Part shown: piece after piece, positions 1-64,000 of the stretch
Layout: each line of letters opens with the position of its first letter
How positions within the stretch are numbered: the first letter of the stretch is position 1
Assembly (NCBI GenBank): GCA_003598025.1
Contig: QZKH01000002.1
Coordinates: 74,133-138,132, forward strand
Origin: Candidatus Omnitrophota bacterium
GTDB lineage: Bacteria; Omnitrophota; Gorgyraeia; Gygaellales; Profunditerraquicolaceae
Reading direction: 5' to 3'
Length of the DNA stretch: 64,000 nucleotides
The notes under the pieces: model-generated
The model's input: only the letters and a program-made list of their open reading frames with translations
Database searches by the model: none
What the model was told of the DNA's origin: nothing
Position numbers and translations under genes: made by a program

Positions 1-1
1 T

Positions 2-217
2 ATATATGTTGATACAAGCGGGGATACTACAAAAGCAAATTTTGATGCCGCGCTTGAATTATTCGGGCCTAAGCATATTTTATGGGGAAGTGACTGGCCG
101 GCTAAGAAGGATATAAAAGCAGGGATTAATGCGGTGAATAATTTGGAGATTACAGAAGAAGATAGGAAGGGTATTTTAGGTTGTAATTTATTGAGTATTT
201 TTAATTCTATTGATTAA
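2..217 (+). CDS. amidohydrolase-family protein, C-terminal fragment (5' end outside window)
   Basis: Frame is open from the window edge to TAA at 215-217. Hand translation ...FGPKHILWGSDWPAKKD...GILGCNLLSIFNSID resembles the C-terminus of amidohydrolase_2-type metal hydrolases. Confidence 0.45.
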   Translation: MYVDTSGDTTKANFDAALELFGPKHILWGSDWPAKKDIKAGINAVNNLEITEEDRKGILGCNLLSIFNSID

Positions 218-337
218 ATTTAAGAAAGCTTAACGATCCGCTTTTGTTGCATAGCACGGAGAGAACTTAAAAAATAATCAAGGTAAGCATAATGTGTTAA
301 GTCTTTCTTATCGTTAGCTAATATTAAGGAGAGCAAA

Positions 338-673
338 ATGAAAGATTTTCTGCAGAAAATAATGAAATCTTGGACTTGTAGACACGATATTTTTATATTA
401 TATATTCTTGTGCTATTGTCCTATATGGGTCTCCTATTGAATTTAAGACTCATATCACGTTTGGCAAATATTATCAATAGGATTTCAGTGGTATTAGACG
501 CTTCCAGGATGAGGACCGAAGTTACATCAATACAATTATCAGAACTCACGCAAAAAATTGACTTGTTAAAGATCAGTTATGAAAATGTTATGACATTAGT
601 TCATACATTCTTAATTATAATAGGTGCTCTTCTTATATTTGTAACAGTCAGTCAATTATTTAAGAAACAGTGA
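338..673 (+). CDS. hypothetical membrane protein
   Basis: 111-aa ORF preceded by AAGGAG about 7 nt upstream. Two hydrophobic segments. No recognisable family. Confidence 0.4.
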   Translation: MKDFLQKIMKSWTCRHDIFILYILVLLSYMGLLLNLRLISRLANIINRISVVLDASRMRTEVTSIQLSELTQKIDLLKISYENVMTLVHTFLIIIGALLIFVTVSQLFKKQ

Positions 674-758
674 TTTAATAATGAGCTGGATAATTCTATT
701 AATAAGTAAAGTCGATGTTGGAGTCAGTAAGTGATCAAGTAAGCGAAAGGATACAATT

Positions 759-1511
759 ATGCAGATGCAAAAAGAAGTCCATCTGACCGGTAAAGATTTA
801 ACACAAATGGTCCAGCTTAGGCCTGAAGATGTGGGAAAATATGCGATTGTGCCCGGGCCAAAAGACAGGCTCGATGTACTCATGAAAAAAATTGAGAGCC
901 CGATAAAGAATTTCTCATTTATGGAATATACCATGTATACCGGGACTTACCAGGGGATAAAAATTACCGGGATCAACGGCGGAAGGTTTTCAACGGATAC
1001 TGCAATTACTTCCGAAGTCATGTGCAATGCCGGAATAAAAAACATTATCAGGATCGGCACCTGCGGTGCACTGGATGAAAATATAAGAGTCGGCGATCTT
1101 TTCATCGTTGACGAAGTGATCCGGGGAGACGGCGTTACGCCGTATTATGTTGATAAAGATTTTAAGACGCAGGCTAATAAAGAGATAAGCGATGTTGTAT
1201 ACCATATTGCTAAGAGCAAAGGGCTTAATGTGCACCGCGGTACTGCCTGGACAACAGATGCGCTTTTACGCGAGACAAGGGAGATAGTCGAAGCAAAACG
1301 CAAGGAGGGCGCGCGTGCCGTAGATATGGTCTCTTCAACACTTTTAACGATCGCCCAGGTACACAATGTTAAAGCAGGTTCAATTCTGGCAGTAAGCGAC
1401 AATGTTATAACAGGTGAGATGGGCTTTATGAATCCTTTGTATTACATGGCAGAGACAAATCTTATTAATATTGCTTTGGAGGCCGTAAAAGAGCTTGAAG
1501 CCGCTTCTTAA
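759..1511 (+). CDS. nucleoside phosphorylase, PNP/UDP_1 family (candidate MTA / 5'-deoxyadenosine phosphorylase)
   Basis: 250 aa. Motifs IRIGTCGALD, RAVDMVSSTL and ILAVSDNV are typical of DeoD/Udp-type phosphorylases. It sits first in a cluster with an MtnA-like isomerase and a class II aldolase. Confidence 0.7.
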   Translation: MQMQKEVHLTGKDLTQMVQLRPEDVGKYAIVPGPKDRLDVLMKKIESPIKNFSFMEYTMYTGTYQGIKITGINGGRFSTDTAITSEVMCNAGIKNIIRIGTCGALDENIRVGDLFIVDEVIRGDGVTPYYVDKDFKTQANKEISDVVYHIAKSKGLNVHRGTAWTTDALLRETREIVEAKRKEGARAVDMVSSTLLTIAQVHNVKAGSILAVSDNVITGEMGFMNPLYYMAETNLINIALEAVKELEAAS

Positions 1512-1544
1512 TCAAGGAGGGACGGTTCTTAGATTAAAGCAGAA

Positions 1545-2507
1545 GTGTCCCTAATAAAAAGGATATGGCACATGAAATATTCACCACTATTTTGGCCAAT
1601 CAGATTGCAGGGTAATAAAATAATTGTTTTGGATGAAACCCTGCTTCCGCACAAGCTGAACTTTATTACCGTCAGGGATTATAAAGACTCATGCCGCGTA
1701 ATCAAACAGATGAAAACCCGCGCAATAGGCCAGGTCTTGTTAGTTTTCTATACCTTCTTGCTTATCCTCAAGCAAAATAACGCCAAGAAAAACACGTTGC
1801 CATTACTCAAGAAGATAGCTAATGCCTTAAATTCAACACGGCCTACACTTTCATTCAAATATATTACCGATATGGTCTTAAGCTGGGCCCAGGCAGATGG
1901 CAAACTCGAGAAAAAAATATTAAGCTTCCTGGAGATGCTTAAAAACATGCGTATAAGGCAAGCTAAAGACTTAAGTAAATTGATTAAGAATAATGACGCA
2001 ATACTTACCCATTGTAATATCAGCGGGCTCTTAAGCCTTGCAGCGGATTTTTCTAGAAAAGAAAAGAAAAAGATCCGTTTTTATGTTACTGAAACCCGGC
2101 CATACTTACAGGGTTCGCGCCTGACTGCCTGGGAATTAAAGAACTCCGGTTTTGATGTTACGGTAATAGCCGACAATATGGTTGCCCAGGTAATGAAAGA
2201 AGGAAAAATATCAAAAGTTGTCGTCGGTGCAGACCATTTAGCGCGAAACGGAGATATCGCAAATAAAATCGGGACTTACCAGATAGCGTTGCTTGCCAAG
2301 CACTTTAAAATACCTTTTTATGCGGTTTGCCCTCCGGCATCTAACGCCAAGGCAGGGAGCGATATAAAGATTGAAATAAGGCCCGAAGATGAATTACTGG
2401 TTTTTAACGGGAAGAAAATCGCTCCTGAAGGCGTAAACGGTTATTATCCGGCATTTGATATTACGCCCGATAAATTGATCACTAGGCATATTTACATGGG
2501 GATTTAA
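1545..2507 (+). CDS. mtnA: MtnA-like sugar-1-phosphate isomerase (eIF-2B alpha/beta/delta family)
   Basis: 320 aa. Contains VVVGADHLARNGDIANKIGTYQIALLAK, the hallmark of methylthioribose-1-P / ribose-1,5-bisP isomerases. The start is uncertain: GTG 1545, or ATG 1566 or 1572. Confidence 0.7.
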   Translation: MSLIKRIWHMKYSPLFWPIRLQGNKIIVLDETLLPHKLNFITVRDYKDSCRVIKQMKTRAIGQVLLVFYTFLLILKQNNAKKNTLPLLKKIANALNSTRPTLSFKYITDMVLSWAQADGKLEKKILSFLEMLKNMRIRQAKDLSKLIKNNDAILTHCNISGLLSLAADFSRKEKKKIRFYVTETRPYLQGSRLTAWELKNSGFDVTVIADNMVAQVMKEGKISKVVVGADHLARNGDIANKIGTYQIALLAKHFKIPFYAVCPPASNAKAGSDIKIEIRPEDELLVFNGKKIAPEGVNGYYPAFDITPDKLITRHIYMGI

Positions 2508-2508
2508 T

Positions 2509-3504
2509 ATGAGTGAAATAGATTTAGCCAAAGAGCAGATAATCAAAACAGGGAAAAGATTATATGAAGCCGGGCTTGCGGTTGCAAAGTCAGGGAATTT
2601 GAGCATAAAGATAGACCCTAAAACTATCCTTATAACAGCTACTTCAACGGCTTTGGGTCAGCTGAGCCCGGAAGATATTGTTTCGGTAGAATTAGATAGC
2701 CTTAAGTGCAGCGATAGAAATAAACCCAGTTCTGAACTCCCCTTGCATAGCCTCATCTATAAGAATTCCGCAGCTTGCGTAGTATTACATGCGCACCCGC
2801 CGTTAATTAACGGTTATTTTGCGGTAAATGATAATCTTGAGGCAATGACTTTTGAAACCAGGTTTTATTTAGGTAATGTCCCGGTCATAAAACAGGATAC
2901 CCCCACCGTTACTAACCCCGCACCCGTAATCGAGGCGCTGAAAAATAGCAATATAGTTGTCTTAAAAAACCACGGTGTGGTGTCTATTGCTGATAATTTT
3001 AAGGATGCACTTGCTTTAGTCGAGGCCCTTGAAGAAGCAATAAAATCAGCAGTGGTTGCCAGGCTGTTCAGCAAAGGCAACTTAAGCAATGCCGAAGAGG
3101 TCATTAAAGAAAGATTATCTTCTGATAAGGTATATCCTATGTTTTCAAAAGAGCATATACAGGCAATAGTCGATTTGGTCAATGATGACGATTTTATTGC
3201 CCAAAAGGGCAAGGAGCTTGATTTGACTGTAAACCTTGCAATAAAGCTTAACGAAACAAATCAGGCGTATAAATTTAATTTTGATAAAGGAAAGATAATC
3301 AGGCTGGACTGTGATGCGGATGCTCCTTTTGTAATTTCAGCTCCTGCGGCAGTCTGGGAACAGGTATTTTTAGGCAAGCTCGATTCATTTGTAGCTGTTA
3401 CGCAGGGGAAGATGAAATTGGAAGGCCAATTGGGCCAGCTTTCAAAATGGTATGTGCCCTTTAGCCGGCTCTTCGAAATATTTAAGCAGGTGAAATTTAA
3501 ATGA
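2509..3504 (+). CDS. class II aldolase/adducin-domain protein (MtnB/Ald2/FucA-like) fused to a C-terminal SCP2 domain
   Basis: The N-terminal ~200 aa carry GNLSIK, SELPLHSLIY, VLHAHPP and VVLKNHGVVSIA (class II aldolase fold with His ligands). The C-terminal ~100 aa (APFVISAPAAVWEQVFLGKLDSFVAVTQGKMKLEGQLGQL) match the SCP2 sterol-carrier pattern. Confidence 0.75.
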   Translation: MSEIDLAKEQIIKTGKRLYEAGLAVAKSGNLSIKIDPKTILITATSTALGQLSPEDIVSVELDSLKCSDRNKPSSELPLHSLIYKNSAACVVLHAHPPLINGYFAVNDNLEAMTFETRFYLGNVPVIKQDTPTVTNPAPVIEALKNSNIVVLKNHGVVSIADNFKDALALVEALEEAIKSAVVARLFSKGNLSNAEEVIKERLSSDKVYPMFSKEHIQAIVDLVNDDDFIAQKGKELDLTVNLAIKLNETNQAYKFNFDKGKIIRLDCDADAPFVISAPAAVWEQVFLGKLDSFVAVTQGKMKLEGQLGQLSKWYVPFSRLFEIFKQVKFK

Positions 3505-4982
3505 ATACTAAATTATTAATAAACGGCCAGCTTATCGAGACGAAGCAAAAGGAAAGAATCCTGAACCCTTCAACAGGCAGGGTTATTGAAGAAGTTTCTC
3601 TTGCTTCAAAGGCTGAACTGGAGAATGCCCTTGAGTCAGCGCGCATTGCTTTTGACCGTGGCCAGTGGCCAAGGCTGGGGTATGATGAAAGAAGGGAATT
3701 CATCCTAAAGATTAAGCAGGGTATTTTGGATAATGCAGCAGAGTTGGCAAAGATAGAGACGCTTAACACCGGCAAGCCGATAAAAGAAACAACATTTATG
3801 GATATCCCGTCTTCGGCTAAGAGCTTTGAGTATATGGCGGATAATTTTGAGAAGTTCCTGAGTGAAGAGAAAATATCTATACAGCAAGAGGCAGAGTGCA
3901 GGCTTATGCGTTCGGCCCGCGGCGTAGCCGTATTGATAATCCCATGGAATTATCCTTTGTTAATCGCCTCCTGGAAACTCGCCTCTGCGCTGTGCGCAGG
4001 TAACACCGTGATTTTAAAACCTTCAAGCCTGACACCTTTAAGTGTTTTAGAATTAGCCAGGATCATACATGATATAGGCTTTCCAAAAGGAGCGGTAAAT
4101 ATTATAAACGCGCCAGGCGCCGAAGCCGGCCAGCTGCTTTGCGCAAGCAAGTCAGTTGATATGGTATCATTTACCGGTAGTAACGAGGTCGGCCGGCAGA
4201 TAATCAATTATACCTCCACTAATGTCAAGAAACTGATAATGGAGTTAGGAGGTAAATCTGCCAGCATTATTATGGATGATGTGGACCTTGATGTTGCAGT
4301 AAACAGCAATCTATGTTCGATATTTCTGAATCAGGGCCAGATGTGCACGGCGATGTCACGCATACTCGTTCATGAAAAAATTTACGATAAGTTTGTTGAA
4401 ACCTTTGTCAGAAAAACCAGGTCAATAAAACTAGGGCAGGGAGAAGATTTTCAGACTCAAATGGGGCCGTTGATCTCGATTTCACAGATAAAGAAAATCA
4501 TTACTTATATAGATAAAGCAAAAAAAGAAGGGGCACACGTTTGTTGCGGAGGCAGGGCGCCGGAAGACCCTTCCTTAAAAAATGGGTTTTATTTTGAACC
4601 GACCGTTATTACTAATGTAAATGCGCACATGGAGGTATTTAAAGAAGAGGTCTTTGGGCCGGTTGTCTGTATTATGAAATTCTCTTCCATAGCTGAAGCG
4701 GTTGAAATAGCTAATAACAGTGATTTTGCTTTGGCAGCGTCTATTTGGACCAATAATAAGGAAGTTTCCGATGAGATAGCAAATAAGATAAACGCCGGCA
4801 TTATCTGGATAAATACTTACGGTATGTTTTACAATCAGGCTCCTTACGGCGGTTTTAAGCAGAGCGGTTTCGGTAAAGAGCTTGGCCGGGAAGGTTTTCT
4901 TGAATATACCGGGCTTAAGAATGTCATAGTTGACCGGAACCCGCAAGGCAAGCCTCTGGTAAACTACTGGTATGGTTTTTGA
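3501..4982 (+). CDS. NAD(P)+-dependent aldehyde dehydrogenase
   Basis: 493 aa. Contains ELGGKSA and FLNQGQMCTA (catalytic Glu/Cys motifs) and FTGSNEVG. The ATGA overlap with the upstream gene suggests translational coupling. Confidence 0.9.
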   Translation: MNTKLLINGQLIETKQKERILNPSTGRVIEEVSLASKAELENALESARIAFDRGQWPRLGYDERREFILKIKQGILDNAAELAKIETLNTGKPIKETTFMDIPSSAKSFEYMADNFEKFLSEEKISIQQEAECRLMRSARGVAVLIIPWNYPLLIASWKLASALCAGNTVILKPSSLTPLSVLELARIIHDIGFPKGAVNIINAPGAEAGQLLCASKSVDMVSFTGSNEVGRQIINYTSTNVKKLIMELGGKSASIIMDDVDLDVAVNSNLCSIFLNQGQMCTAMSRILVHEKIYDKFVETFVRKTRSIKLGQGEDFQTQMGPLISISQIKKIITYIDKAKKEGAHVCCGGRAPEDPSLKNGFYFEPTVITNVNAHMEVFKEEVFGPVVCIMKFSSIAEAVEIANNSDFALAASIWTNNKEVSDEIANKINAGIIWINTYGMFYNQAPYGGFKQSGFGKELGREGFLEYTGLKNVIVDRNPQGKPLVNYWYGF

Positions 4983-5227
4983 TGAAGCTTAAACTGAATT
5001 TATACCCGATAGCATCGGACTTAGAGGGTAAAATAGATGAAATCCTAAATAAAGCAGTTGAGAACCGTGCTAAGCTTATCGAAATAGCTTATGGCAAGGC
5101 GTCAGAGGATATTAAAAAAAGGATACTGAATTTTCTAAACCGTAAAGATAAGCGTATTCTTTACCACCGTCTTGAAAAATCAAAAGAGGGGTGGGGAAGG
5201 ATATACATTCATTTTAGGTGGAAATAA
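4982..5227 (+). CDS. small Smr-like domain protein (tentative)
   Basis: 81 aa. The pattern LNLYP...IEIAYGKA...IKKRILNFL...GWGRIYIHF loosely follows the Smr layout (LDLHG...GKG...GG.G). The ATG at 4982 is preferred over the TTG at 4979. Confidence 0.3.
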   Translation: MKLKLNLYPIASDLEGKIDEILNKAVENRAKLIEIAYGKASEDIKKRILNFLNRKDKRILYHRLEKSKEGWGRIYIHFRWK

Positions 5228-5244
5228 TTAACAAGGAGGCGGAT

Positions 5245-5649
5245 GTGGGTAATAATTATTCCGGGCAAGAGAGGCGTAAGTTTAAAAGAGTTAAGATAAA
5301 CCTGGTAGTAGTTTATCATCCTGACAGGCCTTTGGACGTGGTGGTCATGCAGGGGTCTAAAGAGGAAAGGGCTACTATGCTTGATATAAGCCAGGGCGGT
5401 ATGTCAATCCTGGCAAAGACAAATATCCCCATTTCAACTAATGTATGGATAAAATTTACGCTTATGAGTTCGGACAAAGACCATGCCGATTTCTATGGCA
5501 ATATGGAAGTGAAAGGGCAGGTGCGTTACGGCATAGCTGAGCCCGGCGGTCGATACAGGCTGGGTATAAGCTTTTTGGGTTTGAACGAAAAAGACAGTAT
5601 AAACATCTCCAGCTTTGTAGAATCGTTAGAAAAAGGCAAAAAGAGTTAA
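5245..5649 (+). CDS. PilZ domain protein (c-di-GMP binding)
   Basis: Contains RRKFKR (RxxxR) and DISQGG (DxSxxG). GTG 5245 lies 5 nt after AAGGAGG; the track start at 5218 has no RBS. Confidence 0.75.
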   Translation: MGNNYSGQERRKFKRVKINLVVVYHPDRPLDVVVMQGSKEERATMLDISQGGMSILAKTNIPISTNVWIKFTLMSSDKDHADFYGNMEVKGQVRYGIAEPGGRYRLGISFLGLNEKDSINISSFVESLEKGKKS

Positions 5650-7167
5650 ATGGATATTATTAAAACACTGCAGGAGCGTATAAACACAGATGCCGATAAA
5701 CCGGCTATAATTTTTCGAGGCGGCCAGATATCTTTTAAGGAATTAATAACCAAGGTATATTCTTTAGCAGACAGCCTCGCAAAAATCGGCGTTAAGAATT
5801 CAGATAAAGTAGCTATATACCTGCCTAATTGCCCTGAATATTTCATAAGCTACCTGGCGGCATGGTGTATGGGGTTGGCGGTTGTCCCCTTAGACTATAT
5901 GCTTACCGAAGATGAATTGAATTCGTGTATTGGGCATTCAGAGGCAAAAGTGCTTATCGCCAGGCAGAAACCGGTGATATCACTAAATAATATAAAATCC
6001 AGAAACACAAAGCTTACCCATATTATTGTATCTAATCCTTCTGATAGCGGATTCCTTAAATTCGATGATATGTGTGTTACCTATAAGGCAGGCCCGAAAA
6101 AAGCTTATTCAGAAAAGGATTATGCGATTATTTTTTACACATCAGGCACTACCGGTAAACCCAAGGGTGTCCTGATAAATTACCGTCAATTAGGCGCTCC
6201 CGTACAATCAATGAGTTTTTTTACGGATTTAAACGACAAGGATATTGCCTTGTGCGCATTGCCCTTTTCTCACCTGGGAGGCCTGATTTATATCTTAAAC
6301 TGTGTTTCTTTTGGCATTACGGTTGTGCTTATGGAGCGGTTTAGCCCGTTAGAGTTCCTCAAAAATATAGAGGCCTTTAAGGTGAGCTGCTTCTGGATAG
6401 TGCCCTCGATGTATTATGCCTTCCTTCAGTTAAAAGAATTTGAAAATATCGATCTTTCTTCGCTCAGATGGATAGTTACTTTCGGGGCCTCAAATTCCCC
6501 CGAGGCATTAAGAAGGTTCCATAAATATTGCCCGAGTGCTTATATTTTAAACGGCTGGGGCCTGACCGAAACGAACGCCCCAACTACGGTTCTGCCTATG
6601 GGCTCAAATAAAATCGAGAGTGTAGGCCGTCCTGCCCCGTGGATCGAAGTGAAGATATTTTCCGCAGAGGGTTTGGATACGCCGGACAAAGAATTGCCAA
6701 GAGGCGAAATAGGCGAAATTGTTGTCAAAAGCTGGGTGGTTACTGACGGATATTATAAAGATGAGAACCTTACGCTTCAGACGATCCGTAACGGATGGTT
6801 CCATACCGGAGACCTGGGCAGGTTTGATGACGATGGGCACCTATACATTGTCGGCAGAAAAAAAGAAATGATAAAAGTCGGGGGAGAAATAGTTTTTGAG
6901 CCCGAGGTTGAATCAGTGATTTACAGCCATCCGGATGTAAGCGAAGCAGCTGTTATAGGAGTAAGCGATAAACTAAGAGGCGAAGTACCCAAGGCCTTCA
7001 TTGTCCTTAAAGAAGGCAGGCAGCTTTCAGAGGAGGACATAAGATTTTTCTTAAGACAGCATCTTGCGCATTTTAAAATCCCGCATTATTTCGAATATAA
7101 GGAAAGTCTCCCTAAGAACCGGACAGGCAAGATTGATAAAGAAGCGCTCAGGACAGGTTCTTATTGA
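5650..7167 (+). CDS. AMP-dependent acyl-CoA synthetase/ligase
   Basis: 505 aa. Contains YTSGTTGKPKGV (AMP-binding motif), GWGLTE, TGDLGRFDDDGHLYIVGRKKEMIK and a C-terminal PKNRTGKI. Confidence 0.85.
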   Translation: MDIIKTLQERINTDADKPAIIFRGGQISFKELITKVYSLADSLAKIGVKNSDKVAIYLPNCPEYFISYLAAWCMGLAVVPLDYMLTEDELNSCIGHSEAKVLIARQKPVISLNNIKSRNTKLTHIIVSNPSDSGFLKFDDMCVTYKAGPKKAYSEKDYAIIFYTSGTTGKPKGVLINYRQLGAPVQSMSFFTDLNDKDIALCALPFSHLGGLIYILNCVSFGITVVLMERFSPLEFLKNIEAFKVSCFWIVPSMYYAFLQLKEFENIDLSSLRWIVTFGASNSPEALRRFHKYCPSAYILNGWGLTETNAPTTVLPMGSNKIESVGRPAPWIEVKIFSAEGLDTPDKELPRGEIGEIVVKSWVVTDGYYKDENLTLQTIRNGWFHTGDLGRFDDDGHLYIVGRKKEMIKVGGEIVFEPEVESVIYSHPDVSEAAVIGVSDKLRGEVPKAFIVLKEGRQLSEEDIRFFLRQHLAHFKIPHYFEYKESLPKNRTGKIDKEALRTGSY

Positions 7168-7173
7168 ATCCGG

Positions 7174-8199
7174 ATGAACATAAATAATTTCAACCTTGAA
7201 GAGTTGGAGAAAGTGTTGCGCGAATGTGGTCAGCCTGTTTTTCGCGCCCGGCAGATTTTTGCCTGGGTACATAAGAGGAAAGTCTTTGATTTCGGAAAAA
7301 TGTCGGATATGCCGTCAAGCTTAAGAGAAAAACTCAAAAATAAATATTCTATTCAGGATTTAAGCATAAGGAACATAACACGGTCAAGAGACGGAACGCA
7401 AAAATACCTTTTTTCTTTGAATGATGCCAATCTTATTGAAGCGGTGAATATCCCTGCGGCAGGCAGGGTTACGGGATGCGTTTCTACGCAAGCCGGCTGC
7501 AGGTTTGCTTGTAAATTTTGCGCAAGCGGAATTCAGGGATTTGTCAGGAACCTGGAATGTTCTGAGATAATTGAGCAGATTCTTGTCCTTGACAGAGATG
7601 CTTCCGGCGGCCTCACTAACCTCGTTTTTATGGGCACAGGCGAGCCGTTAGATAATTACGATAATGTTATCAAGGCGGCAAGGATAATAAATTCGCAATA
7701 CAGCATTAATCTTGGCGCAAGGAAGATAACCATTTCAACTTCCGGTGTCATTGCCGGCATAGAGCGTCTCAGTAACGAAGGGCTGCAAATCGAACTATCG
7801 GTTTCTTTGCATGCTGCAGATGATAGGACAAGGTCAAGCCTGATGCCCATAAACAAGGTTTATCCTCTAAGTGATCTGATTAAAGCCTGCAGAAAATATA
7901 CCGAGAAAACTAACCGGCAGATAACTTTCGAATACATCCTTATTAAGGGCATTAATTCTACATTGCAGGATGCGCTTAATTTAGTTAAAGTATTAAAAGG
8001 GTTATCCACAATCAAGGTTAATCTTATAGTATCTAATATCGTAGAAGAATCCGGACTTGAGCCGGCGGGCCTGAAAGATGCCGCTGCTTTTAAAGGGTGC
8101 CTTATTAAACACGGCATAAACGTGACGCTGCGTAAGCCGCGCGGACAGGATATTGATGCTGCCTGTGGGCAATTGAGGTTGAGATATGGGGAAGGATAG
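7174..8199 (+). CDS. rlmN: dual-specificity RNA methyltransferase RlmN (radical SAM)
   Basis: 341 aa. N-terminal FRARQIFAWV, radical-SAM CRFACKFCASG, FMGTGEPLDN, and C-terminal DIDAACGQL. Confidence 0.9.
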   Translation: MNINNFNLEELEKVLRECGQPVFRARQIFAWVHKRKVFDFGKMSDMPSSLREKLKNKYSIQDLSIRNITRSRDGTQKYLFSLNDANLIEAVNIPAAGRVTGCVSTQAGCRFACKFCASGIQGFVRNLECSEIIEQILVLDRDASGGLTNLVFMGTGEPLDNYDNVIKAARIINSQYSINLGARKITISTSGVIAGIERLSNEGLQIELSVSLHAADDRTRSSLMPINKVYPLSDLIKACRKYTEKTNRQITFEYILIKGINSTLQDALNLVKVLKGLSTIKVNLIVSNIVEESGLEPAGLKDAAAFKGCLIKHGINVTLRKPRGQDIDAACGQLRLRYGEG

Positions 8200-8866
8200 T
8201 TCACTGTTCATAGTTCATAGTTCATGGATTAAGGCGGCAAATTTTATCTTGGCCTTATTTTTATTCTTTGGGATCATCGGGTGTCAGAAGAGGGATATAA
8301 AGAATATTGATTCTAAGGGCACGAATATCATTTGTTTCGGGGATAGCATAACCTTTGGTTACGGCGTTGACCCGGATAAAAGCTATCCTGCGGTTTTAGC
8401 CGGCATAACGCAGTGGCAGGTCATTAACGCAGGGGTAGATGGCGATACTTCAACCGATGGCTTAAACAGGATTAACAAAGATGTTTTAGAAAAAGACCCC
8501 TTACTTGTTGTTATTGAGTTCGGCGGTAATGATTTTCTCAAGAAAATACCAAAAACGCAAACCGCTGAAAACGTAAATAAAATGATTGATCATATACATG
8601 GACGCGGCTCAATGGTAGCGTTGTTAGATATAAGTACAGGCATTTTACTTAGCGATTACCATAAGCTTTTGAAAGACATAGCATCAGAAAGAGGCGCTAT
8701 TTTTATCCCAAAGATTTTAACAGGAATAATCACTAACCCCAGTATGAAGAGCGATTTCCTGCATCCTAATGAAAATGGTTACGCTGTTATCGCCCAACGT
8801 GTTTACCGCACAATTATCCCTTACCTGAATAGGAATTTTACTTTAAAGAGCATCGCCAGCAAATAA
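8186..8866 (+). CDS. SGNH/GDSL hydrolase lipoprotein (TesA/arylesterase-like)
   Basis: Contains ICFGDSITFGYG (block I Ser), GGNDF (block III) and a lipobox FGIIGC. GAGG sits 7 nt before ATG 8186. The N-terminal residues SSLFIVHSSW are encoded by the heptamer array at 8199-8226. Confidence 0.8.
   Translation: MGKDSSLFIVHSSWIKAANFILALFLFFGIIGCQKRDIKNIDSKGTNIICFGDSITFGYGVDPDKSYPAVLAGITQWQVINAGVDGDTSTDGLNRINKDVLEKDPLLVVIEFGGNDFLKKIPKTQTAENVNKMIDHIHGRGSMVALLDISTGILLSDYHKLLKDIASERGAIFIPKILTGIITNPSMKSDFLHPNENGYAVIAQRVYRTIIPYLNRNFTLKSIASK
8199..8226. repeat. tandem heptamer array GTTCACT GTTCATA GTTCATA GTTCATG
   Basis: Read directly from the sequence: four contiguous 7-nt units. Member of the dispersed family (see findings). 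Confidence 0.9.
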
Positions 8867-8896
8867 AAGTATCTCTTTATTTTAGCCGGTGTTTTT

Positions 8897-8905
8897 TGAT
8901 ATAAT
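8897..8905 (+). promoter_or_regulatory. candidate extended -10 promoter (TGaTATAAT) for the pilin operon
   Basis: TG at 8897-8898 and TATAAT at 8900-8905, about 25 nt upstream of the 8930 start. No good -35 hexamer. Confidence 0.35.
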
Positions 8906-8929
8906 AATATTTAAGCATATACTTTTATA

Positions 8930-9409
8930 GTGATGAGAAATATCCTTCACACGCCAATCCCTGAGAAAAGATATCGGGCCAGGGCTTTTGCCCTGGTAGA
9001 GACGCTTCTTGCCACGGCGATAATGGTGTTTGGGCTTTGCGCGATACTGATAACCTACATATCCTGCCTTTTACTTATTACTACCGCTAAGAACATTAAT
9101 ATAGCTACTAATGCTACGTTAAGCCTGATGGAGGGGATACGCAGCAGCGATTTTACACAGATATCCGCTAATTATAACGGATTAAATTTTGTTTTAAACG
9201 ATATACCTTTAAGCAGGGGAGTAGTTTATGTTGATGATACAAATGCCGAGCTTTTACAGGTGGATATAAGCGTGTGTTGGCAGCAGGGTAACAGGGTAAT
9301 CGGAGAAGATGCAAATTTAAACGGTATGCTTGATCCGGGAGAAGATGTAAATGGTAACGGGATCATTGATTCCACGGTAAAGGCGACAACTTTAATAGCC
9401 AACAGGTGA
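8930..9409 (+). CDS. type IV pilin-like minor pilin (PilV-like)
   Basis: Contains RA-FALVETLLATAIMVFGL, a prepilin-type N-terminal motif with the conserved Glu at +5 (Ala instead of Gly at -1). The C-terminal DANLNGMLDPGEDVNGNGIID looks like Ca-binding loops. Confidence 0.6.
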   Translation: MMRNILHTPIPEKRYRARAFALVETLLATAIMVFGLCAILITYISCLLLITTAKNINIATNATLSLMEGIRSSDFTQISANYNGLNFVLNDIPLSRGVVYVDDTNAELLQVDISVCWQQGNRVIGEDANLNGMLDPGEDVNGNGIIDSTVKATTLIANR

Positions 9410-9410
9410 T

Positions 9411-9932
9411 ATGAAAAGGGGCCTTACACTAATAGAAATACTTGTTGCTTCAAGTATCCTGATATTATTAATACTTGCTGTGTTTCAGGTAATGGAAGCA
9501 GGAAGGAGCGCAGTATTTACCGGGGATTTAACAGTGCAATTGCGCCAGGAGATAATCAGAACTTTTATGAGGATGGAAAGGGAGTTAAAAGAGGCACGCC
9601 CCGCGCTGGTGAGTTTAACAAGCGGCAATAGTAGTTCGACTATCACATTCAGTGTCCCTCAGGATATTAATGGCGACGGGACGGTTTTGGATGATTTTGG
9701 CGCTATTGAATGGTCTGCCGTTATTACATATGCTTTAAACGGTTCTAATCAAATAATCAGGACTTCATCCGGTGTTACTAATGTGCTTGCAAACGATATT
9801 GTCAGTTTACAGTTCAGCAGGCCGCTTTCCCCTGTTAATATCTTACAGATTGATATGACGGCGCGCAAGATTTCTTCTTCTGGCAGGCAGTTACAGGACG
9901 CCGGGCAAATGGTAATAGAAATGAGGAATTGA
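9411..9932 (+). CDS. prepilin-type N-terminal cleavage/methylation domain protein (PilW-like)
   Basis: N-terminus MKRG-LTLIEILVASSIL is the canonical G/xTLxE pilin leader. Contains a DINGDGTVLDD loop. Confidence 0.7.
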   Translation: MKRGLTLIEILVASSILILLILAVFQVMEAGRSAVFTGDLTVQLRQEIIRTFMRMERELKEARPALVSLTSGNSSSTITFSVPQDINGDGTVLDDFGAIEWSAVITYALNGSNQIIRTSSGVTNVLANDIVSLQFSRPLSPVNILQIDMTARKISSSGRQLQDAGQMVIEMRN

Positions 9933-9935
9933 TAA

Positions 9936-11243
9936 ATGCAATATTTCTTCCCAAGGTTAGCAAATAAAAAGGGAGTAGCTTTAATTACTACATTCTTTGC
10001 AATTACCGTGCTGCTTATTTTTTGCGGGCTTTTTGTTATGGTAAGTATAAGCCAAAATATGGCCTCGGATAGGTTCAGAAGGAGAACGCGCGCTTTTTAC
10101 CTGGCTGAATCGGGTTTAGACAGGGCAATTTTTTGGTTAAGGACGCAACCTTCTCCGCCCGTAGGAGACAAGATTGATCCGTGGGGGGGCGCGCAGAATT
10201 TAGGCGAAGGCAGCTATACAGTTTCTATCTTTGACCTGGGCATGGTGGGAGCCAATTCCAGTATCCGAAGGTACAGGGTAAGGTCTTCAGGGTCTTTTGG
10301 GAATATAACCCGCACTTTGACTAATTATGTACAGGTTGATAACTACGCCCGGTATCTCTGGTTTACGGATCGGGAGGTTTATGGAGGAGTAAATGTCTGG
10401 TTTTGGACGCAGGACAGGCTAAACGGCCCAACGCATACCAATTCTCACTTCAATATTTATGGCAATCCTGTTTTTGAAAGCGAGGTCCGCTCCGTAGACG
10501 ACTATATAAGGTTTTATAATAACGGTATTAATGTTAATTTGCAGCAGACTTCCAATTCACCTTATGATGAACCAGTTTTTCTGGAAGGAGTTGACTTCGG
10601 AGTGCAGCCAACAACAATGCCTAACCAGGCTTTAAGCCTGCGCTCAGCGGCAAATAGCAGCGAAGGCATTTATTTAAGCGGCAATACAAAGGTGGTACTA
10701 AACAGCGACGGGACAATGAGTGTCACTAATTCCAAGAAAAAGTGGAAAGACAAAGATATGCCATTACCGGCAAACGGCGCCCTCTTTGTCAATAACGGTT
10801 CTTTGCATGTTTCCGGAACGCTTAATGGAAGGCTTACGGTCGGTTCCAGCAGTGATGTGGTCATCCCGGATAGCATTGTATACGCCGATGACCCAAAGCT
10901 TAACCCCAATTCCGATGATGTCCTCGGGGTTATTTCCGAAAGAGATATAGTTGTAAGTTATGACGCGCCTCACGATCTTGAGATAGACGCTTGCATGATG
11001 TCCCTGGGTACATCTTTTATGATGGAGGATTGGTGGGTAGGCCCGGCTAAAGGCACATTATCTGTTTATGGCGGTATAATTCAGGATGAAAGGGGTCCCG
11101 TCGGGACTTTTAACAGCCTGGCCGGGACAAAAGTAAGCGGGTACTCAAAAGATTATTCTTATGACCCGAGATTGCTGAGCAACCCGCCGCCTTACATGCC
11201 AACAACCGGCGATTATATAACTTTATCCTGGCAGGAGAATTAA
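9936..11243 (+). CDS. PilX-N-domain pilus-associated protein
   Basis: 435 aa. NKKGVALITTFFAITVLLIF...AFYLAESGLDRAIFWL matches the PilX N-terminal pattern. The remainder is a large beta-rich domain of unknown family. Confidence 0.5.
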   Translation: MQYFFPRLANKKGVALITTFFAITVLLIFCGLFVMVSISQNMASDRFRRRTRAFYLAESGLDRAIFWLRTQPSPPVGDKIDPWGGAQNLGEGSYTVSIFDLGMVGANSSIRRYRVRSSGSFGNITRTLTNYVQVDNYARYLWFTDREVYGGVNVWFWTQDRLNGPTHTNSHFNIYGNPVFESEVRSVDDYIRFYNNGINVNLQQTSNSPYDEPVFLEGVDFGVQPTTMPNQALSLRSAANSSEGIYLSGNTKVVLNSDGTMSVTNSKKKWKDKDMPLPANGALFVNNGSLHVSGTLNGRLTVGSSSDVVIPDSIVYADDPKLNPNSDDVLGVISERDIVVSYDAPHDLEIDACMMSLGTSFMMEDWWVGPAKGTLSVYGGIIQDERGPVGTFNSLAGTKVSGYSKDYSYDPRLLSNPPPYMPTTGDYITLSWQEN

Positions 11244-11246
11244 TAT

Positions 11247-11690
11247 ATGAAGCCAAAGACAATATATATTATTACTGCAGCTTTAGCAGCGGTTGTCTTT
11301 TCGCTGACTATGTCCATAAGTTTTAAGGATGATAATAAACAGCCTACATTGATGAAAAGGCAAGCCCGTGTCCATAGAACTGAATTTCCCGGTCCTTCAT
11401 TTACAAGTCAGCAGTCTTATAGCGGGTTTACCTCGGTGCCCGGTATTACCGTTGTAAAACCTCCGAAAAAGAAAGAGCCTGTTGAGTCAGTAATAAATAA
11501 TGAACCTTTATCGGATAAGCAAGATATCATTGATAAACAAAGCGTGGATGTTTCCCAAAAAGAGCCTTCCGGATCCCCGGACGAAAATAACGAAGAAGAT
11601 AATAGCACCTCAGGTATTACCGAGCTAAATAAGCGCCCCCCGGAAAAAGAAGCCCGCGAAATGAATCAACATGGGATTATGATGTGGTAA
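11247..11690 (+). CDS. hypothetical membrane-anchored protein with acidic low-complexity tail
   Basis: 147 aa. Single N-terminal TM, then a Pro/Glu/Ser/Asp-rich region. Last gene of the pilin operon. Confidence 0.4.
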   Translation: MKPKTIYIITAALAAVVFSLTMSISFKDDNKQPTLMKRQARVHRTEFPGPSFTSQQSYSGFTSVPGITVVKPPKKKEPVESVINNEPLSDKQDIIDKQSVDVSQKEPSGSPDENNEEDNSTSGITELNKRPPEKEAREMNQHGIMMW

Positions 11691-11692
11691 TT

Positions 11693-11734
11693 CTGCTACG
11701 CCCTAAGTAGGCTCAAGTAGGTAGGGCTTCGCAG
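11693..11734. terminator. stem-loop at the convergence of the pilin operon and tRNA-Leu (possible bidirectional terminator)
   Basis: CTGC-tac-GCCCTA, a 16-nt loop, then TAGGGC-ttc-GCAG. No U-tract on either side. Confidence 0.3.
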
Positions 11735-11742
11735 CAATATAA

Positions 11743-11825
11743 TGCCGAGAGAGGGAGTTGAACCCTCACGAGGTTGCCCTCACCAGTTTTTGAGACTGGC
11801 GTGTATGCCATTCCACCACCTCGGC
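11743..11825 (-). tRNA. tRNA-Leu (anticodon CAA), type II with long variable arm
   Basis: Folded by hand. Acceptor GCCGAGG/TCTCGGC; anticodon arm CCAGT-CTCAAAA-ACTGG; variable stem GAGG/CCTC; T arm GAGGG-TTCAACT-CCCTC. CCA is not encoded. Confidence 0.9.
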
Positions 11826-11924
11826 ATAAGTAGATTTGTTTTGAGGTAAGAATATTTACCAGGAAATGCTAGCTACGGCATTTGCTGATTTGCCTTACTT
11901 TTAGCTACAGCAAATCAATCCTGG

Positions 11925-12271
11925 GGCCTTTTAGCCCGAAGGATTTGGACCGTTTTACGCTCGTTTAGTGCCACTTCAAATTTTCCTTGTCGGAAAATAG
12001 TTATGTGGTGGCGCCGCACTCGCTGCCTCACTTGTCGCTCGGCTACGCTCGTTGCGGCATCCACCAATTTTTTCCTTACCGGAAAATTAAAATCCAAGGC
12101 ACTGAACTCGCTACGGTCCTTGTCGGACCGTTTTACGCTCGTTTAGTGCCACTTCAAATTTTCCTTGTCGGAAAATTAAAATCCAAGGCACTGAACTCAC
12201 TACGGTCCTTGTCGGACCGTTTTACGCTCGTTTAGTGCCACTTCAAATTTTCCTTGTCGGAAAATTTGAAG
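11925..12271. repeat. about four copies of an 89-bp tandem repeat (two near-identical, one partial, one diverged) rich in hairpins
   Basis: The core GGACCGTTTTACGCTCGTTTAGTGCCACTTCAAATTTTCCTTGTCGGAAAAT starts at 11947, 12125 and 12214 (period 89). A ~70% diverged copy lies at 11999-12085. The array fills the spacer between the two minus-strand tRNA genes. Confidence 0.85.
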
Positions 12272-12344
<73 letters not shown>

Positions 12345-12364
12345 ATTATTATATTTTGCGTTCG

Positions 12365-12519
12365 TCCCGAGCTACCTTCTCTTGTCTTATGTACCGAGGA
12401 GCAGCCCCATATTTAAAATTTAAAGCTCAGTATACACTCCCAGTCCCGACGCTCATTTGCATTCGGTCGGGATGCCGACTTCACGTATTTTGTGAACGTC
12501 GGCACTGAGCTACAGCCCC
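12365..12519 (-). other. two degenerate, interrupted copies of the tRNA-Ala 5' segment (pseudo-tRNA fragments)
   Basis: On the minus strand, 12519-12505 equals tRNA positions 1-15 (GGGGCTGTAGCTCAG). A 61-nt insert of two hairpins follows (12504-12444), then CTGGGAG (positions 16-22) at 12443-12437. A second fragment has GGGGCTG at 12408-12402 and TAGCTCGGGA at 12374-12365. Confidence 0.6.
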
Positions 12520-12594
12520 ATATTGGCTTAAATTTAGTGTATTAAATATAACATTCGGCTATAGCATTGTCAATACCTTCTGGCTGCCAAACAA

Positions 12595-12691
12595 GTTCAT
12601 GGTTGATAGTTCAAGGTTCATGGACTATGTTAGCGCTTATAGCTATTAAGATTATCTATGAACTATGAACCATGAACAATGAACTATAAAC
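12595..12691. repeat. inverted pair of heptamer arrays (GTTCATN x4, 34-nt spacer, NATGAAC x5)
   Basis: Left arm 12595-12622: GTTCATG GTTGATA GTTCAAG GTTCATG. Right arm 12657-12691: TATGAAC TATGAAC CATGAAC AATGAAC TATAAAC. Confidence 0.9.
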
Positions 12692-12701
12692 CAAGTAGCC
12701 C

Positions 12702-12730
12702 TTGACGCTCCTTACCCCCTGGGGTATAAT
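12702..12730 (+). promoter_or_regulatory. near-consensus sigma70 promoter TTGACG-17-TATAAT (nfo operon)
   Basis: TTGACG at 12702-12707, a 17-nt spacer, and TATAAT at 12725-12730. Confidence 0.6.
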
Positions 12731-12740
12731 GGGTGAAATT

Positions 12741-13583
12741 ATGATATTAGGGGTCCATGTTTCTGCAGCAGGCAATATTTATGATTCGCTTGAGCGTGCC
12801 TATGGGTTAGGCTGTAATACTATGCAGATATTTTCGCGCAATCCTCAAAGATGGCGCGATAATTTTTTAGGGGAGCACGATTTCGATGAATTTCGTAAGG
12901 CTAAGCAAAAATTTAAAATAAACCCCGTCTTTATCCATATACCTTATTTGATAAACCTGGCTTCTCCTGAGCCGGGGCTTTACCGGGCTTCAATCCGCGC
13001 ATATATTGAAGATATTGTTGAAGCAGATAAACTAGGCGCTGATTTTATCGTAACGCATATGGGCAGCCATAAGAAAACATCTGAAAGCCTCGGGATTAAA
13101 AGATTGACGGCTGCCCTGAATAAAATTGCCTTAGCAACAAAAGATTCCAAAGTCGGGATCCTGCTTGAAAATACATCCGGTTCCGGAAGCTGGCTGGGTT
13201 ATGATTTTACGCACCACAAGCGGGTTTTTGATAATTTGAAGGACAGGCAGCGTTTCGGCATATGCCTTGATACCGCCCATGCTTTTTCTGCGGGATATGA
13301 TATATCGAACAAGCCGGGGCTGGATGCGATGCTTGGGGAAATAGACAGGCTGGTTGGTTTAGGTTTGATCAGGTTGATACATCTGAATGACTCAGCTTCA
13401 AGACTTGGGCAGCACTTTGATAAGCACCAGCATATAGGGAAAGGCTATATCGGCATCCCGGGTATGAAAAATATCATTAACCATAAAGGGCTTAAAGATA
13501 AGCCCTTTATATTAGAAACCCCCAAAGAGTATCAATCTTCCGATATTGATAACTTGGAAACAGTGAGGAAACTGAGAAAATGA
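12741..13583 (+). CDS. nfo: endonuclease IV (AP endonuclease family 2)
   Basis: MILGVHVSAAG is a typical Nfo N-terminus. Contains ILLENTSG, HLNDS and HQHIGKGYIG. The track start at 12702 coincides with the -35 box, so ATG 12741 (or 12728) is preferred. Confidence 0.88.
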   Translation: MILGVHVSAAGNIYDSLERAYGLGCNTMQIFSRNPQRWRDNFLGEHDFDEFRKAKQKFKINPVFIHIPYLINLASPEPGLYRASIRAYIEDIVEADKLGADFIVTHMGSHKKTSESLGIKRLTAALNKIALATKDSKVGILLENTSGSGSWLGYDFTHHKRVFDNLKDRQRFGICLDTAHAFSAGYDISNKPGLDAMLGEIDRLVGLGLIRLIHLNDSASRLGQHFDKHQHIGKGYIGIPGMKNIINHKGLKDKPFILETPKEYQSSDIDNLETVRKLRK

Positions 13584-13987
13584 ACAATGAAAAAAAATTT
13601 AAGATCATGATTGTAGACGATGAGCCTGATGTTATTGAATCCTTGAGTTCCAGGATCGCCAGGGAAGGATACGATGTTTCTTCTGCTTATGACGGACAGG
13701 AGGCATTAGATAAAATGGTAAATGACCTGCCCGATATAGTGCTGTTAGACCTGATGATGCCTAAGCTCAACGGCTTTGACGTGCTTAAGGAGATACGAAA
13801 AAAATATAAAGATAAATGGATACCGGTAATAATCGTGAGTGCCAAGACAGAGCTTGAATCGGTAAAACAATGCTACTCGCTTGAGGCAGACCATTATTTG
13901 ACAAAACCATGTACAATTGAAAAAATATTGCAGGGCATAGAGACGATGATCTCATTGATACCGCTAAGAAGGAACGATAACAAGTAA
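13580..13987 (+). CDS. single-domain response regulator (CheY-like receiver)
   Basis: Contains [24 protein letters not shown] (phospho-acceptor Asp) and PVIIVSAK. No output domain. Confidence 0.85.
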
Positions 13988-13988
13988 T

Positions 13989-16406
13989 ATGGAATATGAT
14001 TTTAAGGAAATAGAGAAGAAGTGGCAGGGATATTGGGATAAGAGCGGTCTATACCGCGCTGAATATTCTCCGGGCAATAAGAAATATTATTTGCTTGAGA
14101 TGTTCCCTTATCCTTCGGGCAAGATACATATGGGCCATGTAAGGAATTATGCCATTGCCGACGTTGCCGCAAGGTTTAAGTTGATGCAGGGTTATAATGT
14201 CCTGCATCCGATGGGTTTTGACGCTTTTGGCCAGCCTGCAGAAAACGCTGCAATCAAGAACAAAACCAAGCCCGATGCCTGGACCCATAAATGCATAGAC
14301 TGGATGCGCGTTGAGCTTAAGAAGATGGGTTTTTCTTATGATTGGGCAAGGGAGGTATCTACCTGCGACAGCACTTATTATAAGTGGAACCAATGGATAT
14401 TCCTTAAAATGTTTGAGAAGGGCCTTGCTTACAAGAAAGCCTCGAATGTAAACTGGTGCCCGAACTGCGAAACCACACTTGCTAATGAAGAAGTGATAAG
14501 TGAAGAGTGCTGGAGATGCCATAGCAAAGTTGAGCAGCGTAAACTTGACCAGTGGTTTTTAAAGATCACCGGATATAAAGAACGGCTGCTTGAAGATCTG
14601 GGAAAGCTTAAAAATTGGCCGGAGCGCGTTATTGCAATGCAGTCTAACTGGATCGGCAGGAGCCAGGGCGTGGAGATTTATTTTAAAATTAAAGGCAATG
14701 ATGATATCACGATACCGGTTTTTACCACCCGTGTAGATACTATATTCGGCGCCAGCTACGTAGTTTTAGCACCGGAGCATCCTTTGGTCGAGGATATTAT
14801 AAAAGGCATAGCACATGAGCCAGAGATCAGGAAGTTTATCAATAAGGTAAAGAAAGAAAAAAAGAACATACTCTCCAAAGAAGATGTTAAAAAAGAGGGT
14901 ATTTTCAGCGGCCGTTATTGTATCAACCCGGTGAATAATGAAACTATCCCTGTTTGGATCGGTGATTATGTTTTAATGGAGTATGGCACAGGCGCGATTA
15001 TGGCAGTGCCGGCTCATGACCAGAGGGATTTTCTTTTTGCTAAAGAACATGGGTTACCTATGAGAATAGTTATAAACAGTCCACAGTCCACAGTCCACAG
15101 TCCACAGGAATTGACTGAAGCGTATGAGGGGGATGGTTTCCAGGTTAATTCTGGGCAATTTGATGGATTGGATAACCAAAAGGCAAAGTCCGAGATTGCA
15201 AAGTGGATGGAGGCAAAAGGGATAGGCAAAATCCAGACACACTGGAGGCTGCGCGATTGGCTTATATCAAGACAGCGATATTGGGGTACACCTATACCGG
15301 TTATATATTGTGAAAAATGCGGGATCGTGCCTGTCCCATATCATGACCTGCCTGTTGAATTGCCGGCTGATGCCCCTTTTACCGGTGAGGGTGGCAGCCC
15401 CTTGGCAAAAGTGAAAAAATTTGTAAATGTCAAATGCCCTAAATGCAATGGCTCTGCCAGGCGCGAAACAGATACCATGGCTACTTTTTTTGACTCGTCG
15501 TGGTATTTCCTGAGATTCTGTTCCCCTTCTTTTAATGAGGCGCCTTTTGATAAGCAGGAGGCTAGATATTGGATGCCAGTTGACCAGTATATCGGGGGAA
15601 TAGAGCACGCTATTTTACATTTACTCTATTCACGCTTTTTTACTAAATTTTTCAAAGACCTGGGGATGGTGGAATTTGACGAGCCGTTTACATGCCTGCT
15701 TACACAGGGGATGGTCCTTAAAGAAGGCGAAGTAATGTCAAAGTCAAAAGGTAATATAGTTGACCCAGATTCGATTATAAAGAAATACGGTGCAGATGCC
15801 CTGCGGCTTTTTATACTTTTTGCCGCGCCTCCGGAAACTGAACTGGAGTGGGATGACAGGGGGATTGAGGGAGCATCCAAGTTCTTAAACAGGGTATGGC
15901 GCCTGCAGGATAACCTAAGGGATGGCCCGGCAGATAAATCAGGAGGGCTGGCCACCGCAAAAATACTGCATAAAACAGTTAAGAAAGTAACTGATGATAT
16001 AAATCAGTTTAAATTTAATACCGCGATTGCCAGTTTAATGGAGCTGACAAATGTTTTATATCAGTCCGGGGCAGATAAAGAGGATTATTCTACGTTAGTT
16101 GTGTTGCTGGCCCCGATAGCCCCGCATTTTGCAGAGCAAATTTGGGAGAATTTAGGGAACAAAGAATCTGTATTTAAGGCAAAATGGCCGCAGTATAACC
16201 CGGATTATCTTTTTGATTCTGTTGTTGATATAGTAGTCCAGGTAAATGGTAAGCTGCGCTCTAAGCTCGCAGTCCCGTTTGATGTTAGAGAAGAAGAGTT
16301 AAAAGAATTAGTCTTGCGTGATCAGAAGGTACAACCCTGGATTAGCGGTAAGAATATCAGAAGTTTTATATTCGTGCCCAACAAACTTGTCAACATCGTA
16401 GTCTGA
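13989..16406 (+). CDS. leuS: leucine--tRNA ligase
   Basis: 805 aa. Contains HMGHVRNY (HIGH), VMSKSKGN (KMSKS) and a CP1 editing domain. Confidence 0.97.
15076..15108. repeat. tandem heptamer array (ACAGTCC x4.7, equivalent to GTCCACA units) inside leuS
   Basis: Read directly from the sequence. Encodes [11 protein letters not shown] in a variable linker after the HDQRDF...GLP segment. Confidence 0.9.
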
Positions 16407-16407
16407 T

Positions 16408-16788
16408 TTACCCCTGCCTGTTTTTCAATATATCCTTGATAATAAAGATCAATTTATTATAATCCAACGGTTTTTCGCAATATTCAGCAATCCCGCTTTT
16501 TGCCGCAATATGTTTGTCAATATCCTCTTTTTTCAGTGAAATCGCAATAATCGGTATATCCGTAAGTTTGGGTTCGGCTTTTATGTCTTTTGCAATCCTG
16601 AATCCGCTTTGGTCGGGAAGCATAAGGTCCAACAGAATTATATCAGGCTTGATTCCTCTGACCTTACCCAAGGCTTCTTCGCCGTTACCACATGTAAAAA
16701 CTTCAAACCCTTCGGGTTTAAGAAGGTCCGTTATCTCGCGCACGGTGTTATTGTCGTCGTCGATTACAAGGATCCTGGGGGTGTCCAT
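16408..16788 (-). CDS. single-domain response regulator (CheY-like receiver)
   Basis: Contains MDTPRILVIDDDNN, DIILLDLMLPDQSG and PIIAISLK. The track start at 16845 lies inside the heptamer array, so Met at 16788 is preferred. Confidence 0.8.
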   Translation of the reverse strand: MDTPRILVIDDDNNTVREITDLLKPEGFEVFTCGNGEEALGKVRGIKPDIILLDLMLPDQSGFRIAKDIKAEPKLTDIPIIAISLKKEDIDKHIAAKSGIAEYCEKPLDYNKLIFIIKDILKNRQG

Positions 16789-16839
16789 ATAAATAATTAT
16801 ACCTAAAATATCTGGCGAATGCAAAGAAAAGGATATTTG

Positions 16840-16935
16840 GTTCATAGTTCATAGATCATGGTTCATAGATAATTTATGCTGACGCTTACATTTATCCATG
16901 CTAAGACAACCAACCATGAACCATGCTCTATGAAC
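16840..16935. repeat. inverted pair of heptamer arrays in the divergent intergenic region
   Basis: Left arm 16840-16867: GTTCATA GTTCATA GATCATG GTTCATA. After a 47-nt spacer, right arm 16915-16935: CATGAAC CATGCTC TATGAAC. Confidence 0.85.
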
Positions 16936-16989
16936 CAATCCCTGTTAGAAATAACATCTGTATGCGTCTTATATCAGGAGGGCAAAAAT

Positions 16990-17322
16990 GTGCTTTTCTT
17001 AACCAAAGATGAAAAAAAGGCAATAATATTTATTGCGGCGCTTATCTTTATTGGGATCAGCAGTAAAATTTTATTAAAGAAGTGCCAAAAAATGGAAAGA
17101 ATGTATTTTGTTTCTTCCGACGAGTTCAAGCTGGACATAAATAAAGCCAAGTATGAAGATTTATTGGGCATCAAAGGCATAGGGCCTTCTTTGGCTGATA
17201 GGATAATTGAATACAGGAATTTGCAGGGGGGATTTAAAAATATAGAGGAATTAAAAAATATCCATGGTGTCGGAGAAAATAAATTCTGCAGGCTGAAGGA
17301 TTTCTTGAAAGCCGATCAATGA
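16990..17322 (+). CDS. comEA: ComEA family DNA-binding competence protein (helix-hairpin-helix)
   Basis: Contains INKAKYEDLLGIKGIGPSLADRIIEYR...FKNIEELKNIHGVGENKF (HhH motifs) and an N-terminal TM. GTG 16990 lies 8 nt after AGGAGG. The track start at 16876 runs through the repeat array. Confidence 0.75.
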   Translation: MLFLTKDEKKAIIFIAALIFIGISSKILLKKCQKMERMYFVSSDEFKLDINKAKYEDLLGIKGIGPSLADRIIEYRNLQGGFKNIEELKNIHGVGENKFCRLKDFLKADQ

Positions 17323-18695
17323 AATATATAAGTTTGTGGATAGCTTTGAGTTTCTGCCTTGGATTGGGCCTTGCTTTTAAGGTAAATCTTGGGCTTATCC
17401 AGTTTTATATTCCGGTTATTATATTATTTGGGTTTTGTTTCTGGTGTATAAATCACGATAGGATTTTTCTGTTAATCATTTTTTTCTTATTTATTTCACT
17501 AGGGGCCTTCGCTTTAGCGGCAGAGCATTTAAGGCCGGATGATGATGCAGCTAATTTTATCAGCCCAAGTTCCAGGGAAATAATTTTAGAGGGTGTTGTT
17601 GCCAGCCAGCCGACAGTATATCCGGGGAAGGTTTCATTTTTCTTTAACGTATACAGCATGAATGTTGATGGATACAGGTGCAAATGCAGCGGGAAATTCC
17701 TGGCGTATATGCAGCAAAAACCGGTTTCCTTTGGAGACAGGCTTTTAGTAGAGGCGCGCCTAATGGATAACCCGGATAGCCGCAAAAAAAGGTTATCAAA
17801 AATTTTTATCATTAAAAGCTGCCCGGCGCAGGAAAAAGCTGCCAGGGGTGTGTTTAATTTTATTTGGTTATCCAAGCTGAGAAGCAAGATAAGCCTGATT
17901 ATCAACTCCAGGCTTTCTCCGGTATCGTCGGCACTGGTAAATGCAATGCTGCTGGGGTTAAAAGATGATTTACCGCTGCAGCTTAAGAAAATGTTTATAA
18001 ACACCGGTACCGGGCACATAATTTCCATTTCAGGCCTGCATTTAAGTGTCATAGTGTTCGTCAGCCTGATATTCCTGAAGTTATTGAGATTGCCTTACGC
18101 ATTGAGGACTTCTTTTTCCGTTATACTATTGATATTTTATTGCCTTTTTGCTGGAGCAAGTAGCCCGCTTATGCGCTCGACAATTATGTTTACGGTTACA
18201 TTATTGGCTTATGTTTTAGAAAGGGAGCCGGATATCTTGAATTGCCTGTCACTGGCCGCTCTAGTAATCCTGGTGCTTTTCCCTTCAGAAATAGCTCAGC
18301 CAAGTTTTCAGTTCACTTTTATAAGTATGCTTGCCATGATAATACTGGTTCCGGCTATCAGATCATTGCCGATATTCGGGTATCTCTTAAAGAATAAATA
18401 CCTTAAATTCCCGGTTTTATTAATTATCTCTTCATTATCTGTTTGGGCAGGGTTGCTGCCGCTAAGCCTGTATTATTTCAAGACCTTTTCTTTAATCGCG
18501 GTTGTGGCAAATGCAATAATCGTACCTTACGCGTCCTTAATTGTTATAAACGGATTAATATTTATAATTTCTGCTCTGTTGTTTAAAGACTTATCATGGG
18601 TCTTCGGCCTTCCCTTGGAACTTATGGTTTTCATTTTGGTAAAAATGATAGCCTTCTTTGACCGTTTCCCGGCAGGCCATTTCCACTTTACTTAG
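17319..18695 (+). CDS. comEC: ComEC/Rec2 competence channel (no C-terminal metallo-beta-lactamase domain)
   Basis: 458 aa, polytopic. Contains TGTGHIISISGLHLSVI, the Competence-domain signature. 4-nt overlap with comEA. Confidence 0.8.
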   Translation: MKYISLWIALSFCLGLGLAFKVNLGLIQFYIPVIILFGFCFWCINHDRIFLLIIFFLFISLGAFALAAEHLRPDDDAANFISPSSREIILEGVVASQPTVYPGKVSFFFNVYSMNVDGYRCKCSGKFLAYMQQKPVSFGDRLLVEARLMDNPDSRKKRLSKIFIIKSCPAQEKAARGVFNFIWLSKLRSKISLIINSRLSPVSSALVNAMLLGLKDDLPLQLKKMFINTGTGHIISISGLHLSVIVFVSLIFLKLLRLPYALRTSFSVILLIFYCLFAGASSPLMRSTIMFTVTLLAYVLEREPDILNCLSLAALVILVLFPSEIAQPSFQFTFISMLAMIILVPAIRSLPIFGYLLKNKYLKFPVLLIISSLSVWAGLLPLSLYYFKTFSLIAVVANAIIVPYASLIVINGLIFIISALLFKDLSWVFGLPLELMVFILVKMIAFFDRFPAGHFHFT

Positions 18696-18703
18696 CCTGC
18701 TAT

Positions 18704-18731
18704 CCGTAACTATGAACTATGGACCATGAAC
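18704..18731. repeat. tandem heptamer array CCGTAAC TATGAAC TATGGAC CATGAAC
   Basis: Read directly. Starts 9 nt after the comEC stop and ends 25 nt upstream of a TTGACA hexamer (18756-18761). Confidence 0.85.
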
Positions 18732-18792
18732 AAACCTACTTTGCCTACTTAGCAATTGACAAACATTCTGCTCTATGTTACTTTAATTTAAT

Positions 18793-19743
18793 ATGAAAAA
18801 GGCTTTTTTCTTTATTATAACCATTTCTGTTCTTGCTGTTTTCTTACCGCAGGATGCAGGCGCTTATTGGATTTGGACCCCCAAAACCGGTAAATGGGTC
18901 AATCCAAAGAACCAGGTCAAGGGCACGCCGCAAGAGCAGTTCAAACTTGCTAAAGACCTATATGATTCAGGGCAGTTAGCCGAGGCAGACAGGGAGTTTA
19001 AAAAGCTTATAAAAAGATACCCTAAAGCTTTTGAGGCTTCAGAAAGCCAGTATTACCTGGGTTTAATAGAAGAAAAACAGGGGAATCTTTACGAAGCCTT
19101 CACCGCCTACCAAAAGGTCATTGATAAGTACCCTTTTTCTGAAAGGATACAGGAGATAATTGAGAAGGAATATAAGATAGGCGAAGAGTTTATGTCAGGG
19201 TACAAGCGTAAAGGGCTTGGTGCCACTTTTGCGGTTGAAAACCCGGCAATAGAGATTTTTACAAAAGTAGTTGAAAACTCTACATACGGGCCGTTGGCAG
19301 CCAAAGCGCAATATAAACTGGGTTTGGTGCTTAAAGGGCTTATGCGTTATTATGATGCCGAGGAAGCATTTGATAAAGTCATTAATAATTACCCTGACAG
19401 CGAATGGGTCGAGGCCGCCAAATTCCAGATTGCAGAATGCCGGGCAAGCCTTTCCCGCGGGCCGGACTATGATTTAGGGGCTGCCAAGGATGCCAAGGAC
19501 AGGTTTGAAGACTTTTTAATGGAGCATCCCGATGCGGAATTATCCAGGGAAGCTGAAAAGAATATCCAGGAGCTTAACGAAAAAGAGGCAGAAAGTAGTT
19601 ATAATATAGCTTTCTTTTATGAGAAGCAGAGGGACTTTAAGCCAGCCATGATTTATTATCAGGATATAATTGAAAAATACCCAAATAGTATTTGGGCGGC
19701 AAAGGCTTTAGAGAGAATGAGGGTATTGGAAAGGAAGAAATGA
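18793..19743 (+). CDS. TPR-repeat outer-membrane assembly factor, BamD/YfiO-like
   Basis: Signal peptide followed by repeated TPR-like helices (AEADREFKKLIKRYPKAFEASESQYYLG..., AKAQYKLGLV..., NYPDSEWVEAAKFQIAEC). Located next to lptE. Confidence 0.55.
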   Translation: MKKAFFFIITISVLAVFLPQDAGAYWIWTPKTGKWVNPKNQVKGTPQEQFKLAKDLYDSGQLAEADREFKKLIKRYPKAFEASESQYYLGLIEEKQGNLYEAFTAYQKVIDKYPFSERIQEIIEKEYKIGEEFMSGYKRKGLGATFAVENPAIEIFTKVVENSTYGPLAAKAQYKLGLVLKGLMRYYDAEEAFDKVINNYPDSEWVEAAKFQIAECRASLSRGPDYDLGAAKDAKDRFEDFLMEHPDAELSREAEKNIQELNEKEAESSYNIAFFYEKQRDFKPAMIYYQDIIEKYPNSIWAAKALERMRVLERKK

Positions 19744-20321
19744 TAGGTCGCAGAAGACACACTATAAATTATGGCTTATTCATTAAATTTGCAATTTTTT
19801 CAACCATGCTATTCATGACCTTGGCGCTTACCGGATGCGGGTATACAACCCGGTCCATGATTTCGAATAAATACCGTACTATATATATTGCGCCTTTTCT
19901 CAATAAAATAGACATAACCAGGGATACCGATACCGCCAATAAATATAAATTATACAGGCCAAAACTTGAGACAGACGTAACCAGAAAGGTCGTCGATAAG
20001 TATTTGTTTGACGGTAACTTGCGCCCGGTGAATTCCGAAACTGCCGATCTCATTCTAAAGGGTGAGGTGGTTGATTTTCGCAAGGACCCTTTGCGTTACA
20101 CAGAAAGCGATGAAGTCAAGGAATACAGGGTAAGCATAAGCGTAAATATCACCTTGTGGGACCAGAAAGAACAGAAGATGCTTTGGCAGGAAGGAAATTT
20201 TACCGGAGATAATACTTATTTTACCCAGGGCGCACTCAGCAAATCGGAAGCCACGGCTGTAAATGATGCCATTAATGATTTAGCCCGCAGGATAGTCGAG
20301 CGTACAGTTGAGCAATGGTAA
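19740..20321 (+). CDS. lptE: LPS-assembly lipoprotein LptE-like
   Basis: Lipobox LALTGC followed by GYTTRS. About 190 aa, positioned immediately before holA as in the E. coli leuS-lptE-holA order. ATG 19740 forms an ATGA overlap with the upstream stop. Confidence 0.55.
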   Translation: MIGRRRHTINYGLFIKFAIFSTMLFMTLALTGCGYTTRSMISNKYRTIYIAPFLNKIDITRDTDTANKYKLYRPKLETDVTRKVVDKYLFDGNLRPVNSETADLILKGEVVDFRKDPLRYTESDEVKEYRVSISVNITLWDQKEQKMLWQEGNFTGDNTYFTQGALSKSEATAVNDAINDLARRIVERTVEQW

Positions 20322-20983
20322 GAATTGATAACGGGATTTATGTTTTTATAGGAGAAGATCCTTTCTCAAAGGATGCGCAGCTAGGCAGGATAAAAAAAGA
20401 ATTCTTAAATAAGGAAACAGAACAGTTCAATACCGATACTTTCAGCGCCCGCGAAACCAAACTAGCCAATCTTCAAGAAAAATTATTATTCCTTCCCTTT
20501 AAATCCGATAAAAGGATCGTAGTTATAAGGCATGCCCAGCTTCTGGATAAAAGCATACAGGAGTTCATTATCTCTTATGCATCAAAGCCGCATACAAATA
20601 ACCTGCTTATCCTGGATATAGACCGGTTTGAAGCAAAAGACAAGTTTATCCGTCAGGTCATCACAGGAGCCAAAGTCTTCCGTTTCAGGCAGGAGGATCG
20701 GGTTGACACTTTCAATTTAGTAAGGCAGATAGACTCAAAGCATCCTGGATATGCCTTGCGAACGCTTGGGTTATTGCTGGATAAAGGAGAAAAGCCCGAG
20801 CGTATCCTGGGGGGGTTAAGGTACTCCTGGGAGAATTACCGGGGTCCGCTTAAAGATAGGCGAAGGAAGCTTAAATTGTTGCTTGATTGCGATATAGAAA
20901 TGAAAACGGGCAAATTGAAAGCTCAATTTGCCCTTGAAAAACTGGTTGTTAAGTTATGCGCTTTTGGAGATACGCTGCATTAA
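20315..20983 (+). CDS. holA: DNA polymerase III delta subunit (short form)
   Basis: N-terminus IYVFIGEDPFSKDAQLGRIKKEFL and RIVVIRHAQLL are typical of the HolA N-domain. Supported by synteny with lptE. Confidence 0.65.
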   Translation: MVRIDNGIYVFIGEDPFSKDAQLGRIKKEFLNKETEQFNTDTFSARETKLANLQEKLLFLPFKSDKRIVVIRHAQLLDKSIQEFIISYASKPHTNNLLILDIDRFEAKDKFIRQVITGAKVFRFRQEDRVDTFNLVRQIDSKHPGYALRTLGLLLDKGEKPERILGGLRYSWENYRGPLKDRRRKLKLLLDCDIEMKTGKLKAQFALEKLVVKLCAFGDTLH

Positions 20984-21217
20984 GCGTGATTTCTTGCGGC
21001 TAGCCATACTTTTATGGATTACATTCTTCTTGGCGGCCTTGTCAAGCTTAGAAAAAACCATGCTGAGAAGTTTCTTCGCTTCCTCAATGTTCTTTGCTGC
21101 TGCCAAAGAATTGAATTTTTTAAGGACTTTCTTTAATTCATTTTTTATCTTTAGGTTTCTCAGGCGCCTTTTGCTGTCTGCGCGTTTTCTTTTGATCGAT
21201 GTTCTGCGTCTAGGCAT
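20954..21217 (-). CDS. rpsT: 30S ribosomal protein S20
   Basis: 87 aa. Contains MPRRRTSIKRKRADSKRRLRN...KAAKKNVIHKSMASRKKSRL. Confidence 0.92.
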   Translation of the reverse strand: MPRRRTSIKRKRADSKRRLRNLKIKNELKKVLKKFNSLAAAKNIEEAKKLLSMVFSKLDKAAKKNVIHKSMASRKKSRLMQRISKSA

Positions 21218-21269
21218 ATCAAATTCTCCTTTTGAATGATTTTAGTAAATATAACATAATTGAATAGAG

Positions 21270-22865
21270 GTGTCAATATTTAACATGGGGACAGAAAATA
21301 CTCATGATTCAAACAGGCAGATAGCTAAATCAAGCGGGATAATCGGCCTTGCTACACTTTGTTCCCGCCTGCTTGGGTTTATCAGGGATATAGTAATAGC
21401 CAGGCTGTTCGGGGTGTATGTTTATGCCCAGGCTTTTGTAATAGCTTTCAGAATACCGAATCTTTTCAGGGATTTAGTGGCAGAAGGTGCTGCAAATTCT
21501 GCTTTTGTGCCTGTTTTTAGCGAATATAAGGTCAAGCATTCAAAAGAAGATTTTTGGGAGCTTGCGAATGTAGTTTTAAACCTGCTTTTAGTGGTATTAG
21601 CCGGAATAACAGTGTTAGGGATTACTTTCTCTCCGGCTATAGTACGTATTATAGCCCCCGGGTTTATAGCCGAACCGGACAAACTGGAAGCAACAATAAG
21701 GTTAAACAGGCTGATTTTCCCTTATATTTTGCTGGTAGGGTTATCTGCTTATTCGGCAGCTATTCTGAATTCACTCCGGCATTTTTCCGTGCCGGCTTTT
21801 TCGCCCTGCATTTTAAATATCTCCATAATAGTATTTGCTTTAATATTCGGCGAGAATATAAAAGGCCTAGCGCTTGGTGTTCTGATAGGAGGCCTGCTCC
21901 AATTAGCTATACAGATTCCCGTTTTATATAAGAAGGGGTTCCGTCTCAGGTTCCCGAAACATTTTAAGCACCCGGCTGCTTTTGAAATAGGCCATCTTAT
22001 GCTGCCCAGGCTGGGTAGCTCGGCAATATACCAGTTAAATACTTTTATTGATTCCGTATACGGCTCTTTATCTTCAATTGTCGGAGAGGGGGGAGTAGCC
22101 GGGTTATATTTCGGCTACAGGCTTATACAATTCCCTATAGGTATATTCAGTAATTCCCTTGCGCAGGTAATATTGCCTACTTTTTCCACGCAGGCATTGG
22201 AAGAAGGGCTCCTGAATTTAAAGAAAACACTCTCTTGGGGGCTGCGGACGGTATTTTTTATAATGATCCCGGCTTCTGCCGGGTTCATGGTTTTATCACA
22301 GCAAATAGTCTTTACGCTTTTCCAGGGCGGGAAATTTGATGCCTATGCAACAGGCTTAACGGCAAGCGCGCTATTTTATTATAGTATCGGCCTTTTTGCT
22401 TACGCAGGCATAAAAATAATCCAATGTTGTTATTTTGCCTTAAAAGATACCGTAACCCCGGCCAAAGTTTCTATTCTTACTTTAGCCTTAAATATAATAT
22501 TCAATACTATTTTTATGTTCCCTTTGAAATTAGCAGGTTTGGCTTTGGCTACCTCTTTATCCGGTATAATCAGCTTTCTGGTGCTGGGAATTATGTTGAG
22601 AAAGAAACTCGGAGGTTTCGGCCTTAAAGAAGTTGTTTTTTCTTTCACAAAGATTTTGCTGGCCAGCATTGCCATGAGCATGGCGCTGTTTTATTGTTCT
22701 AGATATTCATCTTTTGACGGGGCGATGCCGTTAAAATTGTTAAAGATATCGGGGATAGTGTTGATAGGAGCTGTTTTTTATTTGATTTTTTGTTTTTTAT
22801 TCCGCGTAAAAGAGGCGCGGGATTTTTTCAGATGGGTTTTTGAACTCAAAAACAGGCATGGTTAA
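21270..22865 (+). CDS. murJ: lipid II flippase MurJ/MviN
   Basis: 531 aa, about 14 TM. Contains RLLGFIRDIVIARLFG and FRIPNLFRDLVAEGA. Confidence 0.9.
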   Translation: MSIFNMGTENTHDSNRQIAKSSGIIGLATLCSRLLGFIRDIVIARLFGVYVYAQAFVIAFRIPNLFRDLVAEGAANSAFVPVFSEYKVKHSKEDFWELANVVLNLLLVVLAGITVLGITFSPAIVRIIAPGFIAEPDKLEATIRLNRLIFPYILLVGLSAYSAAILNSLRHFSVPAFSPCILNISIIVFALIFGENIKGLALGVLIGGLLQLAIQIPVLYKKGFRLRFPKHFKHPAAFEIGHLMLPRLGSSAIYQLNTFIDSVYGSLSSIVGEGGVAGLYFGYRLIQFPIGIFSNSLAQVILPTFSTQALEEGLLNLKKTLSWGLRTVFFIMIPASAGFMVLSQQIVFTLFQGGKFDAYATGLTASALFYYSIGLFAYAGIKIIQCCYFALKDTVTPAKVSILTLALNIIFNTIFMFPLKLAGLALATSLSGIISFLVLGIMLRKKLGGFGLKEVVFSFTKILLASIAMSMALFYCSRYSSFDGAMPLKLLKISGIVLIGAVFYLIFCFLFRVKEARDFFRWVFELKNRHG

Positions 22866-24108
22866 CAAAAAAGAGCTAAGAGAGAAGATAAATGTATTCC
22901 CGGATACACCCGGGGTATATATCTTTAAAGATAGCCTGGGAAACGTATTGTATGTGGGCAAAGCCAAAGCGCTTAAAAAGCGCGTATCTTCTTATTTGCG
23001 TAAGAATATATCCGGCAAAACCCAGGCAATGATGCTTAAAGTCTGTGATGCCGAATATATAGGAGTAAATACAGAAAGCCAGGCAGAGATCCTGGAAGCG
23101 TCTCTTATAAAGGATAAGCAGCCCCCTTATAATATCAGCCAGAAAGATGACAAAAGTTTTCCGCGTATAAAGATAACCAATGAGGATTTTCCGGTTATCT
23201 CTATTTGCCGGAAGAAAACCATAGATAAAAATGATAATGCCGTATATTTTGGGCCTTACACTGATGCCGCATTCCTCAAGCAGGCGCTTAAATTAATACG
23301 TAAAATATTCGGTTTCCGTTCCTGCAAGAATATGCCTCATAAAATGTGCTTGTATGGAAGGATAAAGTTGTGCCCTGCGCCTTGCCAGGGCCGGATACCC
23401 AAACAGCAGTACAATGAGTTGATAGAACAGATAAAATTGTTTTTGAATTCTAAATACCAGGATTTATCTAACAGGCTTAGGCTTAAGATGCAGGAGGCGG
23501 CGGATTCTCATAATTATGAGGAGGCTGCTCATGTCCGCGATCAAATAGGGGCTTTGGCGGCTATCTCTAACTCGGATATACAGGATTTTACTTTAGATAA
23601 TCTGGTTGAACTTAAGAGGGCGTTGGGCCTTAAGAAGACGCCTTACAGGATTGAAGCTTTTGATATCTCCAATATTTCCGGTAAAGAGGCATGCGGCTCG
23701 ATGGTAAGTTTTTATAAAGGATCGCCTGATAAAAACAATTACCGCAGGTTCCGTATAAAGACTATAGATGCAATCGATGATTATGCCATGATAAAAGAAG
23801 TGGTAAGAAGGCGTTATGGGAGGCTTCTTAATAATAGCTTGCCTTTACCGGATTTGATCATTATTGACGGAGGCAAGGGGCATCTTCAGGCTGTTTACGA
23901 AGAGCTGGGTAAGCTCGCTGCACCTATTCCTTTAGCCAGTATCGCTAAAGCCGAAGAGAATATTTATGTCATGGAGAGTAAAGGCCCTGTAAGGTTGTCT
24001 AAAGACTCTGCCGCATTGAATATAGTGCGCAGGATACGCGATGAAGCGCATCGTTTTGCCCTCGCTTATCACCATATCCTGAGAAGAAAAAAAATAATCG
24101 GTAAATGA
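22858..24108 (+). CDS. uvrC: excinuclease ABC subunit C lacking the C-terminal (HhH)2 domain
   Basis: GIY-YIG domain (PGVYIFKDSLGNVLYVGKAKALKKRV), UVR motif (YEEAAHVRDQIGAL) and C-terminal nuclease region (IEAFDISNISG, IIIDGGKGHL, IRDEAHRFA). It ends right after the nuclease region at about 417 aa. Confidence 0.85.
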   Translation: MVNKKELREKINVFPDTPGVYIFKDSLGNVLYVGKAKALKKRVSSYLRKNISGKTQAMMLKVCDAEYIGVNTESQAEILEASLIKDKQPPYNISQKDDKSFPRIKITNEDFPVISICRKKTIDKNDNAVYFGPYTDAAFLKQALKLIRKIFGFRSCKNMPHKMCLYGRIKLCPAPCQGRIPKQQYNELIEQIKLFLNSKYQDLSNRLRLKMQEAADSHNYEEAAHVRDQIGALAAISNSDIQDFTLDNLVELKRALGLKKTPYRIEAFDISNISGKEACGSMVSFYKGSPDKNNYRRFRIKTIDAIDDYAMIKEVVRRRYGRLLNNSLPLPDLIIIDGGKGHLQAVYEELGKLAAPIPLASIAKAEENIYVMESKGPVRLSKDSAALNIVRRIRDEAHRFALAYHHILRRKKIIGK

Positions 24109-24377
24109 TCAGCCCTTTTGCCAGAAAAGTTTATAAAGTAGTTTTGAGTATACCATTAGGCCAGGTGCGCACTTATAAATGGGTGGCCCGCGCCTCCGGC
24201 AGGCCTAAAGCATACAGGGCAGTAGGTTCAATCCTTAGAAAAAATCCCTATCCTTTAATAATACCATGCCATAGGGTAGTGAGTTCCGGCAAGGACATAG
24301 GCGGATATGCTTACGGCAAGAAGAATAAGGGGATACTGTTAAAACTGGAAAGACAAATAAGCAAATTAGTGCTATAA
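24105..24377 (+). CDS. MGMT-family DNA-binding domain protein with PCHR active-site motif
   Basis: 90 aa. Contains IPLGQVRTYKWVA...AYRAVGSILRKNPYPLIIPCHRVV. ATGA overlap with the uvrC stop. Confidence 0.8.
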   Translation: MISPFARKVYKVVLSIPLGQVRTYKWVARASGRPKAYRAVGSILRKNPYPLIIPCHRVVSSGKDIGGYAYGKKNKGILLKLERQISKLVL

Positions 24378-24416
24378 TAAACCACTATTAATATTGAATT
24401 TTTTGGGAGGTGTTAC

Positions 24417-25490
24417 ATGCTGATAAAAGATTTTATAAAAGAGATGGTCGATAAAAAAGCATCTGATTTATTTTTCCGTGCCGGAGGCGTGCCGCACCTG
24501 CGCATAGACGGCAAGGTCATGCCTGTAGGAGACAAGGTATTAAGCCTTGAACAGGTCTTAAAAGCAGTGGATGATATTACTACTCCGAAACAGCGGGAGG
24601 CTTTCAGGCAGAAATTAGATATCGATTTTGCCCTTTACAGCGATGAGATGTCCAGGCGTTTCCGCGTAAGTATTTTTTTGCAGAGGAATTGGCCTTCGAT
24701 TGTAATAAGGAATATTAACAATACGGTATCTAATTTTGAGGAGTTGTTCCTGCCTGCGGATATACTTAAGAAGCTTTGTTCGGAAAGCAGAGGGCTCGTG
24801 CTTTTGACCGGAAGTGCCGGAAGCGGTAAATCCACGACCATAGCAAGCATGATAGAGTATATAAACAGCAACACAAACAGGCATGTCCTTACCGTAGAAG
24901 AGCCGATAGAATATACATTTAAAGACAACCAGTCAATTGTAAACCAAAGAGAGCTTGGCCAGGATGTAAGCTCATATGCGGTAGCGCTGCGTTCTTTCAA
25001 TCTGCAGAGCCCAGATGTGATTTTTATCGGCAATATCATGGATGTCGAGACTATGGCAGCTGCCCTTAGGGCAGCAGAGACCGGGGTCCTGGTTTTAAGT
25101 ACCCTGCATACGGTAAATGCCGCGCAGACTGTGGAAAGAATAATCAATTTCTTTCCGCCGCATCAACACCAGCAGATAAGGATACAGCTTTCCTATTTGT
25201 TAAAAGGAGTTATTTCATTAAGGCTGCTCCCGCTTAATAACCAAGCCGGGCGAATACCGGCTTACGAAGTCATGCTTTTGACTCCGACGATAAGCAGGCT
25301 TATCAGGGAAGCCAAGACCTGGGAGATACCCCAGTTTATAGAAGAAGGCAATATTTTCGGGATGTCTTCTTTTAACCAAAATTTGGTCAGGTTGGTCAGA
25401 GAGGGCAAGATCACCGAAGAAAATGCCAAACGTTTCTCTGATAATGAAGAGGAGCTGGTGCTTTCTTTAAGGGGCATCAGGAAGACTTAA
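24417..25490 (+). CDS. pilT: type IV pilus retraction ATPase PilT
   Basis: 357 aa. Walker A GSAGSGKSTT, plus EEPIEY, GVLVLSTLHT and AYEVML. Confidence 0.9.
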   Translation: MLIKDFIKEMVDKKASDLFFRAGGVPHLRIDGKVMPVGDKVLSLEQVLKAVDDITTPKQREAFRQKLDIDFALYSDEMSRRFRVSIFLQRNWPSIVIRNINNTVSNFEELFLPADILKKLCSESRGLVLLTGSAGSGKSTTIASMIEYINSNTNRHVLTVEEPIEYTFKDNQSIVNQRELGQDVSSYAVALRSFNLQSPDVIFIGNIMDVETMAAALRAAETGVLVLSTLHTVNAAQTVERIINFFPPHQHQQIRIQLSYLLKGVISLRLLPLNNQAGRIPAYEVMLLTPTISRLIREAKTWEIPQFIEEGNIFGMSSFNQNLVRLVREGKITEENAKRFSDNEEELVLSLRGIRKT

Positions 25491-25518
25491 TGAAAGTCAA
25501 AAAGTATAAGGAGTAATA

Positions 25519-26629
25519 ATGTTAGACGAGTTAAAAGCAAGCCTGGCACAGATAGAAATAAAACTTCAGCAACTAAGAGGTTATCTTTGACATAGATAAT
25601 AAGAAGCAGGAAATAGATGCTTTATCTAACCAGATGTCTTCAGCAAGCTTTTGGGATGACAGCATACAATCGGCAAAGACAGTCAAGCAGTTAAAGTTTT
25701 TAAAAGGCATAGTAGAGCCCTGGCAGGCTTCTTATAATAAATTCATAGAGATCAGGGAAATGGCCGGGATAGTTAGCAGCCAGGATAGTTCTTTTTTAAG
25801 CGAATTATCCGGAGAGACTGTCAAGCTTTCTGCGGAATTGGAAAGATTGGAGTTTAAGACACTCCTGGGCGAAGAGTTTGATAAAAATAACGCCATCCTC
25901 AGCATCAATTCAGGGGCAGGCGGCACTGAGTCGTGCGATTGGGCTTCTATGCTTATGAGGATGTATATCCGTTTTGCTGAGAAGCAGGGATATAGCGCTA
26001 AAGTAATGGATGTCCTTCCCGGAGACGAAGCCGGTATAAAAAACGTAACTGTGCTAATGACCGGTGATTACGCTTACGGTTATCTTAAGGCTGAACGAGG
26101 GGTTCACAGGCTGGTGCGTATATCTCCATTCGATGCCAACAAGCGCAGGCATACCTCTTTTGCGTCAGTAGATGTAATTCCTGAGGTAGATGAAGAGATT
26201 GATTTAAAAGTCAGCGAAAGTGATTTACGCATAGATGTATACCGTTCAAAAGGAGCAGGCGGCCAAAGCGTAAATACGACAGATTCGGCGGTGCGTATCA
26301 CCCATGTGCCTACAGGCATAGTCGCCCAGTGCCAGAACGAAAGGTCCCAGCATCAGAACAAACAGATGGCCATGAAGATACTGAAAGCCAGGCTTTATGA
26401 ATACGAGAAATCAAAAAAAGAGCAGGAATTATCCAAGTATTATGATTCTGACAAAAAGAAAATAGAATGGGGAAGCCAAATACGTTCTTATGTCATGCAT
26501 CCTTATAATATGGTCAAGGACCATCGCACAGACTATGAGACAGGAGATGTCTCTAGTGTTATGGACGGAGAATTAGAAAAGTTCATAGAGGCATATTTAA
26601 GAAAAAAAAGAAGCAATGGCAATATATAA
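25519..26629 (+). CDS. prfB: peptide chain release factor 2, programmed +1 frameshift: join(25519..25587,25589..26629)
   Basis: ORF0 [23 protein letters not shown] ends at CTT TGA C (25585-25591), preceded by the SD-like AGAGGT. The +1 frame continues [12 protein letters not shown]... The protein carries the SPF and GGQ motifs. AAGGAG RBS before 25519. Confidence 0.93.
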
Positions 26630-26631
26630 AA

Positions 26632-29562
26632 ATGTTAGGATTCATCAAGAAAAGATCTTTAGAGAATAAAAAGAGGGTAATAAAACAACGTTATCCTTCT
26701 GCTAAAATAAATTTACACCCCGATATACCCAACCCATCGGTCAATAAAATCGTCGAGCTTGCCGCGATAGTCGAGCAAATCAACTCTCTGGAACCTGTGA
26801 TATCCTCTCTCTCGGACACGGAATTGAAACACAAGACTTCGGAGTTTAGAGAGGCTATTATGAAATCATCTGAGGACTACGAAGCTAGAATAGCTGAGCT
26901 GGAAGACTTATTATCACAGGCCAGCATCCAGGAAGAACGCCAAAACTTAAAAGATAAAATCAAGGTTACGCGCAACAAAATATTTGCCGGCGTTCTGCCT
27001 GAGGCCTTTGCGGTCGTGCGCGAAGCTTCACGCAGGACTATAGGATTGCGCCATTTTGACGTGCAGTTACTGGGGGGCATAGTGTTGCATGAAGGCAAGA
27101 TCGCAGAAATGGCAACAGGCGAAGGCAAAACACTGGTAGCTACACTGCCGGCATATTTAAATGCGCTCCTGGGTAAAGGCGTACATATAGTCACTGTCAA
27201 TGATTACCTGGCAAGAAGAGACCGCGATTGGATGGGCCCCATATTTGAATTCTTAGGCTTGTCCGTCGGGGTGATCCAGCACGATATTTCTGATGAAGAA
27301 AGAAGGCATGCCTATTCCTGCGATATCACCTATGGTACCAATAATGAATTCGGGTTTGATTACCTAAGGGATAATATGAAATACAGTCTTGATGCGTTAG
27401 TCCAGAGGCCGTTTTATTTTGCCATAGTTGATGAGGTAGATTCTATACTTATCGATGAAGCGCGCACACCTTTGATTATTTCCGGTCCCGCAGAAGAATC
27501 AACGGACAAGTATTACATAATCGATAAGATCGTCCCGCGGTTAAGAGGCAGGAGGGTTTTAGAGAAAGAAGAGATTGAAGCAAAACATAAGGGCCAGGAC
27601 CTTTCTAAGGGCTATGATTATATGGTCGATGAGAAAGCCCACACCGCGCATTTAACGGAAGAAGGCGAATCAAAAGTATGCAGCATGCTCAATATCGATA
27701 ACCTGCATGAGATCAGCACTATGGAATGGCGCCATCATGTGATCCAGGCACTCCGCGCCCACAATTTGTATAAGAAGGACGTCGATTATGTTATTAAAGA
27801 CGGGCAGGTGATCATAGTCGATGAATTTACCGGCAGGATGATGCCGGGGAGGCGCTGGTCAGACGGCCTGCATCAGGCAGTAGAAGCAAAAGAGGGCTTA
27901 AAGATCGAAAGGGAGAACCAGACACTGGCTACGATTACCTTCCAGAATTATTTCCGCATGTATGAGAAATTATCAGGCATGACCGGTACGGCATTTACCG
28001 AGGCAAATGAGTTTAAAAATATTTACCAGCTTGATGTCGTAGTATTACCTACCAATAGGCCTCTGATACGCAATAATTTTCAGGATAGAGTTTATAAGTC
28101 AAAAAATGAGAAAATGAAAGCCGTAGTTGATGAGATAGTTGAACTTTATAATACCGGCAGGCCGGTATTGGTGGGTACGATATCTATCGATAAATCAGAG
28201 CTTCTTTCGGAAATGTTAAAGAGGCGCGGGGTCGAACATCAGGTGCTCAACGCTAAGTATCATGAAATGGAAGCCCAGATCGTTGCCCAGGCCGGCAGGT
28301 ATAAAGCAGTGACCATAGCTACTAACATGGCTGGCCGCGGCACAGACATACTGCTGGGAGGCAACCCTGAATTTATTGCCAGGAGTATAATAAACCAGAA
28401 ATTTGAGCGCGCTGACCCAGGCTATGAGGAAGCTTATGGCAAGCTGCTGAATGAATATAAAATCAAAACACAAAAAGAGCATGAAGAAGTAGTTAAGCTT
28501 GGCGGGTTGCATGTCATAGGCACCGAGCGTCATGAGGCAAGGCGTGTAGACAACCAGCTGCGCGGCAGATGCGGCCGCCAGGGAGACCCCGGTTCTTCAA
28601 GGTTCTACGTTTCCTTTGAAGACGACCTTATGAGGCTTTTTGGCTCGGATAGAATATTGAATTTAATGGATAAACTTGGATTAGAGGAAGGGCAGGTCAT
28701 AGATCACCCTTGGGTTTCCAAATCCATTGAGATAGCCCAGAAGAGGGTAGAGGAGCACAATTTTGAAATAAGGAAACAGCTCCTTGAATATGATAATGTG
28801 ATGAATAAGCAGAGGGAGATTATTTACGGCCAGCGCAGGCAGGTTCTTGATGGTGCATCTATGAGGGACGATATACTCTCCGGCTCAGACAAAATACTTG
28901 ATGAATTGTTATCGATATATTTGCCTGCTGAGCCCGGTGCGGAAACTGATATCGAGGGATTATCCAGCGCGATAAAGTCTAAATTCGGCCTTGATCTGGA
29001 GCCGGATTTACGGAGCATAGTCGATAGGGCGGTTTTAGCTGAAAAATTATCCGGGATTATCCGCAGCGCCTATGATGAAAAAGAAAAAGCAATCGGTGCT
29101 GATATGTTAAGGCACCTTGAACGCATGGTTTATCTCCAGATCACAGATGCCAAATGGAAAGACCACCTCTATGCGATGGACAGCCTAAGGGAAGGTATAG
29201 GGCTGCGTGCTTACGGACAAAGGGACCCGTTGATAGAATATAAACGTGAAGCATTTAATATGTTTAGCGAAATGATTTATAAGATTGAAGATGAGGCAGT
29301 TGAGATTTTATTCAGGCTCCAGCCAGCTAAACCAGCCACAGATTTTAAGGGTGTTTTTAAAGAGTCAAGCCAGCAGCTGTTGCATCCCGATAGTAAGTCT
29401 TTTAACCAGCAGCCGGAATCTTTAACACAAGATAGCCTTAGCAGTAGCCAACAAATAAGCCATCAGGCCCTTCCCAATAAATCTTCAGCAGAAAAAGTAG
29501 GCAGAAATGACCCCTGTCCTTGCGGCTCAGGGAAAAAATACAAGAAATGTTGCGGAAAATGA
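26632..29562 (+). CDS. secA: preprotein translocase ATPase SecA
   Basis: 976 aa. Contains [14 protein letters not shown] and [19 protein letters not shown], plus the C-terminal zinc motif [14 protein letters not shown]. Confidence 0.97.
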
Positions 29563-31073
29563 TTCCCCAAAGGATAAACAAAATTTTTAATCTCGGCAAA
29601 AAAGGTTTTTTCTTAAGTATTCTTTCCGGTATTCTACTGGCATTTTCTTTTCCCTCTTTTAATCTCTGGATAACCGCCTGGGTGGCTTTTATCCCGTTGC
29701 TCTTGGCTATAAGAGGGAAAAATAAGGCGCAATCTTTCGTATCAGGTTATATCTCAGGGCTGGTTTTCTGGTCTATGACAGTTTATTGGCTGAGCCACGT
29801 TACTGTCCCGGGAGTCTTGCTGATGGTTTCTTACTTATCCTTATATTCGGCGTTATTTACTCTGTTTATAAAGCTATTTAGCCGGAATAAAAACTCAGGC
29901 GTAATAATCATCCCGGCATTATGGGTGATGCTGGAATATTTACGCAGCCACGCCTTTACTGGTTTTGGCTGGGCCCTTTTGGGATATTCCCAATATCAGA
30001 ATATTTATATTATTCAAATCGCTGATTTATTTGGCGCCTGGGGAGTATCATTCCTGGTCATGGTTATTAATGTATGTATTTATAATTATCTTATATCAGA
30101 TGCTAAGCCCGGGCTGAGAATAAGGAAACTTCTGTTAGCCGCATCCCTGCTTATCGCAGTTTTGTCCTATGGTTGCTATAAGTCCAAAGCAGTAGAACCC
30201 GGGGAAAATAAAAAAGGGATAAAGATTTCGGTTATCCAGGGCAACATTCCTCAAGAGCTTAAGTGGGATGTTAAATCCAGAGATATGATAATGAACAGGT
30301 TCCTTGGGTTAAGCAGAGAGGTGTTGCCTGATAATCCGGAAATAATAATTTGGCCTGAGGCTGCTATCCCGGTAGTTATCTCGGAAGAGCCATGGTATCT
30401 GGGTAGAGTAAGAAAATTTGCGGATGATAATAAGATCTTTATGCTCCTGGGTGCGGTTGATGCTGTAGGGGAGGCTTATTATAACGAAGCGATTTTGCTT
30501 TCTCCCGGCAAGGAAGACCACACCGTTTATAAGAAACTCCACCTGGTTCCGTTCGGAGAGTACATCCCTCTTAGAAAATACCTGAAATTTCTGGAGCCAT
30601 TTGTGCCCATAGGTGATTTTACCGCAGGCAATGAATATACGGTATTTCCATCTCCGGTTAAATTCTCCGTATTAATTTGTTTTGAGGATAATATTGCTGA
30701 GATCTCCAGAAATTTTGTAAGACGCGGCTCAAGGCTTCTGGTCAATATCACAAATGACGCCTGGTTTAACCTTAGTTCGGCGCCGTATCAGCATATGCAA
30801 TCATCGGTTTTCCGTGCTGTTGAGAACAGGGTTTATGTTATACGTTCGGCAAATACCGGGGTGTCCGGATTTATAGCGCCTACCGGAAAAATATTATCTT
30901 CTGTCAGCGATGCAGGCGGAAACAGGATATTTATCACCGGCTACGCAACCCATGAGATATTTACTTCTATAGATTACTTGAGTTTTTATACGCGATTTGG
31001 AGATTTATTTATAATTTTTTGTATTATGGCGATTTTATATGGTATAATCCCTCCCAAAATCCCGAAGAAATGA
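29559..31073 (+). CDS. lnt: apolipoprotein N-acyltransferase
   Basis: N-terminal polytopic region followed by a CN-hydrolase domain ([20 protein letters not shown]). ATG 29559 forms an ATGA overlap with the secA stop. Confidence 0.85.
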
Positions 31074-31558
31074 AAAAAACATTTATTATTATATTTATAA
31101 TTTCTTTAATCTCTATTCCTGCGGCAATATATTTATTAGATAAAGAAACTTTTCTTTGCCCGATAGAGTATGGCTATGATTTTGTAATACGCAATGATTC
31201 TATGGGAGAGGGCCAATTCGGCGCCAAACGCAGCGGAGGCAGGCTGCATAATGGTATTGACCTATTTGCAGATATCTGGGCTCCGGTGCGGGCAAGTAAT
31301 TGCGGTATAGTTGTAGCTTCTGAGTCGAGCCGTGGAATGGGTAAATTTGTCGTGATCAAACATCCTGGCTCTGTATCTACGGTATACGGGCATCTAAATG
31401 AGTTGTGTGTTAAAGAGGGGCAGTTTGTGCGGCAAGGAGATATAATCGGAAAAGTTGGTAAGACCGGTAATGCAAATTACCGTAGCATGGACGCACATCT
31501 TCATCTTGAAATAAGAAAGAACGGCTCTCCTCAGGAGCCGTTGGATTATCTGGAGTGA
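31070..31558 (+). CDS. M23 family metallopeptidase
   Basis: Contains HNGIDL (HxxxD), GKTGNA and HLHLEI (HxH). The signal-like N-terminus [13 protein letters not shown] begins at ATG 31070, which forms an ATGA overlap with the lnt stop. Confidence 0.85.
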   Translation: MKKTFIIIFIISLISIPAAIYLLDKETFLCPIEYGYDFVIRNDSMGEGQFGAKRSGGRLHNGIDLFADIWAPVRASNCGIVVASESSRGMGKFVVIKHPGSVSTVYGHLNELCVKEGQFVRQGDIIGKVGKTGNANYRSMDAHLHLEIRKNGSPQEPLDYLE

Positions 31559-32709
31559 TTATGCTGAATATAATATTACTGGGAATCACAAGTTTTCTTA
31601 CTGATGTATCAAGCGAGATGGTCTATCCTTTGCTGCCTGTTTACCTGGTAACTGTTCTCGGTGCAGGTCCGGCAGTACTGGGATTAATCGAGGGCGTTGC
31701 AGAGAGCTTGGCAAGCATAACGAAGGTCTTCTCTGGATATTTTTCGGATAAATTGAAGTCCCGCAAGCCATTCACTATATTAGGATATTTTGCTTCCGCA
31801 TTAGGAAAAGTTTTTTTATTTTTGTCAATAGGCTGGGGATTTGTTTTAGTCGGACGTCTGCTTGACAGGTTTGGCAAAGGGGTACGTACTGCTCCGCGGG
31901 ATGCCTTGATTGCCGATAGCACATCGAAAGGTAAGAGGGGCTCTGCTTTTGGCCTGCACCGGGCCATGGATACATGCGGGGCAGCCGTAGGAGTCGTACT
32001 GGCTTATTTCTTGGTTTCTCATTATACGGGCAATTTTAAGCGGGTTTTCTTTTATTCTCTTATTCCTGCTTTTATCGGCGTGTTGGTGCTTTTTTTGGTA
32101 AAAGAGAAGAAAGAAAAGAGAGATGAGCAGCTCGGCAGGAAAAAAATATCTTTCAGCTGGAAAGGCCTGGATAAAAGGCTTAGGCTTTTCTTGATCTTCA
32201 GTTTTATTTTTACTCTCGGCAATTCTTCAAACCAGTTTTTGCTGCTTAAGGCCAAAGACATGGGCAGCCCTGTCACCAGCGTGATTATTTTATACCTTGT
32301 TTTTAATGTTATTCAGGCTGTGGTGATATATCCTGCCTCATGGTTATCTGATAAGATCGGCAAGAAAAAACTTCTTGTAGCCGGATATCTCTTCTACGGT
32401 TTAGTTTACCTTGGGTTTGCTTTAAACAATTCATTAGGCCATTTATGGATTTTGTTTGCCTTGTATGGGATTTATATGGGCCTGACTGAAGGAGTGGAAA
32501 AGGCGCTTATTGCGGATATTTCACCTGCTGGGCTTAGGGCAACTACGATTGGGCTGCATGCTACAATTATCGGGATAGGTTTATTGCCTGCATCTGTGTT
32601 AGCCGGTGTACTTTGGAAATTATTCGGCGCACAGGCTCCTTTTTATTTCGGATCGTTTATGGGAATATTGGCAAGCTGCGGATTCTTTTTTGTGCTGAAA
32701 GGCCTTTAG
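31555..32709 (+). CDS. MFS transporter
   Basis: 384 aa, about 12 TM. Contains the GRLLDRFGKGVRTAPRDALIAD loop motif. GTGA overlap with the upstream stop; an alternative ATG lies at 31561. Confidence 0.8.
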   Translation: MIMLNIILLGITSFLTDVSSEMVYPLLPVYLVTVLGAGPAVLGLIEGVAESLASITKVFSGYFSDKLKSRKPFTILGYFASALGKVFLFLSIGWGFVLVGRLLDRFGKGVRTAPRDALIADSTSKGKRGSAFGLHRAMDTCGAAVGVVLAYFLVSHYTGNFKRVFFYSLIPAFIGVLVLFLVKEKKEKRDEQLGRKKISFSWKGLDKRLRLFLIFSFIFTLGNSSNQFLLLKAKDMGSPVTSVIILYLVFNVIQAVVIYPASWLSDKIGKKKLLVAGYLFYGLVYLGFALNNSLGHLWILFALYGIYMGLTEGVEKALIADISPAGLRATTIGLHATIIGIGLLPASVLAGVLWKLFGAQAPFYFGSFMGILASCGFFFVLKGL

Positions 32710-33587
32710 TTATTTTCCTTCGGTTCAAGATGCACAATCACGTCTGTAACCCCTTCGATATTTAATTTGATAACGCGTTCTATGTCGTAGCAGACTTTAT
32801 GAGCTTCATCCATATGCATATCCGGGTCTACCTGTACGTGCAGGTCTATATAGATATCATCTGACCTTCCCCGTGTACGTATCTTATGACAGGACCTGAC
32901 TCCTTTTATACGTAAAACCAGATCGACTATTTTTTTAGAGTCTATTATTGCTGCTGTATCACAGAGCACCCTGGAAGATTCCTGGATGATCCTGTACCCA
33001 GAGTAGGCTATAAATAAAGAAATCACCATTGTAACGATAGGATCGATTATAGGGAAGCCTAATTTTATAGCGGCTAAAGCTATAATAACAGATATAGAGG
33101 TGAATATATCTGTCTGCGTATGCATCGAGTCAGAAATGAGGATATCACTCTTCAATTTCAGGCCCTGTTTTTTCTCGTAAATCATGACAGCTAGATTTAT
33201 GCTTAGAGTTGTCAGCATGACAATGAGAGCGCCAAGCCCGATATCAGGGATTACAGGGTTATTTATACGCAATAATCCTACCCTAAACAGATTGAATGCG
33301 ACTATAAACAGGAAAGCGGATATCGCTAACGAGAATAAAGTTTCGTATTTCCTATGCCCGTAAGGATGGTCTAAATCTTTAGGTTTCGAAGCAAGATGAA
33401 TTCCGATAAGCGCAATTATATTAGATGCCCCGTCTGACAGAGAATGAAAGCCGTCAGCGCTTATGCTGGAACATTTGCTTAAAGCGCCATAAACAATCTT
33501 GGCTAAAGCAACTCCCCAGTTAAAGGCAAGGATTATAATCAGTATCTTCTTGATCTCTGCGGTTCTTCTTGATAAATCCTGCTCCAT
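32706..33587 (-). CDS. cation diffusion facilitator (CDF) transporter
   Basis: 293 aa. Contains HSLSDGASN, HPYGHRKYE and the C-terminal cytoplasmic domain motif DLHVQVDPDM. Confidence 0.85.
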   Translation of the reverse strand: MEQDLSRRTAEIKKILIIILAFNWGVALAKIVYGALSKCSSISADGFHSLSDGASNIIALIGIHLASKPKDLDHPYGHRKYETLFSLAISAFLFIVAFNLFRVGLLRINNPVIPDIGLGALIVMLTTLSINLAVMIYEKKQGLKLKSDILISDSMHTQTDIFTSISVIIALAAIKLGFPIIDPIVTMVISLFIAYSGYRIIQESSRVLCDTAAIIDSKKIVDLVLRIKGVRSCHKIRTRGRSDDIYIDLHVQVDPDMHMDEAHKVCYDIERVIKLNIEGVTDVIVHLEPKENN

Positions 33588-33658
33588 ATAGTAATTATAA
33601 TTGCAGATTCAGGCTAATTCAATAAATATTACTTTTAGTCCGCGGTGCACGGAGCACA

Positions 33659-33716
33659 GTTCACTGAGCGTAGTTTATAGAAGTATGACCCACATATCCT
33701 CTGTGAACTATGAACC
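33659..33716. repeat. degenerate inverted heptamer element
   Basis: Left arm 33659-33679: GTTCACT GAGCGTA GTTTATA. After a 23-nt spacer, right arm 33703-33716: TGTGAAC TATGAAC. Lies in a divergent intergenic region. Confidence 0.6.
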
Positions 33717-33815
33717 AATGTACTGCTTATTGAACTCATACTTTTTCCATGATAGAATACAATACAATGAGCAAAAATATTTATTGAGCCACTGATAGAA
33801 TAACTGGAGGTAGCT

Positions 33816-34301
33816 ATGCTGGAATTTAAAAGCGTTAAAATAATTAAACCCCAGGATTTAAATATCATATTAGGCCAGAGCCATTTTATTAAGACTGTGG
33901 AAGATATCTATGAGGTATTAGTCAGCAGTGTGCCGAATATAAAGTTTGGTTTGGCTTTTTGCGAGGCATCAGGCGCCTGTAAAGTAAGAAGCGAAGGCAA
34001 TGACCCCGGATTAAAGAAACTTGCCATTGACAATGCGCTGGAATTGGGCGCCGGGCACAGTTTTATTTTATTTCTGGATCAGGCCTATCCGATCAATGTA
34101 TTAAACGCAATAAAGGCATTACCTGAAGTGTGTTCCGTATATTGCGCATCCGCTAACCCCGTAGAAGTCATTATTGCTCAAACAGATTCGGGGCGCGGGA
34201 TAATGGGTGTGATCGATGGAGCACAGCCAAAAGGCATTGAAACAGAGGAGGATATAAAGTGGCGTAAGGGCCTTTTGCGCAAAATAGGATATAAACTTTG
34301 A
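33816..34301 (+). CDS. adenosine-specific-kinase-like protein (PF04008-like, tentative)
   Basis: 161 aa. GQSHFIKTVEDIYE...FGLAFCEASG...GAGHSFILF...VYCASANPVEVI resembles the small conserved archaeal/bacterial family annotated as adenosine-specific kinase. Assigned from memory only. Confidence 0.45.
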   Translation: MLEFKSVKIIKPQDLNIILGQSHFIKTVEDIYEVLVSSVPNIKFGLAFCEASGACKVRSEGNDPGLKKLAIDNALELGAGHSFILFLDQAYPINVLNAIKALPEVCSVYCASANPVEVIIAQTDSGRGIMGVIDGAQPKGIETEEDIKWRKGLLRKIGYKL

Positions 34302-34353
34302 GCATTTATTAAAAAAGGTATTAATTATCAAGTTTGCTGTTATAATAACTGGC

Positions 34354-35904
34354 ATGCGCACGTTTATGAAGAAAGATTTCTCAAGACAGTTCCTTTGCCT
34401 GGTATTTTTTTTACTGGTAGCTTATACAATATTCCTCCAATTCATTGCTCCGGTCCTTTATGGCGAAGACAGCTATTACCATGTGGCTGTAGCTAAATTC
34501 ATAAGGCAATTCGGGCTGCATTATGATTTCCATTGGGCGCAATTTTCCACCTTTAAAGAATTTTTCTCTGATAAGGATTTATTATTCCATGTCCTTATAT
34601 GCCCGTTTACTTATCTAACCGATAATATAGTCCTGGCAGGTAAATACGCAGTCATATTCTTTGATGTATTATTTCTTCTTGCCTATCTCTATATCCTCAG
34701 GAAGTATTTACCGGATTTTTTGGTTGCCTGTTTTTTGATCTTGCCATTTTTATCCGGAGTTTTTTATGCTTATTTTACGTTTTTGAGGCCGACAACTTTA
34801 GCTAATGTTCTATTTATATTCAGTATATATTTCCTGATAAATAAAAATCCCGTCAAACTATTCATAGCCACCGTACTATTTACGCTTTCGCACTTATTTT
34901 TTCCTCTAATATTCATATTCGCGTTGATAACAGAGGCTATAAGATATTTCTCTAAGAAGGAATTTTACCTTAGGAATATTTACAGCGTTTTATTGGGTAT
35001 AGCCTTAGGCACGATTATACATCCTAATTTTCCGAATAATCTGCTATCATTTCATTTAAATGTTATTTTGGTGCCCTATTACTCTTTTTTAAATGTTCCG
35101 ATAAGTTTTGGAGGCGAGCTAAGCAGCGGCCCCACCAAAAACGTGCTTCTTGAAGAGTTCGTCGTCTTTTTTTCTTTCAATATAATTATTTGGTTGTTGT
35201 TGGTGCGGCGCATAAAAATAAGCTTTTCTACCCTGGTTTGGTGGGCTTGCTCCAGTATTTTCATGGCCAGTTCATTCATAAGCAACAGATACTGGTATAA
35301 TAATATTGTTTTATTCCTTGTATTTTTTGCTTCTTTTGTGAAAGATCTGTCAGATACCTTCCAACCGGGCAGAATAATTACAAAGTCCAGATATTTCATT
35401 TTATCGTATTTATGCGTACTTGTTTTATTCCTTAAGGTAGGCCTGGAGCCTATAGTGAAGCTTTTTGAGAGCCAAATAGTCCTAAACGGAGATTATGAAG
35501 AAGTAGGCAAATGGATGCTTAAGAACATACCTGCAAATGAAATGATTTATCATGCCTATTGGAGCGATTCGCCATACTTTATTGCGTTGAACCCTAAAAA
35601 CAACTATTTAGTTGTTCTGGACCCGATGTATATGCTTTACAGATACCCCAAGGAATACATGCTTTATTCTGATATACTGAAAGGCCAGGTACAGCATCCT
35701 TATAAGGATATCCAGGGTACTTTTAAATCGAAGTATGCTTTTACGAGAAAAGAAGCCCCGTTTTATTCCCAGATGAATAATGACCACATGCATTTTAAGA
35801 AGCTGTATGATACTAATTGGTCGGCTGTTTTTGAAATACTTCCGCAAGCAGAGGAAACAGAAAAGGCTAACACAAAAAAAGAAATAAGAACCAAGAAAAA
35901 ATAA
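34354..35904 (+). CDS. polytopic membrane protein, possible GT-C fold glycosyltransferase
   Basis: 516 aa. At least 10 TM followed by a soluble C-terminal domain and a Lys-rich tail. The early loop motif GEDSYYH is reminiscent of GT-C/STT3-like first-loop acidic motifs. No WWDYG motif seen. Confidence 0.3.
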   Translation: MRTFMKKDFSRQFLCLVFFLLVAYTIFLQFIAPVLYGEDSYYHVAVAKFIRQFGLHYDFHWAQFSTFKEFFSDKDLLFHVLICPFTYLTDNIVLAGKYAVIFFDVLFLLAYLYILRKYLPDFLVACFLILPFLSGVFYAYFTFLRPTTLANVLFIFSIYFLINKNPVKLFIATVLFTLSHLFFPLIFIFALITEAIRYFSKKEFYLRNIYSVLLGIALGTIIHPNFPNNLLSFHLNVILVPYYSFLNVPISFGGELSSGPTKNVLLEEFVVFFSFNIIIWLLLVRRIKISFSTLVWWACSSIFMASSFISNRYWYNNIVLFLVFFASFVKDLSDTFQPGRIITKSRYFILSYLCVLVLFLKVGLEPIVKLFESQIVLNGDYEEVGKWMLKNIPANEMIYHAYWSDSPYFIALNPKNNYLVVLDPMYMLYRYPKEYMLYSDILKGQVQHPYKDIQGTFKSKYAFTRKEAPFYSQMNNDHMHFKKLYDTNWSAVFEILPQAEETEKANTKKEIRTKKK

Positions 35905-35920
35905 TTAATACTAAAATATA

Positions 35921-35961
35921 GGCAAAATTGATCAGGGTTTATTAAGTAATTTTGCCTTTTT
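35921..35961 (+). terminator. rho-independent terminator
   Basis: Stem GGCAAAATT (35921-35929) pairs with AATTTTGCC (35948-35956), followed by TTTTT. Confidence 0.6.
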
Positions 35962-35982
35962 AGCATAACTGCGATAATTAGA

Positions 35983-36918
35983 ATGTTATCGAAAGACAGG
36001 CGTAAAAAAATAGGATACTTTATTTCTTGGCTGGCGCTTAATTTTTGTTCCTGGCTGGTTATGGTTATGCCGCGAAAGTTGCATTATATTTTCGCAGCCA
36101 TGATTGCTTCTTTGGGATATAAATTTGCTAAAAAGCAAAGAATAATTGCCCAGGAAAGCCTTAAGCTTGCTTTTGGCAGCCAGAAGGATAGGCAAGAGAT
36201 AGATAAGATTGTCAGAGATTGTTTTCTGGGCATTGCTAAATCAGGGCTTGAGCTGGTATATTTTATGAACAAGCCGAATTTACTTGCCGGATATGTTGAA
36301 ATAACAGGTAAAGATAAACTAGACAAAGCTTTATCGAAAGGCAATGGGGTCATATTGGTAAGCGCGCATTTCGGCAACTTCCCGTTATTATTGGGGCGTT
36401 TAAGCGTAGAGGGGTATAAAACTGCCGGTATAATGCGCCCGATGCGTAACCTAAGAGTAGAAAAATTATTCATGGAGAAAAGGATAAGCTACGGCGTTAA
36501 AACCATACACAGCTACCCGCGGAATGTTTGTGTGAGCAGTTCTCTGCGCAGCCTAAGGGATAATGAGATCCTTTTTATACCTCTTGACCAGAACTTCGGT
36601 ACTTCTGGAGTGTTCGTTAATTTTTTTGGCAGAAAAGCAGCGACTGCAACCGGCCCGGTTATCCTGGCGTCGCGCACCGGCAGCCCAATACTGCCATGTT
36701 TTATCATAAGGCAGGAAGATAACAGCCATAAGATTATATTTGAAGACCCTATTGTAATAGAGGAAAATAAGGTGGATAAGGAAGCTATAATCAAGTATGT
36801 GCAGAGAATAACCGACATTATTGAGTCTTATATCCGGAAGTACCCTGCGGAATGGGGTTGGATACACAGGAGATGGAAGAGCAGGCCGGAGAAGGAAGGA
36901 GGTGTTGAAAATGGCTGA
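35983..36918 (+). CDS. lysophospholipid / lipid A biosynthesis acyltransferase (LpxL/HtrB family)
   Basis: 311 aa. N-terminal TM. Contains VSAHFGNFPLL (HX4D-like region), FIPLDQN, FFGRKAATATGP and YPAEWGWIHRRWK. Confidence 0.7.
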   Translation: MLSKDRRKKIGYFISWLALNFCSWLVMVMPRKLHYIFAAMIASLGYKFAKKQRIIAQESLKLAFGSQKDRQEIDKIVRDCFLGIAKSGLELVYFMNKPNLLAGYVEITGKDKLDKALSKGNGVILVSAHFGNFPLLLGRLSVEGYKTAGIMRPMRNLRVEKLFMEKRISYGVKTIHSYPRNVCVSSSLRSLRDNEILFIPLDQNFGTSGVFVNFFGRKAATATGPVILASRTGSPILPCFIIRQEDNSHKIIFEDPIVIEENKVDKEAIIKYVQRITDIIESYIRKYPAEWGWIHRRWKSRPEKEGGVENG

Positions 36919-37129
36919 CGATATTAAACAGGAAGGCAAAAACTGTTGTTTTAGCTCGGGTAAAGTATTTTCAACAATTATTAAGGTGTTTTTGGGCTTT
37001 ACGTTTCTGGTGTTGGGTATTTTGGCAGTAATCAAATGGTTACCGGCGCTTTGGACGATCATTACCGGTTGTATTGGGTTATTTTTGATCCTGGCAGGAA
37101 TAGTTACTTTGGCAGTCGCCAAAGAATAA
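36911..37129 (+). CDS. small membrane protein (2 TM)
   Basis: 72 aa starting at ATG 36911, a few nt after GGAAGGAGGTG. The track start at 36821 overlaps the preceding gene without an RBS. Confidence 0.45.
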   Translation: MADDIKQEGKNCCFSSGKVFSTIIKVFLGFTFLVLGILAVIKWLPALWTIITGCIGLFLILAGIVTLAVAKE

Positions 37130-37200
37130 AGTATATCCTCCGATAAAAGGGTTAATAGGAAAAACACCTCCTGTTAGCCCTTTGCCTTTATCAATACATC

Positions 37201-37228
37201 TTTACTAAATGTAGATTAAGAGTATAAT
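37201..37228 (+). promoter_or_regulatory. candidate sigma70 promoter TTTACT-16-TATAAT upstream of bioY
   Basis: Hexamers at 37201-37206 and 37223-37228. Confidence 0.45.
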
Positions 37229-37265
37229 AGTTGCCAATATTAATTTTACAAATACGGAGATGATT

Positions 37266-37832
37266 ATGGAGACTGTTTTAAGAAGAGAACTTATAGTAGA
37301 TAGGAGAATTTGCAAGATCATTGGGGTGGGGTTTTTTGTCATGGCTACTGCCTTAGGCGCATTTGTGCGTATACCTCTTCCTTTTACTCCTGTCCCTATA
37401 ACGATGCAGACATTCTTCGTCTTGCTTTCCGGGGCTTTCCTTGGTTCGGGTTTAGGGCTTACTTCGCAGGCCATCTACCTTGTAATAGGGTGCTTAGGAC
37501 TGCCTATTTTCTCACAAGGTAATTTCGGTTTTGCTTATATTTTAGGGCCTACCGGGGGGTATATATTAGGTTTTATTATGGCCGCATATTTTATCGGCAG
37601 GTCACTGGATGCCGGCATCAATAAACCCTGGAGAGTATTCCTTTATTTTCTAACCGCAGATTTAATAATTCTTTCTTGCGGGAGCCTATGGCTCTCGAAG
37701 GTATTTAACATAAGTTTATTTAAGGCTTCTTTGCTTGGTTTCCTTCCTTTTGTGCCCGGAAATTTAATTAAAATATCCTTTGCCACTATTTTGTATGGCA
37801 AGCTGAAAAACCGCCTTGAGCAGATATTCTAG
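37266..37832 (+). CDS. bioY: biotin transporter BioY (ECF S-component)
   Basis: Contains PFTPVPITMQTFFVLLSGAFLG and GPTGGYILGF. ATG 37266 lies 6 nt after GGAG; ATG 37260 abuts it. Confidence 0.85.
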   Translation: METVLRRELIVDRRICKIIGVGFFVMATALGAFVRIPLPFTPVPITMQTFFVLLSGAFLGSGLGLTSQAIYLVIGCLGLPIFSQGNFGFAYILGPTGGYILGFIMAAYFIGRSLDAGINKPWRVFLYFLTADLIILSCGSLWLSKVFNISLFKASLLGFLPFVPGNLIKISFATILYGKLKNRLEQIF

Positions 37833-37862
37833 CCAAAACACGCTTTATAAAAAGGAGAAAGT

Positions 37863-38312
37863 ATGAAGATAAAGGAGATAATGGTTAAGGATGTAAAAAG
37901 CATTGCTCCTGATTCTACTGCTCTGGAAGCCATGAATTTATTGTATCAACTCGAAATAAGCGGTTTGCCTGTGATTGATAAAAATAATAAACTTGTAGGT
38001 ATGTTTACGGAGAAGAACATTCTTTCATTTTTATTGCCGAGTTATATAGAAAAGGTCGGCAGGTTTATTTATGAAGATAATCCGAAAGCCACAAAGAAAA
38101 AGCTTAACGAACTTGCCACGGTTAAAGTCGCACAATTGATGAGGAGCGATGTAATTACCGTCAGACAAGATGCAGCTTTGTGCGAAGTAGCAAGGTTGAT
38201 GCTGACTCAAAAAGTACGCCGGGTGCCCGTGGTGGATAATTCCGGATCAGTCGTCGGGATAGTGGCAAGATGTGATGTCTTAAAGGCAATGTTCAGGATG
38301 GCAGGAGAGTAA
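37863..38312 (+). CDS. CBS domain pair protein
   Basis: 149 aa with two CBS repeats (IMVKDVKSIAPDSTALEAM...GLPVID; LMRSDVITV...RRVPVVD). Confidence 0.8.
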   Translation: MKIKEIMVKDVKSIAPDSTALEAMNLLYQLEISGLPVIDKNNKLVGMFTEKNILSFLLPSYIEKVGRFIYEDNPKATKKKLNELATVKVAQLMRSDVITVRQDAALCEVARLMLTQKVRRVPVVDNSGSVVGIVARCDVLKAMFRMAGE

Positions 38313-38325
38313 AAGGCTTAAGAAA

Positions 38326-39702
38326 ATGTTCAAAAAACTATTAACACTAATTTTTATTTCAACCAGTTTGGGTTTTATATCTTCAAGGCTAGGTTTGAAT
38401 TACCATCAGGCCTTGTCCATAGGCATATTCTCAGCATCTATCCTTGGGACCTTGTTATTCTGGGATTTCCGCCTGGCTTTTGCATTTTGGGGCGTGTCAA
38501 TATTAATGCTGACTAAGACCATTGACCTAGAGAATATGATTAAATTCTCTTCATTGGAAGTAATACTCTTTTTAGTAGGTATGATGGTGTTAGTAGGCCT
38601 CTTAAAAGATTCAGGATTCTTTGCCTGGATAGTGCAGCTTATATTGCGTGTCAGGAATATGACTGCGCAGCGGTTTGTAATCATGATCACGCTTATTTCC
38701 GCGATACTTTCTGCTATGACATCAGAGGTTGTATCCATAATATTCATGGTTGCCGCTATTCTTGAAATCTGCGATTATTTTGAAGTTGACCCTGTGCCAT
38801 TTGTTATCATATCGGTTTTAGCTACCAATATCGGAAGCGCTTCTACTGTCTTGGGTAATCCCATAGGTATATTGATCGCCTCAAAAGCAGGTCTTACATT
38901 CGAAGATTTTATAATCAAGGCCTTTCCTCTTGCGATGGTGTGCTTATTTTTCACAATATTTTTGGTCTTATTTTGGTATAGGGACTCGATTAAAAGACTC
39001 AATAAGCACATAAAGGAGATGGGTGCTAATGAAATCCTTATAAGGCTTATTTCTGTCCCACCGGAAAAAGATTTAAAGACAGGGTTGATTATTTTCGGGG
39101 TAACTCTGTTTTTCATTGCCATGCACCACAGGATTGAGTTGCTCTTCAGCCTGGAACATAATACCGTACTTTTAATGATGCCGTTGCTTTCGAGCGGCGG
39201 GGTAATGATGTGGAAATACAATAAAGCCAGGGATTTTATAGAGAAGGATGTTGAGTGGTGGACACTTCTGTTTTTTATGATGCTCTTTGCTCAGGCAGGG
39301 ACACTTAAGTATACCGGAGCCACGGATATTATAGCAGGCAAGCTTGCCCATATCGCCGGGCAGAATCATTTGTCTCTCATTGGTATAGTCTTATGGGTTT
39401 CAGCGATAGGCTCAAGCATCCTGGATAATGTCGTCTTAGTCGCAGCTTTCATACCTGTAATACAGAGTTTTCAGGAGATAAACTTACAGCCTTTATGGTG
39501 GGCGTTACTGTTCGGAGGGTGCCTGGGAGGCAATATTACAATCGTTGGCTCTACAGCCAATATAGTTGCTTTAGGCATCCTTGAGAAAGAACAGAATATT
39601 AGAATGTCTTTCTTGAAGTGGTTCTGGATCGGTCTTTCCGTTGGGTTGATTACGGTAGGGATAGTCTGGGTAGCTTTAATATTTTTACCGTTTTATAATT
39701 AA
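38326..39702 (+). CDS. ArsB/NhaD superfamily permease (CitMHS/SLC13-like)
   Basis: 458 aa, polytopic. Contains ATNIGSASTVLGNPIGILIA and GGNITIVGSTANIV, the duplicated hairpin motifs of this superfamily. Confidence 0.7.
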   Translation: MFKKLLTLIFISTSLGFISSRLGLNYHQALSIGIFSASILGTLLFWDFRLAFAFWGVSILMLTKTIDLENMIKFSSLEVILFLVGMMVLVGLLKDSGFFAWIVQLILRVRNMTAQRFVIMITLISAILSAMTSEVVSIIFMVAAILEICDYFEVDPVPFVIISVLATNIGSASTVLGNPIGILIASKAGLTFEDFIIKAFPLAMVCLFFTIFLVLFWYRDSIKRLNKHIKEMGANEILIRLISVPPEKDLKTGLIIFGVTLFFIAMHHRIELLFSLEHNTVLLMMPLLSSGGVMMWKYNKARDFIEKDVEWWTLLFFMMLFAQAGTLKYTGATDIIAGKLAHIAGQNHLSLIGIVLWVSAIGSSILDNVVLVAAFIPVIQSFQEINLQPLWWALLFGGCLGGNITIVGSTANIVALGILEKEQNIRMSFLKWFWIGLSVGLITVGIVWVALIFLPFYN

Positions 39703-39742
39703 AGTTTATGGATAAATTAACCATCAACAGGAGGATGAAACT

Positions 39743-40192
39743 GTGAGAAAGGGAATTTTCTTAATTCTAATAGCTTTCTTATTTAGTGTCGCCTGCGCAA
39801 ACCTGGTTTTGTCAGAGGAGCTTGCTCCGGAAAAGGCTGTAGAAGAGGTTTCTGCGCCTCAAATAGATTTTCTCTGGGGGCATGTAGTAAGTATAAATAC
39901 TGAAAACGGTACGATTTTGATCGGATATAATGATATCGAAACAAACCAGGATAAGCAGGCAAATATAAGTGTTACCAAAGATACAGTTTTAGAAAATGTA
40001 ACCGAGTTAAAGGAGATAGCCCCGGGTGATTCAGCAAGTATCGATTATACTCTTTCTCCTTCGCAAGACATGATTGCAAAGAGCATATGGATAGAGAAGC
40101 CCCAGCAGAATGAGAGCGAGATATCTCCGGGTGACCTGCAGAATAAAGATGAAGCGGTTGCCATCGAACCTTCGGAAGTTCCAGCAGATTAA
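39743..40192 (+). CDS. hypothetical secreted protein
   Basis: 149 aa, GTG start after AGGAGG, with a signal peptide. No recognised family. Confidence 0.4.
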   Translation: MRKGIFLILIAFLFSVACANLVLSEELAPEKAVEEVSAPQIDFLWGHVVSINTENGTILIGYNDIETNQDKQANISVTKDTVLENVTELKEIAPGDSASIDYTLSPSQDMIAKSIWIEKPQQNESEISPGDLQNKDEAVAIEPSEVPAD

Positions 40193-40215
40193 CCCTGTTT
40201 TTTAACATTTAATCA

Positions 40216-40243
40216 GGCAGGATTATATCATCCTGCCTTTTTT
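40216..40243 (+). terminator. rho-independent terminator
   Basis: Stem GGCAGGAT (40216-40223), 6-nt loop, ATCCTGCC (40230-40237), then TTTTTT. Confidence 0.7.
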
Positions 40244-40246
40244 AAC

Positions 40247-40885
40247 ATGGCCGAAAATAAACTTTTTATATTTGATTTGGACGGAACATTGATAGACGCA
40301 TATCCGGCGATAATAGATAGCTTTAATTTTACTATGGCAAAACTATGCTTACCATGCGTTTCACCGTCTATTATCCGAAAGAGCGTAGGAAGAGGCGACG
40401 AGAATCTCCTGCTTCCTTTCACAGGCAGGTTATTATTGAAAAAGGCTTTGTCAGTATACAGGAAGCATCATTCAAAAGCCCTGCTTAGCGGATCGAGATT
40501 GTTTCCTCAAACCAGAGAAGTGTTGCGGGGACTAAAAGAAAAAGGTTATCTGCTTGCAGTTGCAAGCAACAGGCCGACAAGATTTTCAGGGATACTCATA
40601 AAACACCTAAGAATAGACAGGTATTTTGATTACGTGCTTTGCGCAGACAAGCTTAAAAGAGGTAAGCCGGACCCGCTTATCCTGAATAAAATAATGAAGC
40701 GTTTGCATGTTAAGCCTTCAAATTCTTTCTATGTAGGTGACATGGTAATAGATGCGCAGGCAGGCAGGCGCGCGGGTGTTAAGTCTATAATCGTAACAAC
40801 CGGCTCCAGCAGCAGGGCTGAGATTAAAAGAGAAAGGCCGTATAAAATTATTCGGCATATCGGCAGCCTTTTAAAGCTGGCGTAA
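40247..40885 (+). CDS. HAD-superfamily hydrolase (phosphoglycolate phosphatase-like)
   Basis: Contains IFDLDGTLIDA (motif I), VASNR (motif II) and GDMVIDAQAG (motif IV). Confidence 0.8.
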   Translation: MAENKLFIFDLDGTLIDAYPAIIDSFNFTMAKLCLPCVSPSIIRKSVGRGDENLLLPFTGRLLLKKALSVYRKHHSKALLSGSRLFPQTREVLRGLKEKGYLLAVASNRPTRFSGILIKHLRIDRYFDYVLCADKLKRGKPDPLILNKIMKRLHVKPSNSFYVGDMVIDAQAGRRAGVKSIIVTTGSSSRAEIKRERPYKIIRHIGSLLKLA

Positions 40886-40938
40886 TATGTTTCTCTTGAC
40901 ATGGGGCGCTTTTAATATATAGTAAAAATGGTGATGAT

Positions 40939-41676
40939 GTGAGGACAAAACTGATTTTATCGTTATTACTGGTCTTTGGTATTGTGGGATGCGCTAAACT
41001 CAATCCCTTTATCAAAGATAAATCCAAAAGGAATGCTTCGCTATCTCTACCTGATTATTCCGGCCTTAAGGCGAGTATGACAGTTGCCGATTTTGAGGTA
41101 AAGAATCAAAATACTGCTGCCGAGGTTGCTGCAAGCCTGCATCGGATGCTCGTAGAATCTCTGAGTAAAACGAACAGGTACGTTATTATTGATCCAAAAG
41201 TGCTTTCAGCAGTTAATGCCGCAAATGAGCAAACTGGCGCCTTGGCACCATCCGAGGGCACGCAAAAAAAGGAAGAGGCTGAGAAGCCGCCGGTGCCTGA
41301 CTTGATAGTATCTGTAAATATAGTTGAATTTCAACCCCAGGCATCCGGGGGTGCTTCAGGCGTAGGCGGAGGCGGAGGAGTAGGTAGCGGTACGCTTGGA
41401 GCTCTTTTAGGGGCAGCCTTAAACAGGGCGCACATGATACTTGATGTAAGGGTAATTGAAAGGGAAACTTCAAAGATTTTAGCCAGCACTAAGATCCAAG
41501 CCCAAGCATCAGATACAAGTGGTCCGATCATGGAGAACCTGCTTGGTGCAACGACACTCGGTAATGGTTTAGGCGCATTTGCCAACACGCCCATGGAAAA
41601 AGTGATTAGGATCTGTCTTAGTGAAACAGTAAGATATATTTATGACACGGTTCCATTAAAATATTACAAACAATAA
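40939..41676 (+). CDS. CsgG/HfaB-family lipoprotein
   Basis: Lipobox FGIVGC. Contains MTVADFEVKN...LVESLSKTNRYVIIDPK...IVEFQPQASGG...HMILDVRVIERETSKILAS, which follows the CsgG pattern. Confidence 0.55.
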   Translation: MRTKLILSLLLVFGIVGCAKLNPFIKDKSKRNASLSLPDYSGLKASMTVADFEVKNQNTAAEVAASLHRMLVESLSKTNRYVIIDPKVLSAVNAANEQTGALAPSEGTQKKEEAEKPPVPDLIVSVNIVEFQPQASGGASGVGGGGGVGSGTLGALLGAALNRAHMILDVRVIERETSKILASTKIQAQASDTSGPIMENLLGATTLGNGLGAFANTPMEKVIRICLSETVRYIYDTVPLKYYKQ

Positions 41677-41682
41677 ACTGAT

Positions 41683-41766
41683 ATGGGAAAACGTAAACGA
41701 AGAGGAAAACTTAACTGGCGCTCCAAGAGGGCCAATAAAGGCAAAAGACCCTGTTTGGGTTCGTAG
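41683..41766 (+). CDS. 27-aa highly basic micro-ORF, possible ribosomal protein bTHX-like
   Basis: Hand translation MGKRKRRGKLNWRSKRANKGKRPCLGS. It loosely follows the recalled pattern MGKGDRRTRRGKIWRG.YGK.RPRK. No SD; not in the ORF track (under 60 aa). Confidence 0.25.
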   Translation: MGKRKRRGKLNWRSKRANKGKRPCLGS

Positions 41767-41816
41767 TCTTTATTTTATAGCCGGATTTATCGTATTAAAA
41801 TTCAGGCTGGTTTTAT

Positions 41817-42560
41817 ATGATGGTTTTAACCTTAAGCCTTATTAGCACAGTCATTGTCAGCCTAATATCTCTCATAGGGATTTTCACCTTATTTATAAAT
41901 GAAAGGCTTTTAGGAAAAATCCTTTTTGGGCTGATTGGTTTTTCTGCCGGCTCGCTAATAGGCGGCGCCTTTCTGCATATCTTACCTGAAGTTTTAGAGC
42001 ATACTCAAGCCAACAGAACATTCTCCTATGTCATCGCAGGCATGGTTATTTTCTTTATTATGGAAAAGTATTTTTACTGGCGGCATTGTCATGAAGGCAA
42101 GTGTGATGTCCACGCCTTTACTTATTTAAACATTATTGGTGATGGTGTGCATAATTTTATTGATGGTATGCTGATAACCGCCAGTTTCTCCGTATCCGCA
42201 GGTTTAGGATTAGTCACGACTACGGCTGTTATTCTTCATGAGATACCGCAGGAGCTGGGCGACTTTGGGGTATTGGTTTATGGAGGCTTTAGCAGAAAGA
42301 AGGCATTATTTTTTAATTTTATTTCTGCTCTTGCAGCGATAATAGGCGCTTTAGTTTCTTATTTTATTATTGGGGCCGTGGAAGGTTTCTCCAATTTTCT
42401 CCTGCCGCTTACGGCAGGAGGTTTTATTTATATAGCTTCTTCGGATCTAATCCCCGAAATCCACAAGGAAGGCAATTTTAGGCGTAGTATTCTAGCCTTT
42501 GGTTCTTTTATACTCGGTCTTGCAGTTATGGCACTGGCCCGTGTCTTTATCCCAGGATAA
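41817..42560 (+). CDS. ZIP family metal (zinc) transporter
   Basis: 247 aa. Contains HNFIDG and ILHEIPQELGDFGVL. Confidence 0.85.
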   Translation: MMVLTLSLISTVIVSLISLIGIFTLFINERLLGKILFGLIGFSAGSLIGGAFLHILPEVLEHTQANRTFSYVIAGMVIFFIMEKYFYWRHCHEGKCDVHAFTYLNIIGDGVHNFIDGMLITASFSVSAGLGLVTTTAVILHEIPQELGDFGVLVYGGFSRKKALFFNFISALAAIIGALVSYFIIGAVEGFSNFLLPLTAGGFIYIASSDLIPEIHKEGNFRRSILAFGSFILGLAVMALARVFIPG

Positions 42561-42602
42561 CAATACCTGAGCACCCCCCCCATAATATTTCTAAAAAAAT
42601 TC

Positions 42603-42650
42603 TTGACAAAATACAGTTATATGTTATTATTGAAAATGTATTTCAATAAT
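42603..42650 (+). promoter_or_regulatory. promoter TTGACA-16-TATTAT overlapped by a 10-5-10 perfect inverted repeat (Fur-box-like operator)
   Basis: TTGACA at 42603-42608 and TATTAT at 42625-42630. ATTATTGAAA-ATGTA-TTTCAATAAT at 42626-42650. Confidence 0.6.
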
Positions 42651-42656
42651 ATCTAG

Positions 42657-43103
42657 ATGAAAAAAGAAGTAGAGATTTTCAATAATTATATAAACCGTCG
42701 TAGATTCAGGCATACTCCGCAAAGGATAAAGATATTGGATGTGTTCCTGGAAACCGAGGGACATGTTTCATTCCAGGAGCTGTATAGGCTGGTTAAGAAG
42801 AAGCATCCTGAAATCGGCCTTACCACAGTTTATAGAAGCATGAAGCTTTTTTCAGAATGTGGGCTCTGCAGCGAAATCGATTTTGGCGATGGCGTCTTAA
42901 GGTTTGAGCATAAGTATAATCATAAACACCATGACCACCTTATCTGTACAAAATGCGGCCAGCTTATAGAAGTGGTAAGCCCAAGGCTTGAAAAGATGCA
43001 GGAAGCAATGGCGAAAAAGCATGGTTTTGTTTCATTGAGTCATAAGCTTGAAATATTCGGGATATGTAGCTCTTGTTATGGTCTGAGGTCACCTGCCAGG
43101 TAA
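42657..43103 (+). CDS. fur: Fur family transcriptional regulator
   Basis: 148 aa. Contains TPQRIKILDVF and HHDHLICTKCGQLIEV, plus a C-terminal CSSC. Confidence 0.85.
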   Translation: MKKEVEIFNNYINRRRFRHTPQRIKILDVFLETEGHVSFQELYRLVKKKHPEIGLTTVYRSMKLFSECGLCSEIDFGDGVLRFEHKYNHKHHDHLICTKCGQLIEVVSPRLEKMQEAMAKKHGFVSLSHKLEIFGICSSCYGLRSPAR

Positions 43104-43123
43104 ATTTTTTTTGTAATATAGTT

Positions 43124-43142
43124 GAAAATGATTATCAATAAC
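43124..43142 (+). promoter_or_regulatory. Fur box
   Basis: GAAAATGATTATCAATAAC matches 15 of 19 positions of the classical GATAATGATAATCATTATC consensus. It lies 20 nt upstream of the 43162 start. Confidence 0.6.
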
Positions 43143-43161
43143 ATATAAACAAGGAGGAGAG

Positions 43162-43884
43162 ATGAAAAAAACATACTTGTTACTTTTAACAGTAATTTTA
43201 AATACTGTTATATTTTCTGTTTCTGCTTATGCCGACAACAGAAGCTATGTGTGGACATACGAATACATGACTATGCCTAAGGGGCTTTGGGAGGCAGAGG
43301 TTTATGCAACAACCGAGATCAAGGATATAAACCGGTCGAATATTAACACTGTTAAACATTGGCTTGAGCTTGAATACGGCCTAACCGACAGGCTTGATCT
43401 GGCAGTATACCAGATGTGGAAGACAGGCAATAAAATCTCGGAGAATGATACCGAGTATGACGGGTTTAAGGTCAGGGCTAGGTACCGATTCGGTGAAAAA
43501 GGAAAATTTTTGCTGGACCCGTTAGTATATTTGGAGTATATACGTAACGATGATCTGCATAAACCCAATGTGGGGGAAGCCAAGCTTATCTTGGCACGCG
43601 ATATCGGAAGAGTCAATATAAGCTACAACCAGATACTCAAAGCAAACCTTGAATCTGAGGGCCTGGCTGAATGGGAGTATGCAGCAGGAGGTAGCTATAA
43701 AATAAGCGAAACCTTTCGCTTTGGGCTTGAATCCAAGGGCAGTTATACAAAGGATAAAATTGCTGTCGGGCCAGTGGTTTCTTTCAGATTTGGGAAGAAC
43801 TGGATGGCTTTAGGGTCTGCGTTTGGATTGAATGAGAGGACCGATGATCTGCAGGTTAGGTTGATTGTAGGAATCCCGTTTTAA
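43162..43884 (+). CDS. hypothetical outer-membrane beta-barrel protein
   Basis: Signal peptide, alternating amphipathic beta-strand pattern, C-terminal aromatic residue (...LIVGIPF). AAGGAGG RBS. Confidence 0.5.
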   Translation: MKKTYLLLLTVILNTVIFSVSAYADNRSYVWTYEYMTMPKGLWEAEVYATTEIKDINRSNINTVKHWLELEYGLTDRLDLAVYQMWKTGNKISENDTEYDGFKVRARYRFGEKGKFLLDPLVYLEYIRNDDLHKPNVGEAKLILARDIGRVNISYNQILKANLESEGLAEWEYAAGGSYKISETFRFGLESKGSYTKDKIAVGPVVSFRFGKNWMALGSAFGLNERTDDLQVRLIVGIPF

Positions 43885-43916
43885 TAGTAAACTATATAGT
43901 ATTAGGAAAGGAATTT

Positions 43917-44414
43917 ATGCGTAAGATTGCCATATTCGGCTCTCCAAATGTCGGTAAATCCGTAATGTTTAGTAACCTTACGGGCAGTTATGCCATAGTT
44001 TCTAATTATCCCGGGACAACCGTTGAGGTTTCCCGTGGTAAAGCAAGGATAGGAGATGAAGAATTTGAAGTCATAGATACTCCGGGAGCGTATTCTTTAC
44101 TTCCGGTTACAGAAGAAGAGAGAGTGGCGCGCTCGATATTGATAAACGAAAGGCCTTCTATCGTGCTGCATATGCTAGATGCCAAGAATCTAGAGCGTAT
44201 GCTGCCTTTGACTTTACAGCTTTTAGAGGCGGGTATGCCAGTTATTTTAATATTAAATATAACCGATGAAGCAGAGGACGCAGGCATAAATATAGATGCA
44301 AACCGTCTGGAAAGAGATCTAAGCATACCGGTTTTAGCTACTGTTTCCACTACCGGCAAAGGACTGGATATTTTAAAGGGGAGAATAGAAGAATATGTTA
44401 AGAAACTTTTATAG
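43917..44414 (+). CDS. feoB: ferrous iron transporter FeoB, G-domain only
   Basis: 165 aa. Contains IAIFGSPNVGKS (G1), DTPG (G3) and NITD (G4). Confidence 0.85.
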   Translation: MRKIAIFGSPNVGKSVMFSNLTGSYAIVSNYPGTTVEVSRGKARIGDEEFEVIDTPGAYSLLPVTEEERVARSILINERPSIVLHMLDAKNLERMLPLTLQLLEAGMPVILILNITDEAEDAGINIDANRLERDLSIPVLATVSTTGKGLDILKGRIEEYVKKLL

Positions 44415-45852
44415 AAAGATAGGTTATGATGATCCTCTGGAGTTGAGTTTATCCAGGCTGGAATCACTTTTATTATCGGACTATACCCTTTCTAAGCGCA
44501 GCATTTCTTTGCTTCTTCTGCAGGAAGATACGGAGATATTAGGCTTGGTCAAAGAAAGAGAGAAAGAGAGATTTTCAGAAATAACCACTATTATAGAAGA
44601 AACAAAAGCACATTATTCTCAGCCGCTTCTGCTTATCATTAGCCAGCGCCGCCAGGAAGAGGCAAGCCGTATAGCTAGAAGCGCCATCAGTCTTAAGGAA
44701 AAGCACAGACGCAGCATCAAGGGATATTTAAGTAAAATCATGATGAATCCTTTGACCGGAGGCCCTATACTTTTGGCAGTGCTTTATTACGGACTGTATA
44801 AATTTGTTGGAACTTTCGGTGCTGGCGTCTTGGTAGATTTTCTGGAGGAAAAGGTATTCGGAAATTTTATCAACCCGTTTATGATTAATATAATCACCCG
44901 CTATATACATTTTGAGCTACTACAGGATCTTCTTGTGGGGGAATATGGCATCATAACTCTTGGGGTCCGTTATGCCGTGGCAATCATATTACCGATTGTG
45001 GCGACATTTTTCTTTGCTTTTGCTATTGTCGAAGATACAGGTTATCTCCCGAGGCTGGCTATGTTAGTAGACAGGATGTTTAAGCGTATAGGCCTTTCCG
45101 GCAGGGCGGTGATACCTCTGGTATTAGGTTTCGGTTGTGATACGATGGCAACCATGGTAACACGGACGTTACCTACTAAACGTGAGCGGATTATCGCAAC
45201 ACTTTTGTTGGCTCTTGCTATTCCTTGTTCTGCACAGATGGGGGTAATCTTAGGGCTTCTTGGAGATAAACCGATTGGTTTGATTGTTTGGCTAGGGGTA
45301 ATAATAGCGGTATTTATGTTTATAGGATATTTGGCGGCGAAAATAATGCCGGGAGAGATGCCTACATTTTATATGGAGATTCCGCCTCTTAGGCTTCCTA
45401 AGTTATCCAATATCCTGCGTAAAACATGGTTTCGTCTTAGATGGTATTTTCTTGAGATATTGCCTATATTCTTGATTGCCAGTTTCATTATCTGGTTGGG
45501 GCAGATTACCGGGGTATTTAATTTCCTAGTGAAGCTTCTTGGTTTTCCTGTACGCTGGATAGGCCTCCCTAATGAGGCTGCAGTTGCTTTTTTATTTGGA
45601 TTCTTCCGCCGTGATTACGGGGCGGCAGGCCTCTATGATTTAAAAAAAGCAGGCCTTTTATCGGGTAATCAATTAGTAATAGCATGCGTTACACTTACCT
45701 TATTTTTACCATGTATCGCTCAATTGATGATAAATGTTAAGGAGCGCGGTATACGCATGGGGATAGCCATGTCTATATTCATTCTATTTTTTTCTTTTGG
45801 CACCGGATACATTCTAAATATACTCTTGACTCTGTTTAGCCTGCACTTATAA
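44395..45852 (+). CDS. feoB: ferrous iron transporter FeoB, helical and membrane domains
   Basis: 485 aa. Gate-motif-like regions (GLSGRAVIPLVLGFGCD, FFRRDYGAAGL). Overlaps the G-domain ORF by 20 nt in another frame. Confidence 0.85.
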   Translation: MLRNFYRKIGYDDPLELSLSRLESLLLSDYTLSKRSISLLLLQEDTEILGLVKEREKERFSEITTIIEETKAHYSQPLLLIISQRRQEEASRIARSAISLKEKHRRSIKGYLSKIMMNPLTGGPILLAVLYYGLYKFVGTFGAGVLVDFLEEKVFGNFINPFMINIITRYIHFELLQDLLVGEYGIITLGVRYAVAIILPIVATFFFAFAIVEDTGYLPRLAMLVDRMFKRIGLSGRAVIPLVLGFGCDTMATMVTRTLPTKRERIIATLLLALAIPCSAQMGVILGLLGDKPIGLIVWLGVIIAVFMFIGYLAAKIMPGEMPTFYMEIPPLRLPKLSNILRKTWFRLRWYFLEILPIFLIASFIIWLGQITGVFNFLVKLLGFPVRWIGLPNEAAVAFLFGFFRRDYGAAGLYDLKKAGLLSGNQLVIACVTLTLFLPCIAQLMINVKERGIRMGIAMSIFILFFSFGTGYILNILLTLFSLHL

Positions 45853-45870
45853 TTAAAACAAGGAGATTTT

Positions 45871-46509
45871 ATGTTATCGCAATCGGCGGAAGAAATTTTA
45901 GAGGCATTGGCGGTTCAGCAAGAACAGGGCAAAAAACCGCTGGATCTGGGAGCGTCTCGCGATGACCCTGCGATCGAAGAATTAGTGCGATTAGGGTTTG
46001 TGCGTAAGGACGGCACCCATATACATCTGTTAGAAAAAGGGGAATCTGCAGCCCAGGGTGCTTTACGCAGGCATCGTTTGGCAGAACGCCTTTTGGTTGA
46101 TGTCTTTGATGTGAAAAAAAAGATAATAGATGAGGTAAGTTGCAAGTTTGAACATATCCTTCATGCCGGGCTTGAAGATAACGTCTGTACTATTTTAGGC
46201 CATCCCAGGGTCTGTCCGCACGGCAAGCCTATTCCTCCAGGAAAATGCTGCGGGAAGAAATATAATACTAAATTCCTGAGATTTGTTGCTCGCCTATCTG
46301 AATTGGAGGTGCATGATAAGGGAAATATCGCCTATCTTCAGAGTAAGAATGCCTCGCAAATGCAGAAACTCATCAGTATAGGCGCGCTTCCCGGAATATC
46401 AGTAACCTTAATACAAAAGTTTCCTTCCTATGTTTTTCAATTAGGCCAGAGCCAGTTTGCCATAGACAAGGAGCTGGCATCCGCAATTTATGTTCGCTTG
46501 ACTAAGTAA
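45871..46509 (+). CDS. DtxR/MntR-family metal-dependent regulator with C-terminal FeoA/SH3-like domain
   Basis: Contains ALRRHRLAERLLVDVF and ICPHGKPIP. The C-terminus has a FeoA-like beta-barrel. Confidence 0.8.
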   Translation: MLSQSAEEILEALAVQQEQGKKPLDLGASRDDPAIEELVRLGFVRKDGTHIHLLEKGESAAQGALRRHRLAERLLVDVFDVKKKIIDEVSCKFEHILHAGLEDNVCTILGHPRVCPHGKPIPPGKCCGKKYNTKFLRFVARLSELEVHDKGNIAYLQSKNASQMQKLISIGALPGISVTLIQKFPSYVFQLGQSQFAIDKELASAIYVRLTK

Positions 46510-46532
46510 GAGATAGCCTTATAATAAAATCC

Positions 46533-47537
46533 ATGAAAGCAATAGGACTTATTTCCGGAGGGCTGGATAGTATATTGGCTGCAAGGATAATGAAGGATTC
46601 TGGTATTGAACTGATAGCTTTACATACCAGCAGCCCATTCTGTCTTTGCAACAAGAGAGGTTCTTCGGGATGTGTGCATAGTGCCCAGAAGGCAGCCGAT
46701 GACCTTGGCATCAGGCTTATTAACATAAATGTTTCAAGAGAAATAATTGATATTGTAAAAAAGCCTAAATACGGCTACGGCTCTAATATGAATCCCTGTA
46801 TTGATTGCCGTATCCTGCTTTTTAAGAAAGCAAAAGAAGCTATGAGCAGGGAGAATGCCTCTTTTGTGATTACAGGTGAAGTCCTGGGCCAGAGGCCAAT
46901 GTCGCAAAAAAGAGATATTATGAAGTTAATAGACAGAGAGTCGGGCCTGGAGGGGTTAGTATTAAGACCATTATCAGCCAGGGTTATGGAGCCGACACTT
47001 GCTGAAGAGAAAGGCTGGATTGATAGAAACAAACTCTTGGCGATAAGCGGCAGGGGCAGGAAAGAGCAGATATCGTTAGCCCGCTCATTTGGAGTATATG
47101 ATTATCCTTGCCCCAGCGGAGGATGCCTGCTTACAGACCCTCAGTTCAGCAGACGCTTAAAGGATCTGATTAAATACGGGAATATTGGTTTAAATGAGGT
47201 AAACTTGCTTAAGGTCGGCAGGCATTTCAGGATAAATGACAAGTTAAAGCTTGTTGTGGGGCGCAATGAAAAAGAAAACCAACAGTTGCTGAATTTAGCA
47301 AGCAGCCCGGATATGCTATTTTTACCACCCGATGATATTGCCGGCCCTATCTCCTTAGCCCGCGGGCAGATAGACAATGAATCCAGAGATTTCTGTTGCC
47401 GTATCGTATCCAGGTATTATGACAACCATGATAGCGGTCCTGTTAAGGTGGTATATAAATATTTTGGAGATTCCCAGGGCAAAGAATGCATAATTTCTCC
47501 TGCAGTTGATAAGGAAATTCAGGATATGAAGGTATAA
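46533..47537 (+). CDS. PP-loop ATP pyrophosphatase family protein (ThiI/MnmA-like tRNA sulfurtransferase candidate)
   Basis: Contains LISGGLDSILAA (SGGxDS PP-loop), NPCIDCRIL and ITGEVLGQRPMSQ. Confidence 0.55.
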   Translation: MKAIGLISGGLDSILAARIMKDSGIELIALHTSSPFCLCNKRGSSGCVHSAQKAADDLGIRLININVSREIIDIVKKPKYGYGSNMNPCIDCRILLFKKAKEAMSRENASFVITGEVLGQRPMSQKRDIMKLIDRESGLEGLVLRPLSARVMEPTLAEEKGWIDRNKLLAISGRGRKEQISLARSFGVYDYPCPSGGCLLTDPQFSRRLKDLIKYGNIGLNEVNLLKVGRHFRINDKLKLVVGRNEKENQQLLNLASSPDMLFLPPDDIAGPISLARGQIDNESRDFCCRIVSRYYDNHDSGPVKVVYKYFGDSQGKECIISPAVDKEIQDMKV

Positions 47538-47553
47538 CTTTTATCCAGAAAAG

Positions 47554-48570
47554 ATGAAAGAAGCTTATTTGTATGAAGTTATAAGTGGCGGGTATCTGCA
47601 TTGTTATCTTTGTTCACATAATTGTAAAATTAAAGAAGGGAATTCCGGATTTTGCGGCGTCAGGAAGAATATCGCCGGCAAGCTTTATTCTTTAAATTAC
47701 GGAAATCCGATAGCCATGCAGGTTGACCCGGTTGAAAAGAAGCCGCTTTATCATTTCCTCCCCGGTACAGACACCTTTTCTATAGCGACAATAGGATGTA
47801 ATTTCCGCTGTGGATTTTGCCAAAATTGGCAGATCTCACAGGCCCGGCTCGATGATAAAGCCGCAGCCGAGGGTAAGAAATTAATCCTGCCGGAGGCAAT
47901 TGTAAATTCCGCAATAAGAACCCGCTGCCCCAGTATATCTTATACTTATACTGAACCGACAATATTCTTTGAATATGCATATGATATAGCAAAGATTGCC
48001 AAGGAAAATAAGCTCTGTAATATTTTTGTAACGAATGGCTTCATGTCGAAAGATGCAATATTGATGATTAAGCCGTATCTTGATGCTGCTAATGTGGATT
48101 TAAAATTCTTTGATGATGAGATTTATAAAAAAGACTGTTCCGGAAGGCTCAACCCGGTACTGGATAGCATAAGGCTTATGAAGGAGCTGGATATATGGGT
48201 CGAGATAACAACCCTGATAATACCGGGCGAAAATGATTCGGAGGTTCAATTGAGCGGCATCGCCGGATTTATCTCCGGTATAGATAAAGGTATCCCCTGG
48301 CATATATCAAGGTTTTTCCCTAATTATGAGTTCGGTGACAGGCTGCCCACAGAAGAATCTGTTTTAAATAAGGCCAAGGAGATCGGCCTTGATGCCGGAC
48401 TTAAATACATTTATTTAGGAAATCTGCAAACAGGGGATAATAATACTTATTGCCCGGGATGCAAAAAACTATTGGTAGAAAGAACAGGATTTTCTATGCT
48501 TTCAAACCGGATAAAAGTTGATAGGTGCCCCCATTGTAATTCAACTATTCCTGGAAAGTTTGTCCCTTAA
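47554..48570 (+). CDS. AmmeMemoRadiSam-type radical SAM enzyme (PflA-like activase family)
   Basis: Contains CYLCSHNCKIKEGNSGFCGVR, DPVEKKPLYHF and GCNFRCGFCQNWQISQ. C-terminal zinc ribbon CPGC...CPHC. Confidence 0.7.
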   Translation: MKEAYLYEVISGGYLHCYLCSHNCKIKEGNSGFCGVRKNIAGKLYSLNYGNPIAMQVDPVEKKPLYHFLPGTDTFSIATIGCNFRCGFCQNWQISQARLDDKAAAEGKKLILPEAIVNSAIRTRCPSISYTYTEPTIFFEYAYDIAKIAKENKLCNIFVTNGFMSKDAILMIKPYLDAANVDLKFFDDEIYKKDCSGRLNPVLDSIRLMKELDIWVEITTLIIPGENDSEVQLSGIAGFISGIDKGIPWHISRFFPNYEFGDRLPTEESVLNKAKEIGLDAGLKYIYLGNLQTGDNNTYCPGCKKLLVERTGFSMLSNRIKVDRCPHCNSTIPGKFVP

Positions 48571-48574
48571 TAAT

Positions 48575-49135
48575 ATGAAAGTCAGCAAAAATAAACTCAG
48601 TTACACCCGGTCCGGAAAACCAGTAGTTTTATCCGGCAAGGCTTTGTTTAAAGGTAAGCTATTAAATTTACATAAAGCCAGCGTTAATCTGCCGACAGGA
48701 TATGCGGCCGAGCTTGAGATTATAAAACATCCTGGCGCAGCCCTGGTCGTGCCGGTGTTGCCGGGAAATAAGATTGTAATGCTCAGGCAGTTCAGGCCTG
48801 TAATCGGTAAATATATCTATGAATTACCGGCAGGAACATTAGAGAAAGGCGAGAATCCTTTGTCTTGTGCCAGGCGTGAAATAGAAGAGGAAACCGGATA
48901 TCACGCGGATAAATTCAAACGGCTGGGCACTATATTTCCTGTCCCCGGGTATTCTACAGAAAAGATTGAGATATTTAAAGCAACCGGGCTTAAGAAAAGA
49001 AGATTCTCGCCTGAAAGAGATGAAGTAATCTCTGTTTTTGTGGTTACTAAATTACAGATCAGAGAATTATTAAGGAAAGGCAAACTTGTCGATGCAAAAA
49101 CTATTTGCGCGTTTTGTTTGTGCGGATGGATTTAA
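48575..49135 (+). CDS. NUDIX hydrolase (ADP-ribose pyrophosphatase-like)
   Basis: Nudix box GTLEKGENPLSCARREIEEETGY. ATG 48575 is preferred over the track start at 48518, which overlaps the preceding gene. Confidence 0.85.
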   Translation: MKVSKNKLSYTRSGKPVVLSGKALFKGKLLNLHKASVNLPTGYAAELEIIKHPGAALVVPVLPGNKIVMLRQFRPVIGKYIYELPAGTLEKGENPLSCARREIEEETGYHADKFKRLGTIFPVPGYSTEKIEIFKATGLKKRRFSPERDEVISVFVVTKLQIRELLRKGKLVDAKTICAFCLCGWI

Positions 49136-49150
49136 GTCCTGCGCTTTTTT
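49122..49150 (+). terminator. weak hairpin plus T-tract spanning the NUDIX stop codon
   Basis: GCGGA (49122-49126) pairs with TCCTGC (49138-49143, one bulge), followed by TTTTTT (49145-49150). Confidence 0.3.
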
Positions 49151-49151
49151 A

Positions 49152-49179
49152 TTGCAAAGACAAGCAAACCTGGTATATA
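49152..49179 (+). promoter_or_regulatory. candidate promoter TTGCAA-16-TATATA with TGn extension
   Basis: Hexamers at 49152-49157 and 49174-49179, with TG at 49171-49172. Confidence 0.4.
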
Positions 49180-49205
49180 TTAATTGTAACTAACCGAAGA
49201 AAAGC

Positions 49206-49565
49206 ATGAAAAAAGAGTTGATCGTAGTAGGCGACAGGGTTTTAATATTGCCCGATGATAACCAGGATAAGACCGAGACAGGCTTGTATCTTCCTCAAGG
49301 TGTGAGAGAAAAGGAAAAAGTCCAAAGCGGCATTGTTGTCAAAACCGGTCCCGGATACCCTATGCCTGAACCCGGGGCTGTTGATATTGAGCCCTGGCAA
49401 TCTCCTAAGGTGGATAACAGGTATTTTCCACTACAAGCCAAAGAAGGAGACTACTGTATTTTTTTAAGGAGTGCCGGGATAGAGGTTGAGTATGAAGGCA
49501 AAAAGCATATAATCGTTGCTCACTCGGCAATACTGGTTTTACTTAGAAATAACGAAGTATTATAG
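49206..49565 (+). CDS. GroES/Cpn10-family protein (atypical, with insertion; no groEL nearby)
   Basis: Contains GDRVLILPDD...TETGLYLPQG...QSGIVVKTGPG...EGDYCIF, which follows the Cpn10 pattern. Confidence 0.55.
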   Translation: MKKELIVVGDRVLILPDDNQDKTETGLYLPQGVREKEKVQSGIVVKTGPGYPMPEPGAVDIEPWQSPKVDNRYFPLQAKEGDYCIFLRSAGIEVEYEGKKHIIVAHSAILVLLRNNEVL

Positions 49566-49595
49566 AGATTTTTTATGCGTTTAGAGGAATAAAAA

Positions 49596-50867
49596 ATGGA
49601 TCCAAGATTAATTTCAATAACGGTTTTCATTCTAGCGTATCTATTTTTCGTATTATTACCTAACAAAAGGTCGTTGACTGCGGCTGTAGGGGCTTCTTTG
49701 CTTATTTTAACCGGAGTAATCCCTTTAAATAAGGTAATTACTTCAATAAACTGGAATGTCATGGGTATCTTTGTCGGCATGCTTTTTGTAGCAGACATAT
49801 TCATGAAAAGCAGGGTACCGGCTTTTATCGCAGAGGTTTTTGTGAATAATTCCAAGAACACGGCCTGGGCTATATTGTTTATATGTGCGCTGGCTGGTTT
49901 TATTTCCGCATTCGTAGAGAACGTTGCTACGGTCCTGATAATTGCTCCGATTGCGCTATCTTTAGCGAGAAAATTAAAAATAAGCCCTGTAAACATGATG
50001 ATTGCTATAGCTGTCTCTAGCAACCTGCAGGGCACAGCTACACTTATAGGAGATCCTCCCAGTATGTTGCTGGCCGGTTTTGCGAAGATGAACTTTATGG
50101 ACTTCATAATCTATAAAGGCAAGCCAGGTATATTTTTTGCTGTAGAATTAGGAGGCATACTCTCTTTTATAGTACTGTATATGTTCTTCAGAAAACATAA
50201 GGAGAGAGTGAAGTTAGTTTCTGTAGAAAAAATAAATTCCTGGATCCCTACAATTATGCTGGTAATTTTAATAATGGCTCTTGCAATATCTTCTTTCTGG
50301 GATACCGGGTTTTCTTATCTTGCCGGTATAATCTGTATGATATTCGGCATTCTTTCTCTTATCTGGGATAAGTTTGTTAACAAAGCCGCTCTATTTCAAT
50401 CAATAAAAAGCGTGGATTGGGATACTACAATTTTTTTAATAGGGATTTTTATTATAATCGGCAGCCTTACATTGACCGGCTGGATCGATACCATATCAAC
50501 ATCATTGTCTTCAATAGTAGGGGATAGGCTTTTCTTTGGGTATACCATTATAGTAGTTTTTTCCGTTATAATCTCCGGTTTTGTCGATAATGTTCCTTTT
50601 CTGGCTACAATGCTGCCTGTAGCTATATCTATGTCCAGTAAACTTAACATAGACCCGTCATTATTTCTCTTCGGCCTGCTTATAGGCGCTAGCTTAGGCG
50701 GAAACATTACCCCGATCGGGGCATCCGCTAATATCGTAGCATGCGGGCTTCTTAAGAAGGAAGGTTATAAAGTGACCTTCGGGGATTTCATGAAAATAGG
50801 CCTGCCTTTTACTATAGCTGCGGTTTTCGCCGGGTACCTATTCATCTGGTTTGTTTGGGGGAAGTAA
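49596..50867 (+). CDS. ArsB/NhaD superfamily permease (paralogue of 38326..39702)
   Basis: 423 aa. Contains SSNLQGTATLIGDPPSMLLA and GGNITPIGASANIV. Confidence 0.7.
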   Translation: MDPRLISITVFILAYLFFVLLPNKRSLTAAVGASLLILTGVIPLNKVITSINWNVMGIFVGMLFVADIFMKSRVPAFIAEVFVNNSKNTAWAILFICALAGFISAFVENVATVLIIAPIALSLARKLKISPVNMMIAIAVSSNLQGTATLIGDPPSMLLAGFAKMNFMDFIIYKGKPGIFFAVELGGILSFIVLYMFFRKHKERVKLVSVEKINSWIPTIMLVILIMALAISSFWDTGFSYLAGIICMIFGILSLIWDKFVNKAALFQSIKSVDWDTTIFLIGIFIIIGSLTLTGWIDTISTSLSSIVGDRLFFGYTIIVVFSVIISGFVDNVPFLATMLPVAISMSSKLNIDPSLFLFGLLIGASLGGNITPIGASANIVACGLLKKEGYKVTFGDFMKIGLPFTIAAVFAGYLFIWFVWGK

Positions 50868-50876
50868 AGATTTTTC

Positions 50877-50906
50877 TTGACATAGGGTAGGGGGGTATGG
50901 TATATT
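50877..50906 (+). promoter_or_regulatory. promoter TTGACA-18-TATATT with a G-tract operator-like spacer (candidate CsoR site)
   Basis: TTGACA at 50877-50882 and TATATT at 50901-50906. The spacer TAGGGTAGGGGGGTATGG contains GGTA-type half sites flanking a G6 tract. Confidence 0.45.
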
Positions 50907-50928
50907 TGTACAAGGAAGGAGGTACCCT

Positions 50929-51213
50929 ATGAAACAGATCACCACTCATGAAGAACAACTCGCCTTTTTAAGGAAGATCGAAGGCCAGATACGCGGTATA
51001 CAGAAGATGATCCAGGATAAGAGGTACTGCGTAGATATAATCACTCAAATCCATTCTATCATTGGCGCGCTATACAGGGTGGAGGATGAAATATTAAGAA
51101 AACACCTTGATGGCTGCGTTGTCAGCGCTCTTAAAGGCAAATCAGATTCAGACAAACAAAAGAAAATAGAAGAGATCATGTCATTGATAACTAAATTCAG
51201 GCGGAGCCCCTGA
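50929..51213 (+). CDS. csoR: CsoR/RcnR-family metal-sensing repressor
   Basis: 94 aa. Contains RKIEGQIRGIQKMIQDKRYCVDIITQIHSIIGAL. Cys and His residues at the positions of the Cu-ligand motif. Confidence 0.85.
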   Translation: MKQITTHEEQLAFLRKIEGQIRGIQKMIQDKRYCVDIITQIHSIIGALYRVEDEILRKHLDGCVVSALKGKSDSDKQKKIEEIMSLITKFRRSP

Positions 51214-51217
51214 TATT

Positions 51218-52477
51218 ATGTTGAAGAAGTTATTGATTATAATATTGCTTAGCATATTTATTCTTAACCATCCGGTTTTTGCACAGGGGATATTGTCCCT
51301 GGGGCCGCTTATCGAAGAAGCAAGGGAGAATAACCCTGGTATTCTGGCTGCCAAAAAGCGCTGGGAGGCTGCTTTGGCCCGGGTGCCTCAGGCAAAGTCT
51401 TTACAGGACCCGACTATTGGTATAGCTTTTGAGAAGATTCCGCGCGGAACGTTGAAGTTGAACAAAGTCATGGCAGATGACAGGATGCTTTCACTGCAGC
51501 AATTCTTCCCTTTTTTCGGTAAATTAACTTTGAAAGGCAAGATTGCCATGGTTGAATCTCAGATGTTTGCTGCCGAATATAAGAATAAGGAATTAGAAAT
51601 CATAAACCTTCTCAAAAATGCATATTACGATCTATTCATGAAGCAAAAAGAAATAGAATTAAGCCGCCAGAGCCTCAGGTTATTGCAAAATATCGCCAAT
51701 GTCGCCGAGGCAGGTTATACGGTTGGAGGCATCCCTCAAGAAGAGGTGTATAAAATAAATTCTGAAATAGCCCGTCTTAGTACCAATATTAAAAATTTAG
51801 ACCAGGAAAAATCTGCCAAACAGACATTAATTAATTCCCTTTTAAATAGAGACCCTGAAATGCCATTAGGAGACCCTGATTTAAAAGAAGATGTCTTATT
51901 TGATAAGGATGTCAGGGCTTTATACCAGGCTACTCTTCTTAACCAGCCAGAGCTGGTTATCTTTTCTTATTCTATAGAGAAAAACAAATATTCTAAATCA
52001 TTAGCCAAAAGAAGTTTTTTCCCTGATTTTATGGCAAGTATTGTCCAGCGGGGGATCACTTCCGGGATGCTCGGGCCGTGGGATTTGATGCTGGCTTTTA
52101 ATGTGCCACTATGGTTTTGGACGAAACAGCGTTATGAGATTAAGGAGGCCATTGCCAATTTAGAAGAGGCAGAAGCCGCATATAAGGCAATGCAGAATAA
52201 GGCATTCAGCGAAGTAAAAGACCTGGCTGCGAAGATAGAGGTCTCCAAGAACAAAATCACATTGAATAAAACAAGCTTGATCCCGATGCTGGAAGCCTCC
52301 ATTGAATCTTCGCTGGCGGCTTTTAATTCAGGCAAAGGTGATTTTATGATGCTTTTGGATAGCCAGAGAATGCTTATTGAAACAAAAATGGACTATTATA
52401 GAGCGCTGGTTGAATATAATATGAATCTAGCGGACTTAGAAAGAACTGTAGGCATTCAGCTACAAGAGGAGAAATAA
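51218..52477 (+). CDS. TolC-family outer membrane efflux protein (CusC/CzcC-like)
   Basis: 419 aa with signal peptide and two OEP repeats. Confidence 0.8.
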   Translation: MLKKLLIIILLSIFILNHPVFAQGILSLGPLIEEARENNPGILAAKKRWEAALARVPQAKSLQDPTIGIAFEKIPRGTLKLNKVMADDRMLSLQQFFPFFGKLTLKGKIAMVESQMFAAEYKNKELEIINLLKNAYYDLFMKQKEIELSRQSLRLLQNIANVAEAGYTVGGIPQEEVYKINSEIARLSTNIKNLDQEKSAKQTLINSLLNRDPEMPLGDPDLKEDVLFDKDVRALYQATLLNQPELVIFSYSIEKNKYSKSLAKRSFFPDFMASIVQRGITSGMLGPWDLMLAFNVPLWFWTKQRYEIKEAIANLEEAEAAYKAMQNKAFSEVKDLAAKIEVSKNKITLNKTSLIPMLEASIESSLAAFNSGKGDFMMLLDSQRMLIETKMDYYRALVEYNMNLADLERTVGIQLQEEK

Positions 52478-52478
52478 A

Positions 52479-53663
52479 ATGAATAGAAAGATGCTAGTTA
52501 TTATTTTATCGTTGATTTTTGTTACTGCATACCAGATAGGTTCCCCGGCTTATTCTTTTGCCCAGCACCAAGGCCATACCGACGGAACTTCTTCTAAAAA
52601 AGGCAAGGGTCAGGAACCAGCGCCTATGAAAATATATCGCTGCCCGATGCATCCTCAAGTTGTATCTGATAAGCCTGGTAAATGCCCTATCTGCGGTATG
52701 GTTTTATCTGAGGTTATTGAAAGCGATACAAAAGCCGTAGAAACATCCGGAGAAGGCCCGGTCATTAAAATAAAGGAAAGCCAGGCTGAGCTTATTGGTG
52801 TTGTGACAGAACCTATTGTATCGGTTGGTTTGATGCGCATGATACCTGCGGTTGCCAAAATCGCTTTTGACCCGGAACTCTATCAGGCCCAGGCAGAATT
52901 TATACAGGCCAATAAGACTAAAGATGCCGTAAGCCTGAGTAGCTCTTCCGAAATCAGAGATAGGCTAGAAGCCCTGGTGCTTGCCGCTACTTCCAAGCTT
53001 AAGCTCATGGGTTTATCAGATTCGCAAATTGAAGAACTAAGAAATGAAGAAGAGCCCGATAGTGTTCTTTTGATGTCAAAAGGCCAGAGCTCTTATACTT
53101 GGGCATACTTGACTATTTATGAGCATGATTTAGGTTCAGTAAAACAAGGGGATCATGTTGTATTGAAAGCAATTGCTTATCCGGCAGAAGAGTTTAATGG
53201 CAAGATAGTCGCAATTGATCCTGTCTTAGATACGAATACGCGAAGCGTTCGTGCCCGTGTGCAGGTGGATAATCCGGAAGCAAAACTGAAACCCAATATG
53301 TATGCCGATGCTTTTATCCATGTTGACTTAGGCCAGAGGCTTGCTGTTCCAAGGGAAGCGGTATTGGATACAGGCGTAAGAAAAATTGTGTATGTTGAAT
53401 TAGGCAAAGGGCAATTCAGGCCTCAAGAGGTACAGACAGAGTCAGAAGCAATTGCATTAATTGACGGTAAAGAACGTAAATTTTATCCGGTGTTGTCCGG
53501 GCTTAATGAGAATGATATTGTGGTGACAACCGGAAATTTCTTGATTGACTCGCAAAGCCAGCTTACCGGAGGAATGTCTGCCTTGTGGGGAGCATCAACA
53601 GAGATAAAGCAGGATCAGGTTGAGGGTGTTGCAGGAGAGGTAAAAACGCAACATCGCCATTGA
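52479..53663 (+). CDS. RND efflux periplasmic adaptor (CusB/CzcB-like) with N-terminal heavy-metal-binding domain
   Basis: Contains YRCPMHPQVVSDKPGKCPICGMVL followed by HlyD-like barrel-sandwich and beta-barrel domains. Confidence 0.85.
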   Translation: MNRKMLVIILSLIFVTAYQIGSPAYSFAQHQGHTDGTSSKKGKGQEPAPMKIYRCPMHPQVVSDKPGKCPICGMVLSEVIESDTKAVETSGEGPVIKIKESQAELIGVVTEPIVSVGLMRMIPAVAKIAFDPELYQAQAEFIQANKTKDAVSLSSSSEIRDRLEALVLAATSKLKLMGLSDSQIEELRNEEEPDSVLLMSKGQSSYTWAYLTIYEHDLGSVKQGDHVVLKAIAYPAEEFNGKIVAIDPVLDTNTRSVRARVQVDNPEAKLKPNMYADAFIHVDLGQRLAVPREAVLDTGVRKIVYVELGKGQFRPQEVQTESEAIALIDGKERKFYPVLSGLNENDIVVTTGNFLIDSQSQLTGGMSALWGASTEIKQDQVEGVAGEVKTQHRH

Positions 53664-53673
53664 AAGGCAAGAT

Positions 53674-56600
53674 ATGATAAATAAAATAATAAATTATTGT
53701 TTAAAGACCCCGTTTGTGGTTTTTGTTGCCTATTCGGCAGTGTTTTTTTGGGGTTTATGGGCAATTACTAATATACCGGTTGATGCGATACCGGATATCG
53801 GCGAGAAACAGGTAATAATATATACCGAATGGCCCGGCCGTTCTGCAAAAGATGTAGAAGATCAGGTTACGTATCCGCTTTCCGTATCCCTACGCGGTAT
53901 CCCCGGAGTAAAGACCATACGCGCATCAAGCGCTTTTGGCTTTTCTGAAGTATACCTTATTTTTAATGACAATATAGATTACTATTGGGCCCGCTCCCGA
54001 GTTTTAGAGAAATTAAATCTTGCCTCCAGCCGCCTGCCAATGGGCGTTATGCCTGTTTTAGGTCCTGATGCCACAGGTTTGGGGCAGATTTTCTGGTATA
54101 CCGTTGAGGGTAAAGGCTACGGTATTGACCAGTTGAGGAGCATTCAGGATTGGTTTATCCGCTATCAGCTTAATTCAGTTCAGGGTGTATCTGAAGTTGC
54201 TTCTATCGGAGGGTTCGTTAAGCAGTACCAGATCGATATCGACCCTAACAAGATGCTGGCTTACAACATTCATTTAGGCCAGATAATGGAAGCGGTTAAA
54301 AAATCGAATATAGATGTAGGAGCTAAGGTCGTTGAAAATAATGCTATGGAATATATTATCCGCGGTTTAGGGTTTATAAAATCCCTGGAGGACATCGAGA
54401 ACATTGCGGTAGGCGAAATAAATGGCGTGCCTATTTATATCAAGAATATTGCCAATGTTCAGCTTGGGCCTGAATTCCGAAGAGGAGCGCTGGATAAAGA
54501 TGGCCAAGAGGCAGTCGGTGGCGTGGTCATTATGCGTTACGGGGAAAACGCAATGCAGGTTATCCATCGTGTAAAAGAAGCCATAAAGGAACTGCAGAAA
54601 GGTTTACCCGAAGGAGTAAAAATAGTTCCCTTTTACGACCGGACAGACCTGATCCATCGCACTATAGGGACTCTTCGCGAAGCCCTCATCTTGGAAATTA
54701 TTATTACCATGGCAGTAGTCGTGCCGTTCCTGGCTCATATCTGGGCAGGCGTAATCATTAGCATTACTTTGCCGTTCTCGGTTTTGATAGCATTTATTGC
54801 GATGTACTATTTAAAAGTAGATTCTAATATTACATCTTTATCCGGTATTGCGATTGCGATAGGAACACTGGTAGATATGGGTATTGTTATGACCGAAAAT
54901 ATTTACCGGCGTTTAATCGAATATAGCGATGATATTAAGAAAGGGGTAAAGTCCAGGCTGGATGTAGTATTTAAGGCATCTTCAGAGGTAGGTTCTGCGG
55001 TTATCACGGCAATACTTACTACGGTAGTATCATTCCTTGCTGTATTTGCACTCGAAGCCCAGGAAGGAAAACTCTTTAAACCACTTGCATATACTAAGAC
55101 TTTTACCCTTTTGGCCTCTGTTACAGTTGCACTTACCTTGACTCCGGTCCTTTGCATGTATCTTCTAAAAGGAAGATTGCGGGCCCCGGAGGAAAACATA
55201 TTGGTGAAGATACTACAGAGGAACTATGAGAAAGTCTTGCGTTGGTGTTTGAATCACAGGGTTACTTTCTTACTCATACCGGCAGTTTTACTTATAACCA
55301 GCATACCTTTTATATTGCCAAAAGATATTACTTCTTTGGCTGTTTTCCTGCTTATTGTTGTAGCGTTACTGGTATTTATTCTGCCTAAGAAGACAAAATC
55401 AGTAATCGCCTCTGTTTTAGTCGTGGTTATAAGCCTGGGCTGGTTCTGGTTTTCACCTCGCATAGGGCGTGAGTTCATGCCTCCATTTGATGAGGGTTCG
55501 ATCCTGTTCATGCCGGTAATGCATCCTTCAGTATCCTTGACCGAAGCAATCCGCGTAATCCAGATACAGGACAAGATAATAAAATCATTCCCGGAGGTAG
55601 AATTGGTAGTAGGCAAGGTCGGCCGGGCAGAATCTGCGACTGACCCTGCTCCGGTTGAAATGTTTGAGACCATAATTACTCTAAAGCCGAAAAAAGATTG
55701 GCGTAAGGGTATGACAAAGGAAAAACTTATCCGCCAGATGGATGCTGCCTTACAAATCCCCGGGGTATCGAATATCTGGACACAGCCTATTGTTAACCGT
55801 ATTGATATGTTAGCTACGGGTATCAGGACCTCTGTAGGTGTAAAGGTTTTTGGGCCTGACCTCAAAAAAATTGAGGAGATTGCAACAGAGATAGAGAAAG
55901 TCCTCAGGGCTGTACCTGGAGCCGTAGATTTATATTCAGAAAAGATTGTAGGTAAGCCCTATATAGAGTTTAAAATCAAAAGAGAGCAATTAGCCCGTTA
56001 TGGCATATCCATACGCGAAGTTCAGGATGTTATAGAGATGGCCATAGGCGGTGAAAATCTCACTACTACTGTTGAAGGTAGGGAGCGTTACCCTGTTCGC
56101 GTACGCTATGCCAGGGAGCTGAGAGATAATATAGATGCCTTAAGAAGGGTCCTGGTATCAACAAAAGATGGTGCTCAAATCCCGATCAGCCAGCTGGTTG
56201 ATATATATTTTGTTACCGGTCCGGCAATGATTAATTCGGAGAACGGGCTTTTGCGCGCCTATGTCTTGATGAATGTCCGCGGCAAAGATATGGTTACATT
56301 TGTCGAAGATGCGTCTAAAATCGTATCTGAAAAAGTAAAATTGCCTGCAGGGTATTTTATTCAATGGTCAGGCCAATTTGAAAATCAAGTCCGGGCCAAG
56401 AAAAAGATAGCCGTGCTTTTACCGGTCAGCCTGTTAATAAACTTTATGCTGATTTATATGAATTTCCGTTCCATAATAAAGTCGGTATTTATTTTTACGG
56501 CTGTTCCTGTGACATTGGCCGGTGGGATATGGCTTTTGGCATTTTCAGGATTTAATTTTTCAGTTGCTGTATGGGTAGGTTTTATCGCACTATTCGGGAT

Positions 56601-56940
56601 CGCTGTTGACGATGGAGTATTGATTACAACGTATCTTGACGACGTATTTGGAGAGAGGAAAGATAAGATAAAAAACAGGCAGGACGTTGTTGAGGCGACT
56701 GTCCATGCAGGTTTAGGTAGGATCAGGCCGGCGTTTCTCACAACTATGACTACTATTGTTGCGCTTCTACCGATTATGTTCTTAAAAGGAACAGGCGCGG
56801 AAGTTATGCAGCCCATGGCTATACCTTCCATAGGCGGGATGGTTTTTGAGATGGTTACCTGGTTTATAGTTCCGGTTTTATATTCATGGCGCGAAGAAAG
56901 AAAGATAGCGAAAGCAAAACCTTTACTATCTAAACCTTAA
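53674..56940 (+). CDS. cusA: heavy-metal efflux RND pump, CusA/CzcA family
   Basis: 1088 aa, 12-TM RND architecture. N-terminus IINYCLKTPFVVF...IPVDAIPDIGEKQVII is typical of the HME-RND subfamily. Confidence 0.93.
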   Translation: MINKIINYCLKTPFVVFVAYSAVFFWGLWAITNIPVDAIPDIGEKQVIIYTEWPGRSAKDVEDQVTYPLSVSLRGIPGVKTIRASSAFGFSEVYLIFNDNIDYYWARSRVLEKLNLASSRLPMGVMPVLGPDATGLGQIFWYTVEGKGYGIDQLRSIQDWFIRYQLNSVQGVSEVASIGGFVKQYQIDIDPNKMLAYNIHLGQIMEAVKKSNIDVGAKVVENNAMEYIIRGLGFIKSLEDIENIAVGEINGVPIYIKNIANVQLGPEFRRGALDKDGQEAVGGVVIMRYGENAMQVIHRVKEAIKELQKGLPEGVKIVPFYDRTDLIHRTIGTLREALILEIIITMAVVVPFLAHIWAGVIISITLPFSVLIAFIAMYYLKVDSNITSLSGIAIAIGTLVDMGIVMTENIYRRLIEYSDDIKKGVKSRLDVVFKASSEVGSAVITAILTTVVSFLAVFALEAQEGKLFKPLAYTKTFTLLASVTVALTLTPVLCMYLLKGRLRAPEENILVKILQRNYEKVLRWCLNHRVTFLLIPAVLLITSIPFILPKDITSLAVFLLIVVALLVFILPKKTKSVIASVLVVVISLGWFWFSPRIGREFMPPFDEGSILFMPVMHPSVSLTEAIRVIQIQDKIIKSFPEVELVVGKVGRAESATDPAPVEMFETIITLKPKKDWRKGMTKEKLIRQMDAALQIPGVSNIWTQPIVNRIDMLATGIRTSVGVKVFGPDLKKIEEIATEIEKVLRAVPGAVDLYSEKIVGKPYIEFKIKREQLARYGISIREVQDVIEMAIGGENLTTTVEGRERYPVRVRYARELRDNIDALRRVLVSTKDGAQIPISQLVDIYFVTGPAMINSENGLLRAYVLMNVRGKDMVTFVEDASKIVSEKVKLPAGYFIQWSGQFENQVRAKKKIAVLLPVSLLINFMLIYMNFRSIIKSVFIFTAVPVTLAGGIWLLAFSGFNFSVAVWVGFIALFGIAVDDGVLITTYLDDVFGERKDKIKNRQDVVEATVHAGLGRIRPAFLTTMTTIVALLPIMFLKGTGAEVMQPMAIPSIGGMVFEMVTWFIVPVLYSWREERKIAKAKPLLSKP

Positions 56941-56952
56941 AAAGGAGGTAAG

Positions 56953-57324
56953 ATGTATATGGCAAGGATTTATTTTCTAAGTTTAGCTGTAGTTTTTGCA
57001 TCGGTTTCTTTGGTATTTGCACAAATGCACGAGCACGCAGATATGCATAAGAATATGATGGAGCAAGCAGAACAAAGTAAGGCCGAGAATGTGGGAAATA
57101 AGATTTGCCCTGTAAGCGGGGAGAAGATAATTGAAGAATTCAAAGCAACATATGAATACAAGGGTAAGATTTACAATTTTTGTTGCGCTTCTTGCGTTGA
57201 AGAATTCAAAAAAGACCCGGAAAAATATATTAAAAAGATAGAGGAAGAGGAAAAAGCAGCTCTCAAAGAAGAGAACAAAGTTACAAAGCCGGATTCAGAC
57301 ACCCATAAGGGACACCAACACTAA
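56953..57324 (+). CDS. YHS/TRASH-domain metal-binding protein
   Basis: Contains CPVSGEKI...YEYKGKIYNFCCASCVEEFKKDPEKY, a signal peptide and a His-rich C-terminus. Confidence 0.75.
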   Translation: MYMARIYFLSLAVVFASVSLVFAQMHEHADMHKNMMEQAEQSKAENVGNKICPVSGEKIIEEFKATYEYKGKIYNFCCASCVEEFKKDPEKYIKKIEEEEKAALKEENKVTKPDSDTHKGHQH

Positions 57325-57336
57325 AAACACAGTTAT

Positions 57337-58056
57337 ATGGCTAAGAGAATCAGTTTGTTAAATAAATCCATACTTCTAAGCATTATTATGCTATTAGTTG
57401 TTACTGTCATTTCTTTTGCTAAAGATCAGTCTGGGCTTAAAAAGGAGATCTATTCAAAATTAAAGTGTTGTAATTGCGCTGTATCTTTTGAAAAGTGCAC
57501 TTGCGCTGAGGCTAATGAAATAAAACCATATGCAGACAAGCTTATTGCGGATGGATTTAGGCCAGAAGAGATTTTTTATAGGTTAGCTAAACGTTTCTCG
57601 TTGAAGATAATTACTGACCCTCAAATAAAACAACAGGTTGAAAAAAGGCTGATTAAAGAAATGAAAGGTATGTCCCCCAAGATAGCTGTCGAAAATGGGA
57701 CAGTTAATTTAGGGGCTATCAGTAAAAAGAAAAATAAACTTTATAAAAGCAGCTACAAGCTGGTCAATGAAGGCAATGCTGCTTTAAGAATCTCAAACAT
57801 AAAGACATCATGTCCTTGCGTAAGTGTTGCGCTTAAATCAAGAGATTCAGTCACTCCCTATTTTGGAGTGGGGGGTTCAGCAGTAGACTTAGGTGTAACC
57901 ATTGAGCCGGGAAGCTCTGCAGATTTGATGATAATATTTGATTTGACACATCCGAGCGTAAGCAGGGGCAAGCTCATAAGATATATTTTTATAAACAGTA
58001 ACGACCCTTTAACTCCTCAGTTTGAATTGGAATTAACCGCAGATATAATCAAATAG
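57337..58056 (+). CDS. DUF1573-domain protein with N-terminal CcmH/NrfF-like Cys motif
   Basis: N-terminal domain: LKCCNCAVSFEKCTCAEANEIKPYADKLIADGFRPEEIFYRLAKRF. C-terminal domain: YKLVNEGNAALRISNIKTSCPCVSV (DUF1573 signature). Confidence 0.55.
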   Translation: MAKRISLLNKSILLSIIMLLVVTVISFAKDQSGLKKEIYSKLKCCNCAVSFEKCTCAEANEIKPYADKLIADGFRPEEIFYRLAKRFSLKIITDPQIKQQVEKRLIKEMKGMSPKIAVENGTVNLGAISKKKNKLYKSSYKLVNEGNAALRISNIKTSCPCVSVALKSRDSVTPYFGVGGSAVDLGVTIEPGSSADLMIIFDLTHPSVSRGKLIRYIFINSNDPLTPQFELELTADIIK

Positions 58057-58121
58057 TATATTTGTTAAAGCATAGCCTATTTAAAAACAAAATAGGACCG
58101 TAAAAAAGATAAATTTTTTTC

Positions 58122-58150
58122 TTGACAAATGATACCATTATGGTATCATT
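58122..58150 (+). promoter_or_regulatory. promoter TTGACA-16-(TGg)TATCAT overlapped by a perfect 11-1-11 palindrome (candidate Rrf2 operator)
   Basis: TTGACA at 58122-58127 and TATCAT at 58144-58149. AATGATACCAT-T-ATGGTATCATT at 58128-58150. Confidence 0.6.
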
Positions 58151-58169
58151 TAACGAGAAAGGAGGTAAT

Positions 58170-58247
58170 ATGGATATAACTATCAGGTATATGCTTCGGC
58201 CGGTAGCTCACTGCAAAGAAGGTTGTAGTATTTTGTCCTGGGTATGA
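58170..58247 (+). CDS. 25-aa micro-ORF with strong SD (function unknown; may only be a leader)
   Basis: AAAGGAGGTAAT precedes ATG 58170. Hand translation MDITIRYMLRPVAHCKEGCSILSWV, ending at TGA 58245-58247. Confidence 0.2.
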   Translation: MDITIRYMLRPVAHCKEGCSILSWV

Positions 58248-58341
58248 CGTTAAATCGCCCGGCTCGCATTTGCCTGCCGGATGACACTCGGGATCAATCT
58301 GAGTGCTGCCCATTTAACCCCTGATAAATAAAAAGGAAAAT

Positions 58342-58737
58342 ATGAAATTATTAACCAGAGATACGGATTATGCGGTAAGGGCGCTTTGTTTTATAGCAAG
58401 AATGGATAATAAAGTTGTTCCTGTTCCGGAATTAGTCAGGGAGCTTGATGTCCCCAGGCCATTTTTGAGGAAGATCCTGCAGATACTGCACAAAAAGGGT
58501 ATTTTGTATTCTTTTAAAGGTAAAGGAGGCGGATTCTCTTTGGCAAAACCTCCAGATAAGATATTAATTACCGATTTAATAAAGATATTTCAGAATTCTC
58601 TTAAATTAAATGAGTGCATACTGAAAAAAAGAATATGCCCTAATAAGGGCGCCTGTTCTCTAAGGCGTAAGATCGATGGTATTGAAAAGATTGTTGCTAA
58701 GGAGCTAAGTTCTATAACTGTAAAGTCATTAATCTAG
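58342..58737 (+). CDS. Rrf2-family transcriptional regulator (NsrR/IscR-like, three-Cys cluster motif)
   Basis: Contains MKLLTRDTDYAVRAL, a wHTH, GGGFSLAKP, and Cys-x6-Cys-x5-Cys (CILKKRICPNKGAC). Confidence 0.85.
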   Translation: MKLLTRDTDYAVRALCFIARMDNKVVPVPELVRELDVPRPFLRKILQILHKKGILYSFKGKGGGFSLAKPPDKILITDLIKIFQNSLKLNECILKKRICPNKGACSLRRKIDGIEKIVAKELSSITVKSLI

Positions 58738-58752
58738 AAAAGGAGTTAAGAA

Positions 58753-60432
58753 ATGAGTAATAAAATGTTTTGCTATCAATGTGAGGAGACTGTAAACGGC
58801 AAAGGATGCACAATCGAAGGCATCTGCGGGAAAACCCATGTAGTAGCTAATTTACAGGACCTTCTTATTTATCTTGCTAAAGGTATATCTGTATATGCAA
58901 ATAAGGCAAGGGAATTAGGCGTAAACAATGCAGAGGTAGACTTATTTGTAATTGAATCGCTGTTTTCGACTGTCACAAACGTTAATTTTGACCAAGATAG
59001 AATGATTGAATTGATAAAAAAAGCGTTCTATTACAGGGATGATATAAAGAATATGTTTTTCGGGGCATATAAAGCTAAGAACGCAAACAAAGGCTTTGAA
59101 GGGAAGCTCCCGGATGCTTGTATCTGGCATTGGGATGGCAGCGTAGACAGCCTTTACACAAAGGCAATAAGCGTAAGTATATTATCTGAGGCCAATGAAG
59201 ATATACGTTCATTAAGAGAATTATTAGTTTACGGGCTTAAAGGGATAGCTGCATATGCAGACCATGCATATATATTAGGTAAAGAAGATAACGATATACT
59301 GGCTTTTGTCGAAGAGGGGCTTGCTGCTACGCTTGATAATACCTTAGGGGCCCAGGAGCTAGTCGGCTTAGTTATGAAAGCCGGTGAATATGCAGTTAAA
59401 ACAATGGCACTTTTAGATAACGCTAATACGTCTGCCTATGGTAATCCTGAAATAACCCAGGTATTTACCGGCACTAAAGAAGGCCCGGCGATACTTGTTA
59501 GCGGACATGATCTGTTGGATTTGGAAGAGATACTTAAACAGACGCAAGGAACCGGTATAAATGTTTATACTCATGGTGAGATGTTGCCTGCAAATGCATA
59601 TCCGAAATTAAAGAAGTATAGCAATCTTGTAGGTAATTACGGTACTTCCTGGTATAACCAGCAAAAAGAATTCGAGGCATTTAACGGGGCTATAGTAATG
59701 ACTACCAATTGCCTCCAGAGGCCAAAAGATTCTTACAGAGACAGGATGTTTACCACAGGCTTAGTCGCATGGCCGCAAGTCCAGCATATTAAGGACAGGG
59801 TAGGCAGCGCTCAAAAAGATTTTTCTGCTGTAATTGAGAAGGCGCTTGCCCTGGGTGGCCTTGAAGAAACCCCAGGTAAATATATTACAATCGGTTTTGC
59901 CCACGTATCTGCTATCAAAGTCGCAGCAAAGATAGTAGATGCTGTTAAATCAGGGAGTATAAAGAGATTTGTGGTAATGGCTGGTTGTGACGGAAGGCAC
60001 AAGGAGAGGAATTATTTCAGTGAGGTAGCAAGGCAACTTCCGGAAGATGCGGTGATATTGACCGCAGGATGCGCCAAATACAGATATAATATGCTGGATC
60101 TCGGAGATATAGGGGGAATACCCAGAGTTATAGACGCCGGCCAGTGCAATGATTCCTATTCTCTGGTTGTGATCGCCCAGGAGCTGGCAAAGGTATTCAA
60201 AGTTAAAGATATAAATGAACTGCCGGTTTCGTTTGATATAGCATGGTATGAACAAAAGGCAGTATGCGTGCTTTTAGCTTTGTTATATCTTGGAGTAAAA
60301 AATATAAGGCTGGGACCGAACCTGCCAGCTTTCATTTCTCCTGCTGTTTTAAAGGTGCTGGTTGAGAAATTCGATATTAAGCCCATCAGTACTCCGGAAA
60401 AAGATATAGAAGCTATGCTGGCGGCTAAATAA
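58753..60432 (+). CDS. hcp: hybrid-cluster protein / hydroxylamine reductase
   Basis: 559 aa. N-terminus MFCYQCEETVNGKGCTIEGICGK, plus the MAGCDG and AGCAKYR motifs. Confidence 0.95.
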   Translation: MSNKMFCYQCEETVNGKGCTIEGICGKTHVVANLQDLLIYLAKGISVYANKARELGVNNAEVDLFVIESLFSTVTNVNFDQDRMIELIKKAFYYRDDIKNMFFGAYKAKNANKGFEGKLPDACIWHWDGSVDSLYTKAISVSILSEANEDIRSLRELLVYGLKGIAAYADHAYILGKEDNDILAFVEEGLAATLDNTLGAQELVGLVMKAGEYAVKTMALLDNANTSAYGNPEITQVFTGTKEGPAILVSGHDLLDLEEILKQTQGTGINVYTHGEMLPANAYPKLKKYSNLVGNYGTSWYNQQKEFEAFNGAIVMTTNCLQRPKDSYRDRMFTTGLVAWPQVQHIKDRVGSAQKDFSAVIEKALALGGLEETPGKYITIGFAHVSAIKVAAKIVDAVKSGSIKRFVVMAGCDGRHKERNYFSEVARQLPEDAVILTAGCAKYRYNMLDLGDIGGIPRVIDAGQCNDSYSLVVIAQELAKVFKVKDINELPVSFDIAWYEQKAVCVLLALLYLGVKNIRLGPNLPAFISPAVLKVLVEKFDIKPISTPEKDIEAMLAAK

Positions 60433-60447
60433 AATACGGGGGAAACT

Positions 60448-61284
60448 ATGCAGAAAAGGAAAATAATAAAAATTGATGAAAATAAATGTACTGGGTGCGG
60501 CCTGTGCATACCGAATTGCCCTGAGGGCGCTATACAGATAATTGATGGTAAGGCGCGCCTCATAAGCGATTTGTTTTGTGACGGTTTAGGCGCATGTATC
60601 GGCCATTGCCCCGAGGGAGCTATAACTATAGAGGAGAGGGAAGCCCAGGCCTACGACGAGGATAAAGTGATGGAAAATATCGTAAAGCAAGGCCCGAATG
60701 TAATAAAAGCCCACCTCCATCATTTAAAAGCTCATGGCGAGGTAAATTATTATAACCAGGCTTTGGCTTTCTTGAAGGAACACAACATCAATATCCCTGT
60801 AGATAAGAAATGCGGCCCCGCTGGCCACGGGCCATCTGGTTGTCCTGGCTCAAGGATGATGGATTTGCGCAAAAAGAAAAAAACAGAACACGATGTAAGC
60901 TCTGCGGCAAAGCAGGAGTCTGAACTTGGCCAGTGGCCGGTGCAGCTTATGCTTGTGCCCAGCTATGCGCCTTATTTGAATAATTGCGATCTTCTGATAG
61001 CTGCCGATTGCGTTCCTTTTGCTTATGCTGATTTTCATCGCGACCTTTTGAAAGGCAAAACTTTGCTCGTGGGCTGCCCCAAACTTGACGATGTTTCAAT
61101 ATATCAGAATAAACTGGAACAGGTTTTTGCCAATAACGATATAAAATCAGTTACTTATGCCCATATGGAAGTGCCTTGCTGTTTTGGTTTGGTTAATATA
61201 ATACAATCGGCGATAGAGAAATCAGGTAAAGCAATACCTTTTAAAGAAGCTGTCATAAGTATAAGCGGAGAGAGGCTAAGATGA
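60448..61284 (+). CDS. 4Fe-4S dicluster domain protein
   Basis: Contains CTGCGLCIPNCP and CDGLGACIGHCP, plus a Cys-containing C-terminal domain of about 130 aa. Confidence 0.7.
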   Translation: MQKRKIIKIDENKCTGCGLCIPNCPEGAIQIIDGKARLISDLFCDGLGACIGHCPEGAITIEEREAQAYDEDKVMENIVKQGPNVIKAHLHHLKAHGEVNYYNQALAFLKEHNINIPVDKKCGPAGHGPSGCPGSRMMDLRKKKKTEHDVSSAAKQESELGQWPVQLMLVPSYAPYLNNCDLLIAADCVPFAYADFHRDLLKGKTLLVGCPKLDDVSIYQNKLEQVFANNDIKSVTYAHMEVPCCFGLVNIIQSAIEKSGKAIPFKEAVISISGERLR

Positions 61285-62024
61285 TGCTTGGGTGTCCTGG
61301 TTCAGGGCCGTTCAAGCAGCCAAAGCCCGAAGACCTAAAGTGTTCCAGGTGTAATGCTGAAATTGAGATCTGGAGCGATGAAGCCAAGGCTAAATGCCCG
61401 TCTTGCGGAAATATTGTATTACGCAAATTTTCCGGAAACACATGCCTTGACTGGTGTAAAGAAGCCCGTTTCTGCGTCGGAGATAAAGTTTATAAAAATT
61501 ATATTCAGGGCAAGGCAGCATCCTTAAAACAGGGGATAGTCGAAGAGATGGAGCGTTATTTCGGAGATGATACAAAGAGGATAAGGCACGCAAGGAATGT
61601 TATGGGATTTGCTGAAATGATCCTCAAGGAACATAAAGCAGATTGGCATATCGTTATACCCGCTAGCCTATTGCATGATATAGGGATTAAGCGGGCTCAG
61701 GAGAAATACGGCTCAACCTCGGGGCATTACCAGGAGATAGAAGGGCCTGCAATCGCAGAGGCCATACTTAATAAATTGGGGGTCAAAAAAAGCGATATTG
61801 ATGAAATTTGCCAGATTATTGCACATCATCATTCCCCGGGCATAGTTAATACTGAGAATTTTAAAGTCTTATATGATGCTGATTGGCTGGTAAATTTAAA
61901 AGACGAGTATGATATTAAAGACAGGCAAAAACTGATCCGGATTATCGATAGGGTATTTCTGACGGAAACAGGCAAAAGGTTAGCCAACGATACTTACGTT
62001 AACTTAAAAAGGAGTAATCTATGA
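61281..62024 (+). CDS. HD-domain phosphohydrolase with N-terminal zinc ribbon
   Basis: Contains [11 protein letters not shown]...CPSCGN, followed by RHARNV...SLLHDIG...AHHHSPG. Confidence 0.7.
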
Positions 62025-62242
62025 AAGAAAAAGTTTTAGATGTTTTGACAAAAATCCGGCCTATGCTTCAGGCTGACGGAGGGGATGTGGAGTTGGTTGA
62101 GGTTACGCCGGAAAATGTCGTTAAGGTCAGGCTTAAAGGTGCATGCGGAAGCTGTCCCATGAGCCAGATGACTTTAAAAATGGGGGTTGAGAGGCTGTTA
62201 AAAAAGGAAATCCCTGAGATTAAAGAAGTAGTGGCGGTATAG
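62021..62242 (+). CDS. NifU-like (Nfu C-terminal) Fe-S cluster domain protein
   Basis: 73 aa. Contains [13 protein letters not shown] and [14 protein letters not shown]. Confidence 0.8.
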
Positions 62243-62303
62243 TAAATTTATCCCAGGCGGTTAGTTAGCCGTATTAAATAAATAGTGTTTTTAAATAACC
62301 TTC

Positions 62304-62345
62304 CATGAACCACGAACTATGAACTATGAACTATGAACTATGAAC
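62304..62345. repeat. six-unit tandem heptamer array CATGAAC CACGAAC (TATGAAC)x4
   Basis: Read directly from the sequence. The array ends 16 nt before the -35 hexamer. Confidence 0.92.
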
Positions 62346-62361
62346 TAATATGCTATACCCT

Positions 62362-62389
62362 TTGACTATTATCAGCCCGCTGTTATAAT
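62362..62389 (+). promoter_or_regulatory. near-consensus sigma70 promoter TTGACT-16-TATAAT
   Basis: Hexamers at 62362-62367 and 62384-62389, followed by a GGAGG RBS and ATG 62415. Confidence 0.6.
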
Positions 62390-62414
62390 GGGACAGGATA
62401 GGCGGAGGTGTAAT

Positions 62415-63602
62415 ATGAAGACAGAGATAGCAAAGAATATTTATTCGGTAGGGGTGCTTGATTGGAATATGCGTTCTTTTCACGGGCACACTTATTCAAC
62501 AAGCAGGGGCACGACTTATAATTCTTATCTTATAATCGATGATAAAGTTACCCTTGTAGACGGGGTCTTAGGTTCATTTTCAGGGGAACTGATTAATAAC
62601 ATAAGCGAGATTGTTTCGCCTGAGAAAATAGACTACATTATTGTAAATCACCTTGAAGCTGACCATACGGGGGCATTACCCGAGGTGATTAAGATTTGTC
62701 CTAACGCAAGAATATTTTGCTCCCAGAAATGTAAAGAAGGATTATATAAGCATTATTATGAAAATTGGAATTTTAATGTCGTAAAAACCGGGGATATCCT
62801 TAAGCTGGGAGAAAAAACACTGTCTTTTATCGAGGCCCCCATGATCCATTGGCCGGATAGCATGTTTACATATTGCCGGCAGGACGCCCTGCTTATGCCT
62901 AACGATGCATTCGGACAGCACTATGCAACCAGCCAAAGATTTGATGATCAGGTTGACCAATGCGAACTTATGGATGAAGCTGTAAAATATTACTCAAATA
63001 TTCTTTGGCCGTTGAGTGCAATAATCTCCAAGAAAATAGAGGAGATTGAGAAAATGGATATCCCGATTAAGACAATTGCTCCTAGCCACGGGATAGTATG
63101 GCGTAGGGACCCAGCCAAAATAATAAATGCTTATAAAAAATGGTCTAAAAATGAATCAGAGCCCAAGGTTGTAATCATCTATGAGACTATGTGGGGCTCA
63201 ACTGAGAAAATGGCAAGGGCCATATCGCAGGGGCTTATGGATTCAGGTGTTAAGGTCAAGATTTTCGATGTTGCAGTCTCTGACAGGACGGAGATGACAA
63301 AAGAAATGATGGAGAGCCGGGGCTATTTGTTTGGTTCTTCCACGCATGATAATGATATGCTCCCGACAATGGCGGGATTCATGGAATTCGTAAAGGGCCT
63401 GAAGCCTAAGAACAGGCTGGTTTCAGTTTTTGGTTCTTATGGCTGGGCAGGAGGCGCGGTAAAAGAGATTGAAGGAGTTATAAAAGAGACAGGCCTGAAT
63501 ATAAACCAACCTTCTTTATCAATCCAATATGTACCTGATAACAAGGCTTTAAAAGACTGCTACAATTTTGGCGTAAATTTCAGCAAGCTGGTCAAGTTTT
63601 AA
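62415..63602 (+). CDS. flavodiiron protein (FprA-type O2/NO reductase)
   Basis: Contains MKTEIAKNIYSVGV, the di-iron motif HLEADHTG and a C-terminal flavodoxin domain (VIIYETMWGSTEKMA). ATG 62415 follows GGAGG; the track start at 62388 lies within the -10 box. Confidence 0.9.
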   Translation: MKTEIAKNIYSVGVLDWNMRSFHGHTYSTSRGTTYNSYLIIDDKVTLVDGVLGSFSGELINNISEIVSPEKIDYIIVNHLEADHTGALPEVIKICPNARIFCSQKCKEGLYKHYYENWNFNVVKTGDILKLGEKTLSFIEAPMIHWPDSMFTYCRQDALLMPNDAFGQHYATSQRFDDQVDQCELMDEAVKYYSNILWPLSAIISKKIEEIEKMDIPIKTIAPSHGIVWRRDPAKIINAYKKWSKNESEPKVVIIYETMWGSTEKMARAISQGLMDSGVKVKIFDVAVSDRTEMTKEMMESRGYLFGSSTHDNDMLPTMAGFMEFVKGLKPKNRLVSVFGSYGWAGGAVKEIEGVIKETGLNINQPSLSIQYVPDNKALKDCYNFGVNFSKLVKF

Positions 63603-63606
63603 GATT

Positions 63607-64000
63607 ATGAGTTTAGAACATACACATCATAACCGGATTGTAAAGATATCCCGCCTGAGGCTGGCGATAGCATTTACCGGACTGGGCATGGTCATTGAAA
63701 TTATCGGTGGTTTCATGTCCAATAGCCTTGCCCTTATTTCCGATGCCGGGCATATGCTTACCCATATGTTTGCTTTGGGGATGAGTTATTTCGCTCTGCT
63801 TTTATCCGGCCGGCCGGCTACTAAAAAACGTACTTATGGCTATTACAGGGCAGAGGTCTTAGCTGCATTTATAAACGGCATAGTCTTGATCCTGATATCG
63901 TTTTATCTTATTTACGAAGCCATCCTAAGGTTTATTTCTCCCGAACCAATAAAAATATCTGAAATGCTTCTGGTCGCCGTTATAGGTCTGGCAATCAACG
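63607..64000 (+). CDS. cation diffusion facilitator transporter (CzcD-like), N-terminal part; continues beyond window
   Basis: Hand translation MSLEHTHHNRIVKISRLRLAIAFTGLGMVIEIIGGFMSNSLALISDAGHMLTH...YGYYRAEVLAAF, with CDF signature motifs. Confidence 0.85.
   Translation, partial: MSLEHTHHNRIVKISRLRLAIAFTGLGMVIEIIGGFMSNSLALISDAGHMLTHMFALGMSYFALLLSGRPATKKRTYGYYRAEVLAAFINGIVLILISFYLIYEAILRFISPEPIKISEMLLVAVIGLAIN

What the first reader, a model, noticed from the sequence alone, without database searches (positions are those of the whole stretch)
11925..12271. 89-bp hairpin-rich tandem repeat filling the tRNA-Ala to tRNA-Leu spacer
There are two near-identical 89-bp units (12125-12213 and 12214-12271 onward), a partial unit at 11947-11998 and a ~70% diverged unit at 11999-12085. 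Read on the tRNA (minus) strand, each unit holds two 7-bp hairpins with different stems but the same pentaloop: ATTTTCC-GACAA-GGAAAAT and ACGGTCC-GACAA-GGACCGT. The second is nested in a GGCACT/AGTGCC outer stem. The copy next to tRNA-Ala extends to a perfect 13-bp stem, CTTCAAATTTTCC-GACAA-GGAAAATTTGAAG, starting right at the tRNA 3' end.

Different stems with an identical loop suggest loop-specific recognition, for example a processing or binding protein. As part of a tRNA co-transcript these would be abundant structured RNAs. I know of no described element with this form.
Basis: seen in the sequence. Interest (0 to 1): 0.55.

Follow-up and report, generated by a model that had tools for sequence, protein, structure and literature searches.

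The report
Conserved tRNA-trailer RNA module, tandemly repeated
The 89-bp repeat is real and is a local tandem expansion of a roughly 90-nt two-hairpin RNA module, apparently undescribed, that in Omnitrophota bacteria sits directly on the 3' end of many tRNA and tmRNA genes and base-pairs with their last nucleotides.

Summary
In detail: an 89-bp period in 3.6 copies at 11947-12266, with hairpins exactly as described.

It is not a private repeat. One metagenome scan found over 100 homologous copies. They lie directly 3' of tRNAs of about 18 anticodon classes and of tmRNA, always in the gene's orientation. 92 of 113 arrays hold a single unit. The window and the named relatives are Candidatus Omnitrophota.

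The module has two parts.
- **hp1** is a 15-bp A/U-rich helix. Its first pairs use the tRNA's own last nucleotides. It is capped by a G-N-Y-A-A pentaloop.
- **hp2** is a rod with a CGAGC/GCGAG helix holding tandem G.A pairs, a UAA bulge, a 7-bp apical helix and the same loop.

Covariation is very strong: 96.6% of cells paired against 33-44% in slid controls, and 26 of 31 pairs show double changes. Rfam 15 and the literature library hold nothing like it.

Orthologous tRNA-Ala loci show the module between the tRNA end and a canonical terminator. One orthologue lacks it, so it is neither a terminator nor essential.

Best reading (inferred): a cis-acting 3'-trailer element that masks the acceptor end and recruits a loop-specific factor. 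A selfish tRNA-end-homing element is the main rival. Function is untested.

The parts
12272..12344 (-). tRNA-Ala(GGC). CCA is not encoded. Its last three nucleotides (C71 C72 A73, 12272-12274) form the first pairs of hp1.
   Evidence: ARAGORN and Rfam; inverted repeat I3; fold.
12238..12274 (-). Unit 1 hp1: a 16-bp perfect stem (5' arm 12259-12274, 3' arm 12238-12253) with GACAA loop at 12254-12258. It starts inside the tRNA 3' end.
   Evidence: (I3). The family-wide helix of 15 columns all covaries.
12187..12239 (-). Unit 1 hp2 (type A): GGCACU outer stem; ACGAGC/GUGAGU helix with tandem G.A; UAAA bulge; ACGGUCC-GACAA-GGACCGU apical hairpin.
   Evidence: covariance-model hit 12176-12277 at 93.5 bits; covariation.
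12087..12175 (-). Unit 2, 97% identical to unit 1. Its own hp1 stem is only 7-8 bp (12158-12176). Its 3' arm (12149-12164) is still fully complementary to the tRNA-proximal 5' arm. hp2 lies at 12098-12150.
   Evidence: D2; model hit at 59 bits; arm analysis.
11999..12086 (-). Unit 3, subtype B. hp1 has a GGUAA loop. hp2 (12007-12065) is GGUGGAUGCCGCA..ACGAGCGUA..GCCGAGC-GACAA-GUGAGGC..AGCGAG..UGCGGCGCCACC followed by ACA. Its arm GGAAAAAAUUGGUGG fits a CCACCA (CCA-encoding) tRNA end like that of relatives.
   Evidence: Model hit at 35 bits. The same subtype occurs in L105, L106, L110, L118, L139, L145, L163, L166 and L210.
11947..11998 (-). Unit 4, truncated: hp1 plus the 5' half of hp2. It is 100% identical to the corresponding 52 nt of units 1 and 2 and ends after ACGGUCC.
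   Evidence: D1; partial model hit 11980-11998.
11827..11946 (-). Unique remainder of the spacer. It holds no repeat and no promoter-like or terminator-like consensus site.
11742..11826 (-). tRNA-Leu(CAA), downstream of the array. No module follows it.
12545..12573 (-). Candidate sigma-70 promoter TTGACA-17-TATATT (11/12, with TG) that would drive tRNA-Ala, the array and tRNA-Leu.
   Evidence: This is a consensus match only.

Best explanation
**Shown.** The 89-bp repeat is a tandem array of a conserved module of about 90 nt. It has two near-identical type-A units, one type-B unit and one truncated unit. In Candidatus Omnitrophota this module is placed, always in the gene's orientation and with no spacer, on the 3' end of tRNA and tmRNA genes. 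It lies upstream of the terminator or the next gene.

The module folds on the tRNA strand into two hairpins.
- **hp1:** a 15-bp A/U-rich helix. Its basal pairs are made with the last nucleotides of the tRNA (C71-C72-N73 or C74-C75-A76). It is capped by a G-N-Y-A-A pentaloop.
- **hp2:** a rod with an outer helix, a CGAGC/GCGAG helix carrying tandem G.A pairs, a 3-4-nt UAA bulge and a 7-bp apical helix with the same pentaloop.

**Inferred.** It acts in cis in the primary transcript as a 3'-trailer element.
1. hp1 masks the acceptor end.
2. Masking would hold back RNase P, RNase Z, CCA addition or exonuclease access.
3. The fixed 15-bp length and the GNRA-like loops and G.A motifs offer a ruler and docking surface for a dedicated protein, probably a nuclease.
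4. That factor governs how the tRNA or tmRNA 3' end is released from downstream RNA.

The extra copies in the window arose by local duplication at the A/T-rich 5' arm.
For: **Distribution**
138 units in 113 arrays were counted (a few in GC-rich coding false positives), 68 of them 36-43 nt from a tRNA or tmRNA end.
- The upstream genes cover about 18 anticodon classes plus at least 10 tmRNAs.

**Structure**
- 31 pairs are 96.6% paired, against 33-44% for slid controls. 26 pairs show double changes, and 0 of 500 shuffles reach the observed score.
- RNAalifold independently predicts the same helices.
- The base that pairs with the discriminator covaries with it.
- The hp1 stem is exactly 15 bp in 44 of 60 copies.
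- G.U outnumbers A.C 16 to 4 in hp1 plus the hp2 top, and 11 to 0 in the hp2 top alone. This puts the structure on the tRNA strand.
- Loops not fixed by the search pattern keep G-N-Y-A-A. GACAA forms a protein-read GNRA-like fold in P22 boxB.

**Context**
- In the orthologous loci L216 and L218 the order is tRNA-Ala, module, canonical terminator. L217 has no module.
- The minimum-energy fold keeps the cloverleaf, and hp1 starts at A73 with no linker.
- Pairing of the 3' RCCA is reported to inhibit bacterial RNase P (abstract of PMC9433436).
- hp2 identity is no higher within a contig than between contigs (0.73 against 0.75). There is no sign of recent transposition.
- Neighbouring genes are housekeeping genes on the same strand.
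Against: - There are no expression or end-mapping data, and no partner protein is identified.
- The module is dispensable. L217 and many orthologous tRNA-Val genes lack it. It cannot be a general requirement for maturation.
- A stable helix starting at N73 would be expected to hinder known 3'-processing enzymes, not help them.
- The core positions CGAGCG, CCGACAAGG and AGYGAG were fixed by my search pattern. Their invariance is partly ascertainment, although 24 model hits outside the pattern keep them mostly.
- A G.U excess also fits a top-strand single-stranded DNA hairpin.
- Distal units keep a 3' arm complementary to the tRNA end but lack their own 5' arm. A simple cis-processing signal does not explain this.
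Confidence: 0.45

Rival explanations
1. **Selfish small mobile element.** The module is a non-autonomous, hairpin-dependent element in the style of REP/RAYT or IS200/IS605 'PATE' elements. It acts as top-strand single-stranded DNA and homes to the 3' end of tRNA, tmRNA and acceptor-like genes. The two hairpins with one shared loop are the binding sites of a trans-encoded enzyme. Arrays grow by repeated insertion or duplication.
For: - Presence and absence vary at orthologous sites: L217 against L216 and L218, and tRNA-Val before thrS.
- There are tandem arrays, truncated units and mixed subtypes A and B in one array.
- The core sequence is highly conserved across unrelated tRNAs, although the module is dispensable for any one of them.
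- The left flank is always CCR.
- Loops are flipped in L188.
- tRNA and tmRNA genes are classic targets of integrating elements (from memory: Williams 2002).
Against: - No transposase or integrase is enriched within 4 kb of about 100 loci.
- No other copy occurs in the 64-kb window.
- Copies within a contig are no more alike than copies between contigs.
- No terminal inverted repeats span a unit, and there is no consistent target-site duplication.
- Orientation is always that of the tRNA.
- The 15-bp helix, including the pair with the discriminator, is kept by compensatory change at each locus. This needs ongoing selection on pairing at every site.
Confidence: 0.22
2. **Source of trans-acting, guide-like small RNAs.** Processing of the trailer releases RNAs made of a conserved scaffold (hp2) and a variable arm. 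The arm is the hp1 3' strand, complementary to the pre-tRNA 3' end and trailer. In distal units the arm is largely unpaired. It could target other precursor molecules or compete with unit 1 for the tRNA end. Known parallels are E. coli rtT and the 3'ETS sponge RNAs.
For: - In 16 of 20 distal units the 3' arm pairs 12-15 of 15 positions with the tRNA-proximal 5' arm. Their own 5' arms give only 1-9 contiguous pairs.
- This holds even where the hp2 subtypes of units 1 and 2 differ, as in L105 and L118.
- Distal hp2 copies keep compensated stems, for example L208.
- The scaffold is conserved while the arm varies.
Against: - Most loci have a single unit, whose arm is fully occupied in hp1.
- Several arrays are recent duplicates, where arm identity carries no information: window, L130, L193, L211.
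- The arm's target is mostly the module's own 5' arm, not the mature tRNA.
- No protein partner is known and there are no expression data.
Confidence: 0.15
3. **boxB-like transcription antitermination site.** The GACAA hairpins recruit an N-like or Nus-type factor to RNA polymerase, so that it reads through downstream terminators of tRNA operons.
For: - The pentaloop is identical to P22 boxB.
- In the window the array lies inside a probable two-tRNA transcript.
Against: - No boxA-like sequence lies in the locus. The 33 window matches equal the chance level of 31.7, and none falls in 11700-12600.
- Stems are 15 bp and 7 bp, not 5 bp.
- There is no phage context. The viral scan gave only a false positive in coding sequence.
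- In L216 and L218 a canonical terminator follows directly and ends the unit before nfo's own promoter.
Confidence: 0.04
4. **Functionless repeat or unusual terminator.** The array is a tandem repeat without function, or an atypical intrinsic terminator.
For: - Hairpins directly after tRNA genes are common as terminators, also in unrelated phyla (3 of 8 control tRNAs).
- Units 1 and 2 are a recent duplication.
Against: - More than 100 homologues carry compensatory changes.
- There is no U-tract, and no terminator-like site is called in the array.
- Separate canonical terminators follow the module in L216 and L218.
- Other tRNAs on the same contigs use classical terminators.
Confidence: 0.02

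Closest known systems
E. coli tRNA-linked repeats and RtT RNA (tyrT operon; Rfam RF00391). From memory: Egan & Landy 1978; Bosl & Kersten 1991.
   Same: Tandem repeats lie directly downstream of a tRNA gene in the same transcript. Units can carry a vestige of the tRNA 3' end: 'AUACCA' follows hp2 in many loci. A processed trailer RNA is conceivable.
   Different: - There is no sequence or structure match to RF00391.
- The unit is 89 nt, not 178.
- The Omnitrophota module is usually single-copy.
- It occurs after about 18 tRNA classes and tmRNA.
- It base-pairs with the tRNA end and has strong covariation.
Phage nut-site boxB hairpins (P22 boxB, GACAA pentaloop; PDB 1A4T)
   Same: The pentaloop is identical in sequence. 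By analogy it is a GNRA-like fold with the third base flipped out and read by a protein (PMC12550061). Different stems carry one shared loop.
   Different: - Stems are 15 bp and 7 bp, not 5 bp.
- There is no boxA.
- There is no phage context.
- The position is at tRNA 3' ends, not in early phage transcripts.
REP/BIME elements with RAYT transposases; IS200/IS605-derived palindromic MITEs
   Same: These are short conserved palindromic units at gene 3' ends. They vary in presence between orthologous sites, form clusters, keep their stems by compensation, and may depend on a trans-acting enzyme that reads hairpins.
   Different: - The module is not dispersed. It sits only at tRNA, tmRNA or acceptor-like ends, with none elsewhere in 64 kb.
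- All copies share one orientation.
- The hairpin incorporates host-gene nucleotides.
- Copies within a genome are not homogenised.
- No transposase is linked.
tRNA-like processing signals: plant mitochondrial t-elements, the MALAT1 mascRNA, and bacterial 3'ETS RNAs (from memory)
   Same: A structured element next to a stable RNA may act as a cleavage signal or yield a by-product RNA. Three observations point this way:
- hp2 of subtype B ends ...GCGGCGCC-A-CCA, like an acceptor helix.
- In L111 a real tRNA occupies the place of hp2.
- A minihelix variant GGAUGCCGAAAC-AAUGU-GUUUCGGCGCC exists.
   Different: - hp2 is not recognised as tRNA-like by ARAGORN or the Rfam tRNA model.
- The NCCA-like tail is present in only a subset.
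- No cleavage data exist.

Membership tests
Omnitrophota tRNA/tmRNA 3'-trailer module (family defined here; covariance model R1) | Match to the covariance model built from 66 homologues (hp1 plus hp2, 31 pairs). | tested here: met
   Window units score 93.5, 59 and 35 bits (E 1.8e-21, 7.8e-13, 7.8e-07). Unit 1 was in the seed; units 2 and 3 were not.
Omnitrophota tRNA/tmRNA 3'-trailer module (family defined here; covariance model R1) | hp1 begins within the last nucleotides of a tRNA or tmRNA gene, in the same orientation. | tested here: met
   The stem starts at C71 of tRNA-Ala (12274). In the family, 68 arrays lie at 36-43 nt from the gene end.
RtT RNA / tRNA-linked repeats (RF00391) | Tandem repeats immediately downstream of a tRNA gene on the same strand. 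| tested here: met
RtT RNA / tRNA-linked repeats (RF00391) | Sequence and structure match to the Rfam RtT model. | tested here: not met
   No hit at the gathering score or at E<=10.
RtT RNA / tRNA-linked repeats (RF00391) | Each repeat starts with a copy of the tRNA 3' end (feature recalled from memory). | tested here: inconclusive
   Window units 2-4 begin ...UUGGAUUUUA AUUUUCC, with no tRNA-end copy. Unit 3 ends GCC-A-CCA. Many other loci have 'AUACCA' after hp2.
Phage nut site (boxA + boxB) | Short hairpin with a GNRA-like pentaloop. | tested here: met
   GACAA loops, the same loop as P22 boxB.
Phage nut site (boxA + boxB) | boxA element adjacent to boxB. | tested here: not met
   No match with <=3 mismatches in 11700-12600. 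The window total equals chance.
Phage nut site (boxA + boxB) | Phage or prophage context with an N-type protein. | tested here: not met
   Neighbours are chromosomal housekeeping genes. The viral-contig scan gave only a coding false positive. An N-type protein was not searched for genome-wide.
REP/BIME | Many copies dispersed in extragenic regions. | tested here: not met
   No model hit elsewhere in the 64 kb. Homologues sit at tRNA or tmRNA ends.
REP/BIME | A cognate RAYT transposase in the genome. | not testable with these tools
   Only 64 kb of the genome is held. None is enriched near about 100 loci.
MITE / IS200-IS605-derived palindromic element | Near-identical copies within one genome (recent transposition). 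| tested here: not met
   hp2 identity is 0.73 within a contig (different arrays) against 0.75 between contigs.
MITE / IS200-IS605-derived palindromic element | Terminal or subterminal hairpins at both ends, and a fixed short target at the left flank. | tested here: inconclusive
   The two hairpins share CC-GACAA-GG, and the left flank is always CCR. But hp1 includes the flank itself, and no direct target duplication is consistent.
Intrinsic (Rho-independent) terminator | G+C-rich stem followed by a U-tract. | tested here: not met
   No terminator-like site is called in the array. Canonical terminators lie downstream of the module in L216 and L218.
CRISPR, TIGR or ToxI-type processed repeat arrays | Repeats separated by unique spacers, or an adjacent effector or toxin gene. 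| tested here: not met
   Whole 89-nt units repeat without unique spacers. By their homologues in relatives, two downstream ORFs are an AP endonuclease and LeuRS. The other flanking ORFs were not compared with any library.
tRNA-like element (t-element or mascRNA type) | Recognisable tRNA-like fold, or an acceptor helix followed by NCCA. | tested here: inconclusive
   No tRNA-model hit lies inside the units. Subtype B ends GCGGCGCC-A-CCA in the window and L145. In L111 a real tRNA replaces hp2.

The most novel reading that the evidence does not exclude
The module is the RNA half of a lineage-specific machine directed at tRNA ends. A conserved scaffold (hp2, with G.A-rich internal loops and a GNRA-like pentaloop) is bound by a dedicated protein. 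A locus-specific 15-nt arm addresses, by base pairing, the 3' end and trailer of one particular tRNA or tmRNA precursor. In cis the first unit does this, and in trans or by competition the 5'-arm-less distal units do. Together they control when the acceptor end is exposed or cut. This would be a bacterial, RNA-addressed layer of tRNA and tmRNA maturation or quality control with no known counterpart.
Probability: 0.15. Interest if true: 0.9.

Novelty: categorically new. Interest (0 to 1): 0.78.

Why it matters
If the reading holds, Omnitrophota carry a conserved structured RNA on the acceptor end of a large share of their tRNA and tmRNA precursors. Omnitrophota are a widespread phylum of uncultivated bacteria.

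That implies one of two things. Either there is a lineage-specific step in tRNA and tmRNA 3'-end maturation or surveillance, with an unidentified loop-reading protein. Or there is a new kind of selfish element that homes to acceptor ends and has to preserve them.

Either way the family is well suited to experiment.
- It is defined by a covariance model with over 100 members and unusually clean covariation.
- It has a fixed 15-bp 'ruler' helix.
- It has two copies of a pentaloop whose protein-recognition mode is known from phage P22.

It also shows that a 'private' tandem repeat in one MAG can flag a phylum-wide RNA motif missing from Rfam.

Tried and rejected
1. **Rfam 15.** I scanned the whole window at gathering score, the locus at E<=10, and a consensus-like member, L213. 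Only the tRNAs matched, plus sub-threshold microRNA and plastid noise.
2. **First genome scan.** The pattern used two TCCGACAAGGA loops. It returned 95 loci, nearly all coding repeats in unrelated phyla.
3. **Viral contigs.** There was one hit, a coding false positive.
4. **Neighbour-gene clustering.** I clustered ORFs within 4 kb of about 100 loci to find a linked transposase, integrase or nuclease. Only housekeeping families on the same strand came up.
5. **Target-site duplication.** A CCR-like motif (often AUACCA) follows hp2 in about a third of loci. But in L216 the vestigial second hairpin shares the locus-specific GCCAA loop. This points to local duplication and not to a target-site duplication.
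6. **Homogenisation and orthology signal in hp2.** There was none: 0.73 against 0.75 within and between contigs, and 0.778 against 0.780 for same and different tRNA types.
7. **A general 'end-masking hairpin' claim.** I dropped it. In a small control of unrelated phyla, 3 of 8 tRNAs also have long hairpins at their ends, and these are ordinary terminators.
8. **Unknown RNAs upstream of some modules (L148, L131, L159).** There was no Rfam hit and no significant fold.
9. **Literature.** Seven completed searches found no description of such an element; one further query was rejected for its syntax. A lead to rtT in a CoCoNuT preprint was not present in the held version.
10. **Other ideas considered and set aside.**
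   - K-turn: the bulge is on the wrong side of the G.A pairs.
   - Retroviral-type primer-binding site: only 6 nt match the tRNA.
   - Known self-cleaving ribozyme classes: no Rfam hit.
Full report
**1.

Tandem Repeats Finder reports one array at 11947-12266 with period 89 and 3.6 copies. The repeat finder gives two 89-nt copies that are 97% identical. It also gives a 52-nt core that is 100% identical in three places, and a copy of about 70% identity.

The array lies between tRNA-Ala(GGC) at 12272-12344(-) and tRNA-Leu(CAA) at 11742-11826(-).

The hairpin next to the tRNA is longer than reported. It has 16 perfect pairs, because CCA (C71, C72, A73) of the tRNA pairs with UGG (I3).

The signal is far above chance. 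CCGACAAGG occurs 5 times in the window, all here, against 0.22 expected. The array folds 11.5 standard deviations better than shuffles.

Only 11947-12271 is repeat. The 120 nt next to tRNA-Leu are unique sequence.

**2. It is not a private repeat**

A first genome-collection scan was mostly noise. It did return one Omnitrophota MAG (L056) with a single unit directly after tRNA-Ala(GGC). There tRNA-Leu is divergent, so the element goes with tRNA-Ala and not with the spacer.

A metagenome scan used the motif shared by the window and L056. About 13 of those loci are GC-rich coding false positives.

After a stem-pairing filter that removed most of those false positives, the scan left 138 units in 113 arrays; a few coding hits still pass it:
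- 68 arrays start 36-43 nt after a tRNA or tmRNA end.
- The upstream genes cover about 18 anticodon classes.
- tmRNA precedes at least 10 arrays (ARAGORN plus Rfam).
- Two arrays follow tRNAs that contain group I introns.
- 92 arrays have one unit, 17 have two and 4 have three.

Every unit has the orientation of the upstream gene.

The window's LeuRS is 100% identical to a protein of a 'Candidatus Omnitrophota bacterium' MAG, and its relatives are all Omnitrophota. The ThrRS of one metagenomic locus also has only Omnitrophota named relatives. ThrRS from nine loci are 71-83% identical to each other.

**3. Anatomy**

I aligned 66 distinct first units. This gives the following picture.

- **hp1.** A helix of 15 columns that runs into the tRNA. 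It starts with CC, either C71-C72 or the encoded C74-C75, paired to the GG of a conserved GGCAC. The next pair involves the discriminator or A76 and covaries: A:U 42, C:G 10, G:C 9.
  - The perfect stem is exactly 15 bp in 44 of 60 copies and 16 bp in 5.
  - The loop was not constrained by my search. It is GACAA in 51 of 66, GATAA in 7, GGCAA in 3 and GGTAA in 2.
- **hp2.** This follows with no linker. It has an outer helix; a CGAGC/GCGAG helix with invariant G.A and A.G oppositions and a further G.A; a bulge (GUUAA, GUAAA or GUAA); a 7-bp apical helix; and the same pentaloop.

Two caveats and three supports apply to hp2.
- **Ascertainment caveat:** CGAGCG, CCGACAAGG and AGYGAG were fixed by the search pattern.
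- The 24 covariance-model hits outside the pattern mostly keep them.
- One of those hits replaces the tandem G.A by G-C/C-G pairs, in L207.
- Orthologues found through LeuRS carry GGCAA, GCCAA, GATAA or GUUAA loops. The loop rule is therefore G-N-Y-A-A.
- GACAA is the P22 boxB loop, a GNRA-like fold with the third base flipped out toward the N peptide (PMC12550061).

A second subtype, B, has the outer stem GGAUGCCGC/GCGGCGCC and often a G.A-containing apical stem. It recurs in many loci and is the window's 'diverged' unit 3.

**4. The structure is under selection**

For 31 pairs, 96.6% of cells are standard pairs. Partners slid by 1-3 columns give 33-44%, and column shuffles give 77.8%. 26 pairs carry double changes, in 345 cells. 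None of 500 shuffles reaches the observed values.

RNAalifold independently predicts the same helices and finds 22 of its 26 pairs compensated.

In the two well-aligned helices G.U outnumbers A.C by 16 to 4, and by 11 to 0 in the hp2 apical stem. So the structure forms on the tRNA strand.

A covariance model (R1) finds the three full units and the partial one in the window, and nothing else in 64 kb. It finds 129 copies in 100 loci.

**5. Context from orthologues**

LeuRS homologues led to three syntenic loci. The gene order there is tRNA-Leu(-), a divergent promoter region, tRNA-Ala(GGC)(+), then nfo and leuS.

- In L216 and L218 the tRNA-Ala is followed by one module. Then comes a canonical G+C stem with U-tract terminator, then nfo's promoter.
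- In L217 there is no module, and the terminator starts 6 nt after CCA.

So the module is transcribed trailer. It is not the terminator, and it is dispensable.

The same conclusion comes from tRNA-Val upstream of thrS, which has the module in some contigs and not in others. Other tRNAs on the same contigs use classical terminators.

In the window, the block of promoter, tRNA-Ala and module is inverted relative to these relatives. It now reads toward tRNA-Leu.
- The promoter TTGACA-17-TATATT lies at 12573-12545(-).
- No promoter-like or terminator-like site lies between the array and tRNA-Leu.

Co-transcription of the two tRNAs through the array is therefore likely, but it is inferred.

**6. 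How the array arose**

Units 1 and 2 differ at 3 of 89 positions. Their junction falls in the A/T-rich part of the 5' arm (...GGAUUUUA|AUUUUCC). This fits slippage or unequal exchange.

Unit 3's arm, GGAAAAAAUUGGUGG, fits a CCACCA end. That is the CCA-encoding state of the relatives' tRNA-Ala. It does not fit the present CCACUUCAA end, so the array mixes older and newer units.

Across 20 distal units in other arrays the same asymmetry recurs.
- The unit's own 5' arm gives only 1-9 contiguous pairs.
- The 3' arm is 15/15 complementary to the tRNA-proximal 5' arm in 9 cases and 12-13/15 in 7.
- This includes arrays whose hp2 subtypes differ (L105, L118).

I cannot explain this by simple decay. 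It is the main unexplained observation.

**7. What it most likely does**

Shown:
- The position on tRNA and tmRNA ends.
- The strand.
- The structure.
- The pairing with the acceptor end.
- That the module is dispensable.
- That the terminator is separate.

Inferred: in the primary transcript hp1 starts at N73 with no linker while the cloverleaf stays intact. The discriminator and CCA are therefore buried in a 15-bp helix.

Pairing of the 3' RCCA is reported to inhibit bacterial RNase P (abstract of PMC9433436). From general knowledge, RNase Z and the 3' exonucleases need a single-stranded trailer.

I therefore favour a cis-acting trailer element that masks the end until a dedicated factor acts. 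That factor would be positioned by the fixed stem length and would read the two identical GNRA-like loops and the G.A rod. I give this 0.45.

The main rival is a selfish hairpin element that homes to acceptor ends (0.22).
- For it: gain and loss at orthologous sites, arrays, truncated copies and a conserved core despite dispensability.
- Against it: no linked transposase, no dispersal, no within-genome similarity excess, and site-by-site compensatory maintenance of the helix.

A guide-like small-RNA reading (0.15) is prompted by the distal arms. boxB-type antitermination (0.04) and 'just a repeat or terminator' (0.02) are contradicted.

**8. Comparison with known systems**

- **E. coli tRNA-linked repeats and RtT.** This is the closest analogue in arrangement, but the Rfam model does not match and the architecture differs.
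- **P22 boxB.** The loop is the same, but boxA, phage context and stem length are not.
- **REP/BIME and IS200/IS605-derived MITEs.** They share population behaviour but not dispersal, orientation or copy similarity.
- **tRNA-like processing signals.** A relation is suggested by subtype B's ...GCC-A-CCA tail, by a minihelix variant of hp2, and by L111, where a real tRNA occupies hp2's place. But hp2 is not detected as tRNA-like.

No Rfam family or paper in the held library describes the module. I therefore rate it as a new RNA family of unknown function. The caveat is that the library is incomplete.

**9. Verdict**

The finding is real, and it is the visible tip of a phylum-wide, strongly covarying RNA module attached to acceptor ends. 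The tandem repetition in this window is a local and partly recent expansion, and the conserved single module is the object of interest. Function remains untested. Interest is 0.78.

Noticed in passing
window 12394-12410 and 12505-12521 (minus strand), with hairpins at about 12448-12504: The first 17 nt of tRNA-Ala (GGGGCUGUAGCUCAG...) are repeated twice upstream of the real gene, at 100% and 76% identity. The distal copy is interrupted in its D-loop by two hairpins, UGCCGAC...GUCGGCA and UCCCGAC...GUCGGGA. Similar 'tRNA 5' fragment plus hairpins' leaders precede tRNA-Val in L160 and L173.
   Followed up: partly
window 11827-12600 compared with L216 3660-4160 and L218 3720-4160: The block of promoter, tRNA-Ala(GGC) and module is inverted in the window relative to three related genomes. 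In those genomes tRNA-Ala is divergent from tRNA-Leu and reads toward nfo-leuS. The window's tRNA-Ala has also lost the encoded CCA.
   Followed up: partly
window 8196-8225, 12656-12691, 15076-15107, 16840-16870, 16912-16937, 18708-18731, 62305-62347; L216 3825-3895: Short tandem heptamer repeats (CTATGAA, ATGAACT, GTTCATA, ATAGTTC, ACAGTCC) are scattered through the window, and the copy at 12656-12691 lies just upstream of the nfo promoter. Related GTTCGTA repeats flank the tRNA promoter region in a relative.
   Followed up: no
L148 838-972, L150, L172 about 8030-8135, L215 about 6620-6710; L109, L131, L159: In these loci the module follows sequences that neither ARAGORN nor Rfam recognises. 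They end in an acceptor-like stem, for example GGGU(U)AGUC...GACUACCC-G, or GGUGUGC...GGUUCG...GCACACC-G. They may be unrecognised tRNA-like RNAs. The fold of one is not significant (z = 0.16).
   Followed up: partly
L109, L112, L114, L206, L212 (3' flanks of tRNA-Ser, tRNA-Ala and tmRNA): There is a second 'flavour' of trailer module with the same architecture but other loops. hp1 is a 15-18-bp palindrome with a UUAA loop that again includes the tRNA end. It is followed by a plain minihelix, GGAUGCCGAAAC-AAUGU-GUUUCGGCGCC. In L212 it is mixed with a GACAA-type hp2 in one array.
   Followed up: partly
L111 (tRNA-Ile(GAU) 3' flank): hp1 alone lies between tRNA-Ile and tRNA-Ala. Its 3' arm runs straight into the GG that starts the next tRNA, so a real tRNA sits where hp2 normally is.
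   Followed up: no
L188 (three copies); L130 unit 3; L145 unit 2: In L188 the hp1 loops are present as the reverse complement (CUUGUC), which suggests DNA-level flipping of the palindrome. In L130 and L145 other small hairpins are inserted inside hp1.
   Followed up: no
L099 6579-6903 and L105 889-1098: Group I introns lie inside tRNA genes that are followed by the module.
   Followed up: no
window 8930-11690: Four ORFs, the first three with hydrophobic N-termini of the prepilin or pseudopilin kind (for example MKRGLTLIEILVASSILILL), lie between the GDSL-lipase gene and tRNA-Leu. The relative L216 has no such insert between the lipase gene and the tRNAs.
   Followed up: no

What the first reader, a model, noticed from the sequence alone, without database searches (positions are those of the whole stretch)
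12595..12730. Inverted arrays of a 7-bp unit abutting a consensus promoter: best example of a dispersed GTTCATA/TATGAAC family
Positions 12595-12622 read GTTCATG GTTGATA GTTCAAG GTTCATG. After 34 nt, positions 12657-12691 read TATGAAC TATGAAC CATGAAC AATGAAC TATAAAC, which is the reverse-complement unit. Ten nt later comes TTGACG-17-TATAAT. The same unit recurs at 8199-8226, 16840-16935, 18704-18731, 33659-33716 and 62304-62345, and as a transition variant in leuS (15076-15108).

All three divergent intergenic regions that carry the element (12595, 16840, 33659) have two arms, and each arm reads NATGAAC toward its flanking gene. I do not recognise this as REP/BIME, a MITE with terminal repeats, CRISPR or any named element, and no transposase is nearby. 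A 7-bp period is not helically phased. That argues for a dedicated binding protein, a slipped-strand or cruciform structure, or a replication-slippage hotspot rather than a classical operator.
Basis: seen in the sequence. Interest (0 to 1): 0.65.

Follow-up and report, generated by a model that had tools for sequence, protein, structure and literature searches.

The report
Seven-base repeat arrays upstream of promoters
The window really does carry a dispersed family of head-to-tail 7-base repeats (GTTCATN), often as mirror-image pairs just upstream of promoters; they are a new example of the long-known but still unexplained heptanucleotide repeats of bacteria, here in an uncultivated Omnitrophota genome.

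Summary
Eight loci in 64 kb carry 2-6 tandem GTTCATN units: 18 three-unit matches against 0.05 expected. No other heptamer forms intergenic arrays in the window. The genome is a Candidatus Omnitrophota MAG.

The element is not REP, MITE, CRISPR or an uptake sequence. It belongs to the known class of dispersed prokaryotic heptanucleotide repeats (cyanobacterial STRR, Beggiatoa TAACTGA, the paired heptamers of Geobacter). This particular unit was not found in the searchable literature.

- GTTCATN arrays occur in many phyla, about 88% of them intergenic, and inverted pairs outnumber direct pairs 29 to 6.
- In this genome, and in Aerophobetes-like metagenome contigs, arrays read NATGAAC towards sigma-70-like -35 boxes 8-24 nt away.
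- A related Omnitrophota species has arrays at syntenic positions.
- One orthologous array differs by exactly two units, which points to slippage.
- Elsewhere arrays lie in every kind of intergenic region, and one is translated in frame.

My best guess (0.4) is a heptad-by-heptad binding site for an unknown DNA-binding protein, as with the omega repressor, whose length changes by slippage. Neutral or selfish microsatellite is the main rival (0.3).

The leuS repeat is not a family member. It is a separate coding repeat at a conserved position.

The parts
12595..12622 (+). Left arm: 4 tandem heptads, GTTCATG GTTGATA GTTCAAG GTTCATG. On the minus strand it reads NATGAAC towards the tRNA-side promoter.
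   Evidence: Read directly. Pattern hits. Array caller.
12623..12656 (.). 34-nt non-repetitive spacer between the two arms. It is unrelated to the spacer of the second pair (16868-16914).
   Evidence: The arms can pair as an imperfect hairpin (-16.8 kcal/mol, z = -4.2), but only around a large loop.
12657..12691 (-). Right arm: 5 tandem heptads, TATGAAC TATGAAC CATGAAC AATGAAC TATAAAC. It reads towards the nfo promoter.
   Evidence: (TRF period 7, 5.1 copies).
12702..12730 (+). Sigma-70-like promoter TTGACG-17-TATAAT (11 of 12), 10 nt after the right arm and upstream of nfo-REC-leuS. The same promoter is conserved in relative L124, where no array adjoins it.
   Evidence: Promoter scan. Whole-window scan. 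L124 sequence.
12545..12573 (-). Sigma-70-like promoter TTGACA-17-TATATT with an extended TG (11 of 12), 21 nt beyond the left arm. It points towards the tRNA-Ala/tRNA-Leu cluster.
   Evidence: tRNAs.
8199..8226 (+). 4 heptads, GTTCACT GTTCATA GTTCATA GTTCATG, lying in frame inside the N-terminus of a GDSL lipoprotein gene (encoding ..SSLFIVHSSW..). Unit variants avoid any in-frame TAG.
   Evidence: The same insertion is present in L124 and absent from L121 and L127.
16840..16867 (+). Left arm of the second inverted pair (4 heptads). A promoter-like TTTGCA-18-TATAAT (16825-16796, minus strand) starts 14 nt away and points at a receiver-domain gene.
16915..16935 (-). Right arm of the second inverted pair (3 heptads: CATGAAC CATGCTC TATGAAC), upstream of comEA-comEC.
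   Evidence: comEA in relatives is 109 aa, so the true start is probably near 16993.
18705..18731 (-). 3 heptads (TATGAAC TATGGAC CATGAAC) between the comEC stop codon and a TTGACA box 24 nt downstream, upstream of the bamD-like gene.
33702..33715 (-). 2 heptads (TGTGAAC TATGAAC), 14 nt upstream of TTGAAC-17-TAGAAT and ahead of the adenosine-kinase gene. A degenerate opposite arm lies at 33659-33679.
62304..62345 (-). 6 heptads, the longest array in the window. TTGACT-16-TATAAT (62362-62389, 11 of 12) starts 16 nt downstream, upstream of a flavodiiron-protein gene.

Best explanation
The arrays are a genome-specific family of dispersed heptanucleotide tandem repeats of the STRR / long simple-sequence-repeat class. 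I propose that their 6-bp core, GTTCRT (ATGAAC on the other strand), is kept the same at many loci because a trans-acting, sequence-specific DNA-binding factor recognises it.

The proposed mechanism:
1. Each 7-bp unit is one binding site.
2. Three to six contiguous units are coated cooperatively, one protomer or dimer per heptad, as the ribbon-helix-helix omega repressor/ParB of pSM19035 does on its own heptads.
3. In this Omnitrophota genome the arrays lie in the untranscribed DNA upstream of sigma-70-type promoters. By my placement from the measured gaps this is about -45 to -90. Each arm reads NATGAAC towards its promoter, one arm per promoter in divergent regions.
4. The bound array would therefore act as a generic upstream module: an activator or UP-like contact, or an insulator between neighbouring transcription units. 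It would not be the operator of one regulon.
5. Array length changes in whole units by replication slippage. Opposite-facing arms arise by inverted duplication.

Shown here: the arrays, the conserved core with a free seventh base, polarity, proximity to -35 boxes, persistence at syntenic sites, and a whole-unit indel. Inferred: the protein, cooperative coating, and any effect on transcription.
For: **One unit only in this genome.** Every intergenic period-7 array in the window is GTTCATN (7 non-coding loci). The only other period-7 tract is the coding leuS repeat. Unit-blind slippage should give a mix of units.

**Conserved core, free seventh base.**
- Positions 1-6 have entropy of at most 0.5 bit; position 7 has 1.35 bit (window). 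The units were chosen by match to GTTCAT, so this contrast is partly built in.
- In other genomes the seventh base follows genome G+C: C in 61% of units where G+C exceeds 0.55.
- Adjacent units share the seventh base in only 73% of cases.

**Age together with shared core.**
- Relative L124 (LeuRS 76% identical) has GTTCATR arrays at the same rlmN/GDSL site.
- L124 also has an inverted GTTCGTA/TACGAAC pair in the same tRNA-nfo neighbourhood. Its left arm ends 8 nt from TTGACC-17-TATAAA.
- The leuS repeat, which has no constraint on its unit, has a different unit in each of four species.

**Promoter proximity and polarity in the window.**
- Four of 7 arrays have a promoter-like site scoring at least 10 of 12 that starts 10-21 nt downstream in the NATGAAC direction. 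None has one in the other direction.
- Three of the 11 best promoter matches in the 64 kb (11 of 12) directly follow arrays.

**The architecture recurs elsewhere.**
- A metagenome scan for two units, then 8-30 nt, then TTGAC-17-TATAAT, returned 23 loci.
- Eighteen of them have 3 or more in-phase units, although only 2 were required.
- The gap from last unit to -35 is 8-11 nt in 14 of the 23.
- Several loci are Candidatus Aerophobetes, upstream of housekeeping genes such as pfkB and PBP1A.

**DNA-level action.** The flagged pair lies between two divergent -35 boxes and so is not expected to be transcribed. Any function there is at the DNA level.

**Precedent.** Omega/ParB of pSM19035 binds contiguous 7-bp heptads in direct or inverted orientation and needs at least 4 for full activity. 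Here the modal array length is 4 units.

**Length change in whole units.** An orthologous PBP1A-promoter array has 4 units in some lineages and 2 in another, an exact 14-nt indel with the gap to -35 preserved.
Against: - No candidate protein was identified. The 30 window proteins scanned include Fur and Rrf2 regulators but no ribbon-helix-helix protein.
- The downstream genes share no theme: nfo-leuS, tRNAs, comEA/EC, bamD, adenosine kinase, flavodiiron protein; and pfkB, PBP1A, recO, S15, rnpA elsewhere.
- Across 120 loci from other phyla, arrays lie in tandem (91), divergent (28) and convergent (29) intergenic regions. There is no orientation bias relative to genes (50 against 41), and only 1 of 180 has a strong promoter downstream.
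- In the metagenome loci, most arrays not selected for a promoter lack one. L417 has arrays in most of its intergenic regions, in either orientation.
- One array is translated in frame. One in L124 lies just before a ribosome-binding site inside an operon.
- L124 keeps the nfo promoter without an adjacent array.
- Within the window, array-bearing intergenic regions do not have strong promoters significantly more often than the others (5 of 8 against 8 of 19).
- Composition-matched control heptamers are only 2-4 times rarer in viral contigs (79 against 41 and 22). Cross-phylum occurrence of this unit is therefore weak evidence by itself.
Confidence: 0.4

Rival explanations
1. Non-adaptive or selfish microsatellite. 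The replication machinery of this lineage slips readily on 7-8-nt units. Arrays arise and change length by slippage, and inverted copies arise by strand switching. They persist wherever they do no harm, which in a compact genome is mostly the DNA just upstream of -35 boxes. Negative supercoiling behind strong divergent promoters may favour the slipped intermediates. Any effect on expression is incidental.
For: - Heptanucleotide repeats are reported as the most abundant long simple-sequence repeats in most of the repeat-rich prokaryotic genomes surveyed, and polymerase slippage is the proposed cause.
- There is a whole-unit (14-nt) indel between orthologous arrays.
- A perfect 7- or 8-nt repeat is maintained inside leuS in four species, with turnover of the unit. 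This points to strong short-period slippage in this lineage.
- Arrays also occur in frame in a signal peptide, in operon spacers and in convergent intergenic regions.
- Neither a shared regulon nor an enriched neighbouring gene family was found.
- Array-bearing intergenic regions do not have significantly more strong promoters.
- Control heptamers are found at the same order of magnitude.
Against: - Unit-blind slippage does not explain why all intergenic arrays in the window share one core.
- It does not explain why that core persists in a species about 25-30% diverged in protein sequence, while the leuS repeat changed its unit.
- It does not explain why the seventh base varies within arrays.
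- It does not explain why all non-coding arrays seen in the two Omnitrophota genomes read NATGAAC towards the downstream gene.
- Two strains 99.1% identical have arrays of identical length, so the arrays are not hypermutable on that timescale.
Confidence: 0.3
2. REPIN-like mobile hairpin. An inverted pair of arrays is the mobile unit, copied to new intergenic sites by a single-copy trans-acting transposase, as RAYT does for REP elements. Single arrays are decayed halves.
For: - Within 150 nt, inverted pairs far outnumber direct pairs: 31 against 6 including the window, 29 against 6 without it.
- Pairs fold as hairpins (z = -4.2 and -4.8).
- In L010, two pairs in one genome share a nearly identical central loop, and a second heptamer family forms nested outer arms.
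- Arrays at 16840-16935 and 18705 have no counterpart in L124, so arrays have been gained or lost since the two species split.
Against: - The spacers of the two window pairs are unrelated in sequence and length (34 and 47 nt).
- I saw no target-site duplications.
- Arm lengths and seventh bases do not match between arms.
- No transposase was found among the 30 window proteins scanned or among the listed families flanking arrays in other genomes.
- REP units are themselves palindromic, whereas these units are direct repeats.
Confidence: 0.08
3. Structural DNA element. The arrays act without a dedicated protein, through cruciform or slipped-strand extrusion or unusual flexibility that absorbs negative supercoils between divergent promoters or helps upstream DNA wrap RNA polymerase.
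For: - Both two-armed loci lie between divergent promoters.
- Arm complementarity is 95% over 19 nt, and the folds are better than shuffles.
- Three units span 21 bp, about two helical turns (arithmetic).
Against: - Loops of 34-47 nt disfavour cruciform extrusion (established knowledge).
- There is no compensatory matching of the seventh base between arms.
- Single-armed arrays are common.
- A purely structural role does not need a fixed 6-bp core or a fixed polarity.
Confidence: 0.07
4. RNA-level element. Transcribed arrays act in mRNA leaders or trailers, as a binding platform for a post-transcriptional regulator (as suggested for TAACTGA repeats) or as stop codons in all three frames (ATGAACN carries TGA; GTTCATA carries TAG) that end stray translation.
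For: - In L124 one array ends about 10 nt before a ribosome-binding site. In L417 one overlaps a start codon.
- TAACTGA repeats in Beggiatoaceae lie just upstream of start codons.
- Because 7 is coprime to 3, three units put TGA in every frame (read directly from the sequence).
Against: - The flagged arrays and the 16840/16915 pair lie between divergent -35 boxes, so they are not expected to be transcribed.
- Rfam finds nothing there.
- One array is translated straight through.
Confidence: 0.05

Closest known systems
Cyanobacterial STRR (short tandemly repeated repetitive sequences) and, more broadly, prokaryotic heptanucleotide long simple-sequence repeats (Mazel 1990; Mrazek 2007, as summarised in PMC4679880 and PMC4692102)
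   Same: Head-to-tail 7-nt units, a few to tens of copies, dispersed at many mostly intergenic loci of one genome, with function unknown. GTTCATN arrays sit directly beside classical TTGGTCA (STRR2) arrays in Nostocaceae contigs (L033).
   Different: The unit (GTTCATN) and the hosts (Omnitrophota, Aerophobetes and many other phyla) differ. In this window a single unit family has the intergenic regions to itself, whereas filamentous cyanobacteria carry many families. The arrays are short (2-6 units) and polar with respect to promoters.
TAACTGA direct repeats of marine Beggiatoaceae (MacGregor 2015, PMC4679880)
   Same: One heptamer dominates. There are 2-6 copies per set and many sets per genome, the sets are intergenic with a fixed orientation towards the downstream gene, the downstream genes have no common function, and the same unit is scattered in unrelated phyla.
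   Different: TAACTGA sets lie within a few nucleotides of start codons, so a translational role was proposed. Here the arrays lie upstream of -35 boxes and often come as inverted pairs; Beggiatoa had a single inverted set.
Paired tandem hepta- and octanucleotide 'global regulator binding sites' of Geobacter metallireducens (Aklujkar 2009, PMC2700814)
   Same: Four or five tandem 7-8-nt units, mostly found as pairs on opposite strands, at dozens of loci, and interpreted as sites for an unknown global regulator.
   Different: The units differ (MTYCTGA, GTTGCTYN, GGACCGG) and so does the phylum. No binding protein is known there either.
Omega repressor / ParB heptad operators and parS of plasmid pSM19035 (PMC9499535)
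   Same: Contiguous, non-helically-phased 7-bp units in direct and inverted orientation at promoters. At least 4 contiguous heptads are needed for full activity. This shows that a 7-bp period is compatible with a classical operator.
   Different: The unit is WATCACW (from my own knowledge). That system is plasmid-borne, has only a few sites, and overlaps the promoters it represses. Here no cognate protein is known, the arms are separated by 34-47 nt, and the sites are chromosomal and numerous.
TTTTGAT heptad repeats of the Vibrio cholerae ctxAB promoter, and the 7-bp repeats of the Haemophilus influenzae hmw promoters
   Same: Tandem 7-bp units in a promoter region whose number is linked to expression. 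The ctx heptads recruit transcriptional regulators (abstracts listed).
   Different: Those are single-locus virulence promoters with strain-variable copy number. Here the genes are housekeeping, the loci are many, and no length difference was seen between strains 99.1% identical.
REP/BIME and REPIN elements
   Same: Short extragenic repeats dispersed through intergenic regions, often as inverted doublets able to form hairpins.
   Different: REP units are 20-40-nt imperfect palindromes mobilised by RAYT transposases. Here the unit is a 7-nt direct repeat, and no such enzyme was found among the genes examined.

Membership tests
Dispersed heptanucleotide tandem repeats (STRR / LSSR class) | Three or more head-to-tail copies of a 7-nt unit | tested here: met
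   TRF reports period 7 at 8196, 12656, 16840, 16912, 18708 and 62305.
Dispersed heptanucleotide tandem repeats (STRR / LSSR class) | The same unit recurs at many separate loci of one genome, far above chance | tested here: met
   8 loci in 64 kb; 18 pattern hits against 0.05 expected. Of the 41 GTTCAT hexamers, 24 lie in arrays.
Dispersed heptanucleotide tandem repeats (STRR / LSSR class) | Predominantly intergenic location | tested here: met
   7 of 8 window loci are non-coding. In 120 loci from other genomes, 148 of 168 classifiable arrays are intergenic.
Dispersed heptanucleotide tandem repeats (STRR / LSSR class) | Length changes in whole units between relatives (slippage) | tested here: met
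   A 14-nt (2-unit) indel separates the orthologous PBP1A-promoter arrays of L409 and L408/L413. No change was seen between L124 and L125 (99.1% identical).
STRR in the strict sense (Calothrix/Nostoc families) | Unit is CCCCAGT, TTGGTCA or CAACAGT, in a heterocystous cyanobacterium | tested here: not met
   The unit is GTTCATN and the host is Candidatus Omnitrophota. GTTCATN arrays do co-occur with TTGGTCA arrays in Nostocaceae contigs. The three STRR units are quoted from my own knowledge.
REP / BIME / REPIN | The unit is itself an imperfect palindrome of 20-40 nt, with a RAYT transposase in the genome | tested here: not met
   The unit is a 7-nt direct repeat and only pairs of arrays are palindromic. 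No transposase was found among the window genes scanned or the listed families flanking arrays elsewhere. The rest of the genome could not be searched.
MITE | Terminal inverted repeats around a conserved internal sequence, flanked by target-site duplications | tested here: not met
   The internal spacers of the two pairs are unrelated (12623-12656 against 16868-16914). No duplications are visible at the outer ends.
CRISPR array | Repeats of 24-48 nt separated by unique spacers of similar length | tested here: not met
   The units are 7 nt and contiguous.
DNA uptake sequence (DUS/USS) | The motif is strongly over-represented as single copies throughout the genome, including in genes | tested here: not met
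   Outside arrays there are 17 GTTCAT hexamers, against about 27 expected for the whole window.
Omega-type ribbon-helix-helix heptad operator | Contiguous 7-bp sites in direct and inverted orientation, usually 4 or more, at promoters | tested here: met
   Arrays of 3-6 units in both orientations end 10-24 nt from -35 boxes. The comparator is described.
Omega-type ribbon-helix-helix heptad operator | Heptad consensus WATCACW and a cognate ribbon-helix-helix protein that binds it | tested here: not met
   The unit is NATGAAC. No such protein was found among the window proteins scanned. Binding itself cannot be tested with these tools.
Phase-variable contingency repeat | The repeat lies between -35 and -10 or out of frame in an ORF, so that a unit change switches expression, and it is polymorphic between close strains | tested here: not met
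   The arrays lie upstream of -35. The one coding array is in frame and conserved. Length is identical in strains 99.1% identical. The genes concerned are housekeeping.
UP element | A+T-rich tract at about -40 to -60 contacted by the RNA polymerase alpha C-terminal domain | tested here: inconclusive
   The position fits: by my placement the arrays end at about -45 to -60. The units are 71% A+T, but the sequence does not resemble the A/T-tract consensus, which I quote from my own knowledge. Contact with the polymerase cannot be tested here.

The most novel reading that the evidence does not exclude
(NATGAAC)n arrays are docking sites for an undescribed small DNA-binding protein found in several little-studied phyla (Omnitrophota, Aerophobetes and possibly Acidobacteriota, Bacteroidota and others). 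The protein coats non-helically-phased heptads one by one and acts as a general upstream activator or insulator of sigma-70 promoters. That would give a first molecular function to the heptanucleotide repeats that have been unexplained since 1990. A second, less likely novel reading: this lineage has an active process that writes or homogenises 7-8-nt repeats, which would also account for the perfect, positionally conserved repeat in leuS.
Probability: 0.2. Interest if true: 0.75.

Novelty: new member of a known kind. Interest (0 to 1): 0.45.

Why it matters
Dispersed heptanucleotide repeats are among the commonest long simple repeats in prokaryotes, and the papers read here report no established function for them. 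This family offers a handle for experiment. The arrays are short. They sit at a defined distance and polarity from near-consensus sigma-70 promoters of housekeeping genes. The same arrangement recurs in a second candidate phylum. Reporter assays, in vitro transcription and DNA-affinity capture can therefore be designed directly from sequence, even though the organisms are uncultivated.

If a heptad-binding protein exists, it would be a new global organiser of promoters. If none exists, the family is a clean example of unit-specific microsatellite dynamics in compact genomes. It is also a warning for gene callers: ATG-containing arrays produce false start codons here, near 16845 and probably near 62388.

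Tried and rejected
**Searches that could not be completed or lacked power**
- More of the same genome. Exact look-ups of a window receiver-domain protein and of the 100%-identical Nfo (P0001) found no contig on record. The window's own promoter arrays were also absent from the metagenome scan results. The census is therefore limited to 64 kb.
- Orientation control for the array-plus-promoter pattern. Both orientations gave 0 hits in viral contigs.
- Mrazek 2007 (PMC1895974) is not held. It is cited only through the summaries.

**Searches that found nothing**
- Literature search for the literal repeat returned only coincidental primer matches. The first search for STRR or heptanucleotide terms was swamped by ribosomal-frameshift papers.
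- Rfam at gathering and E-value thresholds shows nothing at the arrays.
- Pfam census of 150 ORFs flanking arrays: no family occurs more than twice.

**Control on cross-phylum conservation**
- GTTCATN x3 occurs in 79 viral contigs.
- The reversed unit occurs in 41 and a shuffled unit in 22.
- The same hexamer occurs in 42 at period 8 and in 90 at period 6.
- Occurrence of this unit in many phyla is therefore not in itself remarkable, and I dropped that argument.

**Matches considered from memory and rejected as mismatches, none tested**
- Fur, PerR, NarL-heptamer, Pho-box, DnaA-box, IHF and HutP motifs.
- ECF-sigma -35 motifs (TGAAC).
- The tRNA T-loop (GTTCRA).

**Other readings rejected**
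- Cruciform with compensatory seventh bases: the arms do not match at that position.
- DNA uptake sequence, suggested by the adjacent comEA/comEC genes: rejected on hexamer counts.
Full report
**1. The observation**

- 12595-12622 holds four units: GTTCATG GTTGATA GTTCAAG GTTCATG.
- A 34-nt spacer follows.
- 12657-12691 holds five units of the reverse complement: TATGAAC TATGAAC CATGAAC AATGAAC TATAAAC.
- Ten nucleotides later comes TTGACG-17-TATAAT.

A three-unit pattern with up to three mismatches matches 18 times in the window, against 0.05 expected from shuffles. Tandem Repeats Finder and my own unit-by-unit caller recover arrays at 8199, 12595, 12657, 16840, 16915, 18705, 33702 (two units only) and 62304.

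No other heptamer forms an intergenic array in the window. The only other period-7 tract is the one inside leuS. Of the 41 GTTCAT hexamers in the window, 24 lie in arrays. Isolated copies are not over-represented.

**2. The organism and the neighbourhood**

The window comes from a Candidatus Omnitrophota MAG. Nfo is 100% identical to a protein so named, and LeuRS is RJP29532.1 on a 409-kb contig. G+C is 41.5%.

The flagged arrays lie in a 396-nt region between a minus-strand tRNA cluster (tRNA-Ala 12271-12344, tRNA-Leu 11742-11826) and the plus-strand nfo / receiver-domain / leuS operon.

The two best sigma-70-like matches in 8-19 kb flank the arrays. TTGACG-17-TATAAT at 12702 lies 10 nt after the right arm. 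On the other strand, TTGACA-17-TATATT at 12573 lies 21 nt beyond the left arm. The two arms and their spacer therefore fill the untranscribed DNA between two divergent -35 boxes.

The other arrays show a similar layout:

| Array | Strand | Promoter-like site | Gap |
|---|---|---|---|
| 16840 | minus | TTTGCA-18-TATAAT | 14 nt |
| 62304 | plus | TTGACT-16-TATAAT | 16 nt |
| 18705 | plus | TTGACA box | 24 nt |
| 33702 | plus | TTGAAC-17-TAGAAT | 14 nt |

Four of seven arrays have a site scoring at least 10 of 12 within 30 nt in the NATGAAC direction. None has one in the other direction. Three of the eleven 11-of-12 matches in the whole window follow arrays.

This needs qualifying. Strong promoter-like sites are common in gene-upstream intergenic regions generally: 5 of 8 array-bearing pairs against 8 of 19 without arrays (corrected for the 62362 site). 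Within the window, proximity to promoters cannot be separated from lying in upstream intergenic DNA of a compact genome.

**3. Relatives**

Syntenic loci from three other Omnitrophota species were recovered (LeuRS 71-76% identical). L124, the closest, carries the family.
- It has the same in-frame GTTCATR array at the rlmN/GDSL junction.
- It has an array ending just before a ribosome-binding site inside an operon.
- It has an inverted pair, GTTCGTA x4 / TACGAAC x4, between divergent tRNA genes next to nfo. The left arm ends 8 nt from TTGACC-17-TATAAA.

The nfo promoter itself is conserved in L124 but has no adjacent array. L121 has a different heptamer (GGTTATT x5) at the GDSL site, and L127 has none.

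The GDSL array is translated. The window and L124 share a roughly 9-residue insertion, SSxFIVHSSW, in the signal-peptide n-region, and unit variants avoid in-frame TAG.

Two L124-type strains 99.1% identical have arrays of identical length with one point difference. The arrays at 16840-16935 and 18705 have no counterpart in L124, so arrays are gained or lost over time.

**4. Other phyla**

They span Cyanobacteria, Acidobacteriota, Bacteroidota, Planctomycetota, Chloroflexota, Gemmatimonadota, Nitrospirota and others, and several genomes were hit repeatedly.

In these loci:
- 148 of 168 classifiable arrays are intergenic.
- They lie in tandem (91), divergent (28) and convergent (29) contexts.
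- There is no orientation bias relative to genes: 50 against 41.
- Only 1 of 180 has a strong sigma-70-like site downstream.
- Inverted pairs within 150 nt outnumber direct pairs 29 to 6, with both inward-facing and outward-facing arrangements.
- The seventh base follows genome G+C and differs between adjacent units in 27% of cases.
- In Nostocaceae the arrays adjoin classical TTGGTCA repeats.
- No protein family is enriched next to arrays.

Controls in viral contigs show that the cross-phylum presence of this particular unit is weak evidence: 79 stretches for GTTCATN, against 41 and 22 for composition-matched heptamers, 42 at period 8 and 90 at period 6.

**5. The promoter architecture recurs**

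A metagenome scan for two units, then 8-30 nt, then TTGAC, a 16-18-nt spacer and TATAAT, gave 23 loci. My rough expectation is about 2. That figure is an inference, because I had to assume the size of the collection.
- Eighteen loci have three or more in-phase units, although only two were required.
- The gap from last unit to -35 is 8-11 nt in 14 of the 23.
- Several loci have an opposite-facing GTTCAT arm upstream.
- The A+T-rich group is Candidatus Aerophobetes.
- The downstream genes are housekeeping: pfkB, PBP1A, recO, S15, rnpA.
- Orthologous PBP1A-promoter arrays differ by an exact two-unit (14-nt) indel, with the gap to -35 unchanged.

In the same loci, most arrays that were not selected for a promoter have none. 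One contig (L417) has arrays in most of its intergenic regions, in either orientation.

**6. What it is**

By every defining feature tested, this is a member of the known class of dispersed heptanucleotide tandem repeats:
- STRR of cyanobacteria.
- Heptamers as the most abundant long simple-sequence repeats in most of the repeat-rich genomes surveyed.
- TAACTGA in Beggiatoaceae.
- Paired tandem heptamers proposed as global regulator sites in Geobacter.
- GGGAATC in Xanthomonas.

The GTTCATN unit itself was not found in the searchable literature. It is not REP/BIME, a MITE, CRISPR or an uptake sequence (see the membership table).

**7. How it most likely works**

Two facts resist a purely neutral slippage account.
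- All intergenic arrays in the window share one 6-bp core, while the seventh base varies.
- That core, allowing a transition at position 5 (GTTCRT), is found at syntenic and at lineage-specific sites in a species about 25-30% diverged in protein sequence. The leuS repeat, which has no constraint on its unit, changed its unit in every species.

A trans-acting, sequence-specific factor explains both most simply. The flagged arrays are not expected to be transcribed, so the factor should act on DNA.

The omega/ParB protein of pSM19035 shows that contiguous 7-bp sites in direct or inverted orientation can be a classical operator, and that four units can be a functional threshold. I therefore favour heptad-by-heptad protein binding upstream of promoters, with array length drifting by slippage, at a confidence of 0.4.

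The main rival, at 0.3, is a non-adaptive or selfish microsatellite tolerated in promoter-upstream DNA. It is supported by:
- the variety of contexts in which arrays occur;
- the translated array;
- the absence of a coherent regulon;
- the non-significant promoter table;
- the strong short-period slippage implied by the leuS repeat.

The REPIN-like, structural and RNA-level readings are less likely, for the reasons given under the rivals.

**8. Verdict**

It is a new member of a known but unexplained kind. Interest is moderate. The promoter-proximal, polar arrangement in two candidate phyla gives an old question a testable form.

Noticed in passing
window 15076-15107 (leuS); L121 11925-11957; L124 11934-11966; L127 10715-10746: A perfect 32-33-nt tandem repeat lies at the same loop of the LeuRS editing domain (after MRIVI) in four Omnitrophota species. 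Its units are related but different: ACAGTCC, CAAGCTC, AAGTCACC (period 8) and TCAGTCA. It encodes a variable Ser/Pro/Gln-rich loop. Only +/-3-unit changes keep the frame, so I cannot explain how it stays perfect while its unit turns over.
   Followed up: partly
window 11947-12266: An 89-bp unit is repeated 3.6 times (three 52-nt cores are 100% identical) between tRNA-Leu and tRNA-Ala. Each unit contains a 16-bp perfect hairpin (for example 12238-12253 with 12259-12274). No Rfam match at gathering score.
   Followed up: no
window 12394-12410 and 12505-12521 (minus strand): Two extra copies of the 5' end of tRNA-Ala (CTGAGCTACAGCCCCAT on the plus strand) lie upstream of the real gene, downstream of the 12573 promoter. 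The distal one is followed by two hairpins. The tRNA-Ala region also gives a sub-threshold tmRNA model hit (38.3 bits against a gathering score of 47). This may be a tRNA-like RNA or the remnant of a rearrangement.
   Followed up: no
window 8186-8260; L121 4806-4890: Heptamer arrays are translated within lipoprotein signal peptides of a GDSL lipase. GTTCATN encodes SSLFIVHSSW in the window and in L124. A different array (GGTTATT x5) encodes the hydrophobic core FVIGYWLLVIG in L121.
   Followed up: partly
L010 2800-2990 and 5160-5226 (Thermoanaerobaculia MAG): Nested palindromes are built from two heptamer families: outer arms of GATTTTR units and inner arms of GATGAAC units. Two copies in one genome share a nearly identical central loop, (G/T)TGCTTTG.
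   Followed up: no
L416 470-1660; L417 360-7930: These metagenome contigs are extremely rich in arrays. L416 has five NATGAAC arrays in 1.2 kb. L417 has arrays in most of its intergenic regions, in either orientation, one overlapping a start codon.
   Followed up: partly
window 9302-9370: A 36-bp unit repeated 1.9 times lies inside an ORF with no Pfam match (8930-9409). By my own reading it encodes a GEDANGNGIIDP-like motif, possibly a calcium-binding repeat.
   Followed up: no
window 16845, 16876 and 62388: Mechanical ORF starts are probably wrong where arrays or promoters supply an ATG. The receiver-domain ORF 'starts' at an ATG inside the array at 16845. comEA is 109 aa in relatives, implying a start near 16993. 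The flavodiiron gene more likely starts at 62415, after a GGAGG, than at the ATG overlapping the TATAAT box.
   Followed up: partly

What the first reader, a model, noticed from the sequence alone, without database searches (positions are those of the whole stretch)
50877..58056. CsoR-controlled CusCBA island extended by YHS and CcmH-like/DUF1573 periplasmic proteins
Gene order is csoR, a TolC-like protein, an adaptor with an N-terminal CPxHP...CPICG metal-binding domain, an HME-RND pump, a secreted YHS protein with a His-rich tail, and a protein combining a CcmH/NrfF-like LKCCNC...C.C motif with a DUF1573 domain (SCPC). The last two are plausible periplasmic Cu(I) chaperones or thiol-redox partners in place of CusF. 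The csoR promoter spacer carries a G6 tract flanked by GGTA repeats, resembling CsoR-type operators.
Basis: partly seen in the sequence, partly recalled or inferred. Interest (0 to 1): 0.3.

Follow-up and report, generated by a model that had tools for sequence, protein, structure and literature searches.

The report
Copper efflux operon with cysteine-rich helpers
This is a copper/silver export operon of an uncultivated Omnitrophota bacterium, switched by a copper-sensing repressor, whose two extra secreted cysteine-rich proteins turn out to be conserved partners of such operons and probably handle copper outside the cytoplasm in place of the usual helper CusF.

Summary

The pump keeps the CusA Met573/623/672 site, and CsoR keeps the Cu(I) Cys-His-Cys ligands. 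The 30-nt promoter TTGACATAGGGTAGGGGGGTATGGTATATT is 92% identical across 20 distinct loci, against about 35% in their flanks. It resembles published S. aureus CsoR boxes.

The gene order recurs in 17 of 21 Omnitrophota loci. In 53 of 59 metagenome loci the YHS gene follows the pump or its inserts. Distant CcmH/DUF1573 homologues in Patescibacteria lie next to csoR genes in 6 of 6 loci, alongside CcdA-like, thioredoxin, cupredoxin and CopA genes.

Most likely this is a CsoR-derepressed Cu(I)/Ag(I) exporter with thiol-based periplasmic copper carriers replacing CusF, which is absent. No function has been tested experimentally. I rate it a new variant of a known kind, of moderate interest.

The parts
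49596..50867 (+). CitMHS/ArsB-like permease (423 aa). It lies just upstream of the csoR promoter here, but belongs to the conserved gene set.
   Evidence: Pfam CitMHS 6.1e-69 and ArsB 4.5e-17. Orthologues of 67-72% identity sit between the RND pump and the YHS gene in L015, L016, L019, L022, L069, L097, L104 and others. It is the gene immediately upstream of YHS in 13 of 59 metagenome loci.
50877..50906 (+). Sigma-70-type promoter TTGACA-18-TATATT with an extended -10. Its spacer is the putative CsoR operator (core 50882-50904, ATAGGGTAGGGGGGTATGGTATA).
   Evidence: Promoter scan gives 11 of 12. There is a single copy in the window, with 0 expected by chance, and one copy per related locus. 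Across 20 distinct loci the 30-nt element has mean pairwise identity 0.92, against 0.35 and 0.36 in the 40-nt flanks. Variants ATACCATAGGGGGGTAT and ATACCCTAGGGGGGTAT (L095, L100) match the published S. aureus CsoR boxes.
50929..51213 (+). csoR, a Cu(I)-sensing CsoR/RcnR-family repressor (94 aa).
   Evidence: PF02583 6.6e-25. Best solved relatives are the CsoR of G. thermodenitrificans (4m1p, 8e-17) and S. lividans. Y33-C34, H59 and C63 align with the Cys-His-Cys Cu(I) ligands.
51218..52477 (+). Outer-membrane factor (TolC/OEP family, 419 aa). It has a signal peptide ending VFA-QG and no lipobox Cys.
   Evidence: PF02321 2.3e-39 with two repeats. NodT and TolC subfamily models score below their cut-offs. 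Sequence read directly.
52479..53663 (+). Periplasmic adaptor (CusB-like MFP, 394 aa) with an N-terminal His-rich stretch and an HMBD (C55-P-M-H-P...C70-P-I-C73-G-M).
   Evidence: HlyD_D23 4.9e-29 and HMBD PF19335 2.5e-12. It is 24% identical to E. coli CusB over 370 aa. The CusB Cu(I) ligands M49 and M66 align with Met, and M64 aligns with Cys of the HMBD.
53674..56940 (+). CusA-type heavy-metal RND pump (1088 aa).
   Evidence: TIGR00914 scores 1059 bits against a cut-off of 701. CusA structures score 875 bits against 558 for ZneA. M573, M623, M672, E625, D405 and A399 (E. coli numbering) are conserved here and in 10 Omnitrophota orthologues. The transmembrane Met pairs are only partly conserved.
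56953..57324 (+). Secreted YHS/TRASH-type protein (123 aa). Signal peptide ends VFA-Q. The mature N-terminus is Met/His-rich (QMHEHADMHKNMM), the C-terminus is HKGHQH, and C52, C77, C78 and C81 are invariant.
57337..58056 (+). Secreted two-domain protein (239 aa; an alternative TTG start at 57355 gives 233 aa). Residues about 33-112 form a Cys-rich CcmH-fold domain (C44, C45, C47, C54, C56). Residues about 114-238 form a DUF1573 Ig-like domain with S-C159-P-C161.

Best explanation
**What it is.** A single six-gene operon, csoR-OEP-adaptor-RND-YHS-ccmH/DUF1573, is transcribed from one sigma-70 promoter. The spacer of that promoter is the CsoR operator.

**Regulation.** Without copper, CsoR sits on ATAGGGTAGGGGGGTAT between the -35 and -10 boxes and blocks RNA polymerase. 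When cytoplasmic Cu(I) binds C34/H59/C63, CsoR leaves the DNA and the whole operon is expressed, including csoR itself.

**Export.** The CusA-like pump captures Cu(I) or Ag(I) at its periplasmic three-methionine site. It expels the metal through the adaptor and the outer-membrane channel.

**The two accessory proteins.** Both are exported to the periplasm.
- I take the YHS protein to be the mobile Cu(I) carrier. It has four invariant Cys and Met/His-rich tails. I propose it collects periplasmic copper and passes it to the Cys/Met HMBD of the adaptor and on to the pump, which is the job CusF does in E. coli.
- I take the CcmH-like/DUF1573 protein to be a thiol-based partner. It would bind Cu(I) on its C-x6-C-x-C and C-x-C clusters, and it would keep the cysteine sites of the pathway reduced.

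Cysteine-based rather than methionine-only periplasmic sites would be workable if this organism is an anaerobe, as the neighbouring genes suggest.

**Shown computationally:** domain identities, ligand residues, folds, secretion signals, operon compactness, conservation of gene order and of the operator, and the cross-phylum linkage to csoR.

**Inferred:** copper induction, metal binding by the two accessory proteins, the direction of hand-off, and the redox role.

**Sub-confidences.**
- CsoR-controlled Cu(I)/Ag(I) exporter: about 0.85.
- The two accessory proteins act in copper handling: about 0.7.
- The specific division of labour given here: about 0.35.
For: - **Compact operon.** Same strand, gaps of 1-12 nt.
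- **Promoter and operator.** The site is single, and the 30-nt element is 92% identical across 20 loci with unalignable flanks. It matches published CsoR boxes.
- **CsoR ligands.** Cys-His-Cys plus the preceding Tyr are present.
- **Pump.** CusA Met triad, E625 and D405 are conserved, and CusA scores far above ZneA.
- **Adaptor.** The HMBD aligns with the CusB Met49/64/66 site but carries Cys and His.
- **CusF.** Absent from the window and all loci.
- **YHS linkage.** In 53 of 59 loci with upstream sequence, YHS follows RND, P2-ATPase, CitMHS, DUF1622 or CsoR on the same strand. RND is the immediate neighbour in 27.
- **CcmH/DUF1573 linkage.** It follows YHS in 18 of 40 loci with enough downstream sequence. 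17 of 21 Omnitrophota loci that have it also have the pump.
- **Copper-linked fusions.** Some members are fused to, or adjacent to, a cupredoxin with a CuA-type H...C-x3-C-x3-H-x2-M motif.
- **Cross-phylum link.** Patescibacteria homologues lie 1-3 genes from a C-H-C-type csoR in 6 of 6 loci. CcdA/DsbD_TM-like, thioredoxin, DsbA, cupredoxin, HMA-ATPase and CutA1 genes are nearby.
- **Reactive Cys.** The DUF1573 CxC and a YHS position have selenocysteine variants (PMC9312934 and PMC13188914).
- **Precedent.** TRASH/YHS proteins such as CopM are copper-binding partners of archaeal CopA (PMC5328820).
Against: - There are no expression, binding or genetic data for any of these proteins.
- CsoR senses cytoplasmic copper, while a Cus pump clears the periplasm. 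No CopA gene lies in the 64-kb window, so the regulatory logic is unusual.
- The CcmH/DUF1573 gene is missing from more than half of the YHS-bearing operons (22 of 40). It therefore cannot be essential for pump function.
- It also occurs without any RND pump: L003, L009, L012, L023 and all Patescibacteria loci.
- Other recurrent neighbours could point to sulfur or arsenic chemistry instead: DUF1573-rhodanese, DoxX, YHS-ArsP_1 permease, a methyltransferase and an ArsB-like permease.
- No CcdA-like reductant supplier is in the window.
- The YHS model is only moderately confident outside its core.
Confidence: 0.6

Rival explanations
1. **Envelope thiol-repair or reductase module, similar to Scs/DsbC-CueP.** The CcmH-like/DUF1573 protein, possibly with YHS, does not feed the pump. 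It would be a copper-induced disulfide reductase or isomerase, or a Cu(I)-sequestering thiol protein. Its job would be to protect periplasmic proteins from copper-catalysed mis-oxidation. It would share the CsoR regulon with the pump and nothing more.
For: - CcmH is a thiol-disulfide oxidoreductase fold.
- 60 of 70 homologues keep a CxxC.
- In Patescibacteria the gene sits with CcdA/DsbD_TM-like membrane proteins, Trx/Redoxin and DsbA and with no RND pump. One Omnitrophota locus (L012) has Trx and a Trx-CcdA-like fusion around it.
- Copper-induced Scs thiol oxidoreductases exist, and ScsC binds Cu(I) with subpicomolar affinity (PMC10907172 and PMC8900818).
Against: - The universally conserved Cys are C-x6-C-x-C and C-x-C, not the CxxC. 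These look more like Cu(I)-thiolate sites.
- No reductant supplier is found in the window or in most Omnitrophota loci.
- In Omnitrophota the gene is tightly placed behind the pump and YHS.
Confidence: 0.2
2. **Cupredoxin maturation or copper-sink module.** The CcmH-like domain would act as a reductase and the DUF1573 domain as a Cu(I) donor. Together they would load a CuA-type cupredoxin, as Sco and PCuAC do for cytochrome oxidase. The window version would be a remnant that has lost its cupredoxin client.
For: - C-terminal cupredoxin fusions occur in P0070 and P0071 and in L015, L016, L017, L019 and L022.
- Stand-alone COX2-like cupredoxins lie next to the gene in L004, L005, L095/L100 and in Patescibacteria loci. 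All carry the ligand sets H...C-x3-C-x3-H-x2-M or H...C...H...M.
Against: - The window has no cupredoxin gene, yet the protein is intact and conserved.
- Most family members (about 236 aa) are unfused.
- No terminal oxidase or N2O-reductase context was seen in any locus.
Confidence: 0.1
3. **Not a copper system at all.** Either the regulator is a CstR-like persulfide sensor or an RcnR-like Ni/Co sensor, or the pump exports divalent metals. Alternatively, the last gene is an ordinary cytochrome c maturation CcmH.
For: - Rhodanese, DoxX, ArsP-like and ArsB-like neighbours occur in related loci.
- The NCBIfam CsoR/RicR, RcnR and FrmR models all score below their cut-offs.
- One source labels a Patescibacteria homologue 'CcmH/NrfF'.
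Against: - The Cys-His-Cys fingerprint with the preceding Tyr is the Cu(I) type.
- The CusA Met triad is intact, and CusA scores 875 bits against 558 for the Zn pump ZneA.
- HMA-type CopA and cupredoxins are in the related loci.
- No ccmF, ccmI, ccmE or cytochrome genes appear in any neighbourhood listed.
Confidence: 0.05

Closest known systems
E. coli CusCFBA copper/silver efflux system
   Same: - Tripartite OEP-adaptor-HME-RND pump.
- The CusA Met573/623/672 site, E625 and D405 are conserved.
- The adaptor's N-terminal metal site is homologous to the CusB M49/M64/M66 site.
- A small secreted accessory protein is encoded in the operon.
   Different: - There is no CusF.
- Control is by cytoplasmic CsoR rather than the periplasm-sensing CusRS two-component system.
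- The OEP lacks the CusC lipobox Cys.
- The adaptor site is a Cys/His-containing HMBD.
- The accessory proteins are YHS and CcmH/DUF1573 proteins with cysteine ligands, rather than a Met/His/Trp OB-fold.
- The transmembrane Met relay is only partly conserved.
CsoR-copZA regulons of Firmicutes and Actinobacteria (B. subtilis, S. aureus, M. tuberculosis)
   Same: - Same repressor family and the same Cu(I) ligand set.
- The operator has a G-tract flanked by ATA..TAT and overlaps the promoter. Compare ATACCtataGGGGGTAC of S. aureus copA.
   Different: - The target is an RND efflux operon, not a P1B-ATPase with CopZ.
- The left half-site is usually ATAGGG rather than ATACC(C), so the element is not a true palindrome in most Omnitrophota. 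ATACC variants do exist in L020, L095 and L100.
Salmonella CueP and the Scs (suppressor of copper sensitivity) thiol system
   Same: This is a functional analogy only. Both involve copper-induced periplasmic cysteine proteins that bind Cu(I) and depend on, or provide, thiol reduction. CueP stands in for the Cus system in Salmonella (PMC8966772 and PMC10907172).
   Different: - There is no sequence or fold relationship: CcmH three-helix and Ig-like DUF1573 here, against thioredoxin folds and the CueP fold there.
- Here the proteins accompany a Cus-type pump rather than replacing it.
CcmH/NrfF/CycL of cytochrome c maturation
   Same: - The Cys-bearing loop lies between the first two helices of the domain.
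- An L-(K/R)-C-x-x-C-like motif is present in 60 of 70 members.
   Different: - The protein scores below the Pfam cut-off.
- Extra invariant Cys are present (C54, C56).
- It is fused to a DUF1573 Ig-like domain with a CxC.
- No Ccm or haem-lyase neighbours are present; instead the gene is linked to csoR in two phyla.
Archaeal CopM and other TRASH/YHS metallochaperones
   Same: - Small YHS/TRASH treble-clef module with conserved Cys.
- Encoded next to a copper exporter (PMC5328820).
   Different: - Here the protein is secreted, carries Met/His-rich tails and partners an RND pump.
- CopM is cytoplasmic and partners CopA.

Membership tests
CsoR (Cu(I)-sensing branch of the CsoR/RcnR family) | PF02583 / DUF156 four-helix-bundle domain | tested here: met
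   87.8 bits against a cut-off of 22.8. The best PDB hits are all CsoR.
CsoR (Cu(I)-sensing branch of the CsoR/RcnR family) | x-C-H-C ligand fingerprint, with the Tyr preceding the first Cys | tested here: met
   Y33-C34, H59 and C63 align with the ligands of G. thermodenitrificans and S. lividans CsoR.
CsoR (Cu(I)-sensing branch of the CsoR/RcnR family) | G/C-tract pseudo-palindromic operator overlapping its own promoter | tested here: met
   ATAGGGTAGGGGGGTAT lies in the promoter spacer. It is 92% conserved across 20 loci and resembles the S. aureus boxes. Only the right half-site is canonical in most loci.
CsoR (Cu(I)-sensing branch of the CsoR/RcnR family) | Cu(I)-dependent release from DNA | not testable with these tools
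   This needs EMSA or anisotropy with and without Cu(I).
CusA-type (monovalent, HME4) RND pump | Membership of the CusA/CzcA heavy-metal RND family | tested here: met
   TIGR00914 scores 1059 bits against a cut-off of 701.
CusA-type (monovalent, HME4) RND pump | Periplasmic three-Met Cu(I)/Ag(I) site (M573, M623, M672) with E625 | tested here: met
   All four residues are conserved in the window protein and in 10 orthologues.
CusA-type (monovalent, HME4) RND pump | Transmembrane Met-pair relay (M410/M501, M403/M486, M391/M1009, M271/M755) | tested here: inconclusive
   In the window protein only M1009 and M410 are Met. The other positions are F, N, T, L, L and C. The relay varies among CusA homologues (my own knowledge).
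CusCFBA system | CusF periplasmic chaperone | tested here: not met
   tblastn with E. coli CusF found nothing at or below E = 2 in the window, and nothing at or below 0.01 in 100+ loci.
CusCFBA system | CusB-type adaptor with an N-terminal Met3 site | tested here: inconclusive
   The adaptor domains are present, but the NCBIfam CusB model scores 81 bits against a cut-off of 390. The site is homologous but reads M/C/M within a Cys/His HMBD.
CusCFBA system | CusC-type lipoprotein outer-membrane factor | tested here: not met
   The signal peptide MLKKLLIIILLSIFILNHPVFA-QG has no lipobox Cys. The NodT model scores 59.7 bits against a cut-off of 210.
YHS/TRASH domain | PF04945 match above cut-off, with conserved Cys ligands | tested here: met
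   40.6 bits against a cut-off of 30.3. C52, C77, C78 and C81 are invariant in 29 sequences. The best fold match is a YHS-bearing chain.
DUF1573 | PF07610 match, Ig-like fold and S-C-x-C motif | tested here: met
   [not shown]
CcmH/NrfF | PF03918 match above the gathering score | tested here: not met
   12.6 bits against a cut-off of 25. There was no hit to CcmH chains in a profile search of PDB sequences.
CcmH/NrfF | CcmH three-helix fold, or homology by transitive search | tested here: met
   [not shown]
CcmH/NrfF | Conserved LRCxxC redox motif | tested here: inconclusive
   L-K-C44-C-x-C47 is present in 60 of 70 members. 10 of 70 have D or N in place of C44. C47, C54 and C56 are conserved in every homologue that covers those positions.
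CcmH/NrfF | Genomic association with CcmF/CcmI/CcmE or Nrf genes | tested here: not met
   None appears in the gene lists of 10 annotated loci.

The most novel reading that the evidence does not exclude
CcmH-like/DUF1573 fusion proteins may define an unrecognised, CsoR-regulated, extracytoplasmic thiol pathway for copper, shared by Omnitrophota and Patescibacteria. In this reading a cytochrome-maturation-type reductant relay (CcdA/DsbD-like membrane protein, then thioredoxin-like protein, then CcmH-like domain) has been re-used. Its new job would be to hold, reduce or deliver Cu(I) through C-x6-C-x-C and C-x-C sites. The recipients would be an RND pump via a secreted YHS carrier, or a CuA-type cupredoxin. 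This would be a cysteine-based counterpart, for bacteria that appear to be anaerobic, of the methionine-based CusF/PCuAC chemistry of aerobes.
Probability: 0.35. Interest if true: 0.6.

Novelty: new variant of a known kind. Interest (0 to 1): 0.42.

Why it matters
**Function predictions for orphan families.** The analysis gives a testable copper-related function to two widespread but uncharacterised families. One is the secreted YHS proteins (783 or more homologues). The other is the CcmH-like/DUF1573 fusion (hundreds of homologues in Omnitrophota and Patescibacteria).

**Periplasmic copper trafficking.** It suggests that periplasmic copper trafficking in probable anaerobes uses cysteine ligands where E. 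coli uses methionine.

**A regulatory site to test.** It provides an exceptionally well-conserved 30-nt promoter-operator that could be tested directly. It could also be used to map the CsoR regulon in uncultivated phyla.

**Limits.** The core system, a CsoR-type repressor plus a CusCBA-type pump, is already well known. The value is incremental rather than conceptual.

Tried and rejected
- **Exact-sequence look-up of the 239-aa product** found nothing. The public record uses a start codon 6 residues downstream (P0001), and that version located the source contig.
- **Profile search of the whole family against PDB sequences** gave no CcmH hit. Only the fold search and the transitive search showed the relationship.
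- **'~399-aa' ORFs near several loci** were suspected to be a shared CcdA-like partner. They proved unrelated: HcyBio, hydrolase and aminotransferase. Only L012 has a Trx-CcdA-like fusion.
- **Search for CusF, CopA, cupredoxin, a CcdA/DsbD_TM-like membrane protein, P2-ATPase and DoxX in the window:** none found.
- **First attempt at operator statistics** failed because the extracted upstream windows were too short. It was redone. That second search used the element itself with up to 5 substitutions, which is partly circular. The independent csoR-anchored extraction shows the same element in 21 of 24 upstream regions.
- **Rfam scan of the window** found only two tRNAs.
- **YHS fold search** added little beyond confirming a YHS/TRASH-like fold.
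- **Literature searches** for DUF1573, for YHS with CusA, for CsoR with Patescibacteria and for CcmH with CsoR found no description of this arrangement in the held library.
- **Rejected readings:** a divalent-metal pump, a CstR/RcnR-type sensor and a genuine cytochrome-maturation CcmH. The reasons are given under the rival explanations.

Full report
**Source and layout**

The window is part of contig JAGUZT010000009.1 of assembly GCA_020060685.1. Identical or near-identical proteins are labelled Candidatus Omnitrophota.

Between 50877 and 58056 there are six + strand genes separated by 4, 1, 10, 12 and 12 nt:
- csoR (50929-51213)
- an outer-membrane factor (51218-52477)
- a periplasmic adaptor (52479-53663)
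- an RND pump (53674-56940)
- a YHS protein (56953-57324)
- a DUF1573 protein (57337-58056)

A near-consensus promoter, TTGACA-18-TATATT with a TG extension, lies at 50877-50906. The next strong promoter is at 58122, after the last gene. The anatomy is that of a single operon.

**Domain checks**

Pfam and NCBIfam confirm the following:
- CsoR: PF02583, 6.6e-25.
- OEP: 2.3e-39.
- Adaptor: HlyD_D23 at 4.9e-29, with an N-terminal HMBD (PF19335, 2.5e-12).
- CusA/CzcA family: TIGR00914, 1059 bits against a cut-off of 701.
- YHS: 40.6 bits against 30.3.
- DUF1573: 34.2 bits against 26.1.

CcmH alone fails the HMM test, at 12.6 bits against a cut-off of 25.

The OEP, the adaptor, YHS and the last protein all start with hydrophobic signal peptides ending in (V/S)FA followed by Q or K. 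All four are therefore predicted to be exported.

**The pump and its regulator**

- The pump scores 875 bits against E. coli CusA structures and 558 against the zinc pump ZneA.
- In an alignment with E. coli CusA, the Cu(I)/Ag(I) ligands M573, M623 and M672 are conserved. So are E625, the proton-relay D405 and A399. This holds for the window protein and for ten Omnitrophota orthologues. The transmembrane methionine pairs are only partly kept.
- CsoR aligns with solved CsoR proteins (4m1p at 8e-17). It has Y33-C34, H59 and C63 at the Cu(I) ligand positions.
- E. coli CusB's N-terminal copper site (M49, M64, M66) aligns with the HMBD of the adaptor. The sequences are YDPMYP...DKPGKSPFMDM in CusB and YRCPMHP...DKPGKCPICGM here. 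The site is therefore homologous but enriched in Cys and His.
- CusF has no detectable homologue in the window or in any related locus.

**The operator**

I extracted the sequence upstream of every csoR homologue in the loci collected. The same block, CTTGACATAGGGTAGGGGGGTATGGTATACT, appears in 21 of 24 cases. The CsoR proteins in these loci are only 61-76% identical, and the surrounding intergenic DNA is unalignable.

Across 20 distinct loci the 30-nt element has mean pairwise identity 0.92. The 40 nt on either side have 0.35 and 0.36. It occurs once in the window, with none expected by chance, and once per locus.

Positions 9-11 are the main variable positions: GGG in most loci, and CCA or CCC in L020, L095 and L100. 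The latter give ATACCATAGGGGGGTAT and ATACCCTAGGGGGGTAT. These closely resemble the experimentally bound S. aureus CsoR boxes ATACCtataGGGGGTAC and ATACCctggGTGGGTAT (PMC5947656 and PMC10233261).

Such conservation of a promoter spacer is hard to explain without a bound protein.

**The YHS protein**

- It has 783 detectable homologues.
- The block VGNKICPVSGEKI...KATYEY.GKIYNFCCA.C..EFKKDPEKY is highly conserved, with C52, C77, C78 and C81 invariant.
- The N- and C-terminal tails are variable and rich in Met and His. In the window they read QMHEHADMHKNMM and HKGHQH.
- The AlphaFold core is confident. Its best structural match is the YHS-bearing subunit of phenol hydroxylase.

I examined 80 metagenome loci found with this family.
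- Of 59 loci with upstream sequence, 53 have RND, P2-ATPase, CitMHS, DUF1622 or CsoR upstream on the same strand.
- The pump is the immediate neighbour in 27 of them.

The YHS protein is thus a regular component of these Cus-type operons.

**The last protein**

Its 73 close homologues are about 236 aa long, and the 20 relatives found in reference genomes are all Omnitrophota.

*Conserved cysteines.*
- C159 and C161 (S-C-x-C) are invariant in all 73 sequences.
- C47, C54 and C56 are present in every sequence that covers them.
- C44 and C45 are present in 60 of 70 and are replaced by D/N and K/R/P in the rest.
- The conserved signature is therefore C-x6-C-x-C plus C-x-C, not the CcmH CxxC.

*Structure.*
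- An AlphaFold model built on the 73-sequence alignment has pLDDT 89.6.

*Sequence link to CcmH.*
- A profile of the N-domain alone, searched against 1.84 billion representative proteins, finds only 89 clusters.
- Of 55 distant clusters, 33 match Pfam CcmH (best E-value 3e-26) and 33 match DUF1573.

The N-domain is therefore a divergent member of the CcmH superfamily, and the CcmH+DUF1573 fusion is a wider family.

*Reactive cysteines.* Reviews of prokaryotic selenoproteins list DUF1573 proteins with U-G-C and YHS proteins with G-x-U (PMC9312934 and PMC13188914). This marks these positions as chemically active.

**Gene-neighbourhood evidence in Omnitrophota**

Of 21 distinct loci carrying the CcmH/DUF1573 gene, 17 also carry the pump and 18 carry the YHS gene upstream. 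Where the contig reaches far enough, csoR heads the cluster.

Recurrent extra members are:
- a P2-type ATPase with a DUF1622 protein, between the pump and YHS;
- the CitMHS/ArsB-like permease, which in the window sits just upstream of the csoR promoter at 49596-50867;
- a DUF1573-rhodanese protein;
- DoxX;
- a YHS-ArsP_1 permease;
- an HMA-bearing CopA-type ATPase;
- a COX2-like cupredoxin.

The cupredoxin is either a separate gene or is fused to the C-terminus of the CcmH/DUF1573 protein. It carries the ligand pattern H...C-x3-C-x3-H-x2-M, the CuA pattern.

The window holds the minimal version. It has no CopA, cupredoxin, DoxX or CcdA-like gene within 64 kb.

**Cross-phylum evidence**

The distant CcmH/DUF1573 proteins are mostly from Patescibacteria. 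They align with the Omnitrophota proteins over both domains, at 28-36% identity and E-values of 5e-19 to 3e-33.

In six of six independent Patescibacteria loci the gene lies one to three genes from a csoR-family gene that also has the Y-C...H-x3-C fingerprint. The surrounding module contains:
- an unannotated Cys-rich protein;
- further DUF1573 proteins;
- CcdA/DsbD_TM-like membrane proteins with P-C motifs;
- thioredoxin/Redoxin and DsbA;
- cupredoxins;
- HMA-type ATPases;
- CutA1.

No RND pump is present there. The linkage to CsoR is therefore older and more general than the linkage to the pump. The presence of a reductant-supply chain points to thiol-redox chemistry.

**Interpretation**

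The best-supported reading is a CsoR-derepressed Cu(I)/Ag(I) exporter with thiol-based periplasmic accessory proteins.

I assign the YHS protein the carrier role for three reasons:
- it is the more constant companion of the pump;
- it is small;
- it has Met/His-rich capture tails.

I assign the CcmH/DUF1573 protein a Cu(I)-binding, thiol-maintaining role for three reasons:
- its fold;
- its reductant-supplying neighbours in Patescibacteria;
- its optional presence, in 18 of 40 operons.

Cysteine-rich periplasmic copper sites would fit an anaerobe. The flanking genes encode a hybrid-cluster protein, a flavodiiron protein, rubrerythrin and desulfoferrodoxin, which suggests an anaerobic lifestyle.

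From my own knowledge, not tested here: CCxC and CxC motifs are classical Cu(I)-thiolate ligands in Cox17, CCS and metallothioneins.

The main rival is an Scs- or CueP-like protective thiol system that merely shares the regulon (PMC10907172, PMC8900818 and PMC8966772). A cupredoxin-loading role is a further possibility, suggested by the fusions. Readings that deny a copper function are contradicted by the ligand fingerprints.

**Novelty and score**

CsoR repressors, HMBD-bearing adaptors and CusA-type pumps are well known. What I did not find described in the searchable literature:
- the regular presence of a secreted YHS protein and a CcmH-like/DUF1573 protein in such operons;
- the cross-phylum coupling of the latter to csoR;
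- the near-invariant promoter-operator.

This is a new variant of a known kind. It is of moderate interest (0.42), with a more novel reading at about 0.35 probability. Everything beyond sequence, fold and context is inference and needs the experiments listed.

Noticed in passing
window 58115-58152: A second strong promoter (TTGACA-16-TATCAT) has the perfect palindrome TGATACCAT/ATGGTATCA in its spacer and -10 region. The 38-nt block ATTTTTTTCTTGACAnATGATACnAnTATGGTATCATT is invariant upstream of rrf2 in five loci: window, L006, L097, L102 and L067. It is probably the auto-operator of the Rrf2 regulator of the rrf2-hcp cluster. Its architecture mirrors that of the csoR promoter.
   Followed up: partly
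window 58171-58248 (+): A small ORF with a good ribosome-binding site lies between that promoter and rrf2. It encodes 25 aa, MDITIRYMLRPVAHCKEGCSILSWV. L097 has the same ORF with six synonymous third-position changes, which suggests a translated Cys-containing micro-protein or leader. It is absent from L006, L102 and L067.
   Followed up: partly
window 49596-50867 (+); paralogue at about 38407-39687: The CitMHS/ArsB/MamN-like permease next to the operon lies inside the operon, between the pump and YHS, in many related loci. Its substrate is unknown. A 28%-identical paralogue lies elsewhere in the window.
   Followed up: partly
L002, L007, L013, L016, L017, L019, L021, L022, L067, L104 (for example L007 6470-9500): A P2-type ATPase (with Cation_ATPase_N and Cation_ATPase_C) is inserted between the copper pump and the YHS gene in many Omnitrophota operons; where the next ORF was scanned (L007) or matched by tblastn (L067, L104) it is a 108-aa DUF1622 membrane protein, and most of the other loci have an unscanned ORF of 108-111 aa at that position. 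This type of ATPase is unexpected in a copper operon. It is not present in the window.
   Followed up: no
L003 924-2156, L006 6744-7928, L013 5690-6886, L069 11440-12531, L102 10669-11745: A DUF1573-rhodanese fusion protein often sits between YHS and the CcmH/DUF1573 gene. YHS-ArsP_1 permease fusions and DoxX follow it. This hints at sulfur-transfer or thiol chemistry in the fuller versions of the cluster.
   Followed up: partly
L107 5252-5968, L109 5211-5984, L111 5302-5979, L114 5065-5955, L115 5165-5992: An unannotated protein of 225-296 aa lies immediately upstream of the CcmH/DUF1573 gene in five of the six Patescibacteria loci, following csoR in four of them. It is Cys-rich and has no Pfam match in the two copies scanned (L107, L114). 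Its motif is C.YCCG...ACGC.HS.MMRGLAAYLIKNH, with the C-terminus MVGGC or MVGRC.
   Followed up: no
L005 3080-3414 and 13503-13831: One Omnitrophota contig carries two csoR genes, each with its own copy of the conserved promoter-operator.
   Followed up: no
window 58342 to about 64000 (L001 10988-20702): Downstream lies a run of redox and nitrosative stress genes: rrf2, hybrid-cluster protein, ferredoxin, HD protein, NifU, flavodiiron protein, a CDF metal exporter, rubredoxin, rubrerythrin, an ECF sigma factor, rhodanese, AhpC and desulfoferrodoxin. The copper operon thus sits in a stress-defence neighbourhood that suggests an anaerobic lifestyle.
   Followed up: no
window 11743-11825 and 12272-12344 (-): Two tRNA genes are the only Rfam matches in the window.
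   Followed up: no
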